This document shows, one piece after another, positions 1-37,513 of a stretch of 37,513 nt of DNA. Both the position numbers and the translations under genes were made by a program. Origin of the DNA: a virus (taxonomy: Duplodnaviria > Heunggongvirae > Uroviricota > Caudoviricetes); IMG/VR virus record IMGVR_UViG_2724679239_000004. The stretch is one strand, 5' to 3'. A model generated the notes under the pieces. The model was given only the letters and a program-made list of their open reading frames with translations. It had not been told where the DNA came from and did not search any database. Within the stretch, counting starts at the first letter, position 1. Each line of letters starts with the position of its first letter.

Positions 1-747
1 TTATTCTTGAGAGATACATGGTTCCCCCTTGCTGAGCCACGGCCCCTGATTGACGGTGCGTTCCCCAAACAGCCACTGCTGACGATTTAGAGGAACATCC
101 CGGCGGCGTACTATTTTGCTCGCGACCAGGCCATCGTGCTCCCCTTCCCACCAGCATTCATCCTGAAGTTTCGGGAGTGAGACGTTCAGTTTGCGGAAAT
201 GATTCTGATATTGTTGGTATGCGTTACGTAAAACATCAGACACGTTACCTTCGAGCAGTAATGGCGCAAGTGGTAATGCCAGCGGATGACTTTTTCGCCC
301 CAGATAAAGCGGAAAAACCGGATGACGTAAACCTTCCTGCAACTGTTCGAGGCTGTAAGGCGCATCGGTAGTTTTTGCCACAGCAATCATCCACCAGGCA
401 TCGGTGTGGTAGTCGCGCCGGGAGATAATCGCGCTCAGAAGATCAGGGTCGCTCAACTCCTCGCGACGGCTGAAATAACGCGCTTTACGCACCTCTTTTG
501 GCATCTGGACCGTGTGATAATCCCGTGCCCAGCGCGGGTTACGGCTGGCGCAAACCACCAGTGAATAGTGGCGGTTAAACGCGTTTAATCGTTCGGTATC
601 ATCACGTCGAATTCCAACCCCGGCAGCCAGCAGCCCCAGCAATGCTGAGCGCGAAGGCAGTTCATGGGTATGACGTACTTCGCCGGGGGCATCAACGCCC
701 CATGATGCCATCGGCCCGTGAAGCTGAAAAATCAGATATTGGCTCAT
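1..747 (-). CDS. casD: Cas5e (CasD)-like subunit of type I-E Cascade; host gene
   Basis: 248-aa ORF with motifs recalled from Cas5e: N-terminal YLIxQLxGPMxSWG, RSALLGLLAAGVGIRRDDT, RDYHTV, YLGRKSHPL. SD-like AAGGGG about 9 nt upstream of the ATG at 745-747. Confidence 0.6.
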   Translation of the reverse strand: MSQYLIFQLHGPMASWGVDAPGEVRHTHELPSRSALLGLLAAGVGIRRDDTERLNAFNRHYSLVVCASRNPRWARDYHTVQMPKEVRKARYFSRREELSDPDLLSAIISRRDYHTDAWWMIAVAKTTDAPYSLEQLQEGLRHPVFPLYLGRKSHPLALPLAPLLLEGNVSDVLRNAYQQYQNHFRKLNVSLPKLQDECWWEGEHDGLVASKIVRRRDVPLNRQQWLFGERTVNQGPWLSKGEPCISQE

Positions 748-843
748 AAGCCGCCCCTTACGCGCAGATAAAGTCCAGCACGTCCTTCATGCTTCCCTGT
801 TTATTCATCACATCAAAACTTGCGCATTCGGTCTTCTGTTCGT
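748..843 (-). pseudogene. possible 3' remnant of the upstream host ORF (candidate cas7e/casC) cut by the phage left end
   Basis: The minus-strand frame is open from the phage junction (843) to a TAA 15 bp upstream of the casD start (translation ...EQKTECASFDVMNKQGSMKDVLDFICA*). Only 27 codons, so chance is not excluded. Confidence 0.3.
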
Positions 844-848
844 TGTAT

Positions 849-870
849 TGATTCACTTGAAGTACGAAAA
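849..870 (+). repeat. transposase end-binding site, L1-like (22 bp)
   Basis: TGATTCACTTGAAGTACGAAAA, 6 bp from the terminus as for Mu L1. Confidence 0.6.
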
Positions 871-953
871 AAACCGGGAGGACATTGGATTATTCGGGAT
901 TTGGCGGGATTAGATTTAGTGGGGCTTGCAAGCCTGTAGGACAGATTTTAGCC

Positions 954-975
954 GTTATATCTTGAAACGCGAAAG
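954..975 (+). repeat. transposase end-binding site, L2-like
   Basis: GTTATATCTTGAAACGCGAAAG shares the CTTGAA...CGAAA core with L1; position about 110 bp from the end as for Mu L2. Confidence 0.5.
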
Positions 976-993
976 ATTGTTGGAAACAGCTTT

Positions 994-1015
994 TGATTCA
1001 TTAAAGACACGAAAA
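994..1015 (+). repeat. transposase end-binding site, L3-like
   Basis: TGATTCATTAAAGACACGAAAA, near-copy of L1 about 150 bp from the end. Confidence 0.55.
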
Positions 1016-1182
1016 GCAATTACTTCACGCATCATTTCAAGTACAGCTTCAAAAATGCTTCAAAAACGGTAACAACCAGGCTTTCAGCAAGTGATGTGTG
1101 TCAAAAACAATCATCACTGTTTGGGTATCTTACATATGTAATTACCTGGAGTGAAGTTTATGTCTTAGCTATTACCTGGTTG

Positions 1183-1707
1183 TTATACAGCTTTCTTTAC
1201 ATCGTTTTCTCTTACAGGGAAATTATGTTCTTTGCCTTCATACTGAGACAAAATCTCTCTTACTTTTTCCGGTGGTAATGCCTGAAGAGTTTGCAGGGTT
1301 TTCTGTTGCTCCACAGTAATCCCTAATGCCTCTAATGCCTTATCTTTACTGACAATTGTAGGCATAAGTCCTTTAATCCCTGCTACACGAATGATCTCCA
1401 CAGCTGCGGCCTGCTCATCTGGTGTTAAGAAGCTCATTGCATAAATTAGCCTCTCATCAACTGTATGGGCGATTGATGTATGCACTGGTTTATCAGAAAG
1501 TGAGGCACCTTTAATGGCCCTGCGTGTTTCTTCTGGCAGACTGTTGATGTGATACTCATAAGCGACACCTTTCCCACCATGACGCTGACGTTTTACCCAA
1601 TCTTCCGCCACAGCTTTCCTGGTAATGTTAGTCGCCAACTTTGGTACACCAGGCATCCCTTCCAGCTCTTTCGCATTAAACCATTCTTTGATTTCAAAAG
1701 ACATCAT
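1183..1707 (-). CDS. c: phage repressor c (D108-type)
   Basis: 174-aa leftward ORF at the left end. Its N-terminus ([22 protein letters not shown]) is homologous to the N-terminus of the transposase ORF ([22 protein letters not shown]), as expected for Mu-family repressors. Confidence 0.85.
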   Translation of the reverse strand: MMSFEIKEWFNAKELEGMPGVPKLATNITRKAVAEDWVKRQRHGGKGVAYEYHINSLPEETRRAIKGASLSDKPVHTSIAHTVDERLIYAMSFLTPDEQAAAVEIIRVAGIKGLMPTIVSKDKALEALGITVEQQKTLQTLQALPPEKVREILSQYEGKEHNFPVRENDVKKAV

Positions 1708-1892
1708 TTAAAATCCTAATGATTTCAATAGAGACAAAATAAATTCATATAAAAATCATGCTGTTATATGAAATCATGATAAATCCTTTCAAATCCCTAT
1801 TGATTTGAAAGTGATTCCACACTACATTGCACGATATGCCGTGAGCTACTTTATAGCGTAGCTCACGGGGGAATCTGAAAGGATTACATGAA
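1708..1892. promoter_or_regulatory. c-ner intergenic operator region with divergent promoters (Pc leftward, Pe rightward)
   Basis: 185-bp AT-rich spacer between divergent c and ner, containing a 10-bp perfect inverted repeat (1786-1811) and an 11-bp inverted repeat (1839-1868). Operator and promoter identity is by analogy with Mu. Confidence 0.55.
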
Positions 1893-2114
1893 ATGCATAT
1901 GAATAAAAGAACTAACCGCCAAGATTGGCACAGAGCTGACATCGTTGCAGAGCTACGAAAACGCAATATGTCACTAGCTGAATTGGGAAGATCTAATCAT
2001 CTTTCGTCTTCAACATTAAAAAATGCTTTGGATAAGAGATATCCAAAAGCGGAGAAAATCATTGCAGATGCACTGGGAATGACACCGCAAGATATTTGGC
2101 CGTCTCGATACTAG
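1893..2114 (+). CDS. ner: Ner-like DNA-binding regulator
   Basis: 73-aa ORF with [13 protein letters not shown]...[10 protein letters not shown]...IWPSRY, the Ner/Nlp family signature; first gene of the rightward early operon. Confidence 0.85.
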
Positions 2115-2121
2115 GTGCGCT

Positions 2122-4110
2122 ATGAAAGAATGGTATACAGCAAAAGAGTTGCTCGGTTTGGCAGGTTTACCAAAGCAAGCCACTAACATTACACGTAAGG
2201 CACAAAGAGAAGGCTGGGAGTTCAGGCAGGTTGCAGGGACTAAAGGTGTATCATTTGAATTCAATATCAAATCATTCCCTGTCGCATTACGTGCTGAAAT
2301 TCTGTTGCAACAAGGGAGAATTGAAACAAGTCAGGGGTATTTTGAAATCGCCCGCCCCACGCTGGAAGCCCATGATTATGATCGTGAGGCACTGTGGAGC
2401 AAATGGGATAACGCCAGCGATTCCCAGCGCAGACTTGCTGAAAAATGGTTGCCTGCGGTTCAGACTGCAGACGAAATGCTGAACCAGGGGATTTCAACAA
2501 AAACGGCTTTTGCGACCGTTGCAGGGCATTACCAGGTCAGCGCATCTACTTTGCGGGACAAGTATTACCAGGTACAGAAGTTTGCGAAGCCTGACTGGGC
2601 GGCTGCGCTTGTTGATGGACGTGGTGCATCCCGTCGCAACGTTCATAAAAGTGAATTTGACGAGGATGCCTGGCAGTTTCTGATTGCAGATTATCTGCGA
2701 CCGGAAAAACCCGCCTTCCGCAAATGTTATGAGCGTCTGGAACTGGCAGCCCGCGAGCATGGCTGGAGTATTCCCTCCCGTGCCACGGCCTTTCGCCGGA
2801 TTCAGCAACTGGACGAGGCAATGGTTGTTGCCTGCCGTGAAGGTGAACATGCACTGATGCATCTGATACCGGCACAACAACGAACTGTGGAACACCTGGA
2901 CGCCATGCAGTGGATCAACGGCGACGGTTATCTGCATAACGTCTTTGTACGCTGGTTTAACGGTGATGTGATCCGCCCGAAAACATGGTTCTGGCAGGAT
3001 GTGAAAACCCGAAAAATTCTGGGCTGGCGCTGCGATGTGAGCGAGAACATTGATTCAATTCGCCTCTCGTTCATGGATGTTGTGACTCGCTACGGTATCC
3101 CGGAGGATTTTCACATCACCATTGATAACACCCGTGGTGCTGCGAATAAATGGCTGACGGGAGGCGCGCCCAATCGCTACCGCTTTAAGGTGAAAGAAGA
3201 CGATCCAAAGGGGTTGTTTTTACTGATGGGTGCGAAAATGCACTGGACAAGCGTTGTTGCCGGTAAAGGCTGGGGCCAGGCAAAACCTGTTGAACGTGCT
3301 TTCGGTGTTGGTGGGCTTGAGGAATACGTTGATAAGCATCCGGCACTGGCTGGCGCATATACGGGGCCAAATCCGCAGGCAAAACCTGATAACTATGGCG
3401 ACCGCGCTGTTGATGCAGAGCTGTTTCTGAAAACCCTTGCCGAAGGTGTGGCGATGTTCAATGCCAGAACAGGCCGTGAAACAGAAATGTGCGGGGGCAA
3501 ACTCTCGTTTGATGATGTTTTCGAGCGTGAATACGCCAGAACGATTGTGCGTAAGCCAACCGAAGAACAAAAACGGATGTTGTTACTGCCTGCCGAGGCG
3601 GTGAACGTTTCACGCAAAGGCGAGTTTACGCTTAAAGTTGGCGGCTCCCTTAAAGGCGCGAAAAACGTTTATTACAACATGGCATTAATGAATGCCGGCG
3701 TGAAAAAAGTTGTGGTCAGGTTTGATCCACAGCAGCTACACAGCACGGTTTATTGCTACACCCTGGACGGTCGGTTTATCTGTGAAGCGGAATGTCTGGC
3801 ACCAGTTGCATTTAATGATGCTGCGGCAGGCCGTGAGTATCGTCGACGCCAGAAACAACTGAAATCTGCAACTAAAGCAGCCATTAAGGCGCAGAAACAA
3901 ATGGACGCGCTGGAAGTTGCTGAACTGCTGCCGCAGATAGCCGAACCAGCAGCACCAGAATCAAGGGTTGTTGGTATTTTCCGGCCTTCCGGTAACACGG
4001 TGCAGGTGAAATACCAGGAAACCGATGATGAATATGAAACTGATCGTGATGAATATCTGAATCACTCGCTGGATATTCTGGAACAGAACAGACGTAAAAA
4101 AGCCATTTAA
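2122..4110 (+). CDS. A: DDE transposase MuA
   Basis: 662 aa. From [21 protein letters not shown] onward it matches recalled MuA closely, including the C-terminal ...[13 protein letters not shown]; the N-terminal roughly 70 aa are divergent (D108-like). SD AGGTG precedes the ATG. Confidence 0.95.
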
Positions 4111-4147
4111 TTAACGTTTAAACAAAATTTATTACGAGGTTATTCAG

Positions 4148-5086
4148 ATGAATATTTCTGATATTCGCGCAGGACTGCGCACGCTTGTAGAAAGCGAAAA
4201 AACAACTTATGCGCAAATCGCCCGCGAATCTGGAGTTGCCGCAGGAACGTTAAGCGCGTTCGTGAATAACAAGTACAACGGCGATAATGAGCGTGTTGCG
4301 CAGACGCTGGAACGCTGGCTGGAGAACTATCACCGCGCCGCAGAACTGCCAGAACCCCCTCGATTTGTGGAAACCAGAACAGCACGTCAAATCTGGACGA
4401 GTATGCGCTTTGCCAGCCTGACTGAAAGTATTTCCGTTATCTGCGGTAATCCAGGTGTGGGAAAAACTGAAGCAGCCCGCGAATTTCGTCGCACCAATAA
4501 CAATGTCTGGATGATCACCATTACCCCATCCTGCGCCAGTGTTCTGGAATGCCTGACTGAACTGGCTTATGAACTGGGAATGAATGACGCACCGCGTCGT
4601 AAAGGGCCACTCTCCCGCGCTTTGAGACGCCGTCTCGAAGGTACACAGGGGCTGGTCATTATCGACGAAGCTGATCATCTTGGCGCAGAAGTTCTGGAAG
4701 AACTCCGCCTGTTACAGGAATCCGCCCGTATTGGTCTTGTTCTGATGGGGAATCACCGCGTTTATTCAAATATGACCGGCGGAAACAGAACGGTTGAATT
4801 TGCCCGCCTGTTTTCCCGTATTGCAAAACGGACGGCAATCAATAAAACCAAAATTGATGATGTAAAGGCCATTGCGGATGCCTGGCAAATTACCGGCGAA
4901 AACGAGCGGGAATTATTACAGCAGATTGCGCAAAAGCCAGGTGCACTTCGTATCCTGAACCACTCGCTGCGCCTTGCTGCCATGACGGCCCACGGCAAAG
5001 GTGAACGTGTTAATGAAGATTATCTGCGTCAGGCTTTCCGTGAATTAGACCTGGATGTTGATATTTCAACCCTGCTGCGTACGTAA
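4148..5086 (+). CDS. B: MuB target-DNA activator ATPase
   Basis: 312 aa, Walker A GNPGVGKT and Walker B LVIIDEAD, immediately downstream of A. Confidence 0.9.
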
Positions 5087-5099
5087 GGAGAGAAAAATC

Positions 5100-5327
5100 A
5101 TGATGTCACGGAATATCAAAATGGCGACTGAAGTAAAGACCTGGTTACAGGCGCGCGGCAGCTACGTTAATGAGTCATATCTCGGTGTTGCACGCCCGAT
5201 TCTTGAAATTACCTGCCCACCACCGGAACTGGTCAGGAACGCCGTCAGAATTATGGAGCATAAATCAGGGGTTGCCCGTTCAGTATGGACGGCCCGCCTG
5301 AATGGTTGTCAGATAATCTGGAGATAG
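5100..5327 (+). CDS. small early protein, Kil-like by position and size
   Basis: 75 aa, strong SD AAGGAG 8 nt upstream of the ATG, first gene after B as for Mu kil. No sequence-level recognition. Confidence 0.4.
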
Positions 5328-5334
5328 CATTTAA

Positions 5335-5547
5335 ATGATGGTGATAAATATTCACGATAGTCTGGGAATTGGTCGGTTAATTAACCTTGATAATGTCAAT
5401 GTGATGGAATCAACTGTTAACGGTGATGTTATTTTTGAATTTGTTGATGGTCGAAGGCTGGCTGTTCATGTCGGCAACCATCATCACGCAGAAAATGTGT
5501 TTTGTGAACTTAACGAAATCACAAATGCAACGCCCGTTAATCAATAA
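5335..5547 (+). CDS. hypothetical early-region protein
   Basis: 70-aa ORF in the rightward early operon; coding potential only. Confidence 0.35.
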   Translation: MMVINIHDSLGIGRLINLDNVNVMESTVNGDVIFEFVDGRRLAVHVGNHHHAENVFCELNEITNATPVNQ

Positions 5548-5554
5548 GCAGGAA

Positions 5555-5830
5555 ATGAAAATGGCAAAAGTAATCTTTGAATTTAACAATACAGAAAATA
5601 TTGAGTTTCAGGAAAATGGAGGTTTTGCCGTAAATATGAATGTGCGACTGGAAGAATCCTCACCTGAGGACCAGACCGGTCCACATGATGTAATGGCAGG
5701 CATCATCAAGAGCATGGCTCCTGAAATCATTAAAAAAGCGACCGAGGAGTTGTTGAAATCAGCCAGGGAGCTTGGGCTGGAAGCTGAGGGGGAACTATTC
5801 AGCTATAACCCAAATGCAGCCAGACATTAA
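5555..5830 (+). CDS. hypothetical early-region protein
   Basis: In-frame ATG at 5555 within the 5423 ORF, preceded by CAGGAA; 91 aa, acidic. Confidence 0.4.
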   Translation: MKMAKVIFEFNNTENIEFQENGGFAVNMNVRLEESSPEDQTGPHDVMAGIIKSMAPEIIKKATEELLKSARELGLEAEGELFSYNPNAARH

Positions 5831-5850
5831 TTCACAAAGGAACGCTGACA

Positions 5851-6270
5851 ATGAACGTCAAAATCCGAAATGAAATTCAGGCATTAATCCGAATTCAGGA
5901 ACGCAATAACAACGGTGGTGAATTACGCGAGTTTATTTGCGCCCGGAAAGTTGATGGTTGTGATGAAAAAACTTACCTGATTGCTTTCGACCATTACAGC
6001 ATCTGTGCGCGTTATTGCGGCGAAAGTATATCCCGCGCCATTGCATTTGGCGGTGCGTTCAACGTGGATTTATGGGAGTACGTCATGGACCGGGAATACA
6101 TCTGCGCATCAGACCCTGAAGCCCGTGAAATGTGGCAGCGTATCTGGCGCGATTACCGGTTAATGGCAAAAGGCTGGGCGCACTGCTGTTATTCCTCGCT
6201 TGCCCTGAAAGCGGTTCAGCTATCGCTGCGGCATATTCCGGCATCGCAGCGTGAGCCTCTGCTGTACTGA
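5851..6270 (+). CDS. hypothetical early-region protein (Cys-rich)
   Basis: 139-aa ORF with SD AAAGGAA upstream; stop overlaps the next start. Confidence 0.45.
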   Translation: MNVKIRNEIQALIRIQERNNNGGELREFICARKVDGCDEKTYLIAFDHYSICARYCGESISRAIAFGGAFNVDLWEYVMDREYICASDPEAREMWQRIWRDYRLMAKGWAHCCYSSLALKAVQLSLRHIPASQREPLLY

Positions 6271-6570
6271 ATGGTGGCTGACATGAAGTGTCATCGTAAA
6301 CGCTGGTCACGCGAAGACCGGGAATTTATCGAAGCCAACGTCGGGAAAATGACCGTTGAAGAAATGGCGGAAAAACTGAAAGTCGCCACAACCGCCCTCC
6401 GGGCACATGCCAGAAGGCACGGAATATCATTGTGTGTATACCGAATCAGTGAACACGACAAATATTTATGCCGTGAACTTTATAAAGAAGGGCTGGATAT
6501 TCATGTCATTGCCCGAAAGATGGAATTAAGCAATCGAGCTGTATCCAGCATTGTATACAGCGGATATTAA
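6271..6570 (+). CDS. hypothetical early protein with two HTH-like segments
   Basis: 99 aa; MTVEEMAEKLKVATTALRAHARRHG and DIHVIARKMELSNRAVSSIVY look like helix-turn-helix units. Confidence 0.45.
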   Translation: MVADMKCHRKRWSREDREFIEANVGKMTVEEMAEKLKVATTALRAHARRHGISLCVYRISEHDKYLCRELYKEGLDIHVIARKMELSNRAVSSIVYSGY

Positions 6571-6589
6571 TTAACAGGAGCTTTAATTT

Positions 6590-7114
6590 ATGGCTAAACC
6601 AGCAAAACGTATCAAAAGTGCCGCAGCGGCTTATGTGCCACAAAACCGCGATGCGGTGATTACCGATATTAAACGCATCGGGGATTTACAGCGCGAAGCA
6701 TCACGTCTGGAAACGGAAATGAATGATGCCATCGCGGAAATTACGGAGAAATTTGCGGCCCGGATTGCACCGCTTAAAACCGATATTGAAACCCTTTCAA
6801 AAGGCGTTCAGGGATGGTGTGAAGCGAACCGCGACGAACTGACGAACGGCGGCAAAGTGAAGACGGCGAATCTTGTCACCGGTGATGTATCGTGGCGGGT
6901 CCGTCCACCATCAGTAAGCATTCGTGGTATGGATGCAGTGATGGAAACGCTGGAGCGTCTTGGCCTGCAACGCTTTATTCGTACGAAGCAGGAAATCAAC
7001 AAAGAAGCAATTCTGAATGAACCAGGCGCAGTTGCCGGTGTTGCCGGAATTACGGTTAAGTCTGGAATTGAAGATTTTTCCATTATCCCGTTTGAACAGG
7101 AAGCCGGTATTTAA
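6590..7114 (+). CDS. gam: Gam host-nuclease inhibitor (Ku-like DNA end-binding protein)
   Basis: 174 aa starting MAKPAKRIKSAAAAYVPQNRDAVITDIKRIGDLQRE..., the recalled Mu Gam N-terminus; SD AGGAG upstream. Confidence 0.85.
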   Translation: MAKPAKRIKSAAAAYVPQNRDAVITDIKRIGDLQREASRLETEMNDAIAEITEKFAARIAPLKTDIETLSKGVQGWCEANRDELTNGGKVKTANLVTGDVSWRVRPPSVSIRGMDAVMETLERLGLQRFIRTKQEINKEAILNEPGAVAGVAGITVKSGIEDFSIIPFEQEAGI

Positions 7115-7154
7115 TACCAGCATTAATATTTAATTAATTAACTTTCTTTTAATT

Positions 7155-7463
7155 ATGGCGCGATGCGTCAGGGAATTGCTCGCGCCTGAATCTGAAATGG
7201 TGATATTTATGACGAATCAGGAAATGAAAGAATGCATTGTCTCTTTATGTGCATGGCATAAAGCACGCGTGGATGAATGTCGTTTTTTTATCGATAAAAA
7301 AGATGCGGATATTACCTTCGACAATGACGGTGAGAAATGTGTTATCCCTGCACATTCAAAGGAAGCAAACCTTCTGAGACTTGGGGCAAGGCTTGCCCTT
7401 TTCATATTCGAAAAATTTCCTGTAACGCTGAATGTAAAGGATGACGAAGATGACGAGGAATAA
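7155..7463 (+). CDS. hypothetical early protein with acidic C-terminus
   Basis: 102-aa ORF ending DDEDDEE; start ambiguous (7155 or ATG 7209). Confidence 0.4.
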   Translation: MARCVRELLAPESEMVIFMTNQEMKECIVSLCAWHKARVDECRFFIDKKDADITFDNDGEKCVIPAHSKEANLLRLGARLALFIFEKFPVTLNVKDDEDDEE

Positions 7464-7677
7464 GCAACAAGCACCGGAAATAACAGCGGAGATGTTGATT
7501 AAAGACAGCGCCGAATGCCTGGCATCAGTACCTGCATTGATTCAACAGGCGAATGCAAAAAATCTCCGTCGTGCAGCTTCGTTTATTCGTGCAGGCATTG
7601 CCCGCCAGATGATGATTGCGCAGATGTGTATGCGCGAAGCACAGCGTCTGGAACATATGGAGGCAAATAGTGATTAA
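7441..7677 (+). CDS. hypothetical early protein
   Basis: 78-aa ORF overlapping the previous stop; start ambiguous (7441 or 7450). Confidence 0.4.
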   Translation: MTKMTRNKQQAPEITAEMLIKDSAECLASVPALIQQANAKNLRRAASFIRAGIARQMMIAQMCMREAQRLEHMEANSD

Positions 7678-7852
7678 GTCAATTGGCTTTGTCCTGCTGG
7701 TTAGCACCTGCGGGAACGATGCCTGCGATGCCATACCTGTAACGGAAAGAATCTGGCCCACGGAGCAGATATGCAGGCAGGTGATGGAACATGTGCAAAA
7801 ACGTTATCCCAATGAGATTTTTTATTGCGAGGAAGTATTACGAAATGAATAA
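7670..7852 (+). CDS. small protein with signal-peptide-like N-terminus, possible lipoprotein
   Basis: GTG at 7670 overlaps the upstream stop; VIKSIGFVLLVSTCGN has a hydrophobic stretch followed by Cys. Confidence 0.35.
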   Translation: MIKSIGFVLLVSTCGNDACDAIPVTERIWPTEQICRQVMEHVQKRYPNEIFYCEEVLRNE

Positions 7853-8003
7853 CGTAAACGAAAAGCAGGAATGCCCGACCTGCGGTAATGAAGCCCCTGA
7901 ATATCTGAAAGAGTGTCCCCATTGTGGCGGGCAGAAATGCAATTACTGCGATATGGGCGATGACACGGCGTGCATGAATTGTGAAGGTGAACAGAATGAA
8001 TAA
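7845..8003 (+). CDS. small zinc-ribbon protein
   Basis: 52 aa from ATG 7845 with SD GAGGAAG; four CxxC pairs (CPTCG, CPHCG, CNYC, CMNC). Confidence 0.4.
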   Translation: MNNVNEKQECPTCGNEAPEYLKECPHCGGQKCNYCDMGDDTACMNCEGEQNE

Positions 8004-8307
8004 TGGCGTATTTACAAAATCAGAAGAACTTACAGCCCTGCTGATTGCCGGTGGTTTACCGGAAAACGAGGTCAACGACTTTGTGGCCTTTGTATATGCC
8101 CCGTCTTACGAACAGGCTATTGATGAGGTCATGGCGTACCGACTGGGCATTGTTGCTGAGTCACTGAGTCCTCACTGGATTATTGAAAATCTCCGCACTA
8201 TTGCTGATGGCAACGATAAAGTGGCGGCTGTCGCCGCCCTTGATGTGCTGCAACGTATGAACAGGGAACTATTCAATCCCGAGTTTCTTTTTAAGAAACG
8301 AGGTTAA
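7996..8307 (+). CDS. hypothetical early protein
   Basis: ATG 7996 preceded by AAGGTG (alternative GTG 7981); 103 aa. Confidence 0.4.
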   Translation: MNNGVFTKSEELTALLIAGGLPENEVNDFVAFVYAPSYEQAIDEVMAYRLGIVAESLSPHWIIENLRTIADGNDKVAAVAALDVLQRMNRELFNPEFLFKKRG

Positions 8308-8685
8308 CCACTGTTTGCCGACGTCTGTTACGAGCGTCATCGGGGCGTCGGCAAGCTCCTGTTTTATACGCTCAAGAATGGGTTTTTGATGTAGTGCTTT
8401 CGCAAAATCATGACCATCTTGTGTGAGTCTGACACTGGTGCCTGAATATGAATATCCGAGGCTTGTCGGGGTGAGACCAATGCTTTTTGCGGTGCCTGTT
8501 TTCAGATATCTGTTGCTGATAAAACCATTTTCAACCAGCAACAGAAGATGGAAAACCAGCTTCTGATGGCTGTCGCTGTGCCGCTGAGAACGATCCCAGC
8601 CGACATCTTCCAGTCGAATGAATGCAGTGTCGGCCTCCAGGAATACATCAAATATTCTGGCTATCTCGTCATAATCAATTTTCAT
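8269..8685 (-). CDS. leftward winged-helix-like protein (DUF2513-like) embedded in the rightward early operon
   Basis: 138-aa minus-strand ORF filling the only stretch (8308-8715) with no plus-strand ORF; SD AAGGAA 6 nt upstream of its ATG; LTQDGHDFAKAL resembles the LT.xGH.FL motif of DUF2513 winged-helix proteins. Confidence 0.5.
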   Translation of the reverse strand: MKIDYDEIARIFDVFLEADTAFIRLEDVGWDRSQRHSDSHQKLVFHLLLLVENGFISNRYLKTGTAKSIGLTPTSLGYSYSGTSVRLTQDGHDFAKALHQKPILERIKQELADAPMTLVTDVGKQWLTSFLKKKLGIE

Positions 8686-8715
8686 ATCTCATTCCTTAAT
8701 ATGAGAGGTGAGCAA

Positions 8716-9267
8716 GTGAATCGCACATCGCTTATTAAATTAATCCATGTCGCCCGTCGGGAGCTACAACTCGACGACGACACCTACCGTGCCTTTCTGA
8801 TGCAGAACACGGGCAAAATCAGTTGCCGTGAGCTGACCGTCGCGCAACTGGAGCTGGTGCTCGATGCCATGAAAGAACGCGGTTTTAAGAAGCAGAATAA
8901 ACACCCACGCCGTCGCTTTAATGGGCATGTAACGCCCCGCGAAAAGGTATTAAAAATCTGGCAGCAAATGGCAGAAGACGGTTTTATTGCCGATGGCAGT
9001 GATACAGCACTGGATAAATACGTCGAACGACTGACAGCCAGACGTAATGGCGGACAGGGTGTTTCCACGCTGGCGTGGTGTCACGGAGAATCGTTACAAA
9101 TTGTGCTTGAAACCCTGAAACAGTGGCACATCCGCTGTATCCGTGAAGCCTTTTCCCGTTATGGGCTCCCGTTGCCGGTCAGCCCGTCCGGGCGTGAACT
9201 GCGTGGCTATGATGCCATGACAGCAGCTTATGCCCGTGCAAGAAAAACACGGAGACTGGCACAATGA
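8716..9267 (+). CDS. gemA: GemA-like protein (gp16, DUF1018)
   Basis: GTG 8716 with SD GAGAGG gives 183 aa; sits immediately upstream of mor with a 4-nt overlap. Alternative ATG at 8701. Confidence 0.7.
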   Translation: MNRTSLIKLIHVARRELQLDDDTYRAFLMQNTGKISCRELTVAQLELVLDAMKERGFKKQNKHPRRRFNGHVTPREKVLKIWQQMAEDGFIADGSDTALDKYVERLTARRNGGQGVSTLAWCHGESLQIVLETLKQWHIRCIREAFSRYGLPLPVSPSGRELRGYDAMTAAYARARKTRRLAQ

Positions 9268-9653
9268 CGCAGGATTTGTTTGGCGACTTTCAGGATGACA
9301 GTATCCTGGCTCATCTTGACAATGAATCCGGGGATACGTCACGATTTCCGGCACTGCTGGCGGAACTGAACGATGTGCTGCGTCAGGAACTGTCCCGGCT
9401 GGGCGTTGAACCTGCGCACTCTCTGGAGATTGTTGTGGCTATCTGTAAACATCTTGGCGGTGGTCAGGTCTATATTCCTCGTGGGCAGGTGCTGGATTCA
9501 CTGGTTCGGGATTTACGAATCTGGAATGATTTTAACGGGCGCAATGTTCACGAACTGGCAATTCGTTATGGTGTGACGTTTAACACTGTCTATAAAGCCA
9601 TCCGACGAATGCGGCGTATAAAGTATCGTCAGTATCAACCCCCTCTGTTTTAA
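9264..9653 (+). CDS. mor: Mor, middle-operon transcription activator (Mor/C family)
   Basis: 129 aa; close to recalled Mu Mor (DLFGDFQDDSILAHLDN...VYIPRGQVLDSLVRDLRIWNDFNGRN...). Confidence 0.85.
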   Translation: MTQDLFGDFQDDSILAHLDNESGDTSRFPALLAELNDVLRQELSRLGVEPAHSLEIVVAICKHLGGGQVYIPRGQVLDSLVRDLRIWNDFNGRNVHELAIRYGVTFNTVYKAIRRMRRIKYRQYQPPLF

Positions 9654-9657
9654 ACAG

Positions 9658-9685
9658 TAAAGCCGGTTAATCCGGCTTTTTTTGC
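9658..9685 (+). terminator. intrinsic terminator at the end of the early operon
   Basis: AAAGCCGG-TTAAT-CCGGCTTT stem-loop followed by TTTTTTT, directly after the mor stop. Confidence 0.7.
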
Positions 9686-9735
9686 GCCCTCAATATTCTG
9701 TTGTGACGATAAAACGTTCATTACAGGAGGGCAAC

Positions 9736-10296
9736 ATGCCTGAGTTTTCCCCTGCATTCCTTCATTCGCTGAATTTTGTTATACGGCCTGATGTTGAAGG
9801 TGGTTACGTTAATGATCCCACTGACCGTGGCGGCGAAACCAAATACGGCATTTCTGACCGTCGCGACGGCGTTATTGATGGCAAAACCGATGTTAACGGT
9901 GACGGGAAGCCTGATACCCGTATTAAAGATTTAACCCACGAGCAGGCGGCGCAAATCTACTGGCGTGATTACTGGCTGGCAGCAAAGTGTAACGAATGGC
10001 CTGATGGTGTTTCTTTATTCGTCTTTGATGCTGCCGTTCAGCACGGTGTTAAACGCGCAATTCAAATCCTCCAGGCGGCAGCAGGTGTTGATGATGATGG
10101 CATCGTCGGCAAAAACACCCGCGCAGCCGTTCTGCGTGCCGACACTGACTGGCTGCTGTTGCAGTGTTTCCTGCGTCGTTCCCGCTATTACGCAGGGATT
10201 ATCAAATCCAGTGCCTCGCAGGGGAAATATCTGAACGGCTGGTTTAACCGTCTGGATCTGCTCGCCAGCGCCTGCCGGGAGGTTCTGCATGGGTAA
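9736..10296 (+). CDS. GH108-family muramidase with C-terminal peptidoglycan-binding region
   Basis: ATG 9736 with SD CAGGAGGG; EGGYVNDPTDRGGETKYGIS is the GH108 signature; an Asp/Gly-rich insertion (DGVIDGKTDVNGDGKPD) follows it. Confidence 0.55.
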   Translation: MPEFSPAFLHSLNFVIRPDVEGGYVNDPTDRGGETKYGISDRRDGVIDGKTDVNGDGKPDTRIKDLTHEQAAQIYWRDYWLAAKCNEWPDGVSLFVFDAAVQHGVKRAIQILQAAAGVDDDGIVGKNTRAAVLRADTDWLLLQCFLRRSRYYAGIIKSSASQGKYLNGWFNRLDLLASACREVLHG

Positions 10297-10507
10297 AGGG
10301 TGGGATGCGTCCTTTCGGTTTGGCAGACGCGAACGTTTACGACAGGAGGTGTTGCATCGGGAGGCCGGAGGTCCATCACCAAAGCCAATGGATTACACAG
10401 GGCACGATGGCACCCACGGGAGCTATTACATGAAAGGCTGGCAGTCAGTCGATATGCCAGAAATTATTCACCACTGCCAGCGTTACAGGGAAAAGCATCA
10501 TGTTTAA
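10289..10507 (+). CDS. hypothetical small protein, translationally coupled
   Basis: 72 aa; start overlaps the GH108 stop and its own stop overlaps the next start (ATGTTTAA). Confidence 0.45.
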   Translation: MGKGWDASFRFGRRERLRQEVLHREAGGPSPKPMDYTGHDGTHGSYYMKGWQSVDMPEIIHHCQRYREKHHV

Positions 10508-10880
10508 GCGTTTCTGTTATTTGTTACCAAATTGTCTGCCGGTCATGTTGCTGGCGCTGATCCTGATTATCAGCGTGTTTTATGGTTTGCGGGCGGTGCT
10601 GTTCTGGAATGCTGCCGTTTTCAGTGTGGCGCTGTGCTTTACCGGCACTATTTTTGATGATCTGTCCCGGACAGGAAAAATCCGACGTTATGCTTCTATT
10701 AATGCCATTGATTTTCTTGGTGGCCTCGTCGGGTTAAGTCTTTCGGCTATTGCAACCGGGCTTTTAGAAGAAGCGCATCAGTTCACGATTTATGCTTTAT
10801 CTGGCTTCTGTAGCATATGGTTTTGCTTTCGCCTCCATATCTGTCTGCGACGTTCAGTACCGTCTGGCGCGGAGGCATGA
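10500..10880 (+). CDS. multi-pass membrane protein, holin-like
   Basis: 126 aa with about four hydrophobic helices; located in the lysis block. Confidence 0.5.
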   Translation: MFKRFCYLLPNCLPVMLLALILIISVFYGLRAVLFWNAAVFSVALCFTGTIFDDLSRTGKIRRYASINAIDFLGGLVGLSLSAIATGLLEEAHQFTIYALSGFCSIWFCFRLHICLRRSVPSGAEA

Positions 10881-11002
10881 TGTACAGAAGATTCAGTAAT
10901 GAATGTTCCGGCATGGCTACGTTGCTGATGGTGATGAAGGGTATCACAGTTATTGCACTGCTTGCCGTAGTCACGGGGATCTGTCTGTTAGTTTTTCGCT
11001 GA
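10877..11002 (+). CDS. small single-pass membrane peptide
   Basis: 41 aa from ATG 10877 (ATGA overlap with the upstream stop); ITVIALLAVVTGICLLVF transmembrane segment. Confidence 0.4.
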   Translation: MMYRRFSNECSGMATLLMVMKGITVIALLAVVTGICLLVFR

Positions 11003-11012
11003 TGGGGGCAAA

Positions 11013-11423
11013 ATGACAAATCAGCAGGATTTATTTGAACATGATCCGGCTGTAAGCCAGTTAATGGATCATATCGACAATATACCGGCTCCTGAGCAGG
11101 AGGCCCGCTGGCCCCGCGCGCTGGTTGAGCTGGTTGACGTTCTGGAAACAGAACTGAAACGTCAGGGCGTGGATGATGCACGGAGCATAGCCCGTAAACA
11201 GGTGATGTCCTTATCATGGTTCCTGGGGGGACGGCAGTATTACATCCCCCGGGGTGATGCACTTCTGGCAGCGTTGCGGGATGATCTGATTTACTGCCAG
11301 TTTAACGGTCGGAACATAGAGGAGCTGCGGCGTGAACATCGTCTGTCACAACCGCAGATTTACAAGATTATTGCCCGGCAGAGAAAACTTCATTCACGGC
11401 GACATCAGCCCGATTTATTCTGA
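11013..11423 (+). CDS. C: C, late-gene transcription activator (Mor/C family)
   Basis: 136 aa, paralogous to the mor product in this window (YYIPRGDALLAALRDDLIYCQFNGRN vs VYIPRGQVLDSLVRDLRIWNDFNGRN). Confidence 0.8.
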   Translation: MTNQQDLFEHDPAVSQLMDHIDNIPAPEQEARWPRALVELVDVLETELKRQGVDDARSIARKQVMSLSWFLGGRQYYIPRGDALLAALRDDLIYCQFNGRNIEELRREHRLSQPQIYKIIARQRKLHSRRHQPDLF

Positions 11424-11496
11424 GTAACAGCAATCAACCGGTGCAGGCCGGTTGTGTTAATTAATAATAACCCCGCCTGCAAATTCCCCTGAGTTA

Positions 11497-11521
11497 CCCT
11501 CCTTTTATTACCGAAGGAGGG
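11497..11521 (+). promoter_or_regulatory. stem-loop sequestering the Shine-Dalgarno of the downstream lys-like gene
   Basis: CCCTCCTT-ttattaccg-AAGGAGGG, perfect 8-bp stem; the 3' arm is the SD 5 nt upstream of ATG 11526. Confidence 0.4.
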
Positions 11522-11525
11522 TTTC

Positions 11526-11954
11526 ATGAACGATTTTAAAAAACGTCTCCCCCGCATCATCAGAACGCTTGCCATCGTGGTACTGGCGGCATGTGGTGGC
11601 TGGCAGTTGTCCGGCGATGGTGATTCATCGCTGACTTCTGTTCAGTACCTTCCATACACAGATCAGCACGGCGAACTGACAGTTTGCCTTAACCATCACG
11701 GTCCTGATATTCAGCAACGCCCTTACAGCTATGGTGAATGCATCATGCTGTTGAAAGCAGATTTGAAGCCTGTTTATGACACGTTAAATACCCATCTAAA
11801 CAGGCCACTGACAGAGGAACAAAAAAATGCACTGGCGGTGTTTATGTTCAGCGCCGGTTCTGGTGCTGTGCCCGCTCCCCGTAATAATCAGCTGCTGAAT
11901 GATGATGTGTTACCGGTGCCGGGATTAATGCCGGGTATGTCGTCAGGGCTGTAA
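11526..11954 (+). CDS. endolysin-like protein (GH24-like motifs) with hydrophobic N-terminus
   Basis: 142 aa; PYTDQHGELTVCLNHHG and TEEQKNALAVFMFSAGSGAV resemble T4-lysozyme-family motifs; N-terminus IIRTLAIVVLAACGG is SAR- or lipobox-like. Shorter than typical GH24 enzymes. Confidence 0.45.
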   Translation: MNDFKKRLPRIIRTLAIVVLAACGGWQLSGDGDSSLTSVQYLPYTDQHGELTVCLNHHGPDIQQRPYSYGECIMLLKADLKPVYDTLNTHLNRPLTEEQKNALAVFMFSAGSGAVPAPRNNQLLNDDVLPVPGLMPGMSSGL

Positions 11955-11966
11955 ACAGGAGAGCGT

Positions 11967-12266
11967 GTGGATATTTATTCAGTGCTGACCTACTCGATAG
12001 GCAGTGGCAGCACCATTGGTGGCATTTTGTGGTGGGCGGTGAGGCGTACATTTGCCAGCACGGAACGTGTGGAGCAAATCGAAAGCCGTTTAACCGCGCT
12101 TGAAACGAAGTGCGAAAACATGCCCAGTGCACAGGATTTACATGCTGTCCGGTTACAGACTGCAGAAACCAATGGTGAAGTGAAAGCGATGAACCGGCAC
12201 ATACAGGTGCTGACCCATCAACTGGAGCTTTTGCTCGAAAAGGCGCTCGGAGAGAACAACAAATGA
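11967..12266 (+). CDS. membrane-anchored coiled-coil protein (spanin- or releasin-like)
   Basis: GTG start with SD AGGAG; N-terminal hydrophobic helix then a heptad-rich region; 99 aa. Confidence 0.45.
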   Translation: MDIYSVLTYSIGSGSTIGGILWWAVRRTFASTERVEQIESRLTALETKCENMPSAQDLHAVRLQTAETNGEVKAMNRHIQVLTHQLELLLEKALGENNK

Positions 12267-12553
12267 TTGACGACATTCTGACGCAGGATCGCCGCCTGGT
12301 CATCCTGCGTTCACTGATGGACTGCAATAACGAGGCTAACGAATCCATTTTGCAGGATTGCCTGGATGCTTACGGGCATAACGTTTCACGTGATGTGGTT
12401 CGTGGTCAGATTGACTGGCTGGCAGAACAGCAGCTTGTCACCGTGGAAAACCTGCGCGGCTTTTATGTCGTGACGCTGACCTCCCGTGGTCAGGATGTGG
12501 CTGAAGGCCGGGCTCGTGTTTCCGGTGTCAAACGTCCACGTCCCCGCTTCTGA
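12263..12553 (+). CDS. hypothetical late protein (gp26-position)
   Basis: 96-aa ORF overlapping the upstream stop. Confidence 0.45.
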   Translation: MIDDILTQDRRLVILRSLMDCNNEANESILQDCLDAYGHNVSRDVVRGQIDWLAEQQLVTVENLRGFYVVTLTSRGQDVAEGRARVSGVKRPRPRF

Positions 12554-12561
12554 ACGGAGGC

Positions 12562-13140
12562 ATGATGGACAGGAAAACACGGGGACGGGCTTCAAAAGTG
12601 GATTTACTGCCGGAAAACGTGCGCAAAACACTGCATGAAATGCTGCGTGACAAGGCGATCCCACAGGCCCGCATTCTGGAAGAAATTAACGCCCTGATTG
12701 AAGACGCCGGACTGCCTGATGACATGAAACTCTCCCGTTCCGGCCTGAACCGTTACGCGACAAACGTCGAACAGGTAGGCCATAACCTGCGACAGATGCG
12801 TGAAATGACGTCAGCACTGACCGCAGAACTTGGCGACAAACCAATGGGGGAAACCACAAAGCTGATTCTGGAAATGGCCCGCAGCCAGCTTTTTAAAGCC
12901 ATGATGCGGCAAATCGAAAAACCGGAAGATGACGTGGATATTGAACTGCTGAAAAACGCCATGCTGGCAGCACAGCGTCTGGAATCCACGGCAATGTCCA
13001 GCCACCGACGCGAGAAAGAGATCCGCCAGGCGTTTGCAGAAGAAGCGGCAAACGCCGTCAGTGAAGAACTGCGCGGGCAGGATGGTATCAGCGAAGAACT
13101 GGAGCAGCGTATCCGTGATGTGTTGCTGGGTAAAGCGTAG
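12562..13140 (+). CDS. DUF3486 protein (Mu gp27-like, putative small terminase subunit)
   Basis: 192 aa; N-terminal SKVDLLPENVRKTLHEML resembles the DUF3486 signature; precedes the large terminase. Confidence 0.55.
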   Translation: MMDRKTRGRASKVDLLPENVRKTLHEMLRDKAIPQARILEEINALIEDAGLPDDMKLSRSGLNRYATNVEQVGHNLRQMREMTSALTAELGDKPMGETTKLILEMARSQLFKAMMRQIEKPEDDVDIELLKNAMLAAQRLESTAMSSHRREKEIRQAFAEEAANAVSEELRGQDGISEELEQRIRDVLLGKA

Positions 13141-13167
13141 GAGTTACGTTATGAAAAATGATTACAA

Positions 13168-13186
13168 GGCGCTGCTAATCAGCGCC
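13168..13186. terminator. hairpin between convergent gp27-like gene and the minus-strand ORF
   Basis: GGCGCTG-CTAAT-CAGCGCC; on the minus strand it is followed by TTGTAATCATTTTT. Confidence 0.4.
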
Positions 13187-13199
13187 CATCGAAAGGCTT

Positions 13200-13688
13200 T
13201 TACTGTAGCCGGGTGTTTAGATACTCAAACGGTGATTCAATGTCAAGCTGTGATTCACCGAGCACTTTATATGGGAGCTTCATTGCGTAATACAAATAAG
13301 CTACTGCAAATTTTGTTTGTGCCGACTGAGAAAGTCCGACAGGGATGTGCATAAGTTCGGTGTTATTGGCGAGTGCATTAGTTACGCAGAGAATAGTTGC
13401 TTGATTATGGCGTTCCAGAAGAACACGCCAGACAACTAACGGAATTTCTGACCAGTCATCATCCTTCATCAGAAAATCCTCAATGGCATTATCTGCATCT
13501 TTTTCAAATTGTTTTCGGTAACTAATCGTTCTGATTTGCTCTATGCGTGGTGTGAATCGCTCATTCAGGGGCCAAAGGCGTTCGAGTGTTTCCCATCCGT
13601 TTATTGAGACAAATTGAACAGTATCCATAGATTGCTTTAATTCTGTTTCACAAAATATTTCAAGTAGTTTTATTGCTTTTGGTGACAT
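13200..13688 (-). CDS. AT-rich leftward moron ORF between the terminase genes, function unknown
   Basis: 162-aa minus-strand ORF filling an approx. 550-bp stretch with no convincing plus-strand gene; SD GAGGG 6 nt upstream of its ATG; visibly lower GC and AT-rich codons than the flanking late genes. Confidence 0.55.
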   Translation of the reverse strand: MSPKAIKLLEIFCETELKQSMDTVQFVSINGWETLERLWPLNERFTPRIEQIRTISYRKQFEKDADNAIEDFLMKDDDWSEIPLVVWRVLLERHNQATILCVTNALANNTELMHIPVGLSQSAQTKFAVAYLYYAMKLPYKVLGESQLDIESPFEYLNTRLQ

Positions 13689-15408
13689 GACGTTCCCTCA
13701 GGTATTTAAAGAAAACCGAAGTATTATGGCTGAAAAAATAATGAGGTATGAAAAAAATAGCCGGGGCAAAAAGCTGATTCCGTCAAGTGAACCCCGCCAG
13801 ATTGATCTTCAGGAAGAAGCAACCAAACTTGGTGTCGAGATCGTTACAGACATCACTAACGCCCAACCATCTAATGAACCGGTTTTTCTGGGCTATCAGC
13901 GCCGCTGGTTTGAGGATGAAAGCCAGATTTGTATTGCTGAAAAATCCCGTCGTACCGGTCTGACATGGGCCGAAGCGGGCCGCAATGTCATGACGGCCGC
14001 AAAGCCGCGTCGCCGTGGTGGTCGCAACGTCTTTTATGTGGGTTCCCGTCAGGAAATGGCGCTGGAATACATCGCCGCCTGTGCCCTGTTTGCCCGCGCC
14101 TTTAACCAGCTGGCAAAGGCTGACGTCTGGGAGCAGACCTTCTGGGACAGCGACAAAAAAGAAGAAATCCTCACCTACATGATCCGCTTTCCGAATAGTG
14201 GATTTAAGGTGCAGGCGCTTTCAAGCCGCCCGTCTAACCTGCGTGGTTTACAGGGGGATGTGGTGATTGATGAAGCGGCATTTCATGAAGCCCTGGATGA
14301 ACTCCTGAAAGCGGCCTTTGCGCTCACCATGTGGGGTGCACGCGTGCGGATCATATCGACACATAACGGCGTCGATAACCTGTTTAACCAGTACATTCAG
14401 GATGCGCGTGAGGGGCGCAAGGATTACAGCGTTCACCGTATCACGCTGGACGATGCCATCGCTGACGGGCTGTACCGGCGTATCTGTTATGTTACGAATC
14501 AACCGTGGTCGCCGGAAGCGGAGAAAGCCTGGCGTGATGGCCTGTACCGGAACGCGCCGAACAAAGAGAGCGCCGACGAGGAATACGGCTGTATTCCCAA
14601 AAAATCCGGTGGCGCTTACCTGTCCCGTGTCCTGATTGAAGCTGCCATGACACCCGCGCGGGATATCCCGGTTCTGCGTTTTGAAGCCCCGGACGATTTT
14701 GAATCGCTGACACCGCAGATGCGCCACGGTATCGTTCAGGGCTGGTGTGAACAGGAGCTGCTCCCGTTGCTCGATGCGCTGTCGCCGCTCAATAAACACG
14801 TACTGGGCGAAGACTTTGCACGCCGTGGCGACCTGACGGTGTTTGTGCCGCTTGCCATCACTCCAGACTTACGCAAACGCGAATGTTTCCGCGTGGAGCT
14901 GCGTAATGTGACCTATGACCAGCAGCGACAAATCCTTTTATTCATTCTGTCCCGTTTACCCCGTTTTACCGGCGCTGCATTTGATGCCACCGGTAACGGC
15001 GGTTATCTGGCAGAAGCCGCCCGTCTGATTTATGGCCCGGAGATGATCGACTGTGTGAATCTGACCGCATCCTGGTATCAGGAGTGGATGCCAAAACTGA
15101 AAGGCGAGTTTGAAGCGCAGAACATCACGATTGCCCGGCACCAGACCACACTTGATGACCTGCTCCACATCAAAGTAGACAAAGGTATTCCGCAGATTGA
15201 TAAGGGGCGCACAAAAGATGAAGGCGGTAAAGGCCGACGACATGGCGACTTTGCCGTGGCGCTCTGTATGGCTGTCAGGGCGTCTTATATGAATGGTTTT
15301 GTTATCGACGAGGACAGCATACAGGCGCTGCCACCACGCCACCGTGGTGATGATGTTGATAACGATGGTTTTGATGATTATCACCAGTTTGAACGAGGGG
15401 GCTGGTAA
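13687..15408 (+). CDS. large terminase subunit (Mu gp28-like)
   Basis: 573-aa ORF at the head of the packaging/head block, directly upstream of the portal. Start uncertain (13687, 13726 or 13740). Confidence 0.75.
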   Translation: MTFPQVFKENRSIMAEKIMRYEKNSRGKKLIPSSEPRQIDLQEEATKLGVEIVTDITNAQPSNEPVFLGYQRRWFEDESQICIAEKSRRTGLTWAEAGRNVMTAAKPRRRGGRNVFYVGSRQEMALEYIAACALFARAFNQLAKADVWEQTFWDSDKKEEILTYMIRFPNSGFKVQALSSRPSNLRGLQGDVVIDEAAFHEALDELLKAAFALTMWGARVRIISTHNGVDNLFNQYIQDAREGRKDYSVHRITLDDAIADGLYRRICYVTNQPWSPEAEKAWRDGLYRNAPNKESADEEYGCIPKKSGGAYLSRVLIEAAMTPARDIPVLRFEAPDDFESLTPQMRHGIVQGWCEQELLPLLDALSPLNKHVLGEDFARRGDLTVFVPLAITPDLRKRECFRVELRNVTYDQQRQILLFILSRLPRFTGAAFDATGNGGYLAEAARLIYGPEMIDCVNLTASWYQEWMPKLKGEFEAQNITIARHQTTLDDLLHIKVDKGIPQIDKGRTKDEGGKGRRHGDFAVALCMAVRASYMNGFVIDEDSIQALPPRHRGDDVDNDGFDDYHQFERGGW

Positions 15409-16946
15409 TGGGCCGTATTCTGGATATTTCCGGGCAGCCGTTTGATTTTGACGATGAAATGCAGACCCGCAGCGATGAGCTGGCAATGGTCATGAAGCGC
15501 ACGCAGGAGCATCCCTCCAGTGGCGTGACGCCGAACCGGGCCGCGCAGATGCTGCGTGATGCCGAACGCGGTGATCTTACAGCACAGGCTGACCTGGCCT
15601 TTGATATGGAAGAAAAGGACACCCACCTTTTTTCCGAACTGAGCAAACGCCGCCTTGCCATTCAGGCGCTGGAATGGCGCATCGCTCCGGCACGTGATGC
15701 CAGCGCACAGGAGAAAAAAGACGCCGACATGCTGAATGAATATCTGCATGATGCGGCGTGGTTTGAAGATGCCCTGTTTGATGCCGGTGATGCCATTCTC
15801 AAGGGTTATTCCATGCAGGAGATTGAATGGGGCTGGCTGGGAAAAATGCGCGTGCCGGTGGCGCTGCATCATCGCGATCCGGCGCTGTTCTGCGCGAACC
15901 CAGACAATCTGAACGAATTACGTCTGCGTGATACGTCTTATCACGGGCTGGAGCTGCAACCGTTCGGCTGGTTTATGCACCGGGCCAAATCCCGCACCGG
16001 GTACGTTGGTACCAATGGCCTTGTGCGCACGCTTATCTGGCCTTTTATTTTTAAAAACTATTCCGTGCGTGATTTTGCGGAGTTCCTGGAAATTTACGGA
16101 CTCCCTATGCGCGTCGGTAAATATCCGACCGGCTCCACGAACCGCGAGAAAGCCACGCTGATGCAGGCCGTGATGGATATCGGGCGACGTGCCGGTGGCA
16201 TTATTCCGATGGGGATGACGCTGGATTTTCAGAGCGCCGCAGATGGTCAGTCAGACCCCTTTATGGCGATGATTGGCTGGGCAGAAAAAGCGATTTCAAA
16301 AGCCATTCTGGGCGGCACCCTGACCACAGAGGCCGGAGATAAAGGTGCGCGATCGCTGGGTGAAGTGCATGACGAGGTTCGCCGGGAAATCCGTAACGCG
16401 GATGTGGGCCAGCTTGCCCGCAGTATTAACCGTGACCTGATTTATCCCCTGCTGGCACTGAACAGTAACAGCACCATTGATATTAACCGCCTGCCGGGCA
16501 TTGTATTTGATACCAGTGAAGCGGGTGATATTACGGCACTGTCTGACGCCATTCCGAAACTGGCGGCAGGAATGCGTATTCCGGTCTCCTGGATACAGGA
16601 AAAACTTCATATTCCACAGCCGGTCGGTGATGAGGCCGTGTTTACTGTACAACCGGTTGTCCCGGATAACGGTTCGCAGAAAGAGGCTGCATTATCCGCT
16701 GATGATATCCCGCAGAAGGATGATATCGACCGGATGGGCGTTTCACCGGAAGACTGGCAGCGTTCGGTTGATCCCCTGCTGAAACCCGTCATTCTTTCTG
16801 TGCTGAAAGATGGCCCGGAAGCCGCCATGAACAAAGCCGCTTCATTATATCCGCAGATGGATGATGCAGAACTTATCGACATGCTGACCCGTGCCATTTT
16901 TGTTGCCGATATATGGGGGCGTCTGGATGCCGCAGCAGACCATTGA
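15408..16946 (+). CDS. portal protein (Mu gp29-like, DUF935)
   Basis: 512 aa; start overlaps the terminase stop (TAATG); position and size. Confidence 0.75.
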   Translation: MGRILDISGQPFDFDDEMQTRSDELAMVMKRTQEHPSSGVTPNRAAQMLRDAERGDLTAQADLAFDMEEKDTHLFSELSKRRLAIQALEWRIAPARDASAQEKKDADMLNEYLHDAAWFEDALFDAGDAILKGYSMQEIEWGWLGKMRVPVALHHRDPALFCANPDNLNELRLRDTSYHGLELQPFGWFMHRAKSRTGYVGTNGLVRTLIWPFIFKNYSVRDFAEFLEIYGLPMRVGKYPTGSTNREKATLMQAVMDIGRRAGGIIPMGMTLDFQSAADGQSDPFMAMIGWAEKAISKAILGGTLTTEAGDKGARSLGEVHDEVRREIRNADVGQLARSINRDLIYPLLALNSNSTIDINRLPGIVFDTSEAGDITALSDAIPKLAAGMRIPVSWIQEKLHIPQPVGDEAVFTVQPVVPDNGSQKEAALSADDIPQKDDIDRMGVSPEDWQRSVDPLLKPVILSVLKDGPEAAMNKAASLYPQMDDAELIDMLTRAIFVADIWGRLDAAADH

Positions 16947-18246
16947 TCTGGCGTATGCCGCACGCCTCCCGCCAAAGGAGGCTGTCGCGTATTTCCGCGC
17001 CAAAGGCTACAACATCACCTGGAACTGGTACGAACAACTGGCAGACGCGCACGCCCGTGCCTTTACCGTTGCCAAAGCTGCCCGGATGGATGTCCTGACC
17101 ACAATCCGTGAGGAAGTGGAGCGGGCTGTCAGTGAGGGTATCACCCGTGAGGAATTTACCCGCACACTGGCTCCCCGGTTGCAAAAGCTCGGATGGTGGG
17201 GAAAACAAATCATCGTGGATGCAGAGGGAAACGCGAAGGAAATCGAACTGGGCAGTCCGCGTCGTCTGGCAACCATTTATAACGTCAATACCCGTACAGC
17301 GTACGGGGCGGGACGTTATGCACAGATGATGAATACCGCAGACCTGTATCCGTACTGGCAGTATGTCGCCGTTATGGACAGCAGAACGCGCCCGGAACAT
17401 GCCCGGCTGCATAATATGATTTTCCGGTATGACGATATTTTCTGGCAGACACATTACCCGCCCAATGGCTGGAGCTGTCGCTGCCGCGTTCGTGCGATAT
17501 CTGCGGCCCGAATGAAAGAACTGGGATTACAGGTCAGCTATGGTGCTTCATTCATGGATACCCGCGAAGTGGAGGCCGGCACGGATGAAAGCACAGGAGA
17601 GATTTTCCGCACATCGTCAACCACGTTTGACAACGGTCGGGTAAAAATGACGCCGGACGTTGGCTGGTCATATAACCCCGGTTCGGCGGCATTCGGTACT
17701 GATCAGGCGCTGATTCGAAAACTGGTGGAAGTTCGTGACGCGCAGCTGCGTGAGCAGGTTGTACAGACGCTGAATAACAGCCGGGAGCGCCAGCTTGCTT
17801 TTTCCCTGTGGCTTAATCGTCTGGCGAAATCACGTCACGCCGGGCGTGAGATCCGGGCACTGGGTTTTATGACGGAATCGGTAGCTGAAGCCGTACATCA
17901 GCGCACCGGGAATATGCCAGCCCGTTTACTGGTGATGAATGGAGAAAGTCTGGCTACCGCTGCTGATGCTGCCCTGAAAGCAGAGGATTTACAGCGTCTG
18001 CCGTCTCTGATGGCAGAACCACAGGCGGTATTGTGGGACAGAAAAAATCACCAGCTGCTGTACGTTGTGGCAACCCGTGACGGCACGGCCCAAATTGTGG
18101 TCAGAACATCACAGACAGTCGGCAGGCAGAATGACCGGGCTGATGTGCTGGTCAGTATCAGCCGCGTATCTGCACAGTCGCTTGAAGCCGCGATTGCTGA
18201 CGGGATGATTGACGTACTGGAAGGGCATGTGGAGGTGAATAAGTGA
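16927..18246 (+). CDS. F: head morphogenesis protein F (gp30-like)
   Basis: ATG 16927 inside the 16891 ORF, preceded by GGGGG; about 439 aa, follows the portal. Confidence 0.75.
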   Translation: MPQQTIDLAYAARLPPKEAVAYFRAKGYNITWNWYEQLADAHARAFTVAKAARMDVLTTIREEVERAVSEGITREEFTRTLAPRLQKLGWWGKQIIVDAEGNAKEIELGSPRRLATIYNVNTRTAYGAGRYAQMMNTADLYPYWQYVAVMDSRTRPEHARLHNMIFRYDDIFWQTHYPPNGWSCRCRVRAISAARMKELGLQVSYGASFMDTREVEAGTDESTGEIFRTSSTTFDNGRVKMTPDVGWSYNPGSAAFGTDQALIRKLVEVRDAQLREQVVQTLNNSRERQLAFSLWLNRLAKSRHAGREIRALGFMTESVAEAVHQRTGNMPARLLVMNGESLATAADAALKAEDLQRLPSLMAEPQAVLWDRKNHQLLYVVATRDGTAQIVVRTSQTVGRQNDRADVLVSISRVSAQSLEAAIADGMIDVLEGHVEVNK

Positions 18247-18713
18247 GTCTTGATATGAACGTTGCCGTGGATGTGCGACGTATCCGGCTTGCTCTTGATG
18301 ATCTGGCAACGGTAACGCATGACGGATATGTGCCACGTGTGATGGCTGCGGCATTGCTGTCGTCTTCTGAACAGGCTTTTGAACGGCAGGCAGACCCGGA
18401 CACGGGCCAGAGCTGGGAGTCATGGAGTGACCCGTGGCTGGCATGGCGTCAGGAGCATGGTTTTGTTCCGGGTAGCATTCTTACCCTGCATGGCGATCTG
18501 GCCCGCAGCATCACTTCCGCTTACGGCCCGGATTATGCCCTGATTGGCTCACCAAAAGTTTACGCTGCTATTCATCAGTGGGGCGGTAAGCCTGATATGC
18601 CCCCCGGTCCGGCAGGTGTTCCTGCACGTCCTTATATGGGGCTGGATAAGAGCGGTGAGCAGGAAATTTATGATGCCATCAGAAAACGCGTAAGCGCCGC
18701 TCTGACGCAGTAA
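18243..18713 (+). CDS. G: virion morphogenesis protein G-like
   Basis: 156 aa, start overlaps the F stop. Confidence 0.65.
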   Translation: MSLDMNVAVDVRRIRLALDDLATVTHDGYVPRVMAAALLSSSEQAFERQADPDTGQSWESWSDPWLAWRQEHGFVPGSILTLHGDLARSITSAYGPDYALIGSPKVYAAIHQWGGKPDMPPGPAGVPARPYMGLDKSGEQEIYDAIRKRVSAALTQ

Positions 18714-18899
18714 CCAGATACAGAGATAAAATCACGCGATAAAGAATTTTTGAAGGTTCTGTGGCGTTTTTGAAGGGGTTTTGAAGGGGGTAGCGTCATG
18801 CATTTCCCTTCCCCTTTATCTTTCTCCTGCAGAATTACTAAAACTGGATAACCCCGCCTTTTCTCCCGTTCCCCGCACACTGGCTACTCACAAATCACG
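18714..18899. promoter_or_regulatory. central G-I intergenic region: candidate strong gyrase site and late promoter for I
   Basis: 186-bp non-coding gap at the prophage midpoint with three copies of TTTTGAAGG(G) at 18747-18790. In Mu the strong gyrase site lies between G and I. Confidence 0.5.
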
Positions 18900-20000
18900 A
18901 TGAGCAGGCCGGACATGAAAAAACACGCGATTGGTATTGCTGCGCTGGGTGCGCTGTCCATTGACGATGACGGCTGGTGCCAGCTATTGCCTGCCGGTTA
19001 TTTCAGTGCCCGTGACGGTCGCCCGTTTGATGTAACAACCGGTCAGGGCTGGTTCATCGACGGAGAAATTGCCGGACGCCTGATTGAAGGTATCCGCGCA
19101 CTTAACCAGGACGTGCTGATTGATTACGAGCATAACCAGCTGCGTAAGGACAAAGGATTACCCCCGGAACAACTGGTCGCGGCTGGCTGGTTTAACGCCG
19201 ATGAAATGCAGTGGCGTGAAGGTGAAGGGTTATTTATCCACCCACGCTGGACAGCGGCAGCCCAGCAGCGCATCGATGACGGTGAATTTGGTTATCTCTC
19301 TGCGGTTTTTCCGTATGACACCGCCACTGGTGCGGTACTGCAAATCCGCCTTGCTGCGCTGACCAATGATCCCGGTGCCACCGGCATGAAAAAGCTGACC
19401 GCACTGGCGGCAGGCCTTCCCGACATCCTTCAACAGGAGAACAAACCCATGAATGAAACGCTGCGCAAGCTGCTTGCGCGTCTTGGGGTAACTGTCCCCG
19501 AAAATGCAGACATCACTGATGAACAGGCCAGCGCGGCCCTGAGTGCGCTTGATGCACTCGAAACAGATGCCGGAAAAGTGGCGTCGTTATCCGCCGAACT
19601 GGAAAAGGCACAGAAAGCCGCCGTTGACCTGACGAAATACGTCCCGGTGGAAAGCTACAACGCCGTGCTTGATGAACTGGCTCAGGCCACCGCGCAAAGT
19701 GCCACCGCCAGCCTGAGCGCCGTTCTGGACAAGGCGGAACAGGAAGGCCGCATTTTCAAAAGCGAACGTGCCTATCTGGAACAGCTTGGCGGTCAGATTG
19801 GCGTGGCGGCACTGTCGGCACAGCTTGAGAAAAAACAGCCCATCGCTGCGTTATCTGCCATGCAGACCACAACGGTACAAAACCCGTCGCAGGAAAAACC
19901 GGCGGTGGCGGTGCTGTCTGCTGATGAAAAAGCAGCAGTGAAGGCGCTCGGCATTACTGAGGCTGAGTATCTGAAAATGAAACAGGAACAAGAAAAATGA
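18900..20000 (+). CDS. I: head protease/scaffold protein I
   Basis: 366 aa; Ala/Glu-rich coiled-coil C-terminal half typical of scaffolds; immediately upstream of the major head gene. Confidence 0.75.
   Translation: MSRPDMKKHAIGIAALGALSIDDDGWCQLLPAGYFSARDGRPFDVTTGQGWFIDGEIAGRLIEGIRALNQDVLIDYEHNQLRKDKGLPPEQLVAAGWFNADEMQWREGEGLFIHPRWTAAAQQRIDDGEFGYLSAVFPYDTATGAVLQIRLAALTNDPGATGMKKLTALAAGLPDILQQENKPMNETLRKLLARLGVTVPENADITDEQASAALSALDALETDAGKVASLSAELEKAQKAAVDLTKYVPVESYNAVLDELAQATAQSATASLSAVLDKAEQEGRIFKSERAYLEQLGGQIGVAALSAQLEKKQPIAALSAMQTTTVQNPSQEKPAVAVLSADEKAAVKALGITEAEYLKMKQEQEK
19449..20000 (+). CDS. Z: nested in-frame scaffold ORF Z (C-terminal part of I)
   Basis: Internal ATG at 19449 preceded by AGGAG at 9-nt spacing; in Mu, Z is expressed from an internal start within I. 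Confidence 0.4.
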   Translation: MNETLRKLLARLGVTVPENADITDEQASAALSALDALETDAGKVASLSAELEKAQKAAVDLTKYVPVESYNAVLDELAQATAQSATASLSAVLDKAEQEGRIFKSERAYLEQLGGQIGVAALSAQLEKKQPIAALSAMQTTTVQNPSQEKPAVAVLSADEKAAVKALGITEAEYLKMKQEQEK

Positions 20001-20914
20001 TTGTCACCCCGGCATCCATTAAAGCTCTGATGACCTCCTGGCGTAAGGATTTTCAGGGCGGTCTTGAAGACGCCCCGTCGCAGTACAGCAAAATTGCAAT
20101 GGTGGTGAACTCCTCCACCCGCAGCAATACCTATGGCTGGCTGGGTAAATTCCCGACCCTGAAAGAATGGGTGGGTAAGCGAACCATTCAGCAAATGGAA
20201 GCGCATGGCTACTCCATCGCTAATAAAACGTTTGAAGGCACCGTGGGTATTTCCCGTGATGACTTCGAGGATGACAATCTGGGTATTTATGCGCCGATTT
20301 TTCAGGAGATGGGCCGTTCTGCGGCAGTTCAGCCGGATGAGCTGATTTTTAAACTTCTGAAAGATGGCTTTACCCAGCCCTGCTATGACGGTCAGAACTT
20401 CTTCGACAAGGAGCATCCGGTATATCCGAATGTGGACGGCACGGGCAGCGCGGTTAATACCTCCAACATCGTTGAGCAGGACAGCTTCAGCGGTCTGCCA
20501 TTCTATCTGCTGGACTGCTCCCGCGCAGTCAAACCGCTGATTTTCCAGGAGCGCCGCAAACCGGAACTGGTCGCACGTACCCGTATCGATGACGACCACG
20601 TTTTTATGGATAACGAGTTCCTGTTTGGTGCCAGCGCCCGCCGTGCTGCCGGTTACGGCTTCTGGCAGATGGCTGTCGCGGTAAAAGGCGATCTGACGCT
20701 GGATAACCTCTGGAAGGGCTGGCAACTGATGCGTTCTTTTGAAGGTGATGGCGGTAAGAAGCTGGGCCTGAAGCCGACGCATATCGTTGTACCGGTCGGA
20801 CTGGAAAAATCCGCAGAGCAACTGCTTAACCGTGAGCTGTTCGCGGATGGCAATACCACCGTCTCTAACGAGATGAAGGGTAAGCTGCAACTGGTTGTTG
20901 CTGACTACCTGTAA
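19997..20914 (+). CDS. T: major head subunit T
   Basis: 305 aa; ATGA overlap with the I stop; followed by a terminator-like hairpin. Confidence 0.8.
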   Translation: MIVTPASIKALMTSWRKDFQGGLEDAPSQYSKIAMVVNSSTRSNTYGWLGKFPTLKEWVGKRTIQQMEAHGYSIANKTFEGTVGISRDDFEDDNLGIYAPIFQEMGRSAAVQPDELIFKLLKDGFTQPCYDGQNFFDKEHPVYPNVDGTGSAVNTSNIVEQDSFSGLPFYLLDCSRAVKPLIFQERRKPELVARTRIDDDHVFMDNEFLFGASARRAAGYGFWQMAVAVKGDLTLDNLWKGWQLMRSFEGDGGKKLGLKPTHIVVPVGLEKSAEQLLNRELFADGNTTVSNEMKGKLQLVVADYL

Positions 20915-20920
20915 CCGTCG

Positions 20921-20948
20921 TTAAAAGGCGGTTCAGGCCGCCTTTTAA
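20921..20948 (+). terminator. stem-loop after the major head gene
   Basis: TTAAAAGGCGG-ttcagg-CCGCCTTTTAA, 11-bp stem with T-run in the 3' arm. Confidence 0.5.
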
Positions 20949-20980
20949 CCTGATTTAAAGGAAAAGGAGGAGCATGTGTT

Positions 20981-21391
20981 ATGTCAGGCACTTCGCTTAA
21001 TTCACAACGGCTGGACACTTCTCGCATCACTTGCACGGCGATTATTAAATGTCTTCGCCCGGTCTACCGCCGCGCCGGTATCGCCTTTACGCGTGGCGAA
21101 AACACAGTGGAAGTCACCGAAGAACAACTGGCGATCATCCGTGCCGACAGCGTGTTGTCTGTTGTATCGACAACGGCAGCAGAAACGCTCGCTGAGGCTG
21201 GGGGGCTGGACGTTCTGGGTGTGGGCGATCTGAACGCCCGTATCCGTGCGACCGTTGCCGGTTTGGATCAGGCAAACCCGGAACACTTTACCGCAGGGGG
21301 GGAACCCAAAGTGAAAGCGGTCAGTGCGGTGCTGGGGGAAAACGTCACTGCGGCACAAATCAAAGCAGCACTGGCTGAGGCGCAAGCATGA
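20981..21391 (+). CDS. hypothetical head protein (gp35-position)
   Basis: 136 aa; SD GGAGGAG upstream. Confidence 0.5.
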   Translation: MSGTSLNSQRLDTSRITCTAIIKCLRPVYRRAGIAFTRGENTVEVTEEQLAIIRADSVLSVVSTTAAETLAEAGGLDVLGVGDLNARIRATVAGLDQANPEHFTAGGEPKVKAVSAVLGENVTAAQIKAALAEAQA

Positions 21392-21810
21392 GCTATGCCT
21401 CTCTTGACGACATGGTAAAGCGTTACCAGCGCAGCAATCTGGACAAACTGACCGCTGATAAATCGGACAACTTTGAACCAGATGATGCACTGATTACGCA
21501 GGCGTTACAGGATGCCAGCGCGCTTATCGACGGTTATATCAGTCCCCGTTACCAGCTGCCATTGTCAGTGGTTCCTGTAACGCTGGTTCGTGTTTGTTGC
21601 GATATTGCTTTTTATTACCTGTGTGATGAACAGGCAACAGAGCAATGCACACAACGTTACAAAGACGCCATCAGGTGGCTGGGGGTGGTTCTCGACGGAA
21701 AATTACCGCTTGGCGCAGATGTGCATGGTGTTGAACCGGTCAGCGAAAATCTGGTTGAGGTGCAGTCTGACGCAGCCATTTTCTCCCGCAACCAGAAGGG
21801 GTTTATCTGA
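21388..21810 (+). CDS. head-tail joining protein (gp36/J-position)
   Basis: 140 aa, overlapping starts and stops within the operon. Confidence 0.55.
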   Translation: MSYASLDDMVKRYQRSNLDKLTADKSDNFEPDDALITQALQDASALIDGYISPRYQLPLSVVPVTLVRVCCDIAFYYLCDEQATEQCTQRYKDAIRWLGVVLDGKLPLGADVHGVEPVSENLVEVQSDAAIFSRNQKGFI

Positions 21811-22358
21811 TGATTGCCACCACAGAAGCTGCTTTGCTCGATGCTGTTCGTGGGTTGTTCGGACGGACGCTGCGGGATGTAAAAACGCATCCCGGCACCT
21901 GGTCTGATGCCGCAATTAAAAAAATCCTGATTGCGCCGCCGTCTGTTTATCTGGCGTGGCTGGGCTGCGGTGAAGGCCGCACCCGCCGTGAAGTGGAAAG
22001 CCGCTGGGTGTTTTACGTGGTGGCAAAAATGCTGAACGGTCGGGAAACCGACCGTCCGGGGATTTACCAGATTGTTGAGCGCCTGATTGCCGGAATGAAC
22101 GGACATACATTTGGCCCCACAACCGGCCTGCGTCTGACCAGCGTCCGCAACCTGTATACCGATGCCCAGAGTAATTCAGGAGTCGCATTGTACGGTATCT
22201 ATTTCAGTGGCATCACGCCGTTACCGTCCGGTGTGGATATGGACTCGCTGGATGATTACGAGCGCCACTGGCAGACCTGGAAATTCCCGGACGAACCCCC
22301 GGAATTTGCCGCACATATCAATGTGAATCAGGAAAAGGATCATGATGCTGAAAATTAA
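21810..22358 (+). CDS. tail completion protein (gp37/K-position)
   Basis: 182 aa, coupled to upstream gene. Confidence 0.55.
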   Translation: MIATTEAALLDAVRGLFGRTLRDVKTHPGTWSDAAIKKILIAPPSVYLAWLGCGEGRTRREVESRWVFYVVAKMLNGRETDRPGIYQIVERLIAGMNGHTFGPTTGLRLTSVRNLYTDAQSNSGVALYGIYFSGITPLPSGVDMDSLDDYERHWQTWKFPDEPPEFAAHINVNQEKDHDAEN

Positions 22359-22548
22359 ACCCGCAGCGGGAAAAGCCATCCGTGACCCGCTCACGATGAA
22401 ATTACTGGCTCCGGAGGGAGAAGAAAAGCCCCGTAACAGTTTCTGGATACGTCGCCTTGCAGCCGGTGATGTGGTTGAAGTCGGGAGCACCGAAAACACG
22501 GCGGATGATACCGACGCTGCGCCGAAAAAACGGAGTAAATCGAAATGA
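22342..22548 (+). CDS. small hypothetical protein (gp38-position)
   Basis: 68 aa, overlaps both neighbours. Confidence 0.45.
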
Positions 22549-24032
22549 GCGATATTTCATTTAACGCGATCCCGTCAGATGTTCGCGTTCCCCTGACGTA
22601 TATCGAATTTGATAACAGTAATGCCGTCAGCGGAACACCGGCACCCCGTCAGCGCGTGCTGATGTTCGGGCAAAGCGGAAGTAAAGCCAGTGCGGCACCA
22701 AACGTGCCTGTCCGTATCCGTTCCGGCTCACAGGCCAGTGCGGCGTTTGGTCAGGGTTCCATGCTGGCACTGATGGCAGATGCATTCCTGAACGCTAACC
22801 GCGTGGCGGAGCTGTGGTGTATCCCGCAGGGGAACGGCACCGGTAATGCTGCTGTCGGTGAAATCTCACTGTCAGGAACGGCAGGCGAAAACGGCTCGCT
22901 TGTGACTTACATTGCCGGTCAGCGACTAGCGGTATCTGTCGCAGCAGGTGCAACGGGAGCGGCGCTGGCTGACCTGCTGGTTGCCCGAATCAAAGGCCAG
23001 CCTGATTTACCGGTGACGGCAGAAGTTCGCGCAGACAGCGGGGATGATGACACTCATGCAGATGTGGTTCTGAGTGCAAAATTTACGGGTGCATTATCTG
23101 CCGTGGACGTGCGCTGGAACTATTACGCGGGTGAAACCACCCCTTACGGGATTATCACGGCATTCAAAGCCGCCTCCGGGAAAAACAGCAACCCAGATAT
23201 CAGCGCAAGTATCGCGGGAATGGGCGATCTGCAATACAAATATATTGTGATGCCCTATACCGATGAACCGAACCTGAATCTGTTACGCACTGAATTGCAG
23301 GAACGCTGGGGACCGGTCAATCAGGCTGATGGCTTTGCCGTGACAGTGCTGTCCGGCACGTATGGGGATATTTCCACGTTTGGTGTCAGCCGTAATGACC
23401 ATCTGATTTCCTGTATGGGGATTGCCGGTGCACCGGAACCGTCATATCTGTACGCCGCCACCCTGTGTGCCGTTGCCAGCCAGGCGCTTTCCATCGACCC
23501 GGCGCGTCCACTCCAGACGCTGACGTTGCCCGGAAGAATGCCGCCTGCGGTGGGGGATCGTTTCACCTGGTCAGAACGTAATGCGCTGCTGTTTGACGGC
23601 ATCTCCACGTTTAACGTGAATGATGGTGGTGAAATGCAGATTGAACGCATGATCACGATGTACCGCACAAACAAGTACGGTGACAGCGATCCGTCTTATC
23701 TGAACGTGAATACCATCGCCACGCTGAGTTATCTGCGTTATTCGCTGCGAACCCGCATCACGCAGAAATTCCCGAACTACAAGCTGGCAAGTGATGGCAC
23801 CCGCTTTGCCACCGGTCAGGCCGTGGTGACGCCATCCGTGATCAAAACGGAGTTGCTGGCACTGTTTGAAGAATGGGAAAACGCCGGACTGGTCGAGGAT
23901 TTCGACACGTTCAAAGAGGAGCTGTATGTGGCACGTAACAAGGATGATAAAGACCGTCTTGATGTGCTGTGCGGCCCGAATCTGATCAACCAGTTCCGCA
24001 TTTTTGCGGCGCAAATTCAGTTCATTCTGTAA
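22545..24032 (+). CDS. L: tail sheath protein L
   Basis: 495 aa, immediately before a 118-aa tube-sized ORF; classic contractile-tail order. Confidence 0.8.
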
Positions 24033-24041
24033 GGAGTATTT

Positions 24042-24398
24042 ATGGCTGGAAATCAGCGTCAGGGGGTGGCATTCATCCGTGTCAATGGCATGGAGCTTGA
24101 ATCAATGGAAGGTGCTTCCTTCACACCCTCCGGCATCACCCGTGAAGAAGTGACCGGCTCGCGGGTTTATGGCTGGAAAGGTAAACCACGTGCAGCAAAA
24201 GTGGAATGCAAAATTCCGGGGGGCGGTCCCATCGGGCTGGATGAAATTATCGACTGGGAAAACATCACCGTCGAATTCCAGGCTGATACCGGCGAAACCT
24301 GGATGCTGGCGAATGCCTGGCAGGCGGATGAACCGAAAAACGACGGCGGCGAAATTTCGCTGGTACTGATGGCAAAACAAAGCAAACGCATTGCATAA
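24042..24398 (+). CDS. M: tail tube protein M
   Basis: 118 aa, follows the sheath gene. Confidence 0.7.
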   Translation: MAGNQRQGVAFIRVNGMELESMEGASFTPSGITREEVTGSRVYGWKGKPRAAKVECKIPGGGPIGLDEIIDWENITVEFQADTGETWMLANAWQADEPKNDGGEISLVLMAKQSKRIA

Positions 24399-24407
24399 GG
24401 GGAAACA

Positions 24408-24842
24408 ATGGACGAAATGAATTTAAGTCCTGAAGCACAGGAACTGCGTGACAGCATTGTGGCTGAGCTTCAGTCCGGTGGTCTGAAACTGAAAGACGGC
24501 CTGCCGTTCGGCACCGGTGACGAGACTGAAATGCAGTATGACGTCACACTGCGTGAACTGACCGCAGGCGATCTGATTGATGCCCAGGCGGCTGCTGAAA
24601 AGCTGGTAATGAGCAAGGAAGGCCCGGTGCTGGTCAGTTCCCCGTCCCGGATGGGACTGGAAATGCTGCGCCGACAGATTGCCAGCGTGGGTTGCATCAA
24701 AGGCCCGTTATCGCTGGCGCTGATGCGCAAGCTGTCTGTTGATGACTTCCAGCGTCTGTCGCTGGCTACAGAGATGCACGACATGGCTGTGGCGGCATCG
24801 CTGACACAAGAACGGGGGCGAGTGGCTGCGGTGCCGGAATGA
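24408..24842 (+). CDS. tail assembly chaperone-like protein (gp41/Y-position)
   Basis: 144 aa, between tube and tape measure. Confidence 0.5.
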   Translation: MDEMNLSPEAQELRDSIVAELQSGGLKLKDGLPFGTGDETEMQYDVTLRELTAGDLIDAQAAAEKLVMSKEGPVLVSSPSRMGLEMLRRQIASVGCIKGPLSLALMRKLSVDDFQRLSLATEMHDMAVAASLTQERGRVAAVPE

Positions 24843-24986
24843 TATTGAGAAAGCGGCGACAGCGATTGGCGTTATTCTGAAAAGTGGCCCGGAATGGGCC
24901 TTGTCTCTCCCGCTGTCCCGCTTTTTCCGGCACTGCCAGCAGGCGAAAACCCTCTCTCAATATCACCGTTAAATCAGGAAATCTCT

Positions 24987-27098
24987 ATGACCGGGAAACG
25001 CTTAAAGGCGTCTGTCATTATTGATCTTAATGGCAATCTTTCCCGGCGTTCCCGCCAGTATTCGAACCAGATAAACGCCCTGTCCCGTAGCGGGCAAAGT
25101 TCCCTGCGTGCCCTGCGTATGGAAGTGGTGCGCGTGTCTGGTGCCATCGACAGAATGGGTTCTCTCTCAACCCGTACATTCCGAATGCTGTCAGCCGGGG
25201 CGCTGGGTGTTGCCGGGGTGGGTTACACCGCCAATAAACTGTTTATCAGCGCAGCAGCTCAACGTGAACAGCAGATTATCGCCATGAACTCGCTGTATCA
25301 CGGCGATAAGGCCAGAGCACAGGCAATGATGGCCTGGGCGAAGCAGAACGCGAAGGACACCACGTGGGGGCTGAGTGGTGTTCTTGATGAGATCCGTTCG
25401 TCGAAAGGCTTCGGCATGACGGATGAACAGACGAAACAGTTCATCACCATGTTGCAGGATCAGGGGGCCATGCACGGCTGGGATTTACCCACTGCACAGG
25501 GTGCCTCACTGCAACTGAAACAGATGTTTGCCCGCCAGCAAATCACAGCGGCGGATGCCAACCTGCTGACCGGTTACGGTATCAACGTTTATCAGGCGCT
25601 GGCGGATGCAACGGGAACGGACGTTAAAAAAATCCGTGATCTGGGTACAAAGGGCAAGCTGGGCATGAAATCCATTCTGACGGTATTCAGAACGCTGTCA
25701 GAACAGTCAAAAGGTGCACAGGCCAGTGCGATGAACTCCTGGGACGGGATGTTCGCCCAGATGGAAGCTAACCTGCTTGAATTTCGCATAAAGGTGGCAA
25801 ACAGCGGCCCCTTTGAAGAAATCAAGAACGAGATGCGCCGGGTGCTTAACTGGCACGACATGGCGGATAAATCCGGGGAACTTGACGCACTGGCAGAAAA
25901 CATTGGTCAGAAATTCCTGACCACATTCAGAACCCTGAAATCTGCGGCACAGGAGTTATGGCGCTGGCTGAAACCGGGTAAAGATGCGCTGGCATGGGTT
26001 GACCAGAATATTGTCAGCCTGAAAAAATTGGCTGCTGTTCTGGTGTCTGTCTGGCTTGCCAATAAAGCACTGAGGGCGGGCTGGGCCGTGGCGAAGCCAT
26101 CATGGCAGGTTGCCAGCTATCCGTTCAAAACCGGGCGTCGAATGTGGCGCTGGATGCGAAAACGCAAACATGGACAGACAGGCATTCCGGCACCGGATGC
26201 GCTACCTGCTACAGAACTACTGCGGGAACTGACAGTTCAGCGCGTTTTTGTGACTAACTGGCCCAACGGGTTCGGTGGATATGGCGGATTTTCCCGATAC
26301 GGAGGTAAAACACCGGCAGCATTGCCCCGCCAGCCGTTATTGCTGTCCGGGCCACAACCGCTGGCACTTCCGGCCCCACGCACTGTTCCCGCATTACCAG
26401 CACCGAAACCACTGGCATTACCTGCACCATCCCCGGTACTGGCATTGCCATCTCCCGGTGTGCCGGGGGCCACACGGCGCACATCGTTACCTTTACCCGG
26501 CAAATCCGGTCTGTTGAGCAGGCTTGCAGGCAGTGCTGCCGGACAACTGGTTACGGGAACAATCGGAAAGCTGGCTGGTGCCGGTCGTACCGTTGGCGGG
26601 TTGTTTTCCGGTATCGGAAACAAACTTGCAGACAGTGCCATTGGTCGGGTTGTGACAAAAGGGGCCGGGGCGCTGGGCTGGATGGGGAAAGGCGCGGGTC
26701 GTGCACTGTCACGTCTTGGCGGTCCGGTGATGGGGGCACTCCAGCTTGCTCCCGTTCTGATGGATGAACAGGCATCAACTCATGAAAAAGCCGGAGCAAT
26801 TGGCAGCACTGCCGGCGCCTGGCTCGGCGGTGCCGTTGGCAGCCTTGCCGGACCGCTGGGCACGGTTGCCGGTGCCACGCTGGGCAGTGTCGCCGGGGAA
26901 TATCTGGGCGGTTTTGTGACTGACCTGTATCAGAAATGGACGGCCCCGGAAAGGGAACCGCAGGAACAAAAAGTGAATGCGGAAGCATCGCTGCGTGTCG
27001 AGCTTGGCGAAGGATTACGTCTGACCAGTTCCCGCGTCACCGAGGATGGTATGGGGCTGAATATTTACGCGGGCGATAACTACATTACAGGCTGGTAA
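24987..27098 (+). CDS. N: tail tape measure protein N
   Basis: ATG 24987 with SD AGGAA; about 703 aa; Pro-rich PLALPAP repeats and a Gly-rich hydrophobic C-terminal region. Confidence 0.8.
26314..26472 (+). repeat. degenerate tandem repeat encoding P-x-LALPAP units within the tape measure gene
   Basis: Translation [52 protein letters not shown]; DNA shows repeated ccgctggcacttccggcccc-like units. Confidence 0.4.
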
Positions 27099-27102
27099 AA
27101 CC

Positions 27103-28590
27103 ATGTTTGAAGATGCTTTAAATGCCGTTAATTCTGTCCGGGATAAAATCGGCGGTGGTAAGAAAACAACCGGCAAAGGCACGTTCCGTAACGTGCCGTT
27201 TCTCGTCATTGAGGAGCAAAAACAGGCTGGCGGACGTCGTCTGGTTAAACGCGAGTACCCGTTACGTGATACCGGCGGTGTCAATGACCTGGGGAAAAAA
27301 CTTCGCTCCCGCACATTCAGCATCTGCATTCTGAACAGCAACGCAGAGACTGCCAGAGATGAAGCGGGTGCGCTGATGGATGCTCTTGATGCACCGGGCA
27401 GCGGCGAACTGGTGCATCCAGAGTTCGGCACTGTGGACGTCATGGTGGATTCATGGGAATGCCGTACTAAAGCGGATGAACTGAATTATTACGCGTTCAC
27501 CGTTACCGTTTATCCGTCGTTGCAGGATACAGCCCCGGACGCAGAAACAGACACCAGTACAGCCGTATCTGCACAGGCCGTTGCTGTAACTGGTTCGCTG
27601 GGGGATACGTTGTCCTCTGTCTGGCAGACCGTAAAAGATGGCACAGCGGCGGCAACAGCCGTAATGGATGCCGTAACCGGCGTCATCGATGATATCTGTG
27701 ATGCGGTGGATAATCTGGGGATCACCCAGACTATCAGCGGCCTGATGGGGTCACTTTCTGCAATGAAAGGTTCTGTGACCGGCCTGATAAATAAACCAGC
27801 CATGCTGACATCTTCACTGATGGGGGCGTTATCCGGCGTTTCATCGTTATGCGATACCCGGACAGCATTTTCCACCTGGAACCGTCTGGCGCAGCGGTTC
27901 GAAAGCCGACATGCCTCCACCACTGACAGACAAGGTGCCATTACCACTTCATACAGCAGCCCGGTTGCAGAAAAAAATATTGCCACACTGAACTACGTCA
28001 TGCTGGCAGCAGCACAGACATACCGGGCGGAGGCAGCAAGCCAGGCACTGACTGCGGCACTGGATTCCAGCCGTCAGATGGATAATGCCGCCCGTGCACC
28101 GGCGCTGGATGTATCAGTCACAACAACCGGCATCGCCAGTGGTGCCAGCAGCACATCGTCCACGGTCACACAAAGCCAGTTGCAGTTAACCGGGATAACC
28201 CCGGACGGCGGCTTTTCACCAGTATCCTTTTCAGACAGTAGCACAGCCACGCCCCCGGTATTTGAAAGCGTGTCCGATATCGAAAAAACAACTGCCATGC
28301 TGGGGGCGGCGCTGGATAGCGTCATTCTGACGGCATCTGAGCAGGGTTTTTCGACAGACAGTGTTCAGCTTACGCAACTGCGTCTGCTGGTTGTTGCCGA
28401 TCTGGAAAAACGCGGGCTGCAACTGGCGGGTAGTGAATTACACCACCTGCCGGAAACGCTCCCGGCAATGGTGGCACTGTACCGGTTCACCGGAAACAGC
28501 CGGAACTGGCAACGGCTGGCCCGCAGGAACGGTATCAGCAACCCGTTATTTGTTCCCGGTGGTGTCAGTATTGAGGTGATTAATGAGTAA
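27103..28590 (+). CDS. P: DNA circularization protein P-like (gp43)
   Basis: 495 aa after the tape measure; Ser/Thr/Ala-rich central region. Confidence 0.7.
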
Positions 28591-29716
28591 TACCGTCACA
28601 CTGCGAGCGGATGGCAGGCTGTTTACCGGCTGGACGTCAGTCTCTGTCACCCGCTCGATTGAATCCGTAGCCGGATATTTTGAGCTGGGGGTGAACGTGC
28701 CACCGGGTACAGATTTATCCGGGCTGGCACCGGGGAAAGCGTTCACGCTGGAAATCGACGGGCAGATTGTCTGCACCGGTTACATCGATTCGCGGCGACG
28801 CCAGATGACCGCTGACAGCATGAAAATCATTATTGCCGGGCGCGACAAAACGGCTGACCTGATTGACTGTGCAGCCGTTTACAGTGGCGGGCAGTGGAAA
28901 AACCGCACACTGGAACAGATTGCGCGTGACCTGTGCGCTCCTTATGGCGTTACCGTTCGCTGGGAGCTTTCCGATAAGGAAAGTTCGGCAGTTTTTCCCG
29001 GCTTCACGCTGGACCATTCAGAAACCGTTTATGAGGCGCTGGTGCGTGCCTCCCGCGCACGCGGTGTACTGATGACCAGCAATGCCGCAGGAGAGCTGGT
29101 ATTCAGCCGGGCTGCCAGCACAGCCACTGATGAGCTGGTTCTCGGAGAAAATCTGCTGACACTGGATTTTGAGGAAGACTTCCGCGACCGGTTCAGCGAA
29201 TACACCGTCAAGGGGTATGCCCGCGCAAACGGTGCTGAGGGTGATGATATTGATGCGAAAAGTATCGTCTCCCGGAAAGGGACCGCCACTGACAGTGATG
29301 TGACCCGTTACAGACCGATGATCATCATTGCTGACAGCAAAATTACGGCGAAGGATGCACAGGCCCGCGCCCTGCGTGAGCAACGCCGCAGACTGGCAAA
29401 ATCCATCACCTTTGAGGCAGACATTGACGGATGGACACGCAAGGACGGGCAACTCTGGATGCCAAACCTGCTGGTCACTATTGATGCCTCGAAATATGCC
29501 ATCAAAACCACGGAATTACTGGTCAGCAAAGTCAACCTGATACTGAATGACCAGGACGGGCTGAAAACTCGCGTCAGCCTTTCACCACGCGAAGGCTTTC
29601 TGGTGCCGGTTGAAAGCGACCGTAAAAACAAAGGTGACAGTAACGGCGGTATTGATGCGCTGGTTGAAGATTATTATCGCAGACACCCGGAGAAAACGCC
29701 GCCGTGGAAAGAGTAA
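28583..29716 (+). CDS. Q: baseplate hub protein Q-like (gp44)
   Basis: 377 aa, position in baseplate block. Confidence 0.7.
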
Positions 29717-30297
29717 ATGATTCCGCCATGAACCGCCTGCTGACGCCGCTGATGCGTCGTGTGCGCCTGATGCTTGCGCGTGCCGTTGTTAACGTGATTA
29801 ACGACGGGCGAAAGGTTCAGAACCTGCAGGTTGGTCTGCTGGATGATGAGGAATCTGATGAAGTGGAGCGCCTGCAAAATTACGGGCATTTCAGCGTTCC
29901 CTTGCCGGGCGCAGAGGCGCTGATTGCCTGTGTGGGCGCACAACGTGATCAGGGGATTGCCGTTGTGGTGGAAGACCGCCGCTACCGCCCGACAAATCTT
30001 GAACCGGGTGATGCAGGCATTTACCACCACGAGGGACATCGTATCAGGCTGACAAAGGACGGGCGCTGCATCATTACCTGTAAAACGGTTGAGGTTTACG
30101 CTGATGAAGGTATGACCGTTGATACACCCAGAACCACATTTACCGGCGACGTTGAGATCCAGAAAGGTCTGGGCGTTAAAGGTAAAAGCCAGTTCGACAA
30201 CAATATTACTGCCCCGGATGCCATCATCAATGGCAAATCGACGGATAAGCATATCCACCGCGGCGACAGCGGCGGAACCACGGGGCCGATGCAATGA
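29704..30297 (+). CDS. V: baseplate assembly/spike protein V-like (gp45)
   Basis: ORF from GTG 29704 (alternative ATG 29728); about 190 aa. Confidence 0.65.
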   Translation: MERVNDSAMNRLLTPLMRRVRLMLARAVVNVINDGRKVQNLQVGLLDDEESDEVERLQNYGHFSVPLPGAEALIACVGAQRDQGIAVVVEDRRYRPTNLEPGDAGIYHHEGHRIRLTKDGRCIITCKTVEVYADEGMTVDTPRTTFTGDVEIQKGLGVKGKSQFDNNITAPDAIINGKSTDKHIHRGDSGGTTGPMQ

Positions 30298-30731
30298 CCG
30301 ATTTAGCCATTATCTGGACGAACGGACGCGGCGATATTGCACAGGATGGCATTGATATGCTGACCGACGACAGCCTGACAACCGATGTGACAATCTCCCT
30401 GTTTACAGACCGGCGCGCGCTGGATTCTGACACGCTGCCGGATGGTTCAGATGATCGCCGTGGATGGTGGGGTGACAGTTACCGCGACCGCCCCATCGGT
30501 TCGCGGTTGTGGCTGTTGTCACGTGAAAAAGCCACGCCGGATACGCTGGAACGCGCCAGAGGGTATGCCGAAGAGGCGCTGGAATGGCTGAAAACAGCGG
30601 GCCGGGTAAGTGCGATTAACGTCAGAGCGGAACAGTTACATCAGGGCTGGTTATATCTCTACATTGCACTGACATTACCGGATGGTTCCGTTATTCCTTA
30701 TGAGTTTAAAGCAGCATTTAACGGGGTTTAA
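30294..30731 (+). CDS. W: baseplate protein W-like (gp46)
   Basis: 145 aa, ATGA overlap with V stop. Confidence 0.65.
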   Translation: MTDLAIIWTNGRGDIAQDGIDMLTDDSLTTDVTISLFTDRRALDSDTLPDGSDDRRGWWGDSYRDRPIGSRLWLLSREKATPDTLERARGYAEEALEWLKTAGRVSAINVRAEQLHQGWLYLYIALTLPDGSVIPYEFKAAFNGV

Positions 30732-31814
30732 ATGGCTTATTCACCACCGACATTATCATCGCTGATTGCCCGTACAGAACAGAATATTGAACAGCGCCTG
30801 CCGGGTAGCTGGCCTCAGGCCCGTGAAAAAACGCTGAGTGCCATTGCTTACGCCCAGGCAGGGCTTGCTGCCGGTTGTCACGAGCATATTTCGTGGGTTG
30901 GGCGGCAGATTATCCCGTCGACAGCAGATGAAGATGAGTTGCTGGAGCACTGCCGGTTCTGGGGCGTGCGCCGCAAACAGGCGACAGCCGCCAGCGGCCC
31001 GCTGACTGTCACCACATCGGCAGCGACCACCATTCCTGCCGGTACACGCTGGCAGCGTGCTGATGGTGTGGTTTACAGCCTGGCTGATACCATTGTGATT
31101 GACCATGCAGGAACGACGGAAATTACCGTTACCGCACTGGCTGCCGGTGAGGCAGGAAATACCGGTGAGAATACCCTTTTAACGTTGATCACCCCGGTTG
31201 CCTGTGTTGTTTCCGATGCCATCACTGTAAAAGGGTTTTCCGGTGGGGCTGATATTGAGAGTGCAGCGGAGCTGCTGTCACGGCTGGAATATCGTGTCCA
31301 GTATCCTCCGTTCGGCGGTAATCAGTTTGATTATGTTCGCTGGGCGCGTGAAGTCAGCGGCGTTACTCGTGCCTGGTGTTTTCCGACATGGAAAGGCGGT
31401 GGCACAGTCGGGGTGACGTTTGTTATGGATAACCGGAGCAATATTTTTCCACAACCGGCAGATGTGGAACGCGTGGCGGATTATATCGCCGGTCATACTG
31501 ACCCGATAACCGGCCTGATTGTCGGACAGCCTGACGGTGTAAATGTCACGGTATTTGCGCCAAAGGCAAAGCCGGTAAATCCACGGATTTATATATCACC
31601 GAAGACAGCCGAACTGAAACAGGCTATTACCCACGCCATTAATACTATGTTTTTTAATGAAGTGACGCCGGGCGGCGCACTTGCCCCCTCCCGTATTATC
31701 CGTGCGGTGGCAGGTGTTATCGGTCTGGATGATTTTGAAGTGCGTTTCCCGACAGAGATCCAGCGTTCGGAGAATACGGAACTGTTAACACCGGGGACAA
31801 TTGAATGGCTGTAA
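30732..31814 (+). CDS. R: baseplate J-like protein R (gp47)
   Basis: 360 aa, position and size. Confidence 0.7.
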   Translation: MAYSPPTLSSLIARTEQNIEQRLPGSWPQAREKTLSAIAYAQAGLAAGCHEHISWVGRQIIPSTADEDELLEHCRFWGVRRKQATAASGPLTVTTSAATTIPAGTRWQRADGVVYSLADTIVIDHAGTTEITVTALAAGEAGNTGENTLLTLITPVACVVSDAITVKGFSGGADIESAAELLSRLEYRVQYPPFGGNQFDYVRWAREVSGVTRAWCFPTWKGGGTVGVTFVMDNRSNIFPQPADVERVADYIAGHTDPITGLIVGQPDGVNVTVFAPKAKPVNPRIYISPKTAELKQAITHAINTMFFNEVTPGGALAPSRIIRAVAGVIGLDDFEVRFPTEIQRSENTELLTPGTIEWL

Positions 31815-32347
31815 CACCCTATCAGACGGCCTTTCTGCAATTACTGCCGTCAGGGCTTGCCTGGAATAAAAGCCCCGACAGCAAATTATCTGCGCTGGCG
31901 CAGGCCATCAGTGACGTGATTGCCACTGCGGCGGATGATGCGCGGCAAATGCTGCGGGAGCGTTTCCCTTCCACATCCCGCTGGTATCTGGGGGAGTGGG
32001 AATCATTTCTGGGGTTGCCGGACTGTACCAGCGAAAACGGCACCCTGTCAGAACGCCAGCGGGCTGCCGCAAATAAAATGCGTATGACCGGCAATCTGAG
32101 TCGGCGCTTTTATGAATGGCTGGCTGCGCAGTACGGTTTTACCGTCAGGCTGACGGATTCCACAGAAGGCCAGTGGGTTACGCAGGTCAATATTTACGGT
32201 ATTAAAAATTATCGCAACGCAACGGTGCTGGATAATGTTCTGACGCCGTTACGTGTTTATGAATCGGGTGCGCTGGAGTGTTTACTGGAGAAATATAAAC
32301 CCGCGCATCAGATTTATAAATTTGTTTACCATGACGGAGATAACTAA
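31805..32347 (+). CDS. tail protein (gp48-position)
   Basis: 180 aa, overlaps R stop and S start. Confidence 0.6.
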   Translation: MAVTPYQTAFLQLLPSGLAWNKSPDSKLSALAQAISDVIATAADDARQMLRERFPSTSRWYLGEWESFLGLPDCTSENGTLSERQRAAANKMRMTGNLSRRFYEWLAAQYGFTVRLTDSTEGQWVTQVNIYGIKNYRNATVLDNVLTPLRVYESGALECLLEKYKPAHQIYKFVYHDGDN

Positions 32348-33890
32348 TGTTTTATATTGATAACGACAGCGGCGTAACCGTCATGCCGCCCGTATCCGCC
32401 CAGCGTAGTGCTATCGTTCGCTGGTTTTCAGAAGGTGACGGGAATAATGTTATCACATGGCCCGGCATGGACTGGTTTAATATTGTGCAGGCGGAGTTAT
32501 TAAACACGCTGGAAGAAGCCGGTATTCAACCGGATAAAACAAAATTAAACCAGCTTGCACTGTCCATTAAAGCCATCATGAACAAGAATGCGCTGCTGAT
32601 AAAAAATAACCTCAGCGAAATTAAAACTGCCGGGGCATCAGCACAGCGTACAGCACGTGAAAATCTGGATATTAATGATGCCAGCCTGAACAAGAAAGGA
32701 CTCGTTCAGCTAACCAGTGCCACTGACAGCCCCAGTGAAACGCTGGCAGCCACCGCAAAAGCGGTGNNNNNNNNNNNNNNNNNNNNNNNNNNNNNNNNNN
32801 NNNNNNNNNNNNNNNNNNNNNNNNNNNNNNNNNNNNNNNNNNNNNNNNNNNNNNNNNNNNNNNNNNNNNNNNNNNNNNNNNNNNNNNNNNNNNNNNNNNN
32901 NNNNNNNNNNNNNNNNNNNNNNNNNNNNNNNNNNNNNNNNNNNNNNNNNNNNNNAACGACTCAATTCTTGCCTGGATTCGAAATACTGACTGGGCAAAAA
33001 TTGGTTTTAAAAATGATGCCGACAGCGATACTGATTCATACATGTGGTTTGAAACAGGCGACAACGGCAATGAATATTTCAAATGGAGAAGCAAACAAAG
33101 CACCACAACAAAAGACCTGATGAATCTTAAATGGGATGCTTTGTATGTTCTTGTCAATGCCATTGTAAATGGCGAAGTCATATCAAAATCAGCAAACGGC
33201 CTACGTATTGCTTATGGTAATTACGGATTCTTTATTCGTAATGATGGTTCAAATACATACTTCATGTTGACAAACTCCGGTGACAACATGGGGACTTATA
33301 ACGGATTAAGGCCATTATGGATTAATAACGCTACTGGCGCTGTTTCGATGGGGCGTGGACTTAATGTTTCAGGGGAGACACTTTCAGACCGTTTTGCTAT
33401 TAACAGCAGTAATGGTATGTGGATTCAGATGCGCGATAACAACGCTATCTTTGGGAAAAATATAGTTAACACTGATAGCGCTCAGGCGTTGCTTCGCCAG
33501 AATCACGCCGACCGAAAGTTCATGATAGGTGGACTGGGGAACAAGCAATTTGGCATCTACATGATTAATAACTCAAGGACAGCCAATGGCACCGATGGTC
33601 AGGCGTACATGGATAATAACGGGAACTGGCTTTGCGGCTCGCAAGTTATTCCCGGCAACTATGGCAATTTTGATTCCAGATATGTGAAAGATGTTCGACT
33701 TGGTTCACAGCAATATTATGGAGTGAACAACTGGCAAACATGGAATTTCCAGTGCCCTTCAGGTCATGTGTTGTCTGGTATTAATGTTCAGGATACAGGT
33801 TCCAACTCTGCCGATAATATAGCTGGCGTTTATTACAGACCAGTTCAAAAGTATATAAATGGCACCTGGTATAATGTAGCGAGCGTTTAA
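32347..33890 (+). CDS. S: tail fibre protein S (constant part plus Sv), interrupted by an N-run
   Basis: Two ORF segments, 32347-32766 and 32955-33890, in different frames across a 188-nt gap (not a multiple of 3); C-terminus ...[12 protein letters not shown] parallels the minus-strand Sv' C-terminus. Confidence 0.7.
32767..32954. other. unresolved sequence (188 N) inside gene S, spanning the expected gixL site
   Basis: Run of n characters; gixR lies about 3.0 kb downstream and no inverted copy of it is visible in resolved sequence. Confidence 0.95.
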
Positions 33891-33891
33891 T

Positions 33892-34419
33892 ATGATGCAC
33901 TTAAAGAACATTAAAGCGGGTAACGCTAAAACACTGGAACAGTACGAATTAACAAAGAATTTTGACGTTATCTGGTTGTGGTCCGAAGACGGAAAAAACT
34001 GGTATGAAGAGGTAAAGAATTTTCAGGAAGACACAATAAAGATTGTTTACGATGAACATAATATTATTGTTGCCATAACTAAAGATGCCTCCACGCTTAA
34101 CCCTGAAGGTTTTAACGTCGTTGAGGTCCCCGATATAACAGCCAATCGTCGGGCCGATGATTCCGGTAAGTGGATGTTTAAGGACGGAGCTGTAGTTAAA
34201 CGGATTTATACGGCAGACGAGCAGCAGCAACAGGCCGAATCACAAAAGGCCGCATTACTTTCCGAAGCGGAAAGCGTTATTCAGCCACTGGAGCGCGCTG
34301 TCAGGCTGAATATGGCGACGGATGAGGAGCGTAGCCGACTGGAAGCATGGGAACGCTACAGTGTTATGGTCAGCCGTGTGGATACGGCAAAGCCCGAATG
34401 GCCACAAAAGCCTGAGTAA
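33892..34419 (+). CDS. U: tail fibre assembly protein U
   Basis: 175 aa; clear paralogue of the minus-strand U' (MxHLKNIxxGNxKTxEQYELT...KWMFKDG...). Confidence 0.8.
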
Positions 34420-34424
34420 AAATT

Positions 34425-34444
34425 AAGGCCCGATATCGGGCCTT
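34425..34444. terminator. bidirectional terminator palindrome between convergent U and U'
   Basis: AAGGCCCGAT/ATCGGGCCTT, a perfect 20-bp palindrome with T-runs on both flanks. Confidence 0.5.
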
Positions 34445-34447
34445 CTC

Positions 34448-34981
34448 TCATTCTGGTTGTTCGGGAAACGTTACTGGCAAGCTGGAAGTGTCTGTAGATT
34501 CGACTTTCTGCGCAAAGAGCATCCACTCTGTTAATTTTTGTTTATTCTCGTCGGAAATGATGCCCAGCCGTAGCTGTGAGTCCCATAGCTGGGTTTTATC
34601 CCTGACAAGTTGCAACAGGCTTTGCTTTTCATTCTCTGCCTGCTGCCTCTGTTCCTCCTCGGTATAAGTTCGCTTTATCACTACGCCATCTTTGAACATC
34701 CATTTACCCGAAATGTCAGCACGGCGATTTGCAGTAATGTCAGCAACCTCAACAACGCTTAAACCTTCTGGATTTATTGTAGATACGTCTTTATCTATAG
34801 CCACAATAATTCCATCTGATGTGTAAGCAATTTTTATAGTGTCATCCTGGAATTTCTTTTGTTCCTCATACCAGTTTTTATCGTCCTCAGAATACAACCA
34901 GACAACACCGAATTGTCGCGTCAATTCATATTGTTCAACAGTTTTTGGATTTCCGGATCTGATGTTTTTCAAATGCTGCAT
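34448..34981 (-). CDS. U': alternative tail fibre assembly protein U'
   Basis: 177 aa on the minus strand, paralogous to U. Confidence 0.8.
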   Translation of the reverse strand: MQHLKNIRSGNPKTVEQYELTRQFGVVWLYSEDDKNWYEEQKKFQDDTIKIAYTSDGIIVAIDKDVSTINPEGLSVVEVADITANRRADISGKWMFKDGVVIKRTYTEEEQRQQAENEKQSLLQLVRDKTQLWDSQLRLGIISDENKQKLTEWMLFAQKVESTDTSSLPVTFPEQPE

Positions 34982-34983
34982 AA

Positions 34984-35973
34984 TTAAATACTTCCCGCGT
35001 TATACCAAGTGCCATTGATACAATACTGCACAGGTCTTGCCTGAGTTGTATCAATAAGTTCGTCCTTATTTGAGTTGATTGAGGCAGTAACAACATAACC
35101 AGATTTATCGTTCCAACCAGGACCATTCCATGTTTGCACTGACGATTTTGTACCTAATCGAATACCTGTAATAAATCGCGAATTACATTCTGCTTTGGTA
35201 TATGCACCAACATCTCCCGCTGATGGCTTGCGTGTTGTGGTGTAAATTTCTGACCAGTCAGCTTCAAATCCATAACCATCACGCGCTGAACGATAATAAA
35301 TACCGCCGTTCTTATAATTCACGCGGAATTGAACAGCCGGACAACTGCCAGCTCCCATATAAAAATGGAGAATCAACGTAGATGCTCCACCAATATTAGC
35401 GTTATAAACCCCGCTAATTGAGTTCCATCCAACGGCTTTGTCATTTCCAACAGTGCTTCCTGTCTGCCCTAAAGCAAATGCAGGTTGCTGGTTTTTTGTG
35501 CTGTAGTCACGCCGCCAGCCTGGGGCGTAATCTACGCCATGGTTTATATAAGTAAATTGCGCATTAGTGGTGCCACCTCCGGTGGAAGTGCTTGGTGTTG
35601 TTACACGGATGGTCATGGCACCTTTATTACCCATAACCTCAATAACGCAACCTGCAAGATGAATAGTTCCACAGCCAGTATCGGTAATAATTTTATTATT
35701 GCCGTATGACCATGAACATTTGCACATCCAGTATGGGTGATTGAATGCCCCTTGAGAATCCAGCCATTCAATCAATTGTGCCGTCGTCCAGTTTCCTGCA
35801 CCTGTGCTAATAGCACCATGAAAAGAGCGGCAAGCACCTATTGTTTGCGTAAATTTATCTTTGTTTGGAATATCTGCGCCGTTCTGGTTTTTCTGCAATG
35901 CGCCTGAAGCCTGATTTATCGTTTCCTGCAAACCGAGGTTTTGGATAATGGTCGATTTTGGCACGCATGGCAT
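34984..35973 (-). CDS. S': alternative variable tail fibre part Sv' (no own start in this orientation)
   Basis: Minus-strand frame open from gixR to a stop at 34984; C-terminal ...YCINGTWYNAGSI parallels the S C-terminus. The 5' extension of the frame into gin (to 36174) is antisense and not coding. Confidence 0.7.
   Translation of the reverse strand: MPCVPKSTIIQNLGLQETINQASGALQKNQNGADIPNKDKFTQTIGACRSFHGAISTGAGNWTTAQLIEWLDSQGAFNHPYWMCKCSWSYGNNKIITDTGCGTIHLAGCVIEVMGNKGAMTIRVTTPSTSTGGGTTNAQFTYINHGVDYAPGWRRDYSTKNQQPAFALGQTGSTVGNDKAVGWNSISGVYNANIGGASTLILHFYMGAGSCPAVQFRVNYKNGGIYYRSARDGYGFEADWSEIYTTTRKPSAGDVGAYTKAECNSRFITGIRLGTKSSVQTWNGPGWNDKSGYVVTASINSNKDELIDTTQARPVQYCINGTWYNAGSI
35922..35947. 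repeat. gix recombination site (gixR)
   Basis: TTCCTGCAAACCGAGGTTTTGGATAA, matching the recalled Mu gix half-site pair; located just left of the gin start. Confidence 0.75.
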
Positions 35974-36002
35974 GATTGGCGCTTTTAAACAGGAGATCCA
36001 GA

Positions 36003-36596
36003 GTGCTGATTGGCTATGTAAGGGTATCAACAAATGACCAGAATACAGACCTGCAACGAAACGCTCTTGTTTGTGCAGGATGTGAACAAATATTTGAAGA
36101 TAAATTAAGCGGAACAAGGACAGACCGACCGGGATTAAAACGCGCTTTAAAGCGCCTTCAAAAAGGTGACACACTGGTTGTCTGGAAACTGGATCGCCTC
36201 GGGCGAAGCATGAAACATTTGATTTCTCTCGTAGGGGAATTACGAGAGCGAGGGATTAATTTTCGCAGTCTTACTGACAGTATTGATACGTCATCTCCAA
36301 TGGGGCGTTTTTTCTTCCACGTTATGGGTGCCCTGGCTGAAATGGAACGAGAACTAATTATCGAGCGAACGATGGCTGGACTTGCTGCCGCCAGAAATAA
36401 AGGCCGTATCGGTGGGCGACCACCTAAACTAACCAAAGCAGAGTGGGAGCAGGCCGGGCGTTTAGTAGCACAAGGAATCCCCCGCAAGCAGGTCGCATTG
36501 ATCTACGATGTGGCCCTCTCAACTCTGTATAAAAAACACCCTGCGAAACGAACGCATATAGAAAACGACGATCGAATAAATCAAATCGATCGGTAA
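36003..36596 (+). CDS. gin: Gin serine DNA invertase
   Basis: GTG 36003 with SD AGGAGA; product VLIGYVRVSTNDQNTDLQRNAL... is near-identical to recalled Mu Gin. Confidence 0.9.
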   Translation: MLIGYVRVSTNDQNTDLQRNALVCAGCEQIFEDKLSGTRTDRPGLKRALKRLQKGDTLVVWKLDRLGRSMKHLISLVGELRERGINFRSLTDSIDTSSPMGRFFFHVMGALAEMERELIIERTMAGLAAARNKGRIGGRPPKLTKAEWEQAGRLVAQGIPRKQVALIYDVALSTLYKKHPAKRTHIENDDRINQIDR

Positions 36597-36604
36597 TACA
36601 GATC
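36570..36604 (+). promoter_or_regulatory. cluster of three GATC (Dam) sites upstream of com-mom
   Basis: GATC at 36570, 36588 and 36601, followed by a T6 run at about 36642; corresponds to the methylation-sensitive mom promoter region known for Mu. Confidence 0.5.
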
Positions 36605-36678
36605 GATTATGCCCTAATAACCACACTTAACCCACGATGTTTTTTAAGATAGTGGCGAATTGATGCAAAGGAGGTGAG

Positions 36679-36867
36679 ATGAAATCAATTCGCTGTAAAA
36701 ACTGCAACAAACTGTTATTTAAGGCGGATTCCTTTGTTCACATTGAAATCAGGTGTCCGCGTTGCAAACGTCACATCATAATGCTGAATGCCTGCGAGCA
36801 TCCCACGGAGAAACATTGTGGGAAAAGAGAAGAAATCACGCATTCTGACGAAACCGTGCGTTATTGA
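36679..36867 (+). CDS. com: Com zinc-finger translational activator of mom
   Basis: 62 aa, [16 protein letters not shown]...CPRCKRH; SD AAGGAGG upstream. Confidence 0.85.
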
Positions 36868-37513
36868 GTATGAAGGCCAGATTGTTGGCTATGGTTCAAA
36901 GGAGCTGCGCGTTGAAACCATATCCTGCTGGCTGGCCCGCACAATTATTCAGACAAAGCACTATTCCCGCCGTTTTGTGAATAACTCTTACCTTCACCTG
37001 GGGGTATTCAGCGGACGCGATCTGGTTGGCGTTCTCCAGTGGGGATATGCCCTTAACCCCAACTCAGGTCGTCGTGTCGTGCTTGAAACGGATAACCGGG
37101 GCTATATGGAGTTGAACCGCATGTGGCTACACGACGACATGCCCCGCAACTCTGAATCACGGGCCATCAGCTACGCGCTGAAAGTTATCAGATTACTGTA
37201 TCCGTCAGTGGAGTGGGTTCAGTCCTTTGCAGACGAACGCTGCGGACGCGCAGGCGTTGTGTATCAGGCGTCGAATTTTGATTTTATTGGCAGTCATGAA
37301 AGTACGTTCTACGAGCTGGATGGTGAGTGGTATCACGAGATAACGATGAACGCGATTAAGCGAGGTGGACAACGAGGCGTGTATTTACGGGCTAATAAAG
37401 AGCGTGCCGTGGTGCACAAATTTAATCAGTATCGCTACATCAGATTCCTGAACAAACGAGCAAGGAAGCGGCTAAATACCAAACTATTCAAGGTTCAGCC
37501 ATACCCTAAGTGA
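36818..37513 (+). CDS. mom: Mom DNA-modification protein
   Basis: GTG 36818 with SD GGAG inside com gives 231 aa, the recalled Mu Mom length; the ORF ends at the last base of the window. Confidence 0.8.

Follow-up and report, generated by a model that had tools for sequence, protein, structure and literature searches.

A full-length Mu/D108-type prophage very probably interrupts cas7e of the type I-E CRISPR operon in an isolate of Escherichia albertii

The window, meaning the whole 37,513-nt stretch of DNA that was analysed, opens in a type I-E cas operon and continues from position 844 as a prophage of the Mu/D108 family. It is 100% identical to E. albertii scaffold BBWA01000003.1 (GCA_001515005.1, 573,983 bp), on both sides. 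Two loci from this same scaffold are referred to below: L011, on the casD side, and L025, on the side of the right phage end, which was reached by exact look-up of the 377-aa baseplate protein P. The features at the left junction are as follows.

1 to 747, minus strand: cas5e/casD, complete, 248 aa (TIGR01868 casD_Cas5e, 159 bits; PF09704, 111 bits)
19 to 1 (start codon ATG at 19 to 17), minus strand: first 19 nt of cas6e/casE, overlapping the 3' end of casD, from the gene calls in L011
758 to 843, minus strand: 3' remnant of cas7e/casC, comprising 2 nt, 27 codons (E-QKTECASFDVMNKQGSMKDVLDFICA) and a stop codon at 758 to 760; identical to the end of the 351-aa Cas7e of relatives
839 to 843, no strand: TTCGT, left copy of a 5-bp target-site duplication; the pentamer is repeated after the phage right end and occurs once at the empty site
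844 to 37513 and on to about 37628, plus strand: Mu/D108-family prophage of about 36.8 kb, including a 188-N gap (end-to-end scaffold length 36,785 bp)

The protein encoded at 1 to 747, which a first-pass annotation had taken for Cas5e, scores as such well above the curated TIGR01868 cut-off of 68.95 bits. NCBI lists this exact protein as Cas5/CasD [Escherichia albertii]; it occurs on 26 contigs, and among GTDB representatives the nearest species representative by CasD is E. albertii NBRC 107761 (96%). Exact look-up of CasD led to ten places. In nine of these the operon is uninterrupted, in the order cse1-cse2-cas7e-cas5e-cas6e-cas1-cas2 with cas3 upstream; in the tenth, L011, Mu-type genes lie directly upstream of casD. 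The flanking iap-cysD-cysN region of the lysogen is 90.7% identical to that of E. coli and 98.6-100% identical to that of the nine relatives. Downstream of cas2 there is an array (L011 12683-12963) of five repeats and four spacers, with 29-nt repeats, 32-nt spacers and a 61-nt period. Cas3 is present in the relatives, and the L011 and L025 loci stop short of the cas3 position in the lysogen.

The left phage terminus was originally placed at 844, 96 bp upstream of the casD start codon, and this position is exact: base 844 of the window is base 1 of the phage D108 record, with 98.8% identity over 2157 nt of alignment. The end begins TGTATTG... and reads TGTATTGATTCAC... (also written TGTATTGATTCACTTGAAGTACGAAAA), leaving 96 nt (748-843) between the phage and the casD ATG. 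Within this gap, the minus-strand frame open from 761 to 843 (83 nt, i.e. 27 codons and 2 nt) had been read as the severed 3' end of cas7e, and its 27 codons are indeed the last codons of that gene, identical to the C-terminus of the relatives' protein. Host-part matches among complete E. coli RefSeq genomes end exactly at 843, at no more than 95.4% identity, and the junction is absent from those genomes; an exact scan of GTDB species-representative genomes with 40 nt of the left junction likewise gave no match.

The pentamer abutting the phage, TTCGT, had been offered as evidence of genuine transposition, as it fits the Mu target consensus N-Y-S-R-N, a fit that on its own has a one-in-eight chance. 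Strong evidence for transposition is provided by the second TTCGT at the right junction together with the single TTCGT at the relatives' empty site. The window itself ends inside the phage, at the mom stop codon, and the phage right end lies 115 bp farther on (L025 19046; window-equivalent about 37628). There the sequence reads ...GTGAAACGCTTCA/TTCGT/AGACCGTATTCATG, or in longer form ...CGCGTTTTTCGTGAAACGCTTCA/TTCGT/AGACCGTATTCATGTTTTCGCG..., with TTCGT at L025 19047-19051. The pentamer is followed by the remaining 970 nt of cas7e, as the first-pass annotation had anticipated, and then by cse2 and cse1. The genes past the right end are all on the casD strand and encode Cas7e (Cas_CT1975, 325 aa), Cse2 (179 aa) and Cse1 (520 aa, running off the end of the locus). 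The empty site, found in the nine relatives with identical CasD, reads ...CTGTTCGT/AGACCG... (written otherwise, ...CTTCTGTTCGT/AGACCGTATTCATG or ...GGTCTTCTGTTCGT/AGACCGTATTCATGTTTTCGCG...). TTCGT is single at the empty site in L001 and L002, and cas7e is uninterrupted, at 351 aa, in L003-L010. Exact abutment of the two host flanks in the empty site, with one copy of TTCGT there and two in the lysogen, is the hallmark of a Mu-type transposition event.

This scaffold is a draft in which a run of 188 N breaks the prophage at the edge of the G segment, which raises the question of whether the phage-cas junctions are chimeric and the phage in reality lies outside cas7e. Such an assembly or scaffolding artefact is, however, barely credible. 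Sequence is continuous across each junction, with the gap lying between the two; each phage end coincides precisely with a canonical Mu terminus (TG.../...CA), and both carry the same TTCGT. Moreover, the two host flanks abut perfectly in the nine relatives, and a transposition signature at both ends is not something that a random misjoin would reproduce. Given the gap, the continuity of the two prophage halves rests on scaffolding together with the matching duplication and flanks. Location of a full-length Mu/D108-type transposable phage in cas7e of the type I-E CRISPR operon of this one E. albertii isolate is regarded as very probable. The remaining features of the phage are given here.

854 to 870, plus strand: attL MuA-binding site L1 (CACTTGAAGTACGAAAA), with 0 mismatches to YMYNWRAARYRCGAAAR; annotated at the same place in D108
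999 to 1015, plus strand: second annotated attL MuA-binding site, 1 mismatch to the consensus (D108 annotation 156-172)
1183 to 1707, minus strand: repressor gene c, D108-type, 174 aa, transcribed towards the left end and casD (ORF, PF02316, D108 annotation)
1893 to 2114, plus strand: ner (ORF, D108 annotation)
2122 to 4110, plus strand: MuA transposase, 662 aa (PF02316, PF09039, PF02914 and PF09299 on the same gene in L011)
4148 to 5086, plus strand: MuB target-capture ATPase, 312 aa (PF09077 Phage-MuB_C on the same gene in L011)
32767 to 32954, no strand: 188-N run, a scaffold gap that interrupts tail-fibre gene S (257-aa ORF spanning the Ns) at the edge of the invertible G segment
36788 to 37513, plus strand: mom, 241 aa (PF25680); the window ends at its stop codon

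Over almost its full extent the prophage is collinear with D108 and Mu (about 93% identity, 70-97% coverage), and it resembles these Escherichia phages (genus Muvirus) in its TG...CA termini, MuA sites at both ends, MuA/MuB, c/ner, G segment with gin, com/mom and 5-bp duplication. The G segment, gin, com and mom are all present, with Pfam matches to Resolvase, Zn_ribbon_Com and Mom. In the whole window there are three matches to the MuA consensus against 0.31 expected from shuffles; the one that lies inside the A gene (3648-3664, plus strand, one mismatch) is probably there by chance. Just inside the right end (...GCTTCA) lie three MuA-type sites (L025 18975-19036), two on the minus strand and one on the plus strand. 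Compared with D108, the left-end/immunity region is of D108 type (98.8%), whereas the right end is short as in Mu, with 115 bp after mom, and is without the D108-specific gene 56. The phage is a mosaic of a D108-type left end and a Mu-like right end. It differs from both Mu and D108 in its host, E. albertii, and in its terminal right-end sequence, which is GTGAAACGCTTCA instead of GTGCGCCGCTTCA. The same variant right end is shared by the prophages in L022 and L027, and is evidently competent for transposition.

The phage ORFs are all of the expected length, with the exception of S, which is broken by the assembly gap. This gap is probably an assembly break arising from a mixed G(+)/G(-) population, and comparison with L022 suggests that the true length may be about 17 bp shorter than the 188 Ns imply. 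The same phage, at 99.8-99.99% identity over 14 kb, is present in five other assemblies (L022, L023, L024, L026 and L027), where it adjoins unrelated genes; the L023 copy carries the G segment in inverted orientation, at 100% identity. Occurrence of one phage at five unrelated sites indicates that it is currently circulating and mobile, and that it inserts at many sites. In addition, 199 blocks of the collection contain the exact Mom protein, and ten other lysogens were retrieved by Mom look-up.

The arrangement at the locus very probably results from infection of an E. albertii cell by a phage of the Mu/D108 family, which transposed with the help of MuA and MuB into the 3' part of cas7e (casC), duplicating the 5-bp target TTCGT. 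Such an event would split the operon around about 36.8 kb of phage DNA, with cse1, cse2 and the truncated cas7e to one side and casD, casE, cas1, cas2 and the array to the other. This is the gene order observed, with Cse1, Cse2 and Cas7e (1-325) to the right of the phage (L025) and Cas5e, Cas6e, Cas1 and Cas2 to the left (L011). Cas7e is cut after residue 325 of 351, with the loss of 26 residues. The truncated frame crosses the second TTCGT copy and ends in a TGA made up of the final phage bases, adding no foreign residues (...RENMNTVYE*). The lost tail includes a GS..VLDFICA motif that is conserved across genera of the Enterobacterales, among them Escherichia, Salmonella, Citrobacter and Klebsiella, and can still be recognised in Dickeya. 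A solved 351-aa Cse4 chain of the same Cas7e subfamily (PDB 9uer_E; 619 bits, full-length alignment) could show the place of this tail in Cascade. The remaining genes on the casD side have the same lengths as in relatives, with casE at 216 aa, cas1 at 307 aa and cas2 at 97 aa in L011, and casD likewise.

In E. coli K-12, Cas7 forms the six-subunit backbone of Cascade and Cas6e is needed for crRNA processing; the promoter of the type I-E operon lies upstream of cse1/casA and is under repression by H-NS and activation by LeuO. The first-pass annotation had proposed that the upstream gene is truncated and that casD and everything beyond it are separated from the operon promoter, and both parts hold, as casD, casE, cas1 and cas2 now lie about 36.8 kb away from cse1 and the promoter, across the phage. 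The downstream genes casD-casE-cas1-cas2 would hence be cut off from that promoter. The insertion has probably abolished Cascade assembly, crRNA processing, interference and adaptation, and for interference the loss would follow from truncation of Cas7e combined with detachment of these four genes from their promoter. The CRISPR defence of the strain is very probably disabled. Nevertheless, by analogy with K-12, H-NS may already silence the E. albertii operon, in which case the insertion might change the phenotype little.

Gene c (1707..1183) and casD share a strand, and a terminator/promoter scan of positions 1-2200 gave no terminator-like site or hairpin between the two. The same scan gave one weak promoter-like site (1251..1222, minus strand), a count below chance expectation. 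With c reading towards casD and nothing terminator-like in between, low read-through into casD-casE-cas1-cas2 is possible, and in the lysogen weak transcription from the c promoter might extend this far. Any such read-through would not repair Cas7e.

The window was compared with the lysogen's four spacers and with 82 unique spacers from the nine relatives. None of the four spacers in the cas-adjacent array of the lysogen matches the prophage, the best reaching 19/32, and self-targeting by this array was therefore rejected. Among the 82 spacers of the relatives, three match the phage, at the protospacers below.

19608 to 19639, plus strand: protospacer with AAG PAM (19605-19607), 32/32 to spacer 5 of GCA_027565295.1 (L004)
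34472 to 34506 (match 34472-34503), minus strand: protospacer with AAG PAM, 30/32 to the leader-proximal spacer 1 of GCA_040935765.1 (L003)
33612 to 33643, plus strand: protospacer with ATG PAM, 27/32 to spacer 6 of L009

As these three spacers match the phage next to functional type I-E PAMs, E. albertii arrays do acquire spacers from the Mu-like phage family. Numbered by spacer identity, the array of the lysogen runs 27-55-37-38, that of L004 runs 26-27-28...36-37-38 and that of L005 runs ...54-27-55-38. Spacers 27, 37 and 38 are common to the lysogen and the near-identical strain L004, which, given acquisition at the leader end, requires that the lysogen lineage lost block 28-36. The lysogen array is then a deletion derivative of an ancestral array that held this block, including spacer 30, the perfect anti-phage spacer. 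L005 is also without block 28-36, has a cas operon without the phage insertion and is 100% identical to the lysogen in iap-cysDN. Because L005 lacks the block yet retains an intact cas operon, the simplest order of events is spacer loss followed by phage entry.

These data bear on whether the position in cas7e arose by chance or by selection. The cas operon makes up only about 0.2% of the genome, and sister strains with the same CasD carry anti-phage spacers, one of them perfect and one leader-proximal; the lysogen lineage itself must once have held the perfect one. It could accordingly be supposed that the phage was targeted by CRISPR, that only integrants destroying Cascade survived as lysogens, and that the insertion reflects immune escape. 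If true, knockout of cas genes by near-random transposable phages would be a recurrent and selectable route of escape from immunity. This reading is nevertheless improbable. The cas-adjacent array of the lysogen has no spacer matching the prophage, and the intact operon of L005 implies that spacer loss most simply predates the insertion. The insertion is also a singleton, with the truncated Cas7e allele on one contig only among about 15 billion proteins. Moreover, when lysogens are as many as the 199 Mom blocks indicate, one insertion in a target of 0.2% is expected by chance. The location in cas7e is most likely a chance outcome of near-random target choice by the Mu-type phage, neither targeted nor selected.

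A chance origin of this kind means that the insertion is what near-random Mu insertion would be expected to produce, and knowledge of either system is unchanged by it. The event is real but sporadic. It does offer a clear-cut case from nature in which transposition of a complete temperate phage knocks out a CRISPR-Cas operon, with a loss of function that we infer, in a species whose sister strains carry canonical-PAM spacers against the same phage. In addition, the lysogen and the near-identical strains with intact cas genes, with or without an anti-phage spacer, form a ready strain set, which could show whether type I-E systems of E. albertii act against Mu-like phages and whether lysogenisation ever selects for disruption of cas genes.

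No report was found in the literature of a Mu-type phage in a cas gene, of this E. albertii insertion or of its accession. There are nevertheless related cases. Prophage integration into CRISPR repeats has been described in Streptococcus pyogenes (Varble et al. 2021, as cited in PMC10359306), and, as far as that citation goes, the two cases are alike in that integration of a temperate phage disrupts the CRISPR-Cas locus of the host. In S. pyogenes, as described there, integration is site-specific, into the repeat, and reflects an evolved choice of attB, whereas the event in E. albertii is a Mu-type transposition into cas coding sequence. The E. albertii phage, unlike that of S. pyogenes as cited, gives no sign of site preference, being found at five unrelated sites.

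Smaller mobile elements are also known to interrupt cas genes. Natural IS insertions in cas genes inactivate CRISPR-Cas (Nat Commun 2023, PMC10359306), and in the type I-E locus of Erwinia amylovora IS10 potentially disrupted expression of Cas7 (PMC10359306). The insertion in E. albertii resembles these cases in that a transposable element has entered a type I-E Cascade gene, duplicated its target site and interrupted the operon. It differs from them in that the element is a complete 37-kb temperate phage, and one that is targeted by spacers of sister strains; phage Mu and transposable phages are not mentioned in that paper. Another mobile element lies at the edge of the cas locus in most of the relatives, which carry a gene for a 370-aa IS transposase (DDE_Tnp_1) between a hok/gef-like gene and cas3 (about 2350-3820 in L003-L010); this gene is absent in L002.

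Follow-up and report, generated by a model that had tools for sequence, protein, structure and literature searches.

The window, by which we mean the whole 37,513-nucleotide stretch of viral DNA analysed here (IMG/VR record IMGVR_UViG_2724679239_000004), contains a small terminase subunit gene, terS, whose product is 97% identical to Mu gp27 and matches PF11985 (E 1.3e-52) and phrog_426 (E 2.6e-67), and a large terminase subunit gene, terL, which most likely encodes a 560 amino acid protein from the start given in table 1, in agreement with the calls on identical public contigs. These two genes are separated by 585 bp (13141–13725); in Mu there are just 7 bp from the stop codon of gp27 to the ATG of gp28, and D108 and SfMu have the same 7-bp spacing before the large terminase gene. 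The intervening DNA is occupied by two convergent, overlapping genes, which we call ORF162 and mini-F, and by candidate signals for their expression. The products of Mu c, ner, A and B served as tblastn queries against the window and support the assignment of its repressor gene.

Table 1. Features of the terS-terL junction and the repressor gene of the window
Feature	Position	Strand	Remarks
Mu-type repressor (c) gene	1183..1707	-	PF02316, E 3.2e-51; same strand as ORF162
terS, small terminase subunit (Mu gp27-like)	12562..13140	+	Left border of insert
Shine-Dalgarno AGGAG for mini-F	13139..13143	+	Overlaps terS stop codon
mini-F, 67 aa	13151..13354	+	Homologous to MuF residues 31-88
Hairpin GGCGCTG-CTAAT-CAGCGCC, 7-bp stem, GC-rich	13168..13186	-	13 nt past ORF162 stop
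ORF162, 162 aa, acidic, mostly helical	13200..13688	-	Founder of unnamed family
Shine-Dalgarno GAGGG for ORF162	13695..13699	-	6 nt upstream of ATG
Sigma-70-like promoter candidate TTCATA-18 nt-CATAAT	13723..13752	-	9/12 matches
terL, large terminase subunit	13726..15408	+	phrog_2, E 9.6e-48

The insert has a GC content of 40.5%, as against 53.5% for terS and 54.8% for terL, and a GC3 of 0.35 versus 0.58, so that the lower GC and AT-rich codon use noted in a preliminary description of this DNA are borne out; the same trend is repeated in most of the related phage loci. That description had also proposed comparing the interval with those of Mu, D108 and other Mu-like phages. Mu, D108, SfMu and their relatives match both flanks at 93–94% and lack about 600 bp that are present here. 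The insert is missing from 13 of the 14 matched Mu-group phage records, and the remaining record, that of Tongde, has an insert of another kind at this junction; a megablast search of 5,426 complete E. coli genomes with the insert gave no match. DNA alignment with Mu, Tongde and L084 shows that the foreign segment runs from 13141 to about 13865 and thus reaches some 46 codons into terL, so the interval originally marked out, 13141–13725, was too small. Comparison of the N-termini likewise shows this part of the terL protein to be unlike Mu gp28, and positions 13726–13860 have a GC content of 43%. In Muvirus genomes the gp27/gp28 junction is a hotspot for cargo, for which at least four states can be told apart: it may be empty, or hold an insert of the Tongde type, of the L084 type or of the type present here.

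Mu-like prophages carry the convergent ORF162/mini-F pair in one of three places: the terS-terL junction (class B), the interval from ner to the A transposase gene (class A), or the end of the operon that begins with the repressor gene (class C). In class A the ORF162-type gene lies antisense to the early operon; this arrangement is present in at least 17 IMG/VR loci and also in Azospirillum, Rhodocyclaceae, Thiobacillus and Sulfitobacter genomes. In the approximately 11 class C loci the ORF162-type gene is the last of an operon with the order repressor - lipoprotein - ... - ORF. About 40 loci, at 30–50% identity and in all three genomic positions, show the tail-to-tail overlap of about 150 nt, and the prophages concerned belong to alpha-, beta- and gamma-proteobacteria. 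The cassette is a widespread, conserved, convergent overlapping gene pair specific to Mu-like prophages. The histories of the insert and its flanks are decoupled: ORF162 has 50% identity to the copy of one phage although the terS and terL of that phage have only 18–20% identity to those of the window, and it has only 65–68% identity to copies that accompany a terS of 90% identity. In addition, an orphan but intact copy of ORF162 is present in a Salmonella chromosomal island (hundreds of contigs), where the antisense frame is open but has no start codon. These observations support the view that the insert is an accessory, mobile, low-GC element missing from Mu and its closest relatives. The original proposal of a horizontally acquired cargo gene thus survives as to its accessory nature, low GC and independence of the flanking genes, but the insert is neither a lone ORF nor a one-off acquisition.

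A selfish gene of the homing type, targeting the terS-terL junction and dragging flanking sequence with it, might produce such a pattern, as its precise position recurs in unrelated terS/terL backgrounds and the co-converted segment extends into the 5' end of terL. On the other hand, no HNH, GIY-YIG, LAGLIDADG or PD-(D/E)xK nuclease motif or fold was found, the protein is acidic, and relatives lie at two other, unrelated sites; we reject a homing endonuclease and regard a homing-type selfish gene as extremely improbable.

ORF162 is a genuine gene whose frame is conserved far beyond chance. The minus-strand frame and its own GAGGG ribosome binding site are present as first described, and related loci have equivalent purine-rich sites at the Shine-Dalgarno position. 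The close homologues (n=16) are all 162–163 amino acids long, full-length homologues reach down to about 30% identity, and the family comprises at least 168 clusters at 50% identity (E <= 1e-3); the possibility raised earlier, that homologues would not conserve the frame, is thereby disposed of. Divergence at the first, second and third codon positions is 0.29–0.30, 0.18–0.20 and 0.56–0.59, respectively, a clean coding signature. The conserved motifs of the protein are LWPLN, ADxAI, WRVLLERxxQ and MxLP, and residues N42, Y57, D66, R88, E92, R93 and Q96 make up a conserved cluster. The AlphaFold (AF2) model is confident and helical (pLDDT 83, pTM 0.79). The product is soluble, acidic and helical, and its family occurs chiefly in transposable prophages of the Mu-like kind.

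The preliminary description recognised no family for this protein, and profile and structure searches agree with it. Nothing significant was found with ORF162 and 73 relatives in Pfam, PHROGs, NCBIfam or PADLOC; the 73 members gave two marginal single-member matches, one in Pfam and one in PADLOC, the latter to Csx15 in PADLOC-DB 2.0 (E 0.0079, 1 of 73 members, with none for the window protein). No family of defence proteins, toxins or regulators gave a significant match, and the defence or anti-defence function suggested in that description is a guess. Searches of PDB sequences by hmmsearch with 16- and 73-sequence profiles (E <= 10) returned nothing beyond chance-level matches to BUD31 and complex I, Foldseek comparison with PDB and BFVD gave no match at E < 1, and tblastn of INPHARED phage genomes with three family members gave no match. 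Literature searches on HI1480, FluMu and terS-terL morons of Mu-like phages turned up no account of the gene. The closest candidate fold for ORF162 is that of HI1480 (PDB 1mw5), an "orphan" protein encoded in the FluMu prophage region of Haemophilus influenzae. HI1480 is reported to bind nucleic acid. The two proteins are 6% identical, the PDB profile searches do not match 1mw5 and HI1480 is absent from the Foldseek list, and their homology is a lead and not a result; were it true, it would provide the first family context for this structural-genomics orphan.

The second gene, mini-F, was overlooked in the preliminary description, which saw no credible plus-strand gene here. It begins 10 nt past the terS stop codon, and the overlap of its Shine-Dalgarno sequence with that stop codon suggests that it may be translationally coupled to terS. 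GGAG or GGGG is kept at this position in related loci, and in DUF1804-type phages the mini-F ATG itself overlaps the terS stop. The last 51 codons of mini-F are antisense to the 3' end of ORF162, giving a convergent overlap of 155 nt. The frame is open and has a start codon in every class B locus and in nearly all of the approximately 40 distant ones, where it encodes the motif W-x7-H-x2-AF|SVA...GASF. Profile comparison by hhalign aligns mini-F with the head protein MuF (P 5.8e-8; 4.8e-6 when Tongde is left out; 3.4e-8 for the profile of distant mini-Fs), all three sets being in register with the same MuF residues and following the pattern NWxExLAxAHARAFTVAKA...IR..V..AI..G.T..EF...L. Its AF2 model, made from the single sequence, has three helices at low confidence. 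Mini-F encodes a protein of about 60 amino acids, with three predicted helices, that derives from the N-terminal segment of MuF. The MuF/SPP1 gp7 head-morphogenesis ("pilot") proteins (PF04233) have a core with a conserved PP...CxC motif that mini-F lacks, and an hmmscan of eight mini-F sequences for the PF04233 (Phage_Mu_F) core came no closer than E 0.15, for a single sequence; the ORF is too short to hold this core. It is a fragment-sized paralogue and not a MuF protein. Comparison of mini-F with the resident MuF gave no cognate-specific similarity and no signal of co-evolution.

Gene callers almost never call mini-F, because it overlaps a longer ORF, and its omission is a systematic annotation blind spot almost everywhere. 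The MuF-like motif reaches into the N-terminal part of mini-F that does not overlap ORF162, which rules out that the coding of ORF162 produces it incidentally. Moreover, the divergence at ORF162 wobble positions falls from 0.58 to 0.36 inside the overlap, which is therefore under extra constraint. Given the ORF162 protein, the openness of the antisense frame is only weakly significant (P 0.07–0.28 per locus, Fisher 0.01). A conserved plus-strand gene had been named beforehand as something that would count against the minus-strand frame; such a gene does occupy the interval, but the minus-strand frame is conserved too, and the locus holds both.

The hairpin reported at the 3' end of ORF162 is real. 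It falls within codons 6–12 of mini-F, and in 12 related loci the pairing holds for 95% of cells, with compensatory double changes in three of the seven pairs; none of 500 shuffles reached its score, and controls slid along the sequence fail. The MFE z-scores of -2 to -3.4 are a property of class B loci only, and we do not consider the hairpin a family-wide feature. It has no clean U-tract, and a terminator scan made no call at it; its probable role is to form the 3' end of the ORF162 transcript or to terminate it. At the other end of the gene, the -10 hexamer of the promoter candidate, CATAAT, corresponds on the opposite strand to the terL start ATTATG, which is invariant in all class B loci, and the -35 hexamer is poorly conserved; the match is weak, and over the entire promoter scan sites were no more numerous than in shuffles.

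In all three locus classes the larger gene of the pair lies on the strand of the repressor gene, and this co-orientation favours, as far as gene arrangement can, a role in the lysogen over an early anti-defence role. The cassette thus probably provides a lysogen-expressed accessory function, one that has not been described so far. The reading we prefer, to which we give a probability of about 0.5, is that ORF162 is a lysogeny-side accessory gene that is opposed by a lytic-side mini-protein, mini-F. A weak sigma-70-type promoter of its own would drive transcription of ORF162 in the direction opposite to the lytic operon, the transcript would end at the conserved hairpin, and the protein would be made while the late (or early) lytic operon is silent. 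It would serve the lysogen, most plausibly by excluding incoming phages or interfering with them. Once the lytic operon is switched on, transcription that reads through from Plys would give mini-F, and the colliding transcription together with the antisense overlap would shut ORF162 down. The mini-F protein may in addition neutralise or compete with the ORF162 protein, as the pairing of the genes alone suggests, and the cassette may move between phage backbones by recombination, terS-terL being one of three permitted sites.

A more specific version, which we think unlikely, would make the pair a prophage exclusion-and-antidote module specific to transposable phages. Here ORF162 would bind the N-terminal three-helix part of the MuF-type head or pilot proteins that superinfecting Mu-like phages bring, and so block them in the lysogen; in the prophage's own lytic cycle mini-F, mimicking MuF, would titrate ORF162 while antisense transcription over the 155-nt overlap silenced its gene, and phages with mini-F alone, such as Tongde, would carry an escape gene.

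The two genes are not strictly interdependent, since Tongde and L084 have a free-standing mini-F that is accompanied by other cargo in place of ORF162. This leaves some room, though we are doubtful of it, for ORF162 as an ordinary single-gene moron encoding a defence, exclusion or host-modulating protein, with mini-F an unrelated small late gene and the overlap a matter of genome compaction that couples the two in no functional way. The Salmonella orphan, where ORF162 persists beside an antisense frame that cannot be started, and the clear variability of the junction point the same way; however, unlinked genes should separate, and the overlap is repeated at all three positions. The two small genes, their self-contained mobile cassette and their convergent overlapping transcripts could also be those of a toxin-antitoxin-like or addiction module, in which poison and antidote are joined by antisense pairing of their 3' ends, and the arrangement recalls the convergent RNA I/RNA II layout of the par (Fst) locus. 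We consider this improbable. Pfam, NCBIfam and PADLOC gave no toxin or antitoxin domain in any member, each partner can stand alone, and a toxin without its antidote should not last in hundreds of Salmonella genomes. The one candidate for a HEPN RNase motif (R-x4-6-H), RVLLERH (R-x5-H), is discarded as its histidine is not conserved across the family, and a HicB-like neighbour in the Nitrospirae locus L020 was not confirmed by Pfam.

Finally, ORF162 could regulate the phage itself, modulating the repressor, transposition or terminase, with mini-F competing with MuF at the portal. The family is nearly confined to Mu-like elements and lies beside either packaging genes or the regulatory genes ner, c and A; mini-F has its origin in a protein of head assembly, the closest candidate fold is again that of a Mu-like prophage protein, and an acidic cytoplasmic protein without an enzymatic motif could equally be a regulator. 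But Mu, D108 and SfMu work without ORF162, it evolves faster than its flanks, and it is kept in non-phage contexts, and we judge such an internal role to be unlikely as well.

If a lysogeny-side ORF162 opposed by mini-F is correct, it defines a hitherto unnamed protein family of at least 168 clusters together with a partner gene that had never been annotated, and a conserved sense/antisense overlapping cassette in the Mu-like prophages of three proteobacterial classes. It would also be an example of a gene possibly restricted to lysogeny by its placement against lytic transcription.

Exclusion genes that are expressed in the lysogen and embedded in lytic operons are familiar from lambda rexAB and P22 sieB/esc; in the latter case the locus also encodes an escape function of the phage. 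By analogy, the cassette may be a further case of a prophage gene that is on while the surrounding lytic operon is silent; it has no sequence or fold relation to these systems, which are not known to have an antisense overlap. The lambdoid morons and the plasticity regions of Pseudomonas Mu-like phages resemble it in another way, as accessory ORFs at a fixed junction of a conserved operon, with a GC trough, presence or absence among close relatives, and candidate transcription signals of their own. In the Pseudomonas phages, GC is low at two of the plasticity regions, F and G, of which G holds anti-CRISPR genes (Cazares et al. 2014, PMC4378225). Unlike the morons and plasticity regions, the cassette is a conserved convergent overlapping pair that occupies three sites in distantly related Mu-like phages and reads against the operon in which it lies.

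The window is a Mu-like prophage, with flanks 93-94% identical in nucleotide sequence to Mu, D108, SfMu and several Yersinia Muvirus genomes. Its leftmost ORF encodes a host Cas5 protein, so the prophage sits in or directly beside a type I CRISPR-Cas operon; its left end must lie between ~750 and 1180. The small (terS) and large (terL) terminase genes are 585 bp apart, versus 7 bp in Mu, and the interval has the low GC and AT-rich codon use previously ascribed to it: GC is 40.5% against 53.5% in terS and 54.8% in terL, and GC3 is 0.35 in ORF162, the 162-aa minus-strand ORF found here, against 0.58 in the flanks. Alignment with Mu DNA shows that the non-Mu segment reaches ~13865, and therefore the first ~46 terL codons are part of the replacement. 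This foreign stretch (MAEKIMRYEKNSRGKKLIPSSEPRQIDL..., against MNTRENNLKALHAPRKINL... in Mu gp28) is 11 codons longer than its Mu counterpart, and the terL start context, ATTATGGCTGAnAAA, moves together with the cassette (ORF162 plus mini-F, a convergent, overlapping plus-strand ORF). A megablast search of 5,426 complete E. coli genomes gave no match to the insert. Within the rightward early region, immediately before gemA, is a second minus-strand ORF, of 138 aa, which public contigs of identical sequence annotate as a gene. It has no Pfam match and is a candidate for another antisense moron.

Features of the window that bear on the terS-terL interval and the prophage borders
Feature	Position	Strand	Remarks
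Host Cas5 ORF	1-747	minus	PF09704, E 8.7e-32
Mu-type repressor	1183-1707	minus	
138-aa ORF	8269-8685	minus	
terS, gp27-like	end 13140	plus	PF11985, phrog_426
mini-F	13151-13354	plus	67 codons; ATG ten bases past terS stop; AGGAG upstream
Hairpin	13168-13186		just past ORF162 stop codon; covariation within class B
ORF162	13688..13200	minus	162 aa; GAGGG Shine-Dalgarno 6 nt upstream
Sigma-70-like candidate	13752-13723	minus	TTCATA-18-CATAAT; promoter scan
terL	start 13726 (most likely)	plus	called so in public contigs of identical sequence
Foreign terL N-terminal stretch	13726-13865	plus	

ORF162 is a real, conserved gene, accessory and mobile, and the ORF, its GAGGG and its 3' hairpin are all present as the preliminary description had them. 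Searching 5.8 billion proteins yielded 16 homologues, of which 13 are full-length (162-163 aa, 51-100% identity) and come from Escherichia, Salmonella, Aeromonas and uncultured phages. With a profile, 168 clusters at E ≤ 1e-3, mostly of ~160 aa, were recovered from 1.84 billion cluster representatives. Seven divergent loci show a textbook coding signature in the stretch overlapping no other gene: mean pairwise divergence is 0.56-0.59 at third codon positions, compared with 0.18-0.20 at second and 0.29-0.30 at first positions. The AlphaFold2 model (16-sequence alignment; pLDDT 83, pTM 0.79) is confident and consists of six helices plus two short strands; confidence is low in the tail that begins at residue 136. 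Conserved positions are concentrated in LWPLN, ADxAI, WRVLLERxxQ and MxLP, with no change at R93 or P116 among 73 sequences. The protein family is undescribed, in keeping with the earlier failure to recognise it: none of these 73 members matched PHROGs v4 or NCBIfam, and Pfam-A and PADLOC each gave a single marginal one-member match (MDMPI_N, E 0.0019, and Csx15, E 0.0079, respectively). ORF162 matched nothing in PDB sequence profiles or in Foldseek searches of PDB and BFVD, nor did tblastn with three family members against 50,697 deposited phage genomes. A connection to HI1480, which lies in the FluMu prophage, is a lead only. Published work treats HI1480 as an orphan.

All close homologues lie, as in the window, between terS and terL on the opposite strand (class B), with a constant gap of ~37 bp from ORF162 to the next start codon. 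Relative to the window, loci L010 and L014 have terS 90%, terL 82%, ORF162 65-68% and mini-F 51-57% identical, and L011, whose terS is a DUF1804 protein, has 18%, 20%, 50% and 50%, respectively; the history of the cassette is thus decoupled from that of its flanks. In L011 (5757-5963), and also in L031 and L033-L037, all DUF1804-type Mu-like phages, a 68-aa ORF (MADKLIRVNS...) without a Pfam match separates the cassette from terL and has the same conserved start context. In the IMG/VR locus L032 (5001-5485) a 1-nt deletion frameshifts ORF162 near residue 118 and leaves the mini-F core intact; the copy is a pseudogene or else contains a sequencing error.

The plus strand had been thought to lack a credible gene, and this was wrong. 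Every terS-terL locus examined has mini-F as an open frame complete with start codon and Shine-Dalgarno sequence, although gene callers have called it just once in the protein collection. The terS stop codon is overlapped by its AGGAG and, in DUF1804-type phages, by the ATG itself, which suggests translational coupling to terS there. Its profile aligns with residues 33-86 of MuF head-morphogenesis proteins (P 5.8e-8; 4.8e-6 with the sequence from Yersinia phage Tongde excluded). The final 51 codons of mini-F and of ORF162 overlap on opposite strands, and ORF162 wobble variability falls from 0.58 elsewhere in the gene to 0.36 in the overlap, indicating a second constraint. That the antisense frame is open has only weak significance by itself once the ORF162 protein sequence is taken into account, and in a Salmonella orphan copy the frame is open and lacks a start codon. 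What decides the matter is therefore the MuF-like motif W-x7-H-x2-AF, located in the non-overlapping N-terminus of mini-F and found again at distant loci. Mini-F is an obligate-looking convergent partner of ORF162, derived from MuF. Comparison of related loci finds the ORF162 frame and the plus-strand frame both conserved. Tongde (L002, 1148-1530) and contig L084 (3001-3548) carry a free-standing mini-F at the gp27/gp28 junction, followed by different cargo: a 64-aa plus-strand ORF in Tongde, and in L084 two ORFs, one of 65 aa on the plus strand and one of 64 aa on the minus strand, the latter with a Shine-Dalgarno site of its own. L084 is identical to the window over the first ~45 nt past the terS stop, which may be a recombination joint.

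More distant relatives were examined at seven genome loci and 45 IMG/VR loci, and in nearly all the same antisense frame encodes a mini-F that has a start codon of its own. This bears on the rival view of ORF162 as a moron acting alone, next to mini-F only by coincidence: the proposed horizontally acquired cargo is indeed accessory and mobile, but a lone insertion is too narrow a description of a gene with a convergent partner. Class A relatives, at 17 loci or more, are flanked by a Ner-like gene and the MuA transposase gene, on the repressor's strand and antisense to the early operon. In class C (~11 loci) it ends an operon headed by the repressor and usually including a lipoprotein, with lysis and late genes following; in L051, L061, L072 and L082 (~3300-5000) variable lipoprotein genes separate the repressor from the ORF162 family member, as is typical of superinfection-exclusion cargo. 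In the window, too, the repressor shares the minus strand with ORF162, which is always on the repressor's strand. A phage-internal regulator is a rival reading of the gene. The orphan, 40% identical, belongs to a chromosomal island of Salmonella diarizonae/arizonae, and hundreds of contigs have it intact. In Salmonella enterica CP123007.1 (L026, 6001-6489) it is outside any prophage, with an intimin/invasin-like gene and a CesT chaperone gene on one side and a fimbrial operon on the other.

The candidate promoter is spaced from ORF162 to suit a ~27-nt leader; on the opposite strand its CATAAT -10 hexamer reads ATTATG, the invariant sequence at the start of terL; its -35 is poorly conserved, and sites in the scan overall were no commoner than in shuffles. 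The hairpin has no U-tract, and neither class A nor class C shows it. From this arrangement ORF162 would be made while the facing lytic operon is silent, and lytic read-through would oppose it and produce mini-F. One might speculate that the two proteins interact, and that MuF-type proteins of incoming phages are the target of ORF162. A toxin-antitoxin-like pair and a homing element are both disfavoured, because matching motifs are absent and each partner is found alone. The preliminary description was largely right: this is a moron-type accessory locus, and its conserved sense/antisense two-gene architecture is unusual.

Follow-up and report, generated by a model that had tools for sequence, protein, structure and literature searches.

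A sized scaffold gap centred on the left crossover site of a Mu-like G segment in an Escherichia albertii prophage

Inversion of the G segment of bacteriophage Mu by Gin at gix sites, and the effect of this inversion on host range, are textbook knowledge, and the prophage described here carries an ordinary representative of that system. Among other described systems, Cin/cix of P1, Pin of e14, Min of p15B and Hin/hix of Salmonella are Fis-enhancer-dependent serine invertases that act at 26-bp sites, and invertons that exist in mixed orientation are detected through reads that support both junctions. In a prophage with the Mu arrangement, Gin would flip the G segment between two inverted 26-bp gix sites, and each flip would join the constant 5′ part of the tail-fibre gene S either to Sv, the G(+) state, or to Sv′, the G(−) state, and so switch the host range.

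The stretch of DNA analysed here (37,513 nt, designated the window) is 100% identical, 188 Ns included, to a locus (L033) of GCA_001515005.1 BBWA01000003.1, and represents a Mu/D108-like transposable prophage from the Escherichia albertii K7394 draft genome. The draft (BBWA01000001-59) was generated from MiSeq reads of Nextera XT libraries assembled with Platanus 1.1.4 at 77x redundancy (PMC4700944). The window is collinear with both Mu and D108, and the features referred to below are located as follows.

1 to 747, minus strand: cas5e (casD), a host flank gene with no role in the switch (248-aa ORF)
839 to 870, plus strand: TTCGT target-site duplication (839-843) followed from 844 by the Mu-type left end TGTATTGATTCACTTGAAG (read from the sequence)
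32347 to 32766, plus strand: Sc, constant 5′ part of tail-fibre gene S, first 140 codons, truncated by the gap (homology)
32767 to 32954, no strand: N-run of 188 nt, an unclosed Platanus scaffold gap (same Ns in GCA_001515005.1 BBWA01000003.1)
32955 to 33890, plus strand: Sv, variable 3′ part of S, expressed in G(+) (collinear with Mu Sv)
33892 to 34419, plus strand: U, tail-fibre assembly chaperone for S (175-aa ORF; PF02413, Caudo_TAP; collinear with Mu U)
34448 to 34981, minus strand: U′, chaperone expressed in G(−) (177-aa ORF; PF02413; position as in the Mu U′ annotation)
34984 to 35922, minus strand: Sv′, alternative fibre 3′ part without a start of its own, read only after inversion (frame open into gixR)
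35923 to 35948, plus strand: gixR, right 26-bp crossover site, TTCCTGCAAACCGAGGTTTTGGATAA (exact match, unique in the window)
36003 to 36596, plus strand: gin, serine invertase, GTG start, 197 aa (PF00239, PF02796)
36679 to 37513, plus strand: com (36679-36867) and mom (36788-37513), genes at the right end of the prophage, given for context only (ORFs; Pfam Zn_ribbon_Com and Mom; collinear with Mu)

A right end that matches the left one (...ACGCTTCA), followed by TTCGT, is located at 9730-9742 of the source locus, and an empty insertion site (L037) gives an overlap of exactly 5 bp. With its TG...CA ends, 5-bp target duplication and A, B, ner-like and c genes at the left end, the element has the organization of a Muvirus prophage. 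The repressor protein is widespread, being present in 4190 index blocks. The insertion lies within the host cas7e gene; the neighbouring cas5e is identified by the Pfam domain Cas_Cas5d and by the cas operon context at loci that encode the identical protein. Four CRISPR spacers beside the disrupted cas operon were compared with the prophage, and none gave a match at up to eight mismatches.

The G segment (Sv-U / U′-Sv′) is 3.06 kb in length, with 3063 bp between the centres of its sites, and the ORFs and their homologies reveal two opposed sets of a fibre 3′ part and a chaperone (Sv/U and Sv′/U′) that serve one constant 5′ part. Sc, represented in the public record by a 140-aa PF03406 fragment, is 98.3-98.6% identical to the 5′ part of Mu S, Sv is 94.7% identical to Mu Sv over its first 749 nt, and Sv′ is 78.5% identical to Mu Sv′ at the DNA level. 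A serine invertase gene, encoding a resolvase catalytic domain and an HTH, directly adjoins the segment. Its product is identical to Mu Gin at 190 of 193 residues, with Ser9 present, and an exact protein look-up found this Gin only in the NCBI record and in no read-level assembly of the strain. The first 220 nt of gin, the part of the gene that contains the Fis-dependent enhancer in Mu, are 100% identical to Mu.

An earlier note on this DNA, made from the sequence alone, recognized gixR beside gin, but gave its position as 35922-35947, one base too far to the left; the site occupies 35923-35948, matches Mu gixR at 25 of 26 positions, and 0 matches are expected by chance. The same note found no inverted partner, as did we in the window on either strand at up to three mismatches, and predicted that the left site should lie within the 188-nt N-run in gene S. 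That run, the only one in the 37,513 nt, is present at 32767-32954, and the prediction is borne out by homology. The flanks of the gap are collinear with Mu (AF083977), position 32766 corresponding to Mu 31877 and 32955 to Mu 32049, and Mu gixL (31954-31979) falls within the 171 nt that are absent from the window. A prophage with the gap closed (L034, 99.93-99.98% identical to the window) has 171 nt, at 4893-5063, between the same flanks, with gixL at the homologous position. The same spacing is found in Mu, in Yersinia phage Tongde and in one E. coli prophage, that is, in every examined relative that has a matching right flank in the same orientation, and a gix-type site begins at offset 77 past the left flank in all 18 IMG/VR relatives identified by left-flank words. 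Neither these nor the two IMG/VR relatives identified by right-flank words include the source, and none has an N-run at the gix site. The complete E. coli genomes contain no closed copy of the G region, their closest match to it being only ~90% identical. A protein-based scan of genome contigs for Sc gave 334 pattern matches of which 0 were confirmed, and exact 30-mers gave 0 hits in the same collection, which therefore lacks the source.

Judged from these homologous junctions, the missing content is almost certainly 171 nt, made up of the last 76 nt of Sc, gixL (26 bp, TTATCCAAAACCTCGGTTTACAGGAA, offsets 77-102) and the first 69 nt of Sv. The N-run is not a length-preserving mask, a possibility ruled out by the presence of the Ns in the public record and by the difference between their number and the true spacing. 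As the earlier note had observed, the two parts of S are in different frames across the Ns (start at 32347, mod 3 = 1; 3′ stop at 33888, mod 3 = 0). Its description of the gap length as arbitrary is correct in that 188 is not the true length and differs from 171 by a number not divisible by 3, but the figure is the scaffolder's paired-read estimate, 17 nt in error, rather than an arbitrary placeholder. Filling the gap with the 171 nt from L034 restores an intact S of 508 aa, and the reconstructed protein aligns with Mu S along its entire length at 91% identity. Taken at face value, the 188 Ns and the mismatched frames, set against 171 nt in the relatives, could reflect a real lesion at the Sc/gixL junction, with ~17 extra or altered bases or a damaged gixL, leaving S frameshifted and/or the switch locked or broken. 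We consider this highly improbable, as an error of 17 nt is unremarkable for gap sizes that Platanus estimates from paired reads, two prophages whose 171-nt junctions are intact match the flanks at 99.9-100% identity, and the flanks end where the k-mer geometry of an intact site would place them. The division of S in BBWA01000003.1 into fragments of 140 aa and 311 aa is a gap artefact, which does not make the gene a pseudogene, and frame calls should not rely on the length of 188 nt.

Both the order of the scaffold and the contiguous Sv′-gixR-gin junction run collinearly with the G(+) reference of Mu, and the assembled, majority form is G(+). The right junction is by itself sufficient for this assignment, as the segment inverts as a unit. 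The conclusion of the earlier note that the host-range state is unresolved was, therefore, overstated. Inversion has occurred in this phage lineage. L034 is G(+), and the G segment of a second prophage (L030, 99.98-100% identical) is inverted and so G(−); both are at 99.9-100% identity, and the exchange is positioned inside gix. Inverting the G segment of the window in silico generates an S′ of 486 aa that is identical to the S′ of L030. An A/G difference in the inner half-site travels with the G segment when L034 and L030 are compared, as expected for crossover at the centre of the site.

The gap itself has a precise geometry. The gixL and gixR sites form an inverted repeat that is exact over 19 nt and 90% identical over 41 nt, and the missing 171 nt consist of 76 nt, the 19-bp exact core common to both sites, and a further 76 nt. 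The Ns, which stand in the deposited scaffold, therefore replace a stretch centred on the crossover core. In a simulated mixture of G(+) and G(−) molecules, the G(+)-specific 96-mers at the left junction cover 32767-32937, which is the missing stretch, the same to the base at both ends; the k of 96 was fitted from the gap length, whereas the centring on the 19-bp core involves no fitted parameter. A G instead of the A in the inner half of gixL in K7394 would lengthen the exact repeat to 29 nt and weaken the symmetry argument.

The gap over gixL was probably left by a culture that contained both G orientations, in which Platanus failed to close a gap with a true content of 171 nt. Reads from G(−) molecules would introduce de Bruijn graph branches on either side of the 19-bp gixL/gixR core, the short junction-specific contig would then be dropped, or cut as a 'heterozygous' branch, and the neighbouring contigs would be written without their k − 1 overlaps. 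Local gap closing would then have to fail at the left junction and succeed at the right. We infer the mixture in the K7394 culture, the k of 96 and the trimming step. The published description of Platanus is consistent with parts of this sequence of events: junction-free contigs are built from k0 = 32 with kmax chosen automatically, scaffolding cuts 'heterozygous' branches, and gap closure requires a spanning local contig (PMC4120091). The 19-nt exact inverted repeat is shorter than k0 − 1 = 31, and so homogeneous DNA would give no branch in the graph. A k of 96 is off the default grid of 32 + 10n and would need to be the automatically chosen kmax. The writing of flanking contigs without their k − 1 overlaps is presumably a property of the Platanus output routine, and is absent from the text of PMC4120091. 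A mixed population, the cause put forward in the earlier note, is the best available explanation, given the k = 96 geometry, a 19-nt repeat shorter than a k of 32 and the inverted segment in L030, but it is inferred, and a mixture alone does not predict that the right junction should be free of a gap. The Sv′-gixR-gin junction is contiguous, although a mixture should create a branch there too, and that gap closing succeeded at just one of the two junctions has to be assumed ad hoc.

That the right junction, with the same repeat in it, assembled free of a gap also argues for an ordinary unclosed gap, caused by low coverage, library bias or an assembler quirk, that either overlaps gixL by coincidence or results from the inverted repeat alone. 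Nextera libraries have uneven coverage, which again favours such a gap. A random 171-nt gap would, however, contain the whole 26-bp site with a probability of only ~0.004, and would be centred exactly on the 19-bp core with a probability of ~3e-5 (the latter a post hoc figure), and this is the sole gap in 37.5 kb at 77x redundancy. The inverted repeat by itself is ruled out as the cause of the break, being exact over only 19 nt and so shorter than any k used by Platanus. An ordinary gap is, on balance, quite unlikely.

We also regard as unlikely that the population was homogeneous and the break was caused by a dispersed repeat, with the end of Sc, gix and the start of Sv present in another K7394 prophage and the collapsed repeat left unplaced. 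In favour of such a repeat, the K7394 genome is, at 5.12 Mb, the largest in its study (PMC4700944). G-like cassettes are common to Mu-like, P2-like, P1-like and plasmid-borne phages, 717 of the 5426 complete E. coli genomes contain parts of the 171 nt, and genomes with a full copy often have it in 2-6 places. Copies in other elements are, however, typically 84-95% identical, too diverged to have 95-nt exact words in common, and a repeat boundary gives no reason for symmetry to the base around the 19-bp gix core. A second copy that included the whole left or right flank would break the assembly elsewhere, and no further N-run is present in the window or in the ~46 kb of scaffold examined. Mixed orientation in the culture remains our preferred explanation, and contigs of related phages show breaks of a comparable kind. 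An IMG/VR contig (L010) terminates precisely where gixL ends; two others (L013 and L018), which end 3-10 nt past gixL, were left out as possible data-storage cuts, and only L010 is unambiguous. The exact U protein is found in 131 index blocks, and in 83 of these the longest contig that encodes it measures 2-5 kb, approximately the size of a lone G segment.

The biological weight of these observations is small, the prophage being a close relative of the known Mu system, but a sized gap that has an inversion site exactly at its centre may hint at a culture of mixed orientation. As in the Mu G segment (AF083977), the gene order is Sc-gixL-Sv-U-U′-Sv′-gixR-gin-com-mom, with gixL of the window expected inside the gap; Gin is 98% identical, gixR is identical at 25 of 26 positions and S is 91% identical. 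The window differs from Mu in Sv′, which is only ~78% identical at the DNA level, in the last ~180 nt of Sv, which have diverged and give only a 58-nt match at 83%, in its D108-like early region, in its E. albertii host and in having gixL unsequenced in its record. D108 is the best overall match to the first 25 kb, at 93.5% identity over 79% of the query, starting from the left end, and the Sc and gin sequences of SfMu are 97-98% identical to those of the window, although in the deposited SfMu sequence the homologous cassettes stand in the reverse of their order in the Mu reference; neither D108 nor SfMu is identical to the window prophage. Homologous Sv/U cassettes, 84-88% identical, are present in P1, D6 and P88. 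The C segment of P1 with Cin/cix, e14 Pin, p15B Min and Hin/hix differ in having another constant fibre part and another genome context, and Salmonella Hin controls a promoter rather than a fibre gene. Short-read assemblies also break at invertible DNA elsewhere, and relatives of this prophage exhibit the familiar forms, a contig end at the repeat and a lone segment-sized contig. The K7394 assembly has, instead, one sized N-run on one side of the segment, the extent of which permits a k-mer size to be inferred.

The single run of Ns in the window almost certainly conceals the left inversion site, gixL, of a Mu-type G segment, the invertible stretch in which alternative 3′-parts of the fibre gene S (Sv, Sv′) and their chaperone genes (U, U′) lie between gixL and gixR. 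The features readable in the window, a region collinear with both phage Mu (AF083977) and D108, are listed below.

1-747, minus strand: cas5e, a host gene
844: start of the Mu-type left end, with TTCGT directly before it
32347 into the Ns, plus strand: ORF, 5′-part of an S-like fibre gene
32767-32954: N-run of 188 nt, the only one in the window
Out of the Ns to a stop at 33890, plus strand: open frame, 3′-part of S
33892-34419: ORF, U
34448-34981, minus strand: ORF, U′
From gixR down to 34984, minus strand: open frame, Sv′
35923-35948: gixR, 26 bp, TTCCTGCAAACCGAGGTTTTGGATAA, the only copy on either strand when up to 3 mismatches are allowed (0 expected by chance)
36003-36596: ORF, gin, followed by com and mom

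The earlier note had placed gixR next to gin at 35922-35947; the site is present, one base further on. Gin is identical to Mu Gin at 190 of 193 residues, and gin does not differ from that of Mu over its first 220 nt. Over its first 25 kb the prophage is closest to D108, and the left end and immunity region (window 844-2310) are D108-like, not Mu-like, with alignment to D108 beginning at prophage base 1 and to Mu only from ~2310. The repressor, of 174 aa, is recorded in 4190 index blocks. The mom ORF (36788-37513) encodes 241 aa from an upstream ATG, with an 80-nt overlap with com, whereas the Mu annotation gives 231 aa for mom, a difference that is probably one of start-codon choice only.

Both flanks of the gap are collinear with Mu, 32766 corresponding to Mu 31877 and 32955 to Mu 32049, and Mu has 171 nt in place of the 188 Ns, within which lies Mu gixL (31954-31979). 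The same 171-nt spacing is found in Yersinia phage Tongde and in an E. coli prophage, that is, in every relative examined whose right flank matches in this orientation, and a gix-type site begins at offset 77 past the left flank in 18 of 18 IMG/VR relatives. In a near-identical prophage whose gap is closed (L034, GCA_029360505.1; 99.93-99.98% identical to the window), the same two flanks are likewise separated by exactly 171 nt, gixL being TTATCCAAAACCTCGGTTTACAGGAA at offsets 77-102. When these 171 nt are substituted for the Ns, an unbroken 508-aa S results; compared with Mu S along its entire length, it is 91% identical. The two halves of S are out of frame across the Ns (coordinates modulo 3 of 1 versus 0), as had been noted earlier, because 188 and 171 differ by 17, which is not a multiple of 3; the accompanying proposals, that the gap hides gixL and that the N length is not a real length, are both borne out. 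The motif NGADIPNK is encoded just upstream of gixL, in the gap-hidden end of the constant 5′-part of S (Sc), and again just inside Sv′ (window 35861-35892, minus strand), the two sharing 32 nt at 84% identity, and the G(-) fibre S′, in which Sc is fused to Sv′, therefore has the motif twice, ~30 residues apart.

Through the exact U protein, the window was matched to BBWA01000003.1 (GCA_001515005.1), a record 100% identical to it over 9.4 kb in which the 188 Ns are also present. The Ns therefore belong to the public record, and a mask added later is ruled out. BBWA01000001-59 is the draft genome, in 59 scaffolds at 77x redundancy, of Escherichia albertii K7394, a human isolate from Japan in 2008 (Table S1, Ooka et al. 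2015, PMC4700944), and the drafts of that study are Platanus 1.1.4 assemblies of Nextera XT libraries sequenced on the MiSeq (PMC4700944). In a strain with an identical Cas5, the housekeeping genes that neighbour the same cas locus are ~92.5% identical to those of every complete E. coli genome, which fits a non-coli Escherichia. The prophage lies within cas7e (casC), a gene of a type I-E CRISPR-Cas operon, and is flanked on both sides by the 5-bp duplication TTCGT (window 1-870; 9623-10712 of L033, the locus from BBWA01000003.1), and thus the Cascade operon is split by ~36.8 kb of phage, with Cas7e cut to 325 aa versus 351 aa in related empty-site strains (L037). With up to 8 mismatches allowed, none of the 4 spacers in the K7394 CRISPR array by cas2 (L056, 7686-7958) has a match in the prophage, and this one array therefore gives no sign of self-targeting having selected the cas7e insertion.

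Within the prophage, no repeat touches the missing stretch other than that formed by gixL and gixR in inverted orientation, which is 90% identical over 41 nt and exact over only 19 nt, TTATCCAAAACCTCGGTTT. In Platanus, k begins at 32 and is increased to an automatic maximum, contigs being junction-free subgraphs; in scaffolding, 'heterozygous' branches are cut, and a gap is closed only if a local assembly spans it (PMC4120091). As the exact repeat is only 19 nt and k is at least 32, no branch can arise from it if the DNA is homogeneous. Of the missing 171 nt, the central 19 are this core, with 76 nt on each side, exactly symmetric. In a simulated mixture of both orientations of the reconstructed prophage, G(+) and G(-), with G(+) bases scored where they lie under k-mers absent from G(-), the G(+)-specific stretch is centred on the core at every k, and at k = 96 it spans 32767-32937, with both ends exactly those of the missing stretch. 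The centring is parameter-free, whereas k is fitted from the gap length; k = 96 is off the Platanus default grid of 32 + 10n and would need to be the automatic maximum. Platanus probably writes out contigs without their k-1 overlaps. The 171-nt footprint is expected if G(-) reads were present in the K7394 library, the junction-specific contig was discarded as a low-coverage branch and the contigs on either side were output without k-1 overlaps. In Mu lysogens, as is well established, slow inversion of G makes cultures mixed.

A mixed G(+)/G(-) population, as the earlier note had suggested, is thus the best explanation and would account for the core-centred gap. The right junction is contiguous, though a mixture predicts a branch there too; gap closing may have worked at that junction and failed at the left. 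With one of the 59 scaffolds covered here, a dispersed repeat from another K7394 prophage might also have made the gap, as pieces of the gixL region are common in Escherichia genomes, but copies elsewhere are usually 84-95% identical and such a repeat gives no account of the base-exact symmetry. Other short-read assemblies have the same weakness at gix: an IMG/VR contig (L010) stops exactly at the gixL end, and in 83 of the 131 index blocks with the exact U protein the longest carrying contig is only 2-5 kb, as long as a G segment on its own. A look-up of the exact Gin protein found no read-level assembly of K7394, the protein being on record only in the NCBI assembly.

That the host-range state is left open, as also claimed, was an overstatement. 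Scaffold order and the intact Sv′-gixR-gin junction are collinear with Mu G(+), in which Sc is fused to Sv, and since inversion turns over the segment in its entirety, the majority form represented by the assembly is G(+), with the G(-) fraction alone not fixed by the assembly. In another copy of the same phage (L030, GCA_025491825.1; 99.98-100% identity), the G segment is inverted relative to both flanks. The sites differ at one inner-half position, where, on the equivalent strand, gixL has A and gixR has G. This difference has travelled with the segment in L030 while the outer halves remained with Sc and gin, the pattern predicted for exchange at the site centre. Inversion in silico between the site centres of the reconstructed K7394 prophage reproduces both L030 junctions and gives a 486-aa S′ identical to that encoded by L030. 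The K7394 prophage, L034 and L030, which are at least 99.9% identical over the ~9.5 kb tail and right-end region, occupy three different chromosomal sites, in cas7e, by GAF-domain/HypE/HypD-type genes, and by DUF441 and tRNA_edit-domain genes. With G inverted in one of the three, this points to a lineage recently active in both transposition and inversion.

An identical U protein is encoded at four further loci (L027, L031, L032, L035), and the U/U′ cassette DNA is ~88-92% identical; its backgrounds are a P2-like prophage and contigs that have, besides P2-like baseplate genes, a gene for IncFII RepA and an invertase of their own. From these contexts, the invertible fibre cassette appears to have been swapped among unrelated phage backbones. 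In Shigella phage SfMu as deposited (KP010268), a homologue of the window Sv adjoins gin and an Sv′-like cassette is fused to Sc, opposite to the Mu reference, and G orientation is therefore not uniform among public Muvirus records. Every readable feature of the K7394 prophage agrees with the Mu Gin/gix system, and gixL, unreadable here, is present in a 99.9%-identical copy. There is no departure from that already known system; the gap is an artefact of assembly at a textbook switch.
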